NCBI RefSeq assembly: GCF_000981785.2
Contig: NZ_CP011304.1
Location: forward strand, 3,660,001-3,692,000
Source of the DNA: Microcystis aeruginosa NIES-2549
GTDB taxonomy: Bacteria; Cyanobacteriota; Cyanobacteriia; Cyanobacteriales; Microcystaceae
DNA length: 32,000 nt
Reading direction: 5' to 3'
Shown here piece after piece: positions 1-32,000 of the stretch (its first letter is position 1; every line of letters starts with the position of its first letter). The translations under genes were made by a program, and so were the position numbers. Below the pieces are notes generated by a model that worked only from the letters and a program-made list of their open reading frames with translations, searched no databases and had not been told where the DNA came from.

Positions 1-138
1 GGGGCAGCAATGATCACCCCTCCCCCATTGTCTGGCAAAAAGCGCCCAAAACTTTTCCCAGTTTAGGCAGCGGTTGTGTTTAATAGAGGTGACACTCGTT
101 GCATAATAAAAACAATTTTCCCCTTTTTTGGATGTGAG

Positions 139-816
139 ATGGACTTATCCCTAATACAAGACAAACCCCTAGCAGATGTGTTCCGTCGAATCGGCAGCGG
201 CAATTTCCCCCCGGTGGTGGAATTGTTCGAGCGTGGCAAAACGATCTTTTTCCCTGGAGATCCCGCCGAAAGAGTCTATTTTTTGCTGAAAGGAGCCGTT
301 AAGTTGTCGCGAGTCTATGAAGCGGGAGAGGAAATTACCGTGGCTCTACTGCGGGAAAATAGCGTCTTTGGTGTGCTATCCTTACTCACCGGCCAGCGAT
401 CGGATCGTTTTTATCATGCTGTGGCTTTTACTCCGGTAGAATTACTCTCGGCCCCGATCGATCAGGTAGAAAGATCCCTGCGCAATAATCCCGATTTATC
501 AATGTTGATGTTGCAGGGGTTGTCCTCGCGGATTCTGCAAACGGAAATGATGATCGAAACCTTGGCTCACCGGGATATGGGTTCCCGTTTGGTCAGTTTT
601 TTATTGATTCTCTGTCGTGATTTTGGGGTTCCCACCACCGATGGCATCCGGGTGGATCTAAAATTGTCTCACCAAGCGATCGCAGAGGCGATCGGTTCTA
701 CCCGCGTCACTGTCACCCGTTTATTGGGAGAGCTGCGGGATCAGGAAATGGTCTCAATTCACAAGAAGAAAATTACCGTCCATAATCCCGTCGCTCTCAG
801 TCAACAATTTACCTAA
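139..816 (+). CDS. ntcA: Global nitrogen regulator NtcA (CRP/FNR family)
   Basis: ORF 76-816. It has a cNMP-binding-type N-domain ([28 protein letters not shown]) and a C-terminal HTH ([24 protein letters not shown]), and resembles cyanobacterial NtcA over its full length. I placed the start at ATG 139 ([12 protein letters not shown]...) because the 21 upstream codons look non-conserved and 225 aa fits NtcA. Confidence 0.93.
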
Positions 817-823
817 ATTCTGG

Positions 824-2311
824 ATGACTAGCGCTTATATTTTGGTTTTGGCCATCGTGGTTTTAGGTGGTCTGATAGCGGCTGTTGGCGATCGCATAGG
901 GAGCCGTATCGGTAAGAAAAGGATGCGTTTATTTAATCTGCGTCCGAAACAAACCGCAACTTTAATGACGATTGTAACGGGAATTTTGATCGCCGGTTCG
1001 ACTTTAATCGTCTTGTTTGCTTCTAGTAAATCCCTGCGTCAAGGGGTTTTTGAACTGGATCGCCTTTTAAATGAACGTCGTGCCGCTATTAAGGATTTGG
1101 AAAGTCAGGTAAGAAAAACCACCGAACAAAAAAATCAGGTGGAAAAGGCGTTAAAAACGGCTAAAAGTGAACAGATAGCCGTGCAGAAACGTCTAGAGGT
1201 TCTTAACAAAAATTATCAAGCTTCTCGTCAACGTTTGCGATTAGTTTCGGGACAGTTGGAAAAGTTTCGGAAGGAAGTGGCTAATTTAAACAATGAACGA
1301 GTTATTTTAACTAATCAAAAGGCACAGTTAACCAGTCAACGGGATCAATTGTTCCAACAAAAATCAATTCTTTCTGGTCAGATAAATCAACTACAAACCA
1401 CCGTTAAAGTTAGAGATAAAGAGTTAGCTAATCAACAAAAGTTATTAACGGCCAGACAAGCGCGACTTCAACAGTTAGAAACCCAGCAAAAAACCCTACA
1501 GCTAGAAATTGATCGCCGGGATCAACGTATTGGAGAACTCGATAGCTCGATCGTCGATAAAAATTTAGCTTTGGAACAGCGCGAGGGAAAATTAAAAGAT
1601 TTAGAGACCCAAATGGCTTTTCTTAAGCGGGAAGTGGAAGTTTTAGAACAATACTATCAAACCTATCAAGAATTGCGGGAAAAACAAATCGCTATTTTCC
1701 GGGGACAGGTGTTATCTTTTGGAGCTTTTCGTATTGTTGATCCCCAAGCTATTGTCACCGTTATCGATAAGTTATTGCGAGAAGCGAATATAAATGCTAT
1801 CCGTGCCACCCAACCGAATCAGCCTAATTTTGACCAGCGTTTAGTTAAGATCACAAAAGCACAGGTAGAACAGTTAAGTCAACAATTACAGGACGGTAAA
1901 GAATATGTGGTGAGAATTCTTTCAGCAGGTAATTATGTCTTAGGAGAAACCGAGATTCGTGTCTTTGCTGATGTGGTTCCCAATCAAAGAGTTTTTGAGG
2001 AAAAACAGGTCATCGCTGCCGTTTCCATTGATCCCCAAAATATGACAGAAGAAGACCTACAAAAGCGGTTAGATTTACTCTTAGCTTCGGCTCAATTTCG
2101 CGCTAGAAGTGCGGGAGTTTTAGGGTCAATTCAAGTGGAAGATGGTTTATTAACTACGGTAGTTAACTTTATTGGTCAAGTGAAAAAGTCGGGTAATTCT
2201 ATCGAGACACTTGAGGCAATTGCCGCTAGTAAAACTAATACATCTGGACCTTTAACTTTGCGTTTAGTGGCGGTAAAAGATGGTAAAATTATTTTTAGTA
2301 CGTCCCCTTAA
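824..2311 (+). CDS. DUF3084-type membrane-anchored coiled-coil protein
   Basis: It starts 8 nt after the ntcA stop. The N-terminus has hydrophobic helices and a GDRIGSRIGKKRMRLFNLRP signature, followed by ~250 aa of Q/K/E/L-rich heptad coiled coil and a globular C-domain. Confidence 0.7.
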   Translation: MTSAYILVLAIVVLGGLIAAVGDRIGSRIGKKRMRLFNLRPKQTATLMTIVTGILIAGSTLIVLFASSKSLRQGVFELDRLLNERRAAIKDLESQVRKTTEQKNQVEKALKTAKSEQIAVQKRLEVLNKNYQASRQRLRLVSGQLEKFRKEVANLNNERVILTNQKAQLTSQRDQLFQQKSILSGQINQLQTTVKVRDKELANQQKLLTARQARLQQLETQQKTLQLEIDRRDQRIGELDSSIVDKNLALEQREGKLKDLETQMAFLKREVEVLEQYYQTYQELREKQIAIFRGQVLSFGAFRIVDPQAIVTVIDKLLREANINAIRATQPNQPNFDQRLVKITKAQVEQLSQQLQDGKEYVVRILSAGNYVLGETEIRVFADVVPNQRVFEEKQVIAAVSIDPQNMTEEDLQKRLDLLLASAQFRARSAGVLGSIQVEDGLLTTVVNFIGQVKKSGNSIETLEAIAASKTNTSGPLTLRLVAVKDGKIIFSTSP

Positions 2312-2324
2312 AATATAGCTAAAG

Positions 2325-2909
2325 TTAGGAGTTGAGATTAAAATCAACTCCTTCGTAAATATCGGCAAGATTTAAGCTAATTCCTAAAGAATCTAGGGAT
2401 ATAATTCCCCTTGCTGGGGTGTATTCTTGCAGTAACCAATTATTGTCTGATGTTTTGCTATAGGATTCTATTAGTATCTCTCCTTGACTGACGAGAAGAT
2501 ATTGGTTTAATTGGGGTATAGAACGATAATAACGAAATTTATCACCCCGATCATAACTAGAGGTGGAAGGGGATAAAACTTCGATAATTACACAGGGATT
2601 TAAAATTTCATCGTTGCGATTATCACTCAATAATGGTTCCCCAGCAATGATCATTAAATCTGGGTATAACCCGCGATTATATTGGGGTATCCATAGACGT
2701 AGATCGCTAGATTGAAGACGATAATTAGTTCCTCTTAAAGCTAATTTTAGTAGGACAATAAGATTAATGAGAATACTATTATGATTGATGCTTCCCCCCG
2801 TCATCTCGATAATTTCCCCGTCGTGATATTCGTGTTTAGTTTCCGCGCTAGTTTCTAAATTACGATATGCTTCTAAGCTGAGAATTTCGGGAGGAGATGA
2901 AGTCAACAT
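2325..2909 (-). CDS. Uma2 (DUF820) family PD-(D/E)XK endonuclease-like protein
   Basis: 194-aa ORF with YPDLMII, VIIEVLSPST and DRGDKFRYY motifs typical of the Uma2 family, which is abundant in cyanobacteria. Confidence 0.72.
   Translation of the reverse strand: MLTSSPPEILSLEAYRNLETSAETKHEYHDGEIIEMTGGSINHNSILINLIVLLKLALRGTNYRLQSSDLRLWIPQYNRGLYPDLMIIAGEPLLSDNRNDEILNPCVIIEVLSPSTSSYDRGDKFRYYRSIPQLNQYLLVSQGEILIESYSKTSDNNWLLQEYTPARGIISLDSLGISLNLADIYEGVDFNLNS
2328..2351. terminator. 8-bp stem hairpin at the convergent gene junction (ggagttga-N8-tcaactcc)
   Basis: The perfect inverted repeat was read directly. It lies between the stop of the 824-2311 gene and inside the last codons of the convergent Uma2 gene. 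There is no clear U-tract, so terminator function is uncertain. Confidence 0.25.
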
Positions 2910-2955
2910 TTTTCTAGATCAGAGCTTCTTTTATTTAATCATAACACAATTAATG

Positions 2956-4200
2956 CTACCTGTTTAATCCTAATTCCCCCTGGAGAAAATCAATAAATTG
3001 TCTAGCAGTTCTTCCCGATCGCCCATTATGTTGGGTTGCCCATTGTTTGGCACGAAATTCTAGGTCTTCTAGGCTAATTTCTAATTTAGATAAACTGGCT
3101 AAATGACGCACTATTTTCAAATACTTTTCTTGATTAGCCGGTTCAAAAGTTAGGGTTAAACCAAAGCGATCACTAAAGGATAATTTTTCTTGTACTGTGT
3201 CCCAATTATGCACTTCATCACTATCTTTTGGTTGTGGTCGATCGGCAAAAAATTCTCTGACTAAATGTCGGCGATTAGAAGTGGCATAAACTACGACATT
3301 TTTCGGTCTAGCGGTGACACTTCCCTCTAAAACAACTTTTAAAGCTTTAAAAGCTTCATCGTCTTCTTCAAAGGATAAATCATCGACAAAGATAATAAAT
3401 TTTTGCGGTAAATCTCGCAGAATTTCAATAATTAATGGTAGGTCTTTTAATTGGGATTTGGCCACTTCAATTAAGCGCAATCCTTGACTATGGTATTTTT
3501 GCAATAATCCCTTGACTAGAGAGGATTTTCCCGAACCACGGCTGCCATAGAGTAGGACATTTAAAGCGGGATAGCCTGCTAATAAAAACTCAGTGTTTTT
3601 AATCAAGGTTTCCTTGGGCATTTCATAACCGACTATTTCTTGAATCTGCACAGGATCGGGATGAGTAATTCCTTGTAATCGGCCTTCTTGCCACCTTAAA
3701 GCTTGATAACGGGCAAAAATTCCTGTACCGCATTCACGATAATAATCGGCTATATCTTCCACTAATTCCGTCCAATTTAAACCAGAATGTAGGAAACTTT
3801 CTAATTTGTTGTCCACTTCCCAAGCGGGGAAATTTATAAATTTAATTTGTTCAAAAACTGTCGAATTGCTGAGGCTATAAATGCTAGAATTATAGAGAGA
3901 TTGGAGGATAGATAAATCCTGTTTCACGCCATTAATTAAAGATTCGGGTAACTCCCAAACACTTTTTTTCTGTACCTGTTGACTAAAGGGATTATCATCT
4001 AATAATATTTGTTCGACTAGAAAATCATTCCAACTGATATTTTTAGATGCTAAAGCTTGAAACAATTGACCATAAGCTTTGAGAAAATCGGCGATATTAT
4101 CCGTAGATAATAGGGTAATAAATGCCTTGCCAATAGCATTATCAAAAACCCCTTGATACAAAACTAATAAGCTGACTTTTTGGTAAATTTCAGAGATCAT
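2956..4200 (-). CDS. DUF815-type AAA/P-loop ATPase
   Basis: Walker A GSRGSGKSSLVKG and Walker B KFIIFVDDLSFEEDD. The C-terminal part resembles DUF815 ATP-binding proteins. Confidence 0.7.
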   Translation of the reverse strand: MISEIYQKVSLLVLYQGVFDNAIGKAFITLLSTDNIADFLKAYGQLFQALASKNISWNDFLVEQILLDDNPFSQQVQKKSVWELPESLINGVKQDLSILQSLYNSSIYSLSNSTVFEQIKFINFPAWEVDNKLESFLHSGLNWTELVEDIADYYRECGTGIFARYQALRWQEGRLQGITHPDPVQIQEIVGYEMPKETLIKNTEFLLAGYPALNVLLYGSRGSGKSSLVKGLLQKYHSQGLRLIEVAKSQLKDLPLIIEILRDLPQKFIIFVDDLSFEEDDEAFKALKVVLEGSVTARPKNVVVYATSNRRHLVREFFADRPQPKDSDEVHNWDTVQEKLSFSDRFGLTLTFEPANQEKYLKIVRHLASLSKLEISLEDLEFRAKQWATQHNGRSGRTARQFIDFLQGELGLNR

Positions 4201-4317
4201 TTTTTATTCTCCACTCATAACTAACATTTCATGTCCGCCTTTTTACAATTCTAATCCGATTTAATAATTGCCGTCCTGTAGTCGAGGAAATGTCAATCAT
4301 TTATTATTATATCAAGA

Positions 4318-4434
4318 TATAGCGTTTTTCAGTCTGCTGAGGTACAAAAGTTATGGGTTTTAGGCAAAAGGCAAAAGGCAAGAGGCAAAAGGGAAGAAAA
4401 ATAGGTGTACCTCACTAGCTTAGGAAACGCTATA
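4318..4434. repeat. 117-bp palindromic intergenic element with a heptamer core
   Basis: Nested inverted repeats tatagcgttt (4318-4327)/aaacgctata (4425-4434) and tgaggtac (4338-4345)/gtacctca (4407-4414) enclose a (GGCAAAA)x5 array at 4363-4397, in which two units are degenerate. Confidence 0.8.
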
Positions 4435-4578
4435 AGTTAATCTCTGCAAGATTAAGGTTAAAAAAGGTAAAATGCCTAGAGACTAATTCCCAGTATTTCT
4501 TGAATTGATTCTCAGTTATCTTGATGATGAGGTACAAGGTTTTCGTTTTGGGTAGTCGGGAGAAGATGCTCTGTCAGG

Positions 4579-5901
4579 TTATACTTCCTCTTGATGAGAA
4601 ACGTTATATTTGATAAAATTTAACCAATCTTGGATTTCCTGTCCTAACCAGAGACATTCATCCTCGCGGAGATTCTGTCCGATAAGATAATAATTTTTAG
4701 CCGTCCGCAGACGAATCTGATAGTTAGCTTCTGTACCATTGCTATGAAGAAAAATACCCCATAAGTCTTGAGTTTTGAAAGCAAATTTTTGGTAGATAAA
4801 ATTGAAGAGTTTATATTTAATTAAAACTTCTTGAGGGGTAAGAATTAACTGCATCTCCCGCAAAAAAATAAAACCAATCAGAGCTATAATAAAGGTAATA
4901 ATTGGGGAGATAAAGACAGTGATAGTAAGGAAAATCGCCAAAGACCAGAGAGTAGGCGCATCGGAAGGTAGCTTAATTTTTGGGGGTAAATTAATCTCTA
5001 AATTATCCTTATGTTTAGCGATACGGATGGAACTGTGGGGAGGTTTTGGTAATTTCTTAGGATCGACTAAACTTGATACTTGACGATAGTAGGGATGTTG
5101 GAGAAATTTCAGGGCTTCTCTGGCACTTTTAAACCGCTTTTCTACCGCTACATCGGTCATAGTTTCTAACCAATCGATTAAATCATCATCGATTGTCACC
5201 AGTTGGCGAAATTGAATTTTAGAGTCGCGGTGGGGCAGTTCTATCGGCACAATTCCCGTCAATAAATGAATTAAAGTCATGCCTAAGGCATATAAATCAG
5301 AACTGGGAACCGCCCGGCCCCAAAATTGTTCTAGGGGTGCATAACCACTCGTCCCCACCACAGTAAAAGTAACTCCCGTCACTGCACCCCTGGCCTGGAC
5401 TGCGCCAAAATCCACTAAATAAACGTTATTTTCCGAGTTAATAATTAAATTACTAGGTTTAATATCTCGATGTAATACTGGTGGCGATAATTCATGCAAA
5501 TAGATGAGAATTTCGAGAACTTCTTGGGCAATAGTCCGAATTACCATAGGGGTGAAACGTTGCCCCTTTTCTAAGCGATCGCTTAGGGATTCTCCCGCTA
5601 TATAATCTTGTACAAGTACAAACCAAGGAATCCCGTCACCTTGATTTTTATCGAGGGAAAAATAATCGCGATAGCGGGGAATACGAGGATGATGGAGAGA
5701 AGCTAAGACGGCGGCCTCCCGTTCAAATAATTTTAATTCTTCCCACTCCATCTGGGGACTAAAAGCGAGGAGTTTAATAATTACCGATTCTTGGGATAAT
5801 ACATCGATAGCTAACCAAGTTTGACGACCGATAGCGGTATTGCCTAGGCGTTGTTGCAGTTGGTAACGTTCAGCTAAAAGAGAATCAGAAGTAAAGGTCA
5901 T
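4579..5901 (-). CDS. Hanks-type Ser/Thr protein kinase with a C-terminal transmembrane segment and extra domain
   Basis: HRDIKPSNL catalytic loop, DFG, and GTSGYAPLEQ activation/P+1 loop. A hydrophobic segment LWSLAIFLTITVFISPIITFIIALIGFIFL is followed by ~95 aa. Confidence 0.9.
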   Translation of the reverse strand: MTFTSDSLLAERYQLQQRLGNTAIGRQTWLAIDVLSQESVIIKLLAFSPQMEWEELKLFEREAAVLASLHHPRIPRYRDYFSLDKNQGDGIPWFVLVQDYIAGESLSDRLEKGQRFTPMVIRTIAQEVLEILIYLHELSPPVLHRDIKPSNLIINSENNVYLVDFGAVQARGAVTGVTFTVVGTSGYAPLEQFWGRAVPSSDLYALGMTLIHLLTGIVPIELPHRDSKIQFRQLVTIDDDLIDWLETMTDVAVEKRFKSAREALKFLQHPYYRQVSSLVDPKKLPKPPHSSIRIAKHKDNLEINLPPKIKLPSDAPTLWSLAIFLTITVFISPIITFIIALIGFIFLREMQLILTPQEVLIKYKLFNFIYQKFAFKTQDLWGIFLHSNGTEANYQIRLRTAKNYYLIGQNLREDECLWLGQEIQDWLNFIKYNVSHQEEV

Positions 5902-5957
5902 GTTGGCTTTTCCCTTATTTAGACCTGTTTTTTGTCAGGAAAACTGCTGTGGAGGTA

Positions 5958-6851
5958 CTAATTAATATCGATTTGTTTTTTGGCTGTCCAACAAAGGGCG
6001 ATTCCTTTTTCTTTATAGGAAGATTCTCCGACAAAGATAGGATATAATGTAGATTCCCCACGATAGATAATTTCCTGACCATCAAATCCTAGAAAAATCG
6101 GTTGATTGGGTTGAATTGCCTGATAATCTCGTTGGAGAATCTGAGGATGTAACATGGCTTTAATTTCACCCTGTTCATCCCTAGGATAATCGATCGAGCC
6201 TAAACGTTGGTAAACTGTTAGGGATTCGCCGAAAGTATCGAGATGGGCAGCGAGATAATTTTCCTGTTCGATATAGTCTAGGATTTGATAGATGAGTGTT
6301 TCGGTTTGACGAAAAAGATAGGGACAGATGACACCATGGTTAATTGGACCGATTTCTAGGGTAAAAGCTAGGGGACAAATTCCTTTCAGAAAATGATTTT
6401 CTTCCTCGCTGACGGGATGATAAATTAAGCGCACATCAGGATTAATTTTAGTCAGATAGGTAAAGAGTTTTAATAGCCAAGGATGGGGGTTAGAATAAAT
6501 AATCGCCAGCATCATGTTAGATGTGGTGCTGTGAATATCAATTAATAAATCAATGGATTTTTCTTGGATTTCTTTGACTATTTTTTTGGCTCGTTTTTGT
6601 TCGTATTGCTGACAATCGGGATTAACTAAATCTTTTTGGTTAAAACAACGATTTAAATCCGTATCGACATATCTAACCCGTTGCTTTAGGGCTAAGGGAT
6701 TAGCGATGAGACTGTGGGATTGAAAACTGCTGCGGGCTAGGAGATTAGCTGAGTTTTGCAGGTATTTAACCAGATAAGCGGGAGTTAGTTCATTGCCATG
6801 CACACCGGCAATTAAAGCCAGATTTTTAATAGTAGTTTTCTGCTCGATCAT
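5958..6851 (-). CDS. Aspartoacylase / succinylglutamate desuccinylase family zinc hydrolase
   Basis: The motifs GVHGNELTP, DLNRCF and IDIHSTTSNM match the AstE/AspA family zinc and catalytic signature. Confidence 0.8.
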   Translation of the reverse strand: MIEQKTTIKNLALIAGVHGNELTPAYLVKYLQNSANLLARSSFQSHSLIANPLALKQRVRYVDTDLNRCFNQKDLVNPDCQQYEQKRAKKIVKEIQEKSIDLLIDIHSTTSNMMLAIIYSNPHPWLLKLFTYLTKINPDVRLIYHPVSEEENHFLKGICPLAFTLEIGPINHGVICPYLFRQTETLIYQILDYIEQENYLAAHLDTFGESLTVYQRLGSIDYPRDEQGEIKAMLHPQILQRDYQAIQPNQPIFLGFDGQEIIYRGESTLYPIFVGESSYKEKGIALCWTAKKQIDIN

Positions 6852-6906
6852 TTTTTATAAGTTTTGAGAAGTTAAGTGGGTGGGTGGAATTAAATATAAG
6901 ATGAAG

Positions 6907-6971
6907 GTAGGTTGGGTTGAAGCATGAAACCCAACGCCCGATTATGTTACGCTACCGCTAACCCATCCTAC
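6907..6971. repeat. 65-bp palindromic dispersed element
   Basis: It is bounded by gtaggttgggtt (6907-6918) and aacccatcctac (6960-6971), with an internal hairpin gttgggtt-N8-aacccaac (6911-6934). Related end motifs (gtaggatgggtt..gcgtagg / gtaggatatgttagcgtagcg) recur at 24620-24646 and 24823-24849. Confidence 0.75.
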
Positions 6972-7005
6972 AAATAATTGTGCCTCCCTACTTATAATTA
7001 TTTAT

Positions 7006-7142
7006 GGTTTGCGGCAAAAAGTTTGTTGGTGGGGTTAGGAGACAGTTATCAGTTATCAGTTATCAGTTATCAGTTCACTGAGAAAAGTCCCCACACCCCA
7101 CACCCTACACCCTACACCCCACACCCCACCCCTATAACTGAT
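7006..7142. repeat. Composite STRR-type element: 29-nt leader, (CAGTTAT)x4, (CCCCACA/CCCTACA)x6 and one inverted CAGTTAT unit
   Basis: The leader ggtttgcggcaaaaagtttgttggtgggg is at 7006-7034. The CAGTTAT array is at 7043-7077 and the CCCCACA-type array at 7089-7132. The unit ataactgat at 7134-7142 abuts the ccsA stop codon (7143-7145). Confidence 0.9.
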
Positions 7143-8129
7143 TTAGAAAAACCAGCCGTAGGAATGAAGACCTTTACCTAAAAGATTCACCCCTAAATAA
7201 CATACCCAAACCACAACAAAACCACTCGCCGCTAGAATAGCCGGTTTTCTTCCTTGCCATCCCCGGGTAATGCGGGCATGGAGATAAGCGGCAAAAACTA
7301 ACCAAGTAATTAGCGCCCAAGTTTCTTTCGGGTCCCAACTCCAATAGGAACCCCAAGCTTCATTGGCCCAAACCGCCCCGGCGATGATACCGATAGTGAG
7401 AAGGGGAAAACCGAGGCCAATGACCCGATAACTGATATTATCGAGGGTTTCCGCCAAGCTAAGACGTTGGGGCGAAAGAGTTGCCATCGCTGTTAAGGTG
7501 GGAGTTAAAAGGGCGGTTGGTCCACCGTTAGCCGTTTCCAGGAAAATTGGCGCGGAAAGAGTGGTAGATAACTTATTTTGGAGACGATAGGCTCCCGTAC
7601 CCACGGAACTGCCTTTTAACTCGATATTTTGACCTCTCGTGACGATCAGAAAAGCGATCGCCATTAGGGAACCCACCATCAAAGCAGCATAACTTAACAT
7701 CATGACGCTAACGTGCATCATCAGCCAATTCGATTTTAAAGCCGGAACCAAGGGTGCCGAAGTTTGCATTTCTCCGGGTAAAGACAAAGTGGCAAAAGCG
7801 GTAATCCCCATGGCCACAGGAGTCGTCACCACTCCCACCAGGCGACTGCGGCTAGTGTACTCAGCAATTAAATGAACCGCAGTTACACCCCAAGCGAGAA
7901 AGAATAAAGATTCGTAAAGATTGCTAATGGGGAAATAACCCGCTTCTAACCAGCGCGCTCCCAATAAAGCGGCGATACAGAGGTTAGCGATGGCCACGCC
8001 CGTGCTGCCCAGGCCCGGCAACAAAGGTATGCTAGGAAAGGCTGCCCCGGCCCAATAAACCAGCATGGTTAAAAACAGGACTAAAAAAGAAGTGTTATCG
8101 AGAAAGTTCTCTAAGCTAACTAAATTCAT
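7143..8129 (-). CDS. ccsA: Cytochrome c biogenesis protein CcsA (system II heme handling)
   Basis: Polytopic membrane protein with the Trp-rich WWD motif [18 protein letters not shown]. Confidence 0.9.
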
Positions 8130-8208
8130 GGGATTTCTCTCGTTTGTCGCTCGCTCGCTACCAAGTATTCCATCCTCTATCCTATCCCATCGGCAAGGCG
8201 ATCGAGAC

Positions 8209-8314
8209 AGGGAATTGTTAGTATGAACTTTGTATTTTCACCGTGACCTACCCTAAAAATTAGGGAATTGTTGGTATCAACTTTGTATTTTCACCGTGAC
8301 CTACCCCAAAAATT
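8209..8314 (+). repeat. Tandem duplication, 2 x 53 bp, ending exactly at the ftsH start codon
   Basis: Copy 1 (8209-8261) is agggaattgttagtatgaactttgtattttcaccgtgacctaccctaaaaatt. Copy 2 (8262-8314) differs at 3 positions. ATG 8315 follows copy 2 directly. Confidence 0.95.
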
Positions 8315-10279
8315 ATGGCTAATCAAGAAGATAATAAATTTTCCTGGTCCCGTTTGCCTCGGTTAGGCAAAATCCTGATCATTTGTTCTGGTGTTGCCGC
8401 TTTAGGCTATTTTCTTATCCCTCGTTCCTCAGAATTGTCCAATATTCCCCTCGAACCCTACAGCGAATTTATCAGTAAAGTGGAACGGGGCGACATCAGT
8501 AGGGTCAGAATTGGCAATCAAGTCATCTATTATCAATTAAAAAATCCTTTAGAATCCCTGGCTATTCCGGGTAATCCCCCCGTTAATCCCCCAGAATCAA
8601 GTAATCCCCTTTACGGTGATTCTAGTTCTTTGGCGGGGAAACCAAGCAGTCATCTAGTCCCAGAACGAGTCTTGGCCACGATTCCAGTCTATAACCCCCA
8701 ATTACCCCAACTCTTACAGCAAAAAGGCGTAATCTTCGAGGCGATTCCCCTGGCCGAAAACAGTTGGATCAGCACTCTCCTCGCTTGGGTGGTTCCTCCC
8801 TTAATTTTAGTCGCCGCCATGCAGTTTCTGTTCTATCGCAACGATGACACGCGTAAATCGCTGCTTTTTAATAAAAATCTCGCTAAAGTTTACGGAGACG
8901 ACGAAAAATATCCGATTACCTTCAGTGATGTGGCCGGGGCCGAGGAAGCAAAAACCGAGTTAAAGGAAATTGTCGAATTTCTCAAGGATGCCGAGCGCTT
9001 TAATAAAATTGGGGCGCGTATTCCTAAAGGTGTTCTCTTAGTCGGACCGCCGGGGACAGGGAAAACTCTCTTAGCAAAAGCGGTCGCGGGAGAAGCGGGA
9101 GTGACTTTTTTTAGCATTTCGGCCTCGGAATTCGTGGAGTTATTTGTCGGGACCGGGGCAGCCCGGGTGCGGGATCTATTTGCCCAAGCGAAGAAAAATG
9201 CCCCTAGCATCATTTTTATTGATGAATTGGACGCGATTGGTAAATCGAGAAGTTCGGGATCGGGAACTAGCGGCAGTAATGATGAGCGCGAGCAGACTTT
9301 AAACCAACTTTTGACAGAAATGGATGGTTTTAGCCCCAAAGAGGCCGTAGTCATCGTTTTAGCCGCCACCAATCGCCCAGAGACTCTTGATGCCGCTTTA
9401 TTACGTCCGGGGCGCTTTGATCGCCAAGTTCTGGTGGATCGTCCCGATTTGGCGGGACGATGGGCAATTTTGCAAATATACGCTCAACGAGTCCAGATGG
9501 GCGAAGATGTTAACCTCAAAGCGATCGCCACCCAAACCCCCGGTTTTGCCGGTGCCGATTTAGCCAACCTCGTCAATGAGGCGGCTCTCTTGGCCGCGCG
9601 TAATAATCGGGAAAAAGTCAGTCAAATTGATTTTAAAGAAGCGATAGAAAGAGTTATCGCCGGTTTAGAAAAGAAAAGTCGGGTTTTATCGGAAAAAGAA
9701 AAGAAAATCGTCGCTTATCACGAGGTCGGCCATGCTTTAGTCGGTGCTGTCATGCCGGGGGGGGGTTGCGTCGAGAAAATTTCTATCGTTCCCCGGGGTT
9801 TATCCGCTTTGGGTTATACCCTGAAAATTCCCACGGAAGACCGTTTTTTGATGACAGAAACCGAATTTAAAGAACAAATTACTATGTTATTGGGCGGTCG
9901 GGCTGCTGAAGAATTAATCTTTGGCAGTGTCACTAATGGCGCTTCCGATGATTTACAAAGGGCGACGGATATCGCTGAAAGAATGGTGACAATTTATGGT
10001 ATGAGTAAATCCCTGGGACCCCTGGCCTACGATAAAACAGGACAGGCGAATTTTTTAGGTAATAATCAGGTTAGTCCCCGCCGTTTGATCGGAGAAAATA
10101 CGGCTAAAGCGATCGATGAAGAAGTGAAACAAATTATCGACGCTAGTTACCAAAAAGCCCTAGCAATTCTCAGTCACAACCGCAATTTATTAGAGTCGAT
10201 TACCACTAATCTTTTGACCACGGAAGTAATCGAAGGAGAAGAATTGCAAGAATTCTTAAATCAAGCGCAAATGGTCTGA
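8315..10279 (+). CDS. ftsH: ATP-dependent zinc metalloprotease FtsH
   Basis: Two N-terminal TM helices, Walker A GPPGTGKT, Walker B IIFIDELD, second region of homology ATNRPETLDAALLRPGRFD, and Zn motif HEVGHA. A Pro-rich insert sits in the lumenal loop. Confidence 0.95.
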   Translation: MANQEDNKFSWSRLPRLGKILIICSGVAALGYFLIPRSSELSNIPLEPYSEFISKVERGDISRVRIGNQVIYYQLKNPLESLAIPGNPPVNPPESSNPLYGDSSSLAGKPSSHLVPERVLATIPVYNPQLPQLLQQKGVIFEAIPLAENSWISTLLAWVVPPLILVAAMQFLFYRNDDTRKSLLFNKNLAKVYGDDEKYPITFSDVAGAEEAKTELKEIVEFLKDAERFNKIGARIPKGVLLVGPPGTGKTLLAKAVAGEAGVTFFSISASEFVELFVGTGAARVRDLFAQAKKNAPSIIFIDELDAIGKSRSSGSGTSGSNDEREQTLNQLLTEMDGFSPKEAVVIVLAATNRPETLDAALLRPGRFDRQVLVDRPDLAGRWAILQIYAQRVQMGEDVNLKAIATQTPGFAGADLANLVNEAALLAARNNREKVSQIDFKEAIERVIAGLEKKSRVLSEKEKKIVAYHEVGHALVGAVMPGGGCVEKISIVPRGLSALGYTLKIPTEDRFLMTETEFKEQITMLLGGRAAEELIFGSVTNGASDDLQRATDIAERMVTIYGMSKSLGPLAYDKTGQANFLGNNQVSPRRLIGENTAKAIDEEVKQIIDASYQKALAILSHNRNLLESITTNLLTTEVIEGEELQEFLNQAQMV

Positions 10280-10284
10280 TCAAT

Positions 10285-10452
10285 CCTCATAAACAGGGTC
10301 TGCTGAAAAAGTTTTTCGTGGGGACAGGGTGTGGGGTGTGGGGTGTGGGGTGTGGGGAAGTGGGGAGAACAAAGCTGCCTTTTGCCTTTTGCCTTTTGCC
10401 TTTTGCCTTTTGCCTTTTGCCTCTCCTCATAACTAGGGTTTGCTGAATAAAT
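10285..10452. repeat. Composite STRR-type element: leader, (GGGTGTG)x4, (CCTTTTG)x6 and a trailer
   Basis: The leader ggtctgctgaaaaagtttttcgtgggg is at 10297-10323. The GGGTGTG array is at 10327-10357 and the CCTTTTG array at 10378-10422. The trailer tagggtttgctgaataaat is at 10434-10452. Direct repeats of the form cctcataaNNagggtNtgctgaa lie at both ends. Confidence 0.9.
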
Positions 10453-10469
10453 AGTCGAGAAGAACTAAC

Positions 10470-12386
10470 TTAAGGAGAAGACAGAATCAAAGCATTGGAA
10501 AACTGATATTTCCCTGCTTTGACAGTTAATTTGCCCTTTTTCCATGGCAAAGAAACGGGAGAGTTATCTCGACTTAAACTGTTATAAAGGGCGAAATTTT
10601 TTGACCAATCGTGCTTTTGACCGTTACGAATTAAAATCGGCAGTAGATTGATTTGATTATAGGTAAATTGTAAACTCTCTCCCTGACTGCCTTTAAATAA
10701 GAGGCTGCCTTGGTTAATTTGAGTTAAATTTACTTGACTTTTTTGCTTAAATATGCTCTTGAAATTCTCATAACTGCCCTGGGTTGCCGCTTCCCCCACT
10801 TCCAGGGCAAAACCCGCATAATCGTTACCTGTGGGTAAAGCTTGGTAGGTATTATCATCGGGATAAGGGGAATTAGGAATCTCGATAATTTCAGGATAAG
10901 AAAGATTTATTAATCTCAGGGCTAACCAAGTTTTTTCTAATTGAATAAACCAGATATTATCATCTTTTTCTACCTTGGCCGTTTTCGGTAATTGCCAGAA
11001 AAAAGCTTGATCTGCCGGTCGTAACCAGATTAAAAGATTGCGATATTGTCCGATTTCATCCCCGGGATTTTTGCCCGGTTTTACGCCATTTTTGCCGGTG
11101 TTAGCCACAAAAAAATCCACCCCTTTGTGTTGATTAAAGGCCATTAATTTAAACGGGGCCACATCGCCATCGGGGAAAGTTCCCGCCAGACTACCCATTT
11201 GATAACTAGCCCCGATAAATTGAGTTTCCCAATAACCCGGACTTTGATTATTGCCCGGTTTCCAGTTTTCATACAGGGGTTTACTGGCGAGAATTTCTAC
11301 GGGTTTATTAAAGTTTTTTCGAGCTAATTCCATCACTGCTAAAGGAGGACGATAACGACTGGTAATTAGATAAAGAGAGTCTAATTCCGGGCGATTATTA
11401 GCGACGGGGGTATCACCAAAGTATAACCAAAAAGTGCGGGCAGAATCCGATCGCATTACCCCATTACTACCACCATAATCGCGTTTTACAGGGCCACCCC
11501 AACCACCGCGATAATATTTAACACTAGCGGCCATGGATAACCAATCTAAGGCCATTTTTGCCCATTGTTTAACTTCCGTATCTTGAGCAAAATCGTAGAG
11601 ATTGAGATAGGGAGCAAAGGTATGACCGTGATAAACTTCTGAATCCCATTCTCCCATCCCGATGTTATATAAAGCTGAAACGTAACGCTTGATTTTACTT
11701 TTATAAATTTGACGAGTTGCTTCATTTCCTGTTTCTTCGGCCATCAGATAAACTGATGTTTCGCGCATCGCTCGCAGGTTATCAGTATTGCGACTATCTA
11801 CCCATAAACCCCGTCTTTTCATACTCCAATCATTACCCGTTCCTTGGCCAGTGCCATGGATAGGGTGAGGCCGTTGTAAAGGGTCGGTTTCTGTCCAAAT
11901 TTTCGCCGCATTATACATTCTCTGACGATAAACTGGATCGAGATACTTTCCGAGAAGAAAATATTTTCTAATTTGTCCTTTCAGGGTAAAAGAAAAATAA
12001 TAATCTATATAATCAGTGTGGGCTTGTTCTTGTGTTTGTGGGTCATCCTGTTGCAGGAAATCTAGGGCTTTTTGCTGGTTTCCTGCCAAGAAATCAAACA
12101 TGGCCAGATGATAGGATCTTTTCTCGTTTTCTCCCCACAAATTGCCATAACTTTCTGCCTGAGCAAAATGGTTAATAACTTCCTTGGCCCTTTGTTGAAA
12201 TGCCGTCTCTAATTCCGGTGTCCAATCGTTAAGATATTGGGCTTGAACTTCGGCAACAGGGAAGGAAGCGATCGAGTTTTGAGAAACAGAATAGAGGGAA
12301 TTAAAGCCAATAGTAAATAGGGCAATTATTCCCAATAAAATTAGATATTTAATTCTAGATCCAATCGTCATCTTCGGCAAATTCAT
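10470..12386 (-). CDS. Conserved-looking secreted or membrane-anchored protein of unknown function (638 aa)
   Basis: Long uninterrupted ORF with an N-terminal hydrophobic anchor (IKYLILLGIIALFTIGF). It is W/Y/G-rich and I recognise no catalytic motif. An alpha/alpha-toroid plus beta-sandwich (polysaccharide-lyase-like) fold is only a guess. The start may be M6 (12371). Confidence 0.6.
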   Translation of the reverse strand: MNLPKMTIGSRIKYLILLGIIALFTIGFNSLYSVSQNSIASFPVAEVQAQYLNDWTPELETAFQQRAKEVINHFAQAESYGNLWGENEKRSYHLAMFDFLAGNQQKALDFLQQDDPQTQEQAHTDYIDYYFSFTLKGQIRKYFLLGKYLDPVYRQRMYNAAKIWTETDPLQRPHPIHGTGQGTGNDWSMKRRGLWVDSRNTDNLRAMRETSVYLMAEETGNEATRQIYKSKIKRYVSALYNIGMGEWDSEVYHGHTFAPYLNLYDFAQDTEVKQWAKMALDWLSMAASVKYYRGGWGGPVKRDYGGSNGVMRSDSARTFWLYFGDTPVANNRPELDSLYLITSRYRPPLAVMELARKNFNKPVEILASKPLYENWKPGNNQSPGYWETQFIGASYQMGSLAGTFPDGDVAPFKLMAFNQHKGVDFFVANTGKNGVKPGKNPGDEIGQYRNLLIWLRPADQAFFWQLPKTAKVEKDDNIWFIQLEKTWLALRLINLSYPEIIEIPNSPYPDDNTYQALPTGNDYAGFALEVGEAATQGSYENFKSIFKQKSQVNLTQINQGSLLFKGSQGESLQFTYNQINLLPILIRNGQKHDWSKNFALYNSLSRDNSPVSLPWKKGKLTVKAGKYQFSNALILSSP

Positions 12387-12708
12387 CGATGTTTCCTTGA
12401 TTTTCTGGTGACTGAGGTTGATTCTCTTTATTTAATTGTAAAGGTACTGGTTCGGGGGGGATAATTTCTGGTAATAATTCCTCGGGTTTTTGACCATCTA
12501 TCTCCACCACGATCATTTCTGTGACGGGAAACCAAAGTAGGCGGCCTTGATCGTCACAAACCGTCACCGATCGAGATTTATCTGTATCCTCCGTTGCGAA
12601 GAAATCTCCTAACATTTTGGTGGGTAAAATATTCTTACTTTCACCGCCACTAACTCCTAGGAATATATATTCGTTACCTGTGGTCAAATGTTGAACAATA
12701 ATCGCCAT
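12355..12708 (-). CDS. Small acidic hypothetical protein (117 aa)
   Basis: ORF on the same strand whose 3' end overlaps the next gene's start by 17-32 nt, which suggests translational coupling. No recognised motif. Confidence 0.5.
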   Translation of the reverse strand: MAIIVQHLTTGNEYIFLGVSGGESKNILPTKMLGDFFATEDTDKSRSVTVCDDQGRLLWFPVTEMIVVEIDGQKPEELLPEIIPPEPVPLQLNKENQPQSPENQGNIDEFAEDDDWI

Positions 12709-12786
12709 AGTTAAAATAATTCAGTCAATGAAATGTACTTATTGATAGTCAACTCTTGAATGATAGCTTTCAGCCCTAAGCTTTCC

Positions 12787-12811
12787 ACTGATAACTGATA
12801 ACTGATTACTG
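12787..12811 (-). repeat. (CAGTTAT)x3 heptamer array overlapping the txlA stop codon
   Basis: The minus strand reads cagTAAt cagttat cagttat cagtgg. The stop codon (12806-12808) lies in the first, degenerate unit. Confidence 0.9.
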
Positions 12812-13357
12812 CTTAACTTGACTGCCGTGACTGCGGGGATCGGTTTGACTAGAACCCACAAGGACATTAAAATCAGAAGTCTGTCCCGTAGTGGTGGCAT
12901 AGGGTAGGGTAGAATTAGTTAAAAGTGCCTCTAAATTAGCCGTTAAAATTGATTTTGGTTGTTCTCCGATCGCTTGGGCAATCGGTTGTCCTTGGTTATT
13001 TAAAAAGACAAAATGGGGAATACCATCCACACGATAACGGAGAATTTCCGGCAACCATTTATTATTATCAACGTTGAGCATAACAAAATTAATGGCATTA
13101 CCGTATTGTTTTTTAATTTCGGCAATTTCAGGGGCCATCGCCTGACAACTGCTACACCAATTAGCATAAAATTCTGTCAGGGTGGGTTTACCATTGCTGA
13201 GGGCAAGATCGAAAGGTGTCGCTTTTTCCGCTTGCGCTTCCAAAGACACGGAACTAGCGGTGGTTTGAAACCCGAAGAAAATCGCTACACTAAGGATAAC
13301 TGCCGTTACTGCCAGCAGCAGATTTCTGATTTTATTGGTGGGTGTGGTGGCTGTCAT
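12806..13357 (-). CDS. txlA: Thioredoxin-like thiol:disulfide interchange protein (TxlA-like), membrane anchored
   Basis: N-terminal TM (LLLAVTAVILSVAIFFGF) and a thioredoxin fold with a WCSSCQ active-site motif. Confidence 0.75.
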   Translation of the reverse strand: MTATTPTNKIRNLLLAVTAVILSVAIFFGFQTTASSVSLEAQAEKATPFDLALSNGKPTLTEFYANWCSSCQAMAPEIAEIKKQYGNAINFVMLNVDNNKWLPEILRYRVDGIPHFVFLNNQGQPIAQAIGEQPKSILTANLEALLTNSTLPYATTTGQTSDFNVLVGSSQTDPRSHGSQVKQ

Positions 13358-13379
13358 GGATAGTCTCTCAAAAATTATT

Positions 13380-13397
13380 CCTATCCTATCCTATCCT
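13380..13397. repeat. (CCTAT)x3 pentamer array directly upstream of ATG 13399
   Basis: Read directly as cctatcctatcctatcct. A similar ctatcctatcc string occurs at 8177-8187. Confidence 0.8.
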
Positions 13398-13398
13398 C

Positions 13399-13803
13399 AT
13401 GAAAAAACGCATTACTCTCACTTTTCCCAAAAAAGCCGTCCATATGCCCGTTACCTATCGACTGGCGAAGGATTTTAACGTCGCCGCTAATATTATCCGC
13501 GCCCAAGTTGCCCCCAATCAAGTGGGAACATTAGTATTAGAATTATCGGGAGATATCGATGAGTTAGAAGCGGCGATCGAATGGTTACAATTACAAAATA
13601 TTGGCGTTTCCCAAGTTAGTCGCGAAATCGTCATTGATGAAGAAAAATGCGTCGATTGTGGCTTATGTACGGGAGTTTGTCCCACGGAAGCTTTAACCCT
13701 TGATCCGGAAAGTTTTCGTCTTAAGTTTTTGCGTTCCCGTTGTGTGGTTTGTGAACAATGTATCCCCACTTGTCCCGTGGTGGCAATTTCCACAAACTTG
13801 TAA
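13399..13803 (+). CDS. NIL-domain plus 2x[4Fe-4S] ferredoxin-domain protein
   Basis: ORF 13342-13803. I placed the start at ATG 13399 (MKKRITLTFPK...) because the upstream codons overlap the txlA start region. There are two CxxCxxCxxxCP clusters (CVDCGLCTGVCP, CVVCEQCIPTCP). Confidence 0.8.
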   Translation: MKKRITLTFPKKAVHMPVTYRLAKDFNVAANIIRAQVAPNQVGTLVLELSGDIDELEAAIEWLQLQNIGVSQVSREIVIDEEKCVDCGLCTGVCPTEALTLDPESFRLKFLRSRCVVCEQCIPTCPVVAISTNL

Positions 13804-14038
13804 AGTAGCAGTTATTAAATTAATTTTTTTGCCCATTTAAATAATAGCCATCTCTGGAGATTTTAAGCCTTCCTTGATCTCCAACCCAGTTAATCGTCAC
13901 AAATATCTCGCTCCTTTTCTGCCTAAAGACCCTTTCTCCGATATCATAGTTAAAAAGAGAGCCTTGACTCTGGCCACATCTGTGGGGATTACATACCATT
14001 AATCATGGTTTTTTTGCAAAAAATACAAAAAACTTGAC

Positions 14039-15448
14039 ATGACTTCTGCCGTTCCTCGCCTTTCCTATCCTGATAGTCCGATTGCTGATCTTCGCAGCCT
14101 CTATAACTTTATCCTCAACCCACAACTGTTAGCCGCAGAAAAGGGAAATCCGTCGATCATCAGTTTTTGTCAAAAAATTTCCCCCCTTGATCTCCTAGAA
14201 ATTCTCTCTCGGATTGCCCCTAGCTATCCCACCCATTGTTATTGGGAAAATCCCGAACGAGAAACCGCTTTTCTCGGCTACGGCATCGCCTTTAATGCCA
14301 CTTTCCACGGCAAACAACGTTTTTTAAAAGCTCAAAAATTTATTGAAAACTGTCAACAAAGAATTATCAAAATTGATAACTATAGCGAGATTACTCCCCG
14401 CATCTTTTGTAGTTTCACTTTTTTCGACTCGGAAACAGCTACCCCCTTTCCCTCAGCCACCCTAACCCTGCCTAAGTTTCAAATTATCAAAAAACAGTCG
14501 GAATATTTTTTCCTGACCAATCTCTTAATCACTGGCGAAAAAGAAATAGAAAACTCCCTCGAAGAAACTCTTAATAACCTCAAAATTATTCAAAATAACT
14601 CCAGCAATTGCCGACAAAATCCCCATCAGGATCCCTGTAGTTATTATATTCATCCTACCTATAATTTTCAAGCGGCTGTTGCCGATGCACTCCAATCTAT
14701 CCAGGCTCAAAATTTTAGCAAAATTGTCCTTGCTCACGCTCTTGACGTGATTTCTCCCCGTCCTTTTCATCTGGTAAACTGTCTCGATAATTTGCGTCAG
14801 CGTCATCCCGATTGCTACACTTTTTCCCTCGGCAATGGACGGGGAGATCATTTTATCGGCGCTAGTCCCGAACGCTTGTTAACTGTCCATCAGGGGCAAT
14901 TAATCACCGATGCTTTAGCGGGATCCGCTCCCCGGGGAGAAAATGCGATCGAAGATGCTCTCTTTGCCAATAAACTCCTCGCTAGTGAAAAAGAACAACG
15001 GGAACATCGGGCCGTTAGTGAGTTTATTAACCAAAAACTGCGACAAATTGGCTTAAATCCGCAAAATTCTCCTTCTAGATTGTTAAAACTCTCCAATATT
15101 CAACATCTCTGGACTCCTATCCATGCCAAACTAAAACCCTCCATCCATCCCCTCGAAATTGTTGCCCAACTACATCCCACTCCTGCTGTTGCTGGGGTTC
15201 CCACCGAGATCGCTTTAGCACAAATTCGTCATTATGAAACCTTCGATCGCTCTCTTTATGCCGCTCCTTTGGGTTGGATCGATTGTCAAAATAATAGTGA
15301 GTTTATTGTTGGTATTCGTTCGGCCTTAATTAAAGGCGATCGAGCGCGATTATACGCTGGTGCGGGTATTGTTGCCGGTTCCGATCCAGAAAAAGAACTA
15401 GCAGAAATTCAGCTTAAATTTCAAGCTCTCTTAAAAGCTTTAACTTAA
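14039..15448 (+). CDS. menF: Isochorismate synthase (phylloquinone pathway)
   Basis: Chorismate-binding enzyme signatures GASPERLL, ALAGSAPRG, LHPTPAVAGVP and GAGIVAGSDPEKE. Confidence 0.85.
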   Translation: MTSAVPRLSYPDSPIADLRSLYNFILNPQLLAAEKGNPSIISFCQKISPLDLLEILSRIAPSYPTHCYWENPERETAFLGYGIAFNATFHGKQRFLKAQKFIENCQQRIIKIDNYSEITPRIFCSFTFFDSETATPFPSATLTLPKFQIIKKQSEYFFLTNLLITGEKEIENSLEETLNNLKIIQNNSSNCRQNPHQDPCSYYIHPTYNFQAAVADALQSIQAQNFSKIVLAHALDVISPRPFHLVNCLDNLRQRHPDCYTFSLGNGRGDHFIGASPERLLTVHQGQLITDALAGSAPRGENAIEDALFANKLLASEKEQREHRAVSEFINQKLRQIGLNPQNSPSRLLKLSNIQHLWTPIHAKLKPSIHPLEIVAQLHPTPAVAGVPTEIALAQIRHYETFDRSLYAAPLGWIDCQNNSEFIVGIRSALIKGDRARLYAGAGIVAGSDPEKELAEIQLKFQALLKALT

Positions 15449-15459
15449 ACTATAGCTTT

Positions 15460-16851
15460 TCACCGAACCAATAACTTAAATAAGCCTAATTTACCCTTAA
15501 AAGGCGGATATTTTAAAGCGGGATTGAACCAAAGAGGTGTTTTCATAATCGCTTTTTGGTGACTAAAATTCTCAAAGGAAAAACGACCATGATAGCTACC
15601 AATACCGCTATTTCCCCGACCACCAAAGGGTAAACTAGGATTAGTAAAATGAAAACTATTGTTATTAATACAACCTCCCCCAAACTGGACTGATTCTAAC
15701 CATTTCTTTTCGGTCTTTGCCTTGGTAGTAAACAGATAAAAAGCTAGAGGGTTAGGGTTTTTAGCAATAATTGCTATAGCTTCCTCAAAAGTGCTAAAGG
15801 CAATGATCGGTAAAATTGGACCGAATATTTCTCCTTGCATAATAGGATCATCGAGGGAAACATTAGTTAATAAAGTTGGTTGAATATATAAATTTTCTCG
15901 ATCGGTTTTGCCGCCAAAAACAATCTCACCATCTTGGAGAAATTCAATCAAGCGATCAAATTGTTTCTCATTAATTATCTTACCATAATCAGCACTTAAT
16001 CTGGCATCTTTACCGAAAAAATTAACAATAGTATTAGCTAATTCTCTGATAAAATTCTCCTGCTGGGATTGATGTACCAAAACATAATCAGCCGCGATAC
16101 ACATTTGACCACAATTAGAGAATTTTGTCACGGCAATGCGACGGGTTGCCACGGAAATATTAGCATCAGCTTCGATAACACAGGGACTTTTTCCCCCCAA
16201 TTCTAGAGTAACGGGAATTAACTTTGCTGCCGCGAGTTGATAAATAATTTTTCCTACCCTGGTACTGCCAGTAAAAAATATATGATCAAAGGTAAAACTG
16301 TCTAACATATTCGGAATTACTTCCGCACCATCTCCCGAGACAATTAACACATATTCTTCTGGGAATATTTCTTCAATTATTTTAACTACTAATTTTTCCG
16401 TCGCTGAGGCAAATTCACTCGGTTTTAATACCGCACAGTTACCAGCAGCAATGGCCCCGACTAAAGGCGCTAATAACAATTGGAGGGGATAATTCCAAGC
16501 AGCAATAATTAAAACCACTCCTAAAGGTTCCCAAATAATCTGACTGGAGGAAGGGAAATTTAAAAGATTAGTTTTAACAGGTTTGGGTTGCATCCATGAG
16601 CGCAAATTTTTTAAAGCGGTATTAATTTCCCCCAAAAGGAAACCATTTTCAGTAATCCAACAATCTTCGGGACTTTTCTTTAAATCGCTATATAAAGCTT
16701 GATATATCTCTGCTTCATATTTAATGATTGCCTGTTTTAACTTCTCTAACTGCTGACGACGGAATTGATAGGAACGAGTGGCACCACTAACAAAATACTG
16801 ACGCAATTTGGCTAATTTTTCTGAGTTTGACAGCATCGAAATAATTCCCAA
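15460..16851 (-). CDS. NAD(P)-dependent aldehyde dehydrogenase (class-3-like)
   Basis: ELGGKSP (catalytic Glu), GQMCIAADY (catalytic Cys) and the FTGSTRVGK cofactor motif. It converges on menF with an 11-nt gap. Confidence 0.9.
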   Translation of the reverse strand: MGIISMLSNSEKLAKLRQYFVSGATRSYQFRRQQLEKLKQAIIKYEAEIYQALYSDLKKSPEDCWITENGFLLGEINTALKNLRSWMQPKPVKTNLLNFPSSSQIIWEPLGVVLIIAAWNYPLQLLLAPLVGAIAAGNCAVLKPSEFASATEKLVVKIIEEIFPEEYVLIVSGDGAEVIPNMLDSFTFDHIFFTGSTRVGKIIYQLAAAKLIPVTLELGGKSPCVIEADANISVATRRIAVTKFSNCGQMCIAADYVLVHQSQQENFIRELANTIVNFFGKDARLSADYGKIINEKQFDRLIEFLQDGEIVFGGKTDRENLYIQPTLLTNVSLDDPIMQGEIFGPILPIIAFSTFEEAIAIIAKNPNPLAFYLFTTKAKTEKKWLESVQFGGGCINNNSFHFTNPSLPFGGRGNSGIGSYHGRFSFENFSHQKAIMKTPLWFNPALKYPPFKGKLGLFKLLVR

Positions 16852-16866
16852 GTTAATAATGAAATT

Positions 16867-18345
16867 CTACGGCATCCACTGGGGACGAATTCCAGCTAGA
16901 GGTAATTCAATTAAATCAGATTTACTTGCTTTCACTCCATCTTGTAGGGGAGGAATTAACATCCACAAACGACCACCGATAATTGTTTCTCCCGAATCGG
17001 TAGTCAAGGGATTAGTAGGATTAGTATCATAACTGGTGCGAAGTTGATCAAAAATAATTGCTAAACTATCGGGAGATAAACTAATGTGAATATCACGATA
17101 ATCGGCTAATTCCAGTAGGGGAGTCACTTGACCGGTCTTCACATCTATTTTAGCAAAATAGGGTTTTTCTTTGTACTCTTGACTGTTAGTAACTAACTCG
17201 GTTAACAAACAATACAAATCGCTACCAGTGGCATTAAATTGACAATCTATAATCGAACCTTGTAGATTGAGTAAGCGTTTTTGTAATCCTTGATTATTGA
17301 CATAAAAAAGCGATCGAATATAACGCATTTTGGCATTATCAGTATTAAAATTCACCATTGCTGCGGCCGTACCATCGGCAGAAAAATTCAAAATTCGCCC
17401 AAATTTTGGTAAAAAATCCAGGGGTTTTGTTTCGGGTTTTAAGGGCAAAAGCGCAATTCCTTCCCCCTGGGTGACAGCCAAAGTTTTACTATCAGGTGCG
17501 ATCAAAAATTCGCCACCTTGAATGTTTAATTGTTGGGGTTTTTCCCCCGATTTAACTGCCCATAAATCGAAGTTAATCGGATTGCGGCGCTCAATTCTCT
17601 GCACGACAATAGTTTCCCCATCTTTAGCTAAATCAAAATGATTATTTTGATAATCTTTATTGTCTAGCACTAACTCAATTTTTGCAGGGGATTGACTGCT
17701 ATCAACTTGATAAAGCTGCAGTTCACGAATTCCCTCTATCCCCCGATTTTTCGCCACGGCCGAAAAGAGGATTTTTTTACCATCAGGGTAGAATTCAAAA
17801 GCCATAACGGTCAAATTTGCGGGGGTTAAGAGGGTTTTCTTCTCCTCGGTCAAGTTATAAAAAATTAATCTTCCCTGTTCTTCCCCATTAGTGCCAATAT
17901 AGGCAAAAGCACGATCGCGACTTTTAAATTCTCTTTCAAAAATTGCCAGGGTTTGTCCTAATCGATTACCGCTGCGAAATTGTTCCCGCGCACCCTCAAT
18001 TTGCAGATGATATTTTTCTCCGTAGGGAATGGGAGAAGTGAGGGTATAAGCTAATCGTCTTCCGGCCCAACTAAACTTCCCCGGCAGCGGAGGATCGATC
18101 ACTAGATTTTTTTCTACACTAGCATGATCCATGGGGCGATCAAAAGTGATAATAAATGCTTGATCTTCCGCGCCAATTTCTCGATTTTCCCAGCTAAATT
18201 CCTTGACCCTTGGACCAGTTTGTAAAAGACATTGATTACCACAGCTATTACCTAACCAAATTAAGCCACCAATTACTAAGGTTAGGGATACAATTAATGT
18301 TATCGCTAATTTATCAATCGGTTGTAGTTGTAAGGTTTTCAGCAT
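16867..18345 (-). CDS. Membrane-anchored hypothetical protein with an Ig-like domain and a probable beta-propeller
   Basis: N-terminal TM, an SbsA-Ig-like stretch (FIITFDRPMDHASVEKNLVIDPPLPGKFSWAGRRLAYT), then repetitive beta-rich sequence. Confidence 0.55.
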   Translation of the reverse strand: MLKTLQLQPIDKLAITLIVSLTLVIGGLIWLGNSCGNQCLLQTGPRVKEFSWENREIGAEDQAFIITFDRPMDHASVEKNLVIDPPLPGKFSWAGRRLAYTLTSPIPYGEKYHLQIEGAREQFRSGNRLGQTLAIFEREFKSRDRAFAYIGTNGEEQGRLIFYNLTEEKKTLLTPANLTVMAFEFYPDGKKILFSAVAKNRGIEGIRELQLYQVDSSQSPAKIELVLDNKDYQNNHFDLAKDGETIVVQRIERRNPINFDLWAVKSGEKPQQLNIQGGEFLIAPDSKTLAVTQGEGIALLPLKPETKPLDFLPKFGRILNFSADGTAAAMVNFNTDNAKMRYIRSLFYVNNQGLQKRLLNLQGSIIDCQFNATGSDLYCLLTELVTNSQEYKEKPYFAKIDVKTGQVTPLLELADYRDIHISLSPDSLAIIFDQLRTSYDTNPTNPLTTDSGETIIGGRLWMLIPPLQDGVKASKSDLIELPLAGIRPQWMP

Positions 18346-18368
18346 TATAGTAGATAGTTAAGAACAAC

Positions 18369-18389
18369 AACTGATAACTGATAACTGTT
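18369..18389 (-). repeat. (CAGTTAT)x3 heptamer array starting immediately after a stop codon
   Basis: The minus strand reads TAA cagttat cagttat cagttgt, with the stop at 18388-18390. Confidence 0.9.
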
Positions 18390-19185
18390 AATATCCGTAG
18401 GGATCCACAGGAGTGGGTATAGGTTTCACGGATTTAGCCTTAATTACTAATTGTCTTCTGGTGGTTGATTTTCCCACCTCTACGGGTAAGGATTCCGTGG
18501 TCATTTCTCCGGTGATTTCTAACCAAGTATCATTGGGATATTGACTGCGACTTCCTGATAGTTTCACAGGCAAACCCACGGGATAAGCATCCACGGCACA
18601 ACAGGTAAGAATAAAGCGACTAATTAATAAATAATTATCGGGCAATTGGGGCAATTGTACCACAAAACCTGTGACTTTTACCGGTTGTCCCGTGTAGGCA
18701 TCAGGTTCGGGGTAAGCATTCAAAGTTCTTACCCATTCAATTAAACTTTTTTCCTCCGGTTTAACGGTAGTGCCAAAGGATTGAGTTTGCAAGCGAGTTA
18801 GGGGTAAAGACTCACTAATTCCCCTCTGTAATGCGATTTGACTGCTGAGGGGCTGCGGGGCGATAAATAGTCCTAAAATGGCAGTGATTACTAATAAACT
18901 TGAGCCAAAATGTTGGGGAAGAATGGTAATATGTGATCGCTGATCGTTACTATCTAAATTAGTCTTTTTTTGCCACTGCTTTAATAATGTCCAAAGCTTG
19001 ACTATTCCCAGGACAAATAAAGCAATACTGGTGAAGATAACCAGAATAAAATAATTAGGATGGATCAGTAAATTTAACTGTCCAGTTATCCAGTATTTAA
19101 ATAGTAATGAACCCCAACCGATTAGGGCAATAATATCGATAAATTGGGTGGCGATTATTTTTAGACGTGATGAATTCATGGGCAA
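18388..19185 (-). CDS. TIGR03943/DUF1980 family membrane protein, partner of the upstream permease
   Basis: N-terminal TM helices and a C-terminal domain with a TCCAVDA motif. It lies 18 nt downstream of the permease gene. Confidence 0.7.
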   Translation of the reverse strand: MPMNSSRLKIIATQFIDIIALIGWGSLLFKYWITGQLNLLIHPNYFILVIFTSIALFVLGIVKLWTLLKQWQKKTNLDSNDQRSHITILPQHFGSSLLVITAILGLFIAPQPLSSQIALQRGISESLPLTRLQTQSFGTTVKPEEKSLIEWVRTLNAYPEPDAYTGQPVKVTGFVVQLPQLPDNYLLISRFILTCCAVDAYPVGLPVKLSGSRSQYPNDTWLEITGEMTTESLPVEVGKSTTRRQLVIKAKSVKPIPTPVDPYGY

Positions 19186-19203
19186 AAATATCCAGGGACT
19201 GAA

Positions 19204-20214
19204 CTAAAATAAATAACTGTGAGCCAAGGTGAGTAAAAAAGTCATTTGCGCTGCTAAAGCAAAGAGATAAATTAACATTCTCGGTTTAAAAATAGACAAC
19301 ATTAAACCAATACCTTTCAGGTCAATCATTGGACCGAACACTAGAAAAGCCAGCAGGGAACTACTGGTAAAACTAGAGGCAAAGGAGAGAGCAAAAAAAG
19401 AATCAACCGTGGAACAAATCGAAACAATGACAGCTAACAGCATCATGGCCAAGATCGAAGTAATCGGATCCTGACCCAAATTAAGCACAAATTCCCGGGG
19501 AACAAACACCTGTAAACCGGCCGCTATAGCACTTCCTAAGATTAACACTCCTCCTAATTCGCGTAATTCCATCACCACGTTTTCCAGAAAAGTTAACCAG
19601 CGCCTTTTCATCGGGATTGCTTGCACTGCCGGTAGGACAGCAGTAGCGGCAAAACTTTCGTCTAAGCGCAAAGTTTGCCCAGAATTACCGATCAGAAAAG
19701 AACCGGATTGTAGTAGTAGTGGGATAGATTCTTTTTCCGGTGTTTCCGGTTGCCAATTGAGACTTTTTGCCAAAGAGGTTTGGAGGAGTGGTCGGGGATC
19801 TTTTTGGATACTAAAGATAATGCCGATAACCGTAGCGATGAACAAGGAAAAGATAACTCGATAGAAAACAATTTCCGGTTGATCGCGAAAAGCTACCCAA
19901 GTAGACCAGATAACAATCGGGTTAATTGTTGGCGCTGCTAAGAGAAAACTAACCGCTACTGCATTCGGCATTCCTTGCACAAGTAAACGTCGCGCCACGG
20001 GTACATTGCCACACTCGCACACGGGGAACAAAAACCCAATACATCCTCCCACAAATGCTCCTAAAATAGCATTGCGAGGCATCAACGCAACTAGGCGACG
20101 TTCATCGACAAATATTAAAAGAATACTAGAGAGAATCACCCCTAGCAGCAAGAAAGGCATCGCTTCCACCAACAGGCTCAGGAATAGGGTAAAGGCATTT
20201 TGTAGTTGACTCAT
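19204..20214 (-). CDS. Predicted permease (COG0701 / ArsP-like family)
   Basis: Polytopic membrane protein with a PVCECGNVPVARRL motif. Confidence 0.8.
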   Translation of the reverse strand: MSQLQNAFTLFLSLLVEAMPFLLLGVILSSILLIFVDERRLVALMPRNAILGAFVGGCIGFLFPVCECGNVPVARRLLVQGMPNAVAVSFLLAAPTINPIVIWSTWVAFRDQPEIVFYRVIFSLFIATVIGIIFSIQKDPRPLLQTSLAKSLNWQPETPEKESIPLLLQSGSFLIGNSGQTLRLDESFAATAVLPAVQAIPMKRRWLTFLENVVMELRELGGVLILGSAIAAGLQVFVPREFVLNLGQDPITSILAMMLLAVIVSICSTVDSFFALSFASSFTSSSLLAFLVFGPMIDLKGIGLMLSIFKPRMLIYLFALAAQMTFLLTLAHSYLF

Positions 20215-20333
20215 CTATCCTCGCCTTGGGAATTGGGGGTTTAGGGGTAAAGACTTAGGAACCCTAGAAAAAGGTTCATCAGTCCGCTCCCCGGCTTTTT
20301 AACATTTTTTTAATATATCTGATCGAGTGACCA

Positions 20334-20362
20334 ATTATCAGTTATCAGTGACCAGTTATCAG
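20334..20362 (+). repeat. Interrupted (TTATCAG) heptamer array
   Basis: Read directly as ttatcagttatcagtgaccagttatcag. It is followed by a degenerate CTCCCCA-type run at 20416-20444. Confidence 0.85.
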
Positions 20363-20535
20363 GGGACAGGAGACGGGAGCCAGTATTCAGGAGTCGGGAG
20401 ATTATTTTTATTTATTCTCCCTTCTCCCCACTCCCCCCACTCTGACAGGTGTAGGTATTTTACAACTAAGAGGAAGGGGAGTAGTAAAAAGCATCAACGG
20501 GGGTGGGAGGGAAAGAACTCCAACGGTGAAGGTGA

Positions 20536-20666
20536 ATCGACAAACCTTTTAGTAAATCAGCAATTAGGGTAATAGAAATCATCGAAGCTAACAATGATGC
20601 AACTCTCGAAGAATTATCGGACTTACTGTATGAAAAGACACAGGTGAAAGTCAGTAGAGCCAAATA
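20536..20666 (+). pseudogene. Short IS630-family transposase N-terminal (HTH) fragment
   Basis: One frame reads KSAIRVIEIIEANNDATLEELSDLLYEKTQVKVSRAK*. This resembles the xxPDATLxELxxxLxxxxGVxVS segment of IS630 transposases. It has no start codon and ends at the 55-bp repeat. Confidence 0.3.
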
Positions 20667-20717
20667 AGCACTTCAGGATTCCATAAGCAAAAATTATCAC
20701 ACAAAGTCGAGAAGAGC
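20663..20717 (+). repeat. 55-bp perfect inverted repeat, left copy
   Basis: aataagcacttcaggattccataagcaaaaattatcacacaaagtcgagaagagc is the exact reverse complement of 24362-24416. The match extends to 59 nt with 1 mismatch (20659-20717 / 24362-24420). Confidence 0.95.
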
Positions 20718-20798
20718 CCCAATAAGCAATGCAATCCTTGCTATCAAAGTAATTTCAGTTCCGGGCTGATTCGGAGCATCTTTCAATTTGACAACGCC
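20718..20798. mobile_element. Arm A of a split ~250-bp MITE-like element
   Basis: The terminal sequence, reverse-complemented, is ggcgttgtcaaattgaaagatgc. It pairs with the arm B terminus gacgttgtca...gaaagatgc (9/10 terminal and 9/9 subterminal matches). It is followed by ctaattct (20799-20806), the reverse complement of the AGAATTAG that follows arm B. Confidence 0.55.
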
Positions 20799-21021
20799 CT
20801 AATTCTTCCCACCGTAGAGCATAGCCATTTACTTCAACCTTAACCGCCGCCAATTGCTCATTCGTTGCTTGTTTCAAAATACGGAAGCGATCGCCAGGAA
20901 CCCCGATAATACGTCCATCACTGAGTTCAACGTATATCATGCGCTCTTCTGCCCAGGCTCGAATGGCAGCAGGCTCAATGGTCATCATGGGATTAACGGT
21001 TGTGGAAATCACGATAAGCAC
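20755..21021 (-). pseudogene. DUF2442-domain gene, 5' three-quarters fused to a foreign 19-codon tail
   Basis: IRAWAEERMIYVELSDGRIIGVPGDRFRILKQATNEQLAAVKVEVNGYALRWEEL matches the DUF2442 pattern up to nt 20799. The tail GRCQIERCSESARN* is read from the MITE arm. The matching 3' end lies at 24530-24595. Confidence 0.7.
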
Positions 21022-21062
21022 TCCTTATTCTAATTATAGTTATTTCAAATAAGAACGAGACA

Positions 21063-21933
21063 CTAGGCGACACAATAAGTACGAATAATTTCATCAAGGG
21101 GTGTCCCCACAGGAGCATACATTCTTGCCCTCTTTAATGCAATAAAATCATGTTCGATATCATTTAAATCAGGAGAGTATTTTGGCAAAAACACTACCTG
21201 ATCACCTGCTTCCTCTACCAGGCGTTCGGCGAACTCAGCCGAGCCGTTGTTTAATGACTGTCTTCCGATGAATTGGTGCATTATCCATAATTAATACTGA
21301 TGTTCTGGGCGCGAGAGGGCAATAAATATAAAGATAACCACCCTTCAAAACCTTCGGCATTCAGGCTTATCGTAAATACCATCGGTGCAATAAAGTCTTT
21401 TTTTCCCTTTCTTCTCCCAGCGACAAGGTTCTCTCTTTTTCCTCGTTTTCCTTGTCTATCTCCCAATACTTTCTTCCCTTTTTGTGCATCGGGCATAAAA
21501 GCAGGCTTGAAATTCTTCAAATCCTGACTCATCAATAAACACAAGGCTTTCACTTCCATATATTTTAATCAATTCTCTCAGCACTCTGTAGTATTTCATT
21601 CTTTCTTCTCGGTTTCTTTCTCTATAACGAAGTTCCTTCTTTTTTCTGGTAACTTTCATTTTTTTTAAGGCATAGCAAATGGCACTTGGTCTCACTCCAA
21701 ACTTCTCGGCTCTGTCTCTTAATCTTGCCTCGGGATTTTCTTGGACATCTTTTGACAGTGCTTTCCAGTCCAGCTTTCTCTGACGGTGTTTTACCTTTGT
21801 TGCTTCCAGTTTTTCCCTACTTAGCCATCTATATATTGTGGCTCTTCCTATATTAAATATAGCGGCGGCTTTGGTTATGCTTCCTCCATACATAATCAAT
21901 TACTTTTTTTCTCAAGTCTAGGCTATAGGACAT
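21063..21933 (-). pseudogene. IS630-family transposase, decayed, with at least 4 frame changes
   Basis: Homology runs through several frames. These are MSYSLDLRKKVIDYV (ATG at 21933), GGSITKAAAIFNIGRATIYRWL...FIDESGF (21899-21456), PAFMPDAQKGKKVLG...FEGWLSLYLLPS (21559-21281), LIMDNAPIHRKTV in a further frame near 21290, and FLPKYSPDLNDIEHDF (21281-21063). Confidence 0.8.
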
Positions 21934-21995
21934 TTTTCTGTATGGGTTGCTTGTTTCTCCTTATTTTACCCTATTTTTTACTTGTATCATAGTTA

Positions 21996-23246
21996 CTAAT
22001 TCTGTACGCAAATATTGCATCTAGAATTAGCTTTGTACGCTTTGACCCGTACTGGGTTAACTACGAACCTCTCTATCGGATTCCCGCTAAAGGCGGCCTC
22101 TCCGACTACCTTTCTTCCAATATTTAAGGAACCATTAATATCTGCTCCATAGAAATAACCCGACGAGCTTCTGAATAGTCCTCTTTTAATTCTCTTGCCT
22201 AAATAGCTTTTTTGCTTTTGAATAGACTCTAAGTCCAAGAAACTACATTTAGAGGTATAGCTTTCATTAGTTGTTTTGACCTCTATTCCTACTAAATTTG
22301 CTTTATAGGTAAGTTGTTCGATAAACCTTGAATGAGGAATATTTACGAATGACTGGTTATTTCTATCTCCAATATTAATGTTTTGTTTCCAGCCTTGATT
22401 ATGACCAATAACTAAAAGGTTAATTTGATGAGCTAGTAATTTATCAATAATATATTTACTAGCGGTGTGGAGGTAATAATCCACCTGGCAATTACGCTTT
22501 AAAGTTAAACCTTGTATTCTTTTACTGGTCTTCTGGAGACTGGGTAATTCCGATTTGAGTTTAGCTAGTGTCTTGTTGTACTTTTGATTGCAGGATTTTA
22601 AGGCTTTTCCACATACTAAAGTTGGCTGAAATTCGGGAATATTAGAGGTAACAGCAGCTAGGTTATTTAAGCCTAAATCGATAAAAGCATATCTTTCTCC
22701 CTCTTGACTTGATGAGGATGGTTGTTCATAGACAATCTCTAAACAATAAGCACCCAATTTAGGAATAATCCTGACCTCTAAGACTTCCTTTAAATTAGTT
22801 TTAAATTCTAAATTAGTCCCTGATAGCTTGATTAAACCTTGCTTCAACGCTTTTTTAGAAATGGCTTGATAGTTATAAGTTAAAACGTTTCTACCTTTTT
22901 CCTTGTCTTTGTATCTTGGCAACTTAGGCTCTCCTGTAAATTTATCTGGCGATTTTTTGTATTGTTCTTTCGCTTTTTGGTAGGATTTAAAGGTTTTTTC
23001 TACTTGCTTTAATACTAACTGACTTACTTTGGCGGGTAAGGCTTGATAATCTGGACTCATTTTTAAGGCATGATGTAACTCAGTCATTGTTAAAAATGGT
23101 TGATGTGAAAAGAAAACTTGACGGTTTAAATAAACAGCACAATTATACAGATTCTTCGATAAAAATCCTAATTTATCAATTACTGAATAATTTTTGTGAT
23201 TAAATTTAATTAGATGTTTTTGAACTAATTTCATCATTCTCCTCAA
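21996..23246 (-). CDS. tnpB: TnpB (OrfB) RNA-guided endonuclease-type protein of the IS200/IS605-IS607 group
   Basis: The RuvC triad appears intact: AFIDLGLNNLAAV (D), NESYTSKCS (E) and YGADINGSLNIGRK (D). I saw no CxxC zinc ribbon. The start may be M4/M5 (23237/23234). Confidence 0.88.
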   Translation of the reverse strand: MRRMMKLVQKHLIKFNHKNYSVIDKLGFLSKNLYNCAVYLNRQVFFSHQPFLTMTELHHALKMSPDYQALPAKVSQLVLKQVEKTFKSYQKAKEQYKKSPDKFTGEPKLPRYKDKEKGRNVLTYNYQAISKKALKQGLIKLSGTNLEFKTNLKEVLEVRIIPKLGAYCLEIVYEQPSSSSQEGERYAFIDLGLNNLAAVTSNIPEFQPTLVCGKALKSCNQKYNKTLAKLKSELPSLQKTSKRIQGLTLKRNCQVDYYLHTASKYIIDKLLAHQINLLVIGHNQGWKQNINIGDRNNQSFVNIPHSRFIEQLTYKANLVGIEVKTTNESYTSKCSFLDLESIQKQKSYLGKRIKRGLFRSSSGYFYGADINGSLNIGRKVVGEAAFSGNPIERFVVNPVRVKAYKANSRCNICVQN

Positions 23247-23832
23247 GGCATTTAATTAAACATTCTGTCTTTCTATTTCGTCGTCTTAATGAGTATAATC
23301 GAGCGCAAAATGAGGTAATTATGCTCACGAAGTCTTGCCTTAAATCGTCTTTTCTTTCTTCTGCTAGATTAACGACCTCTATATCTCTATTTGTTTGAGT
23401 TAAAAGAACTTTCAGATAATTAAACCCTACTCTGCTTAAACGATCTTTATGTTCTACGACAATCAAATTATAATCAGTTTGTTCTAGAAGTTTTAATAAT
23501 AGCTTTCGATGATCATTGACTCCACTTCCTACTTCTTTAACTACTCGAACAATTTGATAGCCTTTCGCAATACAATAAGCTTCCAATCTTTTTGCCTGAG
23601 TCTCTAAGTTAGATTGATTTTCTGAACTAGAAACTCGCGCATAAATAGCTACTTTATTTTCACCGCAAGAACGGTCATCTTCAAAAATAATAATTGTTCC
23701 TGTAGGAAGACGTTCTCCTTGTAACTGCCCTCGATTCCACATTCTCCAAGCAGTGTCATAACTGCTCCCTTTTTTCTTAGCATAATCTGATAGTTTTATA
23801 TGAACTGCAATGTAAACTTGTACTAACCACAT
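23206..23832 (-). CDS. tnpA: IS607-family serine recombinase TnpA (MerR-like HTH plus resolvase catalytic domain)
   Basis: The N-terminal segment KLSDYAKKKGSSYDTAWRMWNRGQL is HTH-like. VAIYARVSSSENQSNLETQ carries the catalytic Ser. The resolvase core is VVEHKDRLSRVGFNYL. Confidence 0.85.
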   Translation of the reverse strand: MWLVQVYIAVHIKLSDYAKKKGSSYDTAWRMWNRGQLQGERLPTGTIIIFEDDRSCGENKVAIYARVSSSENQSNLETQAKRLEAYCIAKGYQIVRVVKEVGSGVNDHRKLLLKLLEQTDYNLIVVEHKDRLSRVGFNYLKVLLTQTNRDIEVVNLAEERKDDLRQDFVSIITSFCARLYSLRRRNRKTECLIKCLEENDEISSKTSN

Positions 23833-24122
23833 TAGCAGTTGTTTGCAGTTATTTGCATATATTTTTTATAAAACTTTACAATACTTATTTTAAATGACTA
23901 TACCGTTGGCATTCAGTCAAATTCGTAATCATTGAGAGTAGCTAGTTCTTTATTCTAGTCGGAAATTGTGGCGATCATTGTCGCACCCCAATCAGACCGA
24001 TAAAGACCTTCAGCAATAAACCGATAGATACTGAAAAACAGCCAATCCTGCTGTTTTAAACACAACCCATACCGCATAGGATTATTATGAATATAATTGA
24101 AAGTTGTAACAGTCGTTCAGTT

Positions 24123-24362
24123 ATGGAATACCGATGGGATGAAGCAAAACGACTTACTAATCTTCGTAAACACGGTATAGATTTTGCCGATGTTCCCGCC
24201 GTTTTCGATGGGGACATTATAACGGTTGAAGATGATCGTCTCGATTATGGAGAGCAGCGTTTTGTGACATTGGGTTTACTAAAAGGGCGAATTATTGCCG
24301 TTGTCCATACTGAACGTGAGGATTACACTCGTATTATTTCTGCAAGAAAGGCAACGAAATAG
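24123..24362 (+). CDS. brnT: BrnT (DUF497) family toxin, C-terminally shortened, with no antitoxin gene
   Basis: MEYRWDEAKRLTNLRKHGIDFADV...RIISARKATK*. The stop codon (24360-24362) touches the first base of the 55-bp repeat. Family members that I recall continue ~8-12 aa further and are followed by brnA. Confidence 0.78.
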   Translation: MEYRWDEAKRLTNLRKHGIDFADVPAVFDGDIITVEDDRLDYGEQRFVTLGLLKGRIIAVVHTEREDYTRIISARKATK

Positions 24363-24416
24363 CTCTTCTCGACTTTGTGTGATAATTTTTGCTTATGGAA
24401 TCCTGAAGTGCTTATT
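24362..24416 (-). repeat. 55-bp perfect inverted repeat, right copy
   Basis: Exact reverse complement of 20663-20717, checked base by base. Confidence 0.95.
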
Positions 24417-24528
24417 GGGCAAGACTTTTAGGACTATTTTGCGGATATTCTATCAGTATAGACCTCGTTTCCACACAGAAACCAGAAGAGCCTGCATTGC
24501 ATCTTTCCTATTCTGATCTGACAACGTC
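24417..24528. mobile_element. Arm B of the split MITE-like element
   Basis: It ends gcatctttcctattctgatctgacaacgtc (24499-24528), immediately followed by AGAATTAG (24529-24536). Confidence 0.55.
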
Positions 24529-24529
24529 A

Positions 24530-24595
24530 GAATTAGATGAGGATATTACCGTTCCTGGGATTATCGCTGGTCATTTTCAGTTACCACCTTGCTAA
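24530..24595 (+). pseudogene. DUF2442 3' fragment (ELDEDITVPGIIAGHFQLPPC*)
   Basis: It is in the same codon phase across the shared gaattag as the 5' part on the minus strand. Joining them gives ...GYALRWEELDEDITVPGIIAG..., the usual DUF2442 C-terminus. Confidence 0.6.
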
Positions 24596-24957
24596 TGTGT
24601 TTTGATAGTTCAAGCAATTGTAGGATGGGTTTGCGTAGGCGATCGCGGTTTTAAAGTTTAATTAACAAGAAGACAGCGATCGCACTGGATAAAAGGGTTT
24701 CTAATGCGATCGCCAAAGGTTTAAGGATGCCAGGGATTGATGTTACAATGTCTCCAGAGGAAGGACTGATTGGGGTACGATAAAGCTCGCCACAATTCCC
24801 GACAGTATTGGCAATGAATGATGTAGGATATGTTAGCGTAGCGTATCGCAATATTGATTAAAGTCTTTTAAAGAAGGTAAAAGCTGCATGGGATGCACCC
24901 TACGCAATCGGTGATCGCACCCCAAAGATTGGCAGTTCCTTAGTATTTATAGGCTTA

Positions 24958-26568
24958 TTACCCAGAGTGATTATCATCCCATAATCGAACAAAAATCCCA
25001 AACAAAAAAACAATAACGGCCGATCCCAAAAAATATATCAAGAAATTAGAAACATCTAGATTAGTAGATCGAGTAAACTCATTCTTAATTGAATCAGGTA
25101 ATTGCCAAGAGATAAACAAGCCTAATATCCAAGAAATAAACAATCCAGCTAAAAGCCATATCAAATAACGAATATATGTATATAACTTTGCCACACTTTC
25201 GTTAGGCCATCCCCAAAAATTTTTTTCTGGGGGTTGTTTAAAGTTATCTCCTTCTAGCAACCAATATGCTACCTGCTTGACCAAGGGATTTTTTCGATTA
25301 GAATTATAAGTCAAATATTCAATATGACTCAATAAATGAATTAATTCAGCTTTATAAGCTATTTCGATTGGCTTTTTCCCACCGTAGTTTACTAAATCAA
25401 AATACTTAGTTTTACCTGCTACAGGATCAGTTGGATCGTAAATATTAATCCACTCAAAGTCAGCAGAAAAAATCGAGTTATCTTTATTGATAGGAACGAT
25501 AGCTGGCCAAACTACTCCAAACTTACTTAAAGGAGATCCATAGGTCATAAACCCTTTGAGATTTTCAAATAAATACTTACGAGAAATAATATCATCCAAA
25601 TCTAGCCAAGCCGGGCGACTTGGAAACATATTGTCAGCTTGTTTTTGTGTAAGAAAATTTGTACCTTTTGTTGCAATGCCAGACTTTTTGCATCTTTCCC
25701 ATAGATTTTCGTTGAGATAATTTGGTAAAACTGCATCGGGTTCCATCAAACCATTGAAAGCAACAACGGTTCCCAAGCTATGAGACAAAACATACCATCT
25801 ATCGTAATTGGCTAGTCTCATTTTTACTAGCCCTTTGATCATGCGTCTGCGAACCGAAATCCGTAGTGGTTGACCAATATCTATTAAATATCCTGCTCCG
25901 TCTGGTTCCCGTTTTTGTTCCTGATAATTCTTAATATCACCCAGATACTGAACTAAAACATCAGGACGAAGATCAAATGCCAAAATTTTGCGAAGAACAA
26001 AGCTTAACAAAGAGAGCAAGGGCTGAATCAAAAGCACAACCCAAGAAACTACAAAAAAGCTATAACGACCAAATAATGGTATATTCGGTGTTTTATCTGT
26101 TGAAACAGTTGTTGGCAAGTGTACTTGATTGAGAGTGCCGAAGTCGTCCTCAAAAAATCCCTGTTCTTTTTGTTTGTTTTTGTTCTTTTTTCCTAAATAT
26201 TGTTCTCTCGACCACAACGACAGCCCCCATCTCCAAAAAGAGAGTTGGGAAAAGAGACTATCCGCTTTACCGAGATCAGCCCACCAAGCTTCACTGAAGA
26301 TTAATTCTGTTACTTTAATGACTTTATTTTGATCATTAGGATCATGCTTTGTAACTTCAATAACAAGGGGTTCTTTGTCATTAGCTAACCAAGTTTGCTG
26401 ACTAGCTCTATATTCTGCATCGTCACTGTCATTGATAATCACCCGCACTTTGAGACATGGATCTGAAAGTAAGGCAGCAGCAATATTACTAGCAATTGCC
26501 TCTATATTTTCAAATTTCTTCGTTTCACCAATACCGTGAACGAGTAAAATGCCAACTTTAGTAATCAT
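24958..26568 (-). CDS. Membrane-anchored alpha/beta-hydrolase (lipase/esterase-like), 536 aa
   Basis: ILLVHGIGE (HG oxyanion motif), YVLSHSLGTVVAF (nucleophile elbow, SxSxG variant), candidate Asp in IYDPTDPVAG and candidate His in LLSHIEYL. A hydrophobic hairpin (FFVVSWVVLLIQPLLSLLSFVL) is inserted in the fold and there are two C-terminal TM helices. Confidence 0.6.
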   Translation of the reverse strand: MITKVGILLVHGIGETKKFENIEAIASNIAAALLSDPCLKVRVIINDSDDAEYRASQQTWLANDKEPLVIEVTKHDPNDQNKVIKVTELIFSEAWWADLGKADSLFSQLSFWRWGLSLWSREQYLGKKNKNKQKEQGFFEDDFGTLNQVHLPTTVSTDKTPNIPLFGRYSFFVVSWVVLLIQPLLSLLSFVLRKILAFDLRPDVLVQYLGDIKNYQEQKREPDGAGYLIDIGQPLRISVRRRMIKGLVKMRLANYDRWYVLSHSLGTVVAFNGLMEPDAVLPNYLNENLWERCKKSGIATKGTNFLTQKQADNMFPSRPAWLDLDDIISRKYLFENLKGFMTYGSPLSKFGVVWPAIVPINKDNSIFSADFEWINIYDPTDPVAGKTKYFDLVNYGGKKPIEIAYKAELIHLLSHIEYLTYNSNRKNPLVKQVAYWLLEGDNFKQPPEKNFWGWPNESVAKLYTYIRYLIWLLAGLFISWILGLFISWQLPDSIKNEFTRSTNLDVSNFLIYFLGSAVIVFLFGIFVRLWDDNHSG

Positions 26569-26638
26569 GATTTATCCTACCTACTGTGTTACAGGTCATT
26601 AATGTGCCATATTAATCTTTACCCAGTTCTCAAAATGC

Positions 26639-27091
26639 TTATTTTGACTGGGCAGAACTATTAAGATAATTTAGTTTGTGAACAATGTACTGTTTAAATA
26701 CAGCTTTCTGTGTCTTAGGGGAACGAATCACAACCCAGCTTTGATCGACAGACGCAACAATCCTTTGACTATGAGCAGCTGGTGGCTTCCATCGACTAGC
26801 TTCCCAATGGACTACTGCCTTGATATCTGCTTGTTTATCGTTAGCTGTAAGTTCAATTTTTTCGGCAGCATGAACTTCATCAAAAAACTCGTTGAGAGTT
26901 CCTTCATACCAGGGTTTAAACTGCTCCCAACTGGTTAATTTAATGCCAGGAAATTGGAGGATTAGATCGGGTTCACCAAAGGCAAATAAATCTATGTATT
27001 CTTCTACCAGGGCATGAGCATCAAGTTTTGCATAAAACTCGTTCACAAGCTGTCTAATTTCCGATTCTGTCAAGGGTACTAAGTTACTCAT
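26639..27091 (-). CDS. NTF2/SnoaL-like small protein (150 aa), tentative
   Basis: The size and pattern (LVNEFYAKLDAH...FPG...WEQFKPWYEG...FDEVH...AVVHWEASRWKPP...DQSWVV) resemble cone-shaped NTF2-like folds. There are no diagnostic catalytic residues. Confidence 0.4.
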   Translation of the reverse strand: MSNLVPLTESEIRQLVNEFYAKLDAHALVEEYIDLFAFGEPDLILQFPGIKLTSWEQFKPWYEGTLNEFFDEVHAAEKIELTANDKQADIKAVVHWEASRWKPPAAHSQRIVASVDQSWVVIRSPKTQKAVFKQYIVHKLNYLNSSAQSK

Positions 27092-27265
27092 CGTTTGTTG
27101 ATTTTTAGCGAAAGAATAGGAAGTAATTTTGATTCATTAAAATTCAGAATTGAACTAAGGGACTTGCGCTTTGATAATGTACCATCTGGCTGGTCTGGTT
27201 CTTCTACAGAGCGATTTTCTGGCTGGGATATTATTCCTACGCAAGTCCCTAAGAGCAAAAAACGA

Positions 27266-27520
27266 TCATTGTTGATCTATTGGTCGGACTAAAATTTCAT
27301 TGACGTTGACGCGCGGTGGTTGAGTGACCGCATAAACAATGGCTGCTGCAATGTCCTTATTTGCAAGCGGTGTTTTTGATTGCATCCACGCCTCGGCCCA
27401 TGCCTTCGCTTCAGGATATGTCATCCGAGTATCCAGTTCAGTCGCTACTGCACCCAGTTCGGTCAGGATAACGCGAATTTTATGACTGAGGAAGCACATG
27501 GTCATGATATTTCTCTCCAT
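27266..27520 (-). pseudogene. C-terminal remnant of a short-chain dehydrogenase/reductase (SDR)
   Basis: IRVILTELGAVATELDTRMT...AAAIVYAVTQPPRVNVNEILVRP matches only the last ~70 aa of classical SDRs. The Rossmann TGxxxGxG motif and the YxxxK catalytic region are missing. Its 5' end overlaps the 3' end of the upstream ORF. Confidence 0.6.
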
Positions 27521-28004
27521 CTCTTTTTTTCAGGAAATCCAGTAGCTCAGACGGACGCAATGCCGCGAATTTTTGTAAAAGAGCAAGGGCTGCTTGTCTC
27601 TCCTCTAGTTTTTCGCTTCGCAGGACGAATTCAAGAACATTGGTAACTTCTGTGCCCTTATCAATCTTCCTCGCACTAACAGTGACCTGGTAGAGGGTAA
27701 ATAGCTCAGTCGCTTGTGGTATATCTAATTTCCACACATGATTTACCCGATCATTCATTACTAAACGATCATAAACTCTCATCCCCTCAAAGTTAAAACT
27801 AACAATAGCACCTGGGCTGTTGTCAGGCTTTCCAAAGCCTATTTCTTTTCGTACGTCTGTACGCCCACTTAATGAACTAAGAAAAGCGTAAAAATCGTCG
27901 TACATTGACCAGAAATAGTCAATATCAAGGGGGACAACTCTCACTTCTGTAAAAGAGATCCATTGTCCATATCCCATATTTATCTTATTGGTACCAGGCA
28001 TCAT
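27480..28004 (-). CDS. Hypothetical 174-aa protein, possibly SRPBCC/Bet v1-like ligand-binding fold
   Basis: The ORF has an AAGGAG RBS. A beta-rich core is followed by a long C-terminal helix (EERQAALALLQKFAALRPSELLDFLKK), as in START/polyketide-cyclase-like proteins. The fold call is weak. Confidence 0.35.
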   Translation of the reverse strand: MMPGTNKINMGYGQWISFTEVRVVPLDIDYFWSMYDDFYAFLSSLSGRTDVRKEIGFGKPDNSPGAIVSFNFEGMRVYDRLVMNDRVNHVWKLDIPQATELFTLYQVTVSARKIDKGTEVTNVLEFVLRSEKLEERQAALALLQKFAALRPSELLDFLKKRDGEKYHDHVLPQS

Positions 28005-28110
28005 TTTCTCCTTGATTATTGAAGATCAGGTATAATTTAATCGTTCCAACCCGAAAATAGTTACTGTGTTTGCTCGCTTTTTGCATCGGCAACATTTGTC
28101 AATAGGGAGG

Positions 28111-28156
28111 ATCGGAACAGTCATTATTTGGAATTACTTCAGATGGCTGTTCCGAT
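28111..28156 (-). other. 10-bp perfect stem (atcggaacag / ctgttccgat) with a 26-nt loop, just downstream of the lipoxygenase stop
   Basis: Read directly. There is no U-tract after it on the minus strand, so it is not a canonical intrinsic terminator. Confidence 0.4.
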
Positions 28157-28165
28157 ACCTCAACT

Positions 28166-30172
28166 TTAGCTATTCAATCTCGAACGCAGGGTGTTGAGAT
28201 CGAATCCAAGTTTTTCAAATTCTGCTTTTTTGCTGGCAACCAATTCAATCAACTTAGGCGGAATGTCTCCATCCTCATTTTTGAGTATGTAACCGTATTT
28301 GAAATTGGTCAGCATATTAGAAGCACCAAGAATAATACTGGCTGCTTCCTGACCTGGCATTACACTCTCATCATCTTCATCAGCCATTGAGCCATTCCTT
28401 AAGAGATTGCCGTATTTTAGCTCGCCAAACTCAGGATTATGCTCATTGTGAATACAACTATGCCAATAGGTGGTTTGATAAATTACGTATTTACAAACCT
28501 GTTTAAGATTGGCGATATCTTTTTCAGTTGCTGTTGTCGATGAAGTAATCGGTCGGACTGCTTTGATTTCTCCATTAACCTCTCGACGAGGATTTGAAGA
28601 ATGATCAATCTCATTTAAGTCGTACCATTCATCTCCATCATCTACCTGCTCCATCGTCAGAGCAACATGAGCAACACTATGTTGAACTAAATCCTCGGAA
28701 AACCTGAAAATTTCATCCCAATTGCTGACTATTCCGTCACGATGCTCGTCAAAAAATGAATCGACATAAGTGGTCAGAATATCCCAGTATAAGTTACCGA
28801 TTTTGGCGTAAGTATGTGACTCACAAAGGGGTTTTCTGGGTTGCCAATCAGTCCAATCGTAACTTCCCACATTTGACCTGACCCATTTCAACATATCTGG
28901 AATGATGGGCATAGGCTCAAGTTTAGCGAAAAATCCTCCTTTGGGATCCATCAAGATTCGGCGACCAAAATTGTTAATATGGACTACTTCTTTCAGATGA
29001 GGGTATAATAAGTCGCGCAGGGGATTTTTCCGGACATTTCTCAACAAAGAGATCGAATACTGCTCCATATTAAAGTGGCATTGGCTCAGATGAGCTTTCA
29101 CTTCTCCTAAAACCCCCAGATGAGTAGCACGAACAACTCGTTTAGCCTGCAACCATTTTTTCCCATCGGTAGGCCTGTAAGTTTGGGGTTCTTTTAATGG
29201 TGGATTCGGCTTGGTGGAATTATTTTCACGGAATTGGAGCGTAATTTCAACAGGTAAGAGTTGCTCGTTTTTTAATTCAAATTTGACCTTATAATTTGGC
29301 AAATCTATCTTACCAGTTAGGGAAAATTTTTCACCATTAAAAGAAGTGGTGTATAGAAGAGGATTGTTTTTATCTTTCTTAAAAACAACAGGATTAAACC
29401 CATTTAACATCCTATCTCCAAAGAATTCATCACTTCTGGTAAAACCTGGCTTTTCCTTTTCTAAAATGATGGTTAGTGTTTCTGGGAATGATTTTTGGAT
29501 CTCATCATAAGATGGTTTGCTGGGGTCTCTCCGATTTTTTTGAATTATTGCATCCGTGATCTTGCCATATTTAGCGACAGATTCTAAGGTTATAGCCAGA
29601 GCTTCAGGTACAAAATCATGCTTAATAGATTTAGGTACACAATAAGGAAAATATTGGGCATAATCTGGATCATACTCATAGTAAGAGATTGACAATTGCC
29701 CAAAATTATAAACTGCTTCTTTGACGTTCTCAGCACCCTTGATCACTTCAATCAAGTTCTTTCTTCTAACAGATTTTCCCTCGACAATAACAGTTTGAGT
29801 CGGATCAAAAATTCTTAATTCCAAATCAGGATCATCACCCAATCCAGCCGCTTTGGGATCGTAAAAGATTTCAAAACTTCCATCCCGAACTGTTATTCCA
29901 CTACCTAAAAAATCTTTCATCCCGAAAAGATCGCGATCCCATAACTCAACTTCTAAACCAGGGATAGGTATTGTTGAGTCAGGATGAGTGATTTTACCTA
30001 TTACCTTATAGGATTCACTAACTACCTTTCCCTTTAACTGTTCTCTGACTTTTAACAGAGAACTAACGGGTAAACGGGATATCAATTCATAGACGAGACG
30101 TTCCTTTTCGGTATCTGCATATTCTTCCAGCGAGAATTCGCCAGAAAGAATTCTTTGGATAAAGTTGCTCAT
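28166..30172 (-). CDS. Lipoxygenase-family protein with a non-PLAT N-terminal region (668 aa)
   Basis: SDEFFGDRMLNGFNPVV (LOX RLxGxNP motif) and KWLQAKRVVRA (WxLAK). AHLSQCH is an H-X4-H pair at H361/H366 and WHSCIHNEH is an H-X3-H pair at H571/H575, the usual metal ligand positions. PHLKEVVHINNFGRRILM is also present. Residues ~55-125 look like a transthyretin/carboxypeptidase-regulatory-type beta-sandwich (GLEVELWDRDLFGMKDFLGSGITVRDGSFEIFY). Confidence 0.8.
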   Translation of the reverse strand: MSNFIQRILSGEFSLEEYADTEKERLVYELISRLPVSSLLKVREQLKGKVVSESYKVIGKITHPDSTIPIPGLEVELWDRDLFGMKDFLGSGITVRDGSFEIFYDPKAAGLGDDPDLELRIFDPTQTVIVEGKSVRRKNLIEVIKGAENVKEAVYNFGQLSISYYEYDPDYAQYFPYCVPKSIKHDFVPEALAITLESVAKYGKITDAIIQKNRRDPSKPSYDEIQKSFPETLTIILEKEKPGFTRSDEFFGDRMLNGFNPVVFKKDKNNPLLYTTSFNGEKFSLTGKIDLPNYKVKFELKNEQLLPVEITLQFRENNSTKPNPPLKEPQTYRPTDGKKWLQAKRVVRATHLGVLGEVKAHLSQCHFNMEQYSISLLRNVRKNPLRDLLYPHLKEVVHINNFGRRILMDPKGGFFAKLEPMPIIPDMLKWVRSNVGSYDWTDWQPRKPLCESHTYAKIGNLYWDILTTYVDSFFDEHRDGIVSNWDEIFRFSEDLVQHSVAHVALTMEQVDDGDEWYDLNEIDHSSNPRREVNGEIKAVRPITSSTTATEKDIANLKQVCKYVIYQTTYWHSCIHNEHNPEFGELKYGNLLRNGSMADEDDESVMPGQEAASIILGASNMLTNFKYGYILKNEDGDIPPKLIELVASKKAEFEKLGFDLNTLRSRLNS

Positions 30173-30195
30173 TTGTGAGATTCCTCCTGCTAATT

Positions 30196-30630
30196 TTATT
30201 TCGACGGGTTTTTTTGTTGCGCTTCCGCTCGTTTTTGGGCTAGTTCTGGTGAATCTAATCTTTCAACTCCTAAGATTTCCGAAAAAATCTTACGATTCCA
30301 ACCAACTAGGTGCATTTGAGTAAATTCCTGAAAGAAGATGTACATACGATTAGCTGGTACACTAAATCTTTCTAATAAAATATCACTGATGCTTTCTGTC
30401 AGTTTTTTGGTAACTTCCGCAGACATAGTTAGACTGAGAAGTTGGACTACTGCCGCTGGTTTATCGTAATCCCCGCCAAAGGAGACATTGACTTTGGTGT
30501 TAACAACAACCAAAATCATCTCCTTCGGATCCCCTTTGTTAATATGAACCTGCTCCGTAACCTGAGTGATGACATTTTGAATCACATCCCGCTCAAAGTC
30601 ATGATTGGTCTCAATCCTCACAAATGGCAT
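30196..30630 (-). CDS. MIF / tautomerase-superfamily protein (144 aa)
   Basis: It starts MPFVRIETN, so Pro follows Met, which is the catalytic Pro-1 arrangement. VSFGGDYDKPAAVVQLLSL...RMYIFFQEF...VGWN parallels MIF/D-dopachrome tautomerase. It has an extra ~25-aa charged tail and a GGAGG RBS at 30637-30641. Confidence 0.78.
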   Translation of the reverse strand: MPFVRIETNHDFERDVIQNVITQVTEQVHINKGDPKEMILVVVNTKVNVSFGGDYDKPAAVVQLLSLTMSAEVTKKLTESISDILLERFSVPANRMYIFFQEFTQMHLVGWNRKIFSEILGVERLDSPELAQKRAEAQQKNPSK

Positions 30631-30841
30631 CTAAATCCTCCCCTTAGTAAAGTATGGGTAAATGGCGAATCGAACAGCCGAGAACAACCAAGAAGTCACC
30701 CGACTACGAGAAAATTTCGGTCTCGGATAAAAATTTTTGGAAACTGTTTTTATCGCATTAGACCTTCAACATCCTCTTTCTTAAAACCTAGACTTTAACT
30801 CTTGTCACTGTAATCGTTTTTCCTTTCCAACACAACCAAAG

Positions 30842-30965
30842 TTTACCAACTTAAGGAAAAAGTTCGTAAAATTCCCCAAACCCTTACCCTACCTAACCTC
30901 CAGCCCATCCACTCCCTCGCAAAAATCCTTGACTTGGGAAAAATCCCCAACTTTACCAACTTAAG
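30842..30965. repeat. Degenerate ~110-bp direct duplication upstream of the cassette
   Basis: The exact 14-mer tttaccaacttaag occurs at 30842-30855 and 30952-30965. The flanking units show patchy similarity (aagttcgtaaaattcccc / aagctttgtcaaaataccc). Confidence 0.6.
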
Positions 30966-31140
30966 CCCAAGCTTTGTCAAAATACCCTGACAATCTCTCC
31001 ACTCTCCGACCCCCCAAACTTTGGCTTCATCCCCAAAATCACAAGAGCCGCGATCCACATCAAAAAAGGTCTTAACCCATGACAAACACTTCACCCAAGA
31101 GAACTTTCGGATTTTATTCCAGGATTCCAATTTTAATAAC

Positions 31141-31468
31141 CTTACTTAGGGCTTGCTGAATAAATCTAAAAACCTTGTTGGGTAAGACTTTTAGGCTTTT
31201 TGTCAATCAAAAAGTACCAAATATGGGAGTGATCGGGGGAAAATTCAGGGACTTTTTCCCCGAAAATTAATTTGACCCTCTGAAAACGGGTAAAACCCTA
31301 CACCCTAGACCCGTTCGGACTTCGGACGTTCGGCGAGACTTCGGACGTTCGGCGAGACTTCGGCGTGAGCTTTTGTCGAACGCTCAGTCGAACGCTGAGC
31401 TCACGGCCGAAGCCTACACCCCACACCCTACCCCCACGAAAAACTTTTTGCCGCAAACCCTACTTAAG
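31141..31468. mobile_element. ~330-bp MITE-like composite element with imperfect 16-nt terminal inverted repeats
   Basis: The ends cttacttagggcttgc (31141-31156) and gcaaaccctacttaag (31453-31468) match in 13 of 16 positions as inverted repeats. The element contains tagggcttgctgaataaat (31147-31165), CCCTACA-type heptamers (31296-31312, 31413-31437), a 19-nt tandem repeat and the leader motif (31432-31460, minus orientation). Confidence 0.55.
31319..31370. repeat. 19-nt tandem repeat (acttcggacgttcggcgag) x2.7, followed by a dyad
   Basis: The units are at 31319-31337, 31338-31356 and, as a partial unit, 31357-31370. Then gtcgaacgctca/gtcgaacgctga are direct 12-mers, and ggcgtgagc...gctcacggcc form an imperfect inverted repeat. 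Confidence 0.85.
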
Positions 31469-31610
31469 TACATAATAACTGTTCAAGGAGAATCATCAGC
31501 GAATTCACCAGGTTAAAATCCTGACTCCTAGTGCAAACTTTAAATCTTGTAAAAAAAGTAATTTTTTGTATCCCCATTGATTATCATAACAGAAAATTCT
31601 GCTAATCTCT

Positions 31611-31955
31611 ATGTTGATGAGGCAACTTATGGAACAGTCAAACGGTAAATCTTCTCGCCAACGGGGCGTAATCTTAACATCCATCGGCTACCAAAAACTG
31701 CACCGTGCTAAAGTGAATTGGGAAACAAAACAAAACACTCGCTGCACCTTAGACATTCTTAGCCAACAAACTGGACTGACCCCCAATACTCTCAGTAAAA
31801 TTTTTAGTTGCTCTGTCGCCGTTGATAAACGTAGTCTGTACGTCTGCTTTTCTGCCTTTAATCTCGATTTAGACGGTCAAGATTATTTATCCAGTTTTAC
31901 CCTTGCCTACAAAGACCGCCAATTTTCACATTGGGGGATAAATATGAACTTTTAA
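31611..31955 (+). CDS. Short HTH-like protein resembling the N-terminal module of large cyanobacterial signalling (STAND/WD40-type) proteins
   Basis: RQRGVILTSIGYQKLHRAK...TLDILSQQTGLTPNTLSKIF...VDKRSLYVCFSAFNLDLDGQDY matches the N-terminal module I recall from multi-domain proteins. Here the ORF stops ~20 aa later, so it is a truncated or stand-alone form. Confidence 0.4.
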   Translation: MLMRQLMEQSNGKSSRQRGVILTSIGYQKLHRAKVNWETKQNTRCTLDILSQQTGLTPNTLSKIFSCSVAVDKRSLYVCFSAFNLDLDGQDYLSSFTLAYKDRQFSHWGINMNF

Positions 31956-32000
31956 AAGATCAATGATTGCGGCGTATAACAGAACTGTCTTTTATTCTCT

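What the first reader, a model, noticed from the sequence alone, without database searches (positions are those of the whole stretch)
20718..24595. A DUF2442 gene and the MITE that disrupted it are each split into halves 3.7 kb apart on opposite strands, which reconstructs an insertion followed by an inversion
Seen in the sequence: the minus-strand DUF2442 ORF is family-like up to ...ALRWEEL (nt 20799) and then runs into unrelated sequence. On the plus strand, 24530-24595 encodes ELDEDITVPGIIAGHFQLPPC*, the expected continuation. Both share gaattag in the same codon phase. The octamer AGAATTAG occurs at both breakpoints (20799-20806 as its complement, 24529-24536). The sequences adjoining the two octamers are inverted copies of each other: ggcgttgtca-aatt-gaaagatgc versus gacgttgtca-N11-gaaagatgc. 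Inference: flipping 20718-24361 between the 55-bp repeats restores a ~248-bp element with 10-nt terminal inverted repeats (GRCGTTGTCA) and an 8-bp target-site duplication, inserted in an otherwise intact 93-aa DUF2442 gene. The order of events would be MITE insertion first, then inversion through a 55-bp segment shared with a second, inverted copy.
Basis: partly seen in the sequence, partly recalled or inferred. Interest (0 to 1): 0.65.

Follow-up and report, generated by a model that had tools for sequence, protein, structure and literature searches.

The report
Nested MITEs split by an inversion
In this Microcystis-type cyanobacterial genome a small gene (DUF2442) was hit by one tiny transposon, which was then hit by a second; a later flip of the DNA between two inverted copies of the second transposon separated the halves, which is a clean but ordinary example of how mobile repeats scramble these genomes.

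Summary

**Shown**
- Intact Microcystis loci (DUF4160-DUF2442) match window 21027-20799 (reverse) and 24529-24686 (forward). They overlap by exactly 8 bp (AGAATTAG), which is a true target-site duplication.
- The rejoined 93-aa protein is 92-96% identical to intact 90-aa orthologues.
- The inverted repeat is 59 nt (58/59 identical), not 55.

**Refinement**
- The "248-bp MITE" is two nested elements. A 101-bp MITE-A has GRCGTTGTCA ends and is abundant in Microcystis with 8-bp duplications.
- It carries a 131-bp MITE-B (GGCTCTTCTCGAC... ends, 8-bp duplication TGCATTGC, also abundant), plus 8 unexplained extra bases.
- The inversion arms are the first 59 nt of MITE-B.
- The second arm sits exactly where brnT is cut 12 codons short. 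So a second MITE-B end had joined brnT.

**Timing**
- Three close relatives (~99% identity) share the inversion.
- They lack the 1.9-kb IS607-like element, which is therefore later.

**Not resolved**
- No un-inverted allele was found.
- Homologous recombination versus one-step intramolecular transposition remains open.

This is ordinary for Microcystis, so interest is low.

The parts
20426..20658 (+). Outer flank of arm A: fragment resembling the 5' part of an IS630-type element, joined to arm A at an internal point.
   Evidence: Independent short-read contigs break at 20425/20426. The peptide from 20560-20660 is 51-59% identical to ORFs with a sub-threshold transposase-type HTH. Weak evidence.
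20659..20717 (-). Arm A: MITE-B positions 1-59 (1-55 certain), a solo left-end fragment.
   Evidence: 59-nt inverted repeat with 24362-24420, 58/59 identical. Aligns to the MITE-B copies in L001 and then diverges.
20718..20725 (-). Eight extra bases (TTATTGGG on the minus strand), identical to MITE-B positions 51-58 of this copy. Unexplained.
   Evidence: Absent from intact 101-bp MITE-A copies and from the flanks of 120 other MITE-B copies.
20726..20798 (-). MITE-A left part (73 nt), with terminal repeat GGCGTTGTCA at 20789-20798. One copy of the inner duplication TGCATTGC lies at 20726-20733.
   Evidence: 93-99% identical over positions 1-73 to many Microcystis copies.
20799..20806 (-). Target-site duplication, copy 1 (AGAATTAG on the minus strand).
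   Evidence: Both window alignments to the uninterrupted locus include L001 10207-10214.
20807..21021 (-). DUF2442 gene, N-terminal part (through ...ALRWE; the EL codons lie in the duplicated octamer).
   Evidence: Pfam PF10387, 40.4 bits. 94-95% nucleotide identity to L001-L008.
21035..21991 (-). IS630-like element, main part (frameshifted transposase ORFs 21063-21281 and 21456-21899). It replaces the body of DUF4160. A 7-nt DUF4160 remnant lies at 21028-21034.
   Evidence: Pfam HTH_Tnp_IS630 (1e-37) and DDE_3. Terminal repeats TATAGTYATTTMAAATAAG and TA flanks, read from sequence.
21992..23883 (-). IS607-like element (serine recombinase TnpA 23206-23832, TnpB 21996-23246). It inserted 19 bp from the end of the IS630-like element. 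Boundaries are good to about 3 nt.
   Evidence: Pfam Resolvase, OrfB_IS605 and Cas12f1-like_TNB. Absent from three ~99% identical relatives.
23884..23902 (-). Right terminal piece of the IS630-like element.
   Evidence: Contiguous with 21991 in the relatives.
23902..24013 (-). DUF4160 start codon with its first ~5 codons, plus the upstream region, in the same orientation as the DUF2442 N-part.
   Evidence: 95.5% identical to L001 9791-9680. DUF4160 confirmed in L001 by Pfam.
24087..24362 (+). brnT toxin gene, missing its last 12 codons. The stop codon is completed by the first base of MITE-B.
   Evidence: Pfam BrnT_toxin, 3e-28. Native proteins are 100-103 aa and end ...RKATKYEQQTYFEQLSN. DNA homology to L156 and L157 stops at 24361.
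24362..24492 (+). Complete MITE-B (131 nt). Arm B is its first 59 nt (24362-24420).
   Evidence: Full-length matches with 8-bp duplications in L001 and L157 and in 68 metagenome copies.
24493..24528 (+). MITE-A right part: second copy of TGCATTGC (24493-24500), then 28 nt ending in the terminal repeat TGACAACGTC.
   Evidence: 94-100% identical to many Microcystis copies. In intact copies it overlaps the left part by the 8 nt.
24529..24595 (+). Target-site duplication copy 2 (24529-24536) and the DUF2442 C-terminal part (ELDEDITVPGIIAGHFQLPPC*).
24596..24686 (+). Native downstream flank of DUF2442.
   Evidence: The alignment to L001 10207-10364 continues through it.

Best explanation
The window comes from a Microcystis-type cyanobacterium. 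A DUF4160-DUF2442 gene pair decayed there through a chain of mobile-element events. (1) A 101-bp MITE (here called MITE-A, ends GRCGTTGTCA) inserted into codon 72-74 of DUF2442 and duplicated AGAATTAG. (2) A 131-bp MITE of a different family (MITE-B, ends GGCTCTTCTCGACTTTGTGTG) inserted into MITE-A and duplicated TGCATTGC. (3) A second MITE-B end, in the opposite orientation, became joined to brnT at codon 92, about 1.8 kb away. Recombination between the two inverted MITE-B left ends, most likely RecA-type homologous recombination, then flipped the DNA between them. That put the DUF2442 N-part and half of MITE-A on the other strand. (4) The distal part of the left MITE-B copy, the 3' end of brnT and brnA were lost at a junction with an IS630-like fragment, which left a 59-nt solo arm. 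(5) In this strain only, an IS607-like element later inserted into the inverted segment. Steps 1, 2 and 5, and the fact of the inversion, are shown by comparison with other strains. The recombination mechanism, the former completeness of the second MITE-B copy, and the timing of step 4 are inferred.
For: Organism and intact gene: 90-aa orthologues at 92-96% identity cover both halves without a break. Empty site: L001-L008 align to 20799-21027 (reverse) and 24529-24686 (forward) with an 8-bp overlap. The DUF4160 start and upstream region lie inside the flipped segment in the same orientation as the N-part. MITE-A family: more than 120 stretches in the genome scan, about half of them in Microcystis species. 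Intact copies are 101-102 bp with a single TGCATTGC, and 14 copies have perfect 8-bp duplications. MITE-B family: more than 120 stretches in metagenomes, 68 of them full-length at a mean 91% identity, and 40 with duplications of at most 1 mismatch in 8. brnT homology ends at the very first base of MITE-B, which is what transposase-made joining would produce. Inverted arms are 58/59 identical. Three assemblies (BJCH, BJCK, BJCJ) and metagenome contigs that span each arm share the arrangement at ~99% identity and lack 21992-23883. Kaneko et al. 2008 (PMC2779907) report 11.8% IS plus MITE content in M. aeruginosa NIES-843 and propose repeat-mediated homologous recombination as the source of genome plasticity.
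Against: No un-inverted allele was found among 7 contigs carrying the truncated DUF2442, 4 contigs carrying this brnT, or a metagenome junction scan. Arm A is only 55-59 nt and abuts unrelated DNA, so a complete second MITE-B copy is assumed rather than seen. The arms differ at 1 of 59 positions while family members differ by about 9% on average. This fits sibling copies but fits a single duplicated copy equally well. The extra TTATTGGG between MITE-B position 1 and the TGCATTGC copy is not predicted by simple insertion plus recombination.
Confidence: 0.6

Rival explanations
1. One-step intramolecular (replicative or aberrant) transposition. The MITE-B already sitting in MITE-A attacked a target in brnT on the same chromosome. 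This copied itself in inverted orientation and flipped the intervening DNA, with no pre-existing second copy needed. The extra TTATTGGG would be a by-product of the same transposase reaction, for example use of the internal end-like sequence CCTGAAGTGC (MITE-B 41-50; 8 of 10 bases match the right end CCAGAAGAGC) with an 8-bp staggered cut next to it.
For: brnT is joined exactly to the terminal base of MITE-B. The arms are nearly identical although the family averages 91% identity. After un-flipping, MITE-B 1-50 is flanked by perfect 8-bp direct repeats TTATTGGG, the same length as this family's target duplication. The TTATTGGG variant is rare in the family, which points to a local origin.
Against: The diagnostic inverted copy of the brnT target next to the right end of the left copy cannot be checked, because that part is missing. 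Every transposition scheme I worked through still needs an extra deletion to give the observed left junction. The transposition chemistry of this family is unknown, and no autonomous element was found. No other MITE-B copy shows a 58|1 junction or a truncation at 50-59.
Confidence: 0.22
2. Inversion without homologous recombination or transposase. Staggered breaks with fill-in, or replication template switching, duplicated 59 nt in inverted orientation at the two breakpoints and added a short templated insertion.
For: Arm A is a solo 55-59-nt piece between unrelated sequences. GCC microhomology lies at the junction with the IS630-like fragment, and TGC microhomology at the junction with TGCATTGC. 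The extra 8 nt is a copy of nearby sequence.
Against: One breakpoint would have to fall by chance exactly at the terminal base of MITE-B, where it meets brnT. Also, brnT would have read straight into the antisense strand of the IS630-like fragment before the event, so a separate loss of its 3' end and of brnA is still needed.
Confidence: 0.1
3. Artefact or coincidence: the two DUF2442 pieces come from different paralogues, or the inversion is an assembly error across a repeat.
For: Inverted repeats are classic sites of misassembly, and Microcystis has many DUF2442 paralogues (3115 family hits).
Against: Both pieces match the same locus at the same identity (94.8% and 94.3%) with an exact 8-bp overlap and the native flanks. 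The repeat is only 59 nt, shorter than a sequencing read. Three independent genome assemblies show the same junctions, and separate metagenome contigs span each arm (L134 over arm A, L139 over arm B).
Confidence: 0.03

Closest known systems
MaeMITEa-h and the IS/MITE load of Microcystis aeruginosa NIES-843 (Kaneko et al. 2008, PMC2779907)
   Same: Small, non-coding, multi-copy elements with terminal inverted repeats in the same genus. That genome is 11.8% IS plus MITE, and the authors propose repeat-mediated homologous recombination as the cause of rearrangements.
   Different: The eight named families are listed at 176-429 bp (the text says copies of 150-435 bp). The two elements here are 101 and 131 bp, so they may be unnamed, or short relatives of named families. 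Sequences of the named families were not available for comparison.
ISL3-family insertion sequences and their MITE derivatives
   Same: MITE-B makes 8-bp target duplications (tested). Its ends begin GGCTCTTC, which I recall as typical of ISL3-family ends (from memory, not tested). ISL3 elements (ISMae36, ISMae37) are listed for Microcystis.
   Different: No transposase-bearing element with these ends was found in about 2 Mb of fetched Microcystis DNA. The link is therefore a lead, not a result.
Inversions between inverted IS or MITE copies by homologous recombination
   Same: The inverted segment is bounded by inverted copies of a mobile element, and each copy keeps one original flank.
   Different: Only 55-59 nt of homology remain, one arm is a truncated solo fragment, and one junction carries 8 extra bases.
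Inversion by intramolecular replicative transposition (as described for Tn3-, IS1- and IS26-type elements; general knowledge)
   Same: Two inverted element copies bracket an inverted segment, and one element end is joined precisely to new target DNA (brnT).
   Different: The expected full second copy and the inverted pair of brnT target duplications are not present, and the transposition chemistry of this family is unknown.
DUF4160-DUF2442 gene pairs and BrnT-BrnA toxin-antitoxin modules
   Same: Intact relatives carry DUF4160 overlapping DUF2442 by 20 nt and brnT overlapping brnA.
   Different: Here both modules are wrecks. DUF4160 is reduced to a stub, DUF2442 is split, brnT lacks 12 codons, and brnA is absent from the window.

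Membership tests
MITE (generic) | Small (under about 600 bp) and without coding capacity | tested here: met
   MITE-A is 101 bp and MITE-B is 131 bp. Neither contains an ORF of its own.
MITE (generic) | Terminal inverted repeats | tested here: met
   MITE-A has GGCGTTGTCA / GACGTTGTCA plus the subterminal GAAAGATGC. MITE-B has GCTCTTCTCGACTTTGTGTG / GCTCTTCTGGTTTCTGTGTG.
MITE (generic) | Target-site duplication, shown against an empty site | tested here: met
   An 8-bp overlap of the two alignments to the uninterrupted locus. For MITE-B in MITE-A, intact MITE-A copies have one TGCATTGC and the window has two.
MITE (generic) | Many dispersed copies in the genome or genus | tested here: met
For MITE-A, 14 perfect 8-bp duplications. 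For MITE-B, 40 duplications with at most 1 mismatch.
   No composite among the MITE-A loci: only 4 MITE-B hits, none inside a MITE-A. The junction 23-mer is absent from metagenomes. The junction occurs only in the window's own lineage.
ISL3-derived MITE (for MITE-B) | 8-bp target duplication | tested here: met
ISL3-derived MITE (for MITE-B) | Ends shared with an autonomous ISL3-family element that encodes the transposase | tested here: inconclusive
   Paired ends 0.7-3 kb apart enclosed only host-type ORFs.
Pfam DUF2442 (PF10387) | Score above the curated threshold (23.9 bits) | tested here: met
   40.4 bits for the fragment and 57.9 bits for the rejoined protein.
BrnT toxin (PF04365) of a BrnTA module | BrnT domain above threshold, with an adjacent brnA antitoxin gene | tested here: not met
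   The domain is met at 98.3 bits. However, the gene lacks 12 codons and no brnA or brnT 3' end exists in the window. An intact pair is seen in L157.
Recombination-mediated inversion between inverted repeats | Inverted homologous repeats exactly at both ends of the inverted segment | tested here: met
   Arms at 20659-20717 and 24362-24420. Colinearity with the reference locus is restored by flipping 20718-24361.
Recombination-mediated inversion between inverted repeats | Existence of the un-inverted parental arrangement with both repeat copies | tested here: inconclusive
   Not found. Whole Microcystis genomes could not be searched exhaustively.
Intramolecular replicative transposition inversion | Target duplication present as an inverted pair, one copy next to each element copy | not testable with these tools
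   The right-end side of the left copy is missing from the window and from all relatives.

The most novel reading that the evidence does not exclude
The inversion was not made by general recombination. It would be a direct product of the MITE-B transposase acting on one true end and an internal end-like sequence. The perfect 8-bp TTATTGGG repeats around MITE-B 1-50, and the precise join to brnT, would then be its footprint: a natural record of a MITE making an inversion by aberrant intramolecular transposition.
Probability: 0.15. Interest if true: 0.45.

Novelty: new member of a known kind. Interest (0 to 1): 0.25.

Why it matters
The locus is a well-resolved worked example of how MITEs and IS elements dismantle small toxin-antitoxin-type gene pairs and reorder Microcystis chromosomes. 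The relative order of four events can be read from the sequence and from close relatives. It also defines two short MITE families, 101 and 131 bp, both with 8-bp duplications. They are abundant in Microcystis and fall below the size range of the families named for NIES-843, which is useful for annotation and for strain typing. It does not reveal a new kind of system.

Tried and rejected
- **Un-inverted allele.** I looked up the exact truncated DUF2442 protein, the truncated BrnT, and the flanking ArsP-type and 536-aa proteins. Every informative contig shows the same inverted state, and short-read contigs break at the repeats.
- **Composite junction scan.** A metagenome scan for the junction TGCATTGCTTATTGGGGCTCTTC gave 0 hits.
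- **ORFs specific to the un-inverted state.** Two exist (45 and 53 aa), but they are not encoded in the window, so the look-up tool would not accept them.
- **Autonomous parent of MITE-B.** Paired ends 0.7-3 kb apart enclosed only host-type ORFs.
- **Other copies of the 58|1 junction, or of MITE-B nested in MITE-B.** None were found.
- **Missing brnT 3' end and brnA.** Absent from the window.
- **Rfam scan of 19000-26000.** No match.
- **Transposition schemes for the extra 8 nt.** I worked through several on paper. The one that yields the inverted TTATTGGG pair requires the target to be a MITE-B already lacking its first 50 nt. The others need an added 50-nt deletion, so none is adopted.
- **Different-paralogue and misassembly readings.** Rejected.

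Full report
**1. What is in the sequence**

The window has 40% G+C and frequent GCGATCGC sites. Its proteins match Microcystis best.

The described features are all present.
- A 59-nt inverted repeat lies at 20659-20717 and 24362-24420, with 58 of 59 bases identical and 3644 nt between the arms.
- A minus-strand ORF (20755-21021) matches Pfam DUF2442 only over profile positions 2-58 of 72, at 40.4 bits.
- A plus-strand piece (24529-24595) supplies the missing end. The rejoined 93-aa protein scores 57.9 bits over positions 2-69.
- Flipping 20718-24361 gives a 248-bp insert flanked by the octamer.

**2. Proof that this is one gene hit by an insertion**

- The rejoined protein finds intact 90-aa Microcystis proteins at 92-96% identity. 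The sequence RWEELDEDITV is invariant across the junction.
- Eight contigs carry the intact gene, including a complete Microcystis chromosome (CP155078.1, locus L001). They align to window 20799-21027 in reverse and to 24529-24686 forward.
- Both alignments include L001 10207-10214, so the 8 bp are single-copy in the empty site and duplicated here.
- Identity is the same for both pieces (94.8% and 94.3%), and the native downstream flank follows the C-part.
- In those contigs DUF4160 overlaps the start of DUF2442.
- In the window, the DUF4160 start and upstream region (23902-24013) lie inside the flipped segment, in the same orientation as the N-part. Un-flipping therefore restores the reference gene order.

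**3. The "248-bp MITE" is two nested MITEs**

*Outer element (MITE-A).*
- A scan of one genome per species for the end motif hit more than 120 stretches, about half of them in Microcystis species and one in Snowella. The rest are scattered single hits, as chance predicts.
- Intact copies are 101-102 bp. They equal the window's left 73 nt plus right 28 nt, with a single TGCATTGC.
- 75-bp and 200-426-bp variants also exist.
- Fourteen copies have perfect 8-bp duplications.

*Inner element (MITE-B, 24362-24492).*
- It has ~20-nt inverted ends and 8-bp duplications in L001 and L157.
That scan gave 68 full-length copies of 130-133 nt, with a mean identity of 91% to the window copy and a range of 75-99%. 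In 40 copies the 8-bp flanks differ by at most one base.

*Arithmetic.* 248 = 101 (MITE-A) + 131 (MITE-B) + 8 (TGCATTGC duplication) + 8 extra bases. No other copy of the composite was found.

**4. The inversion arms and the second copy**

- The arms are the first 59 nt of MITE-B.
- Arm B is part of the complete MITE-B, and its first base abuts brnT.
- Native BrnT proteins are 100-103 aa. One is 99% identical to the window's and continues ...RKATK-YEQQTYFEQLSN.
- DNA homology to two brnT loci stops at 24361, exactly where MITE-B starts. A MITE-B end was therefore joined to brnT at codon 92, which looks like a transposase product.
- The brnT 3' end and brnA are not in the window. An intact pair is seen in L157.
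- Arm A is a solo fragment. Beyond position 55-59 it meets unrelated DNA that looks like the 5' part of an IS630-type element. This rests on weak evidence: contig breaks at 20425 and 51-59% peptide matches to ORFs with a sub-threshold HTH.

**5. Order of events**

- Each half of MITE-A keeps one copy of each duplication. Both insertions therefore preceded the inversion.
- Three assemblies (BJCH01000028, BJCK01000028, BJCJ01000018) and several metagenome contigs are ~99% identical and collinear with the window, inversion included. They lack about 21992-23883, the IS607-like element with TnpA and TnpB. That insertion is therefore later and specific to this strain.
- Without that insertion the halves lie 1.8 kb apart.
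- The IS630-like element (21035-21991 plus 23884-23902) entered DUF4160 at a TA near codon 6. About 187 bp of the gene are deleted beside it. Its timing relative to the inversion cannot be set.

**6. Mechanism**

The most likely route is homologous recombination between two inverted MITE-B copies, one in MITE-A and one in brnT. This would be followed, or preceded, by loss of the distal part of the brnT copy. Kaneko et al. proposed such repeat-mediated recombination for Microcystis (PMC2779907).

Three observations keep rivals alive.
- The arms differ at only 1 of 59 positions, although the family averages about 9% divergence.
- Arm A is truncated at a point where no other copy is truncated.
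- Eight extra bases, TTATTGGG, separate MITE-B position 1 from the TGCATTGC copy at the left junction.

The extra bases equal MITE-B 51-58 of this very copy, in a variant that is rare in the family. After un-flipping, MITE-B 1-50 is flanked by perfect 8-bp direct repeats. MITE-B 41-50 also resembles the true right end (8 of 10 bases).

This could be the trace of an aberrant transposase reaction or of a templated repair event. I could not derive the observed junctions from any single scheme without adding a deletion, so I leave it unexplained.

One-step intramolecular transposition and template switching are listed as rivals. Different paralogues and misassembly are excluded.

**7. Comparison with what is known, and verdict**

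- Both elements meet every generic MITE criterion.
- They are shorter than the MaeMITE families named for NIES-843.
- MITE-B has the 8-bp duplication of ISL3-type elements, and from memory their GGCTCTTC ends. No autonomous partner was found.
- No Rfam family matches the region.

The finding is a correct and neat reconstruction, but it is ordinary for a genus whose genomes are over 10% IS and MITE. It counts as a new member of a known kind. Interest is low, with a small chance that the 8-bp footprint records a transposase-made inversion.

Noticed in passing
window 21992-23883: A complete-looking IS607-type element (serine recombinase TnpA, 208 aa; TnpB, 416 aa) is nested 19 bp from the end of the IS630-like element. 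Three ~99% identical relatives lack it, so it is a recent, strain-specific insertion. Its size (~1.89 kb) is close to ISMae20 (1897 bp) in the NIES-843 table.
   Followed up: partly
window 21028-21034 and 23902-24013, compared with L001 9680-10020: The DUF4160 partner gene is reduced to its first ~5 codons and a 7-nt remnant. An IS630-like element sits at a TA near codon 6, and about 187 bp of the gene are deleted next to it.
   Followed up: yes
window 24087-24362: The brnT toxin gene lacks its last 12 codons, and there is no brnA antitoxin anywhere in the 32 kb. It is either an inactivated remnant or a toxin covered by an antitoxin elsewhere in the genome.
   Followed up: partly
window 23958-23998 / 24763-24803 and 24639-24714; L157 at about 6731-6806, 7419-7460, 9796-9869, 11968-12002: Short GCGATCGC-rich repeats of about 35-75 nt recur at the borders of toxin-antitoxin-type cassettes. 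Homology to different reference loci switches inside them: L001 versus L156 at 23978-24013, and L001 versus L157 at 24652-24686. They may be the places where such cassettes get shuffled.
   Followed up: no
metagenome loci L158-L277 (for example L168, L171, L182, L254, L260): About 40% of the internal MITE-B matches lack the right end. Alignment end-points cluster near positions 35, 80 and 106-117. Other MITE types share only the first ~25 nt (GGCTCTTCTCGACTTTGTGTGATAA) and then have a different interior. This suggests several MITE families served by one transposase.
   Followed up: partly
L065 7130-7515, L033 150-545, L111 6030-6352: Long MITE-A variants carry one to several copies of a ~24-nt unit (CTTGCCCTGAGCCAAGTCGAAGGG) and an internal second MITE-A left end. 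MITE-A itself therefore accumulates nested or tandem small repeats.
   Followed up: no
window 20598-20629, compared with L131/L138 (BJCJ01000018): One relative lacks these 32 bp inside the IS630-like fragment next to arm A, with about 4 nt of overlap at the junction.
   Followed up: no
window 31174-31202: A 29-nt stretch is 87% identical to MITE-B positions 50-80. It may be a degraded further copy.
   Followed up: no
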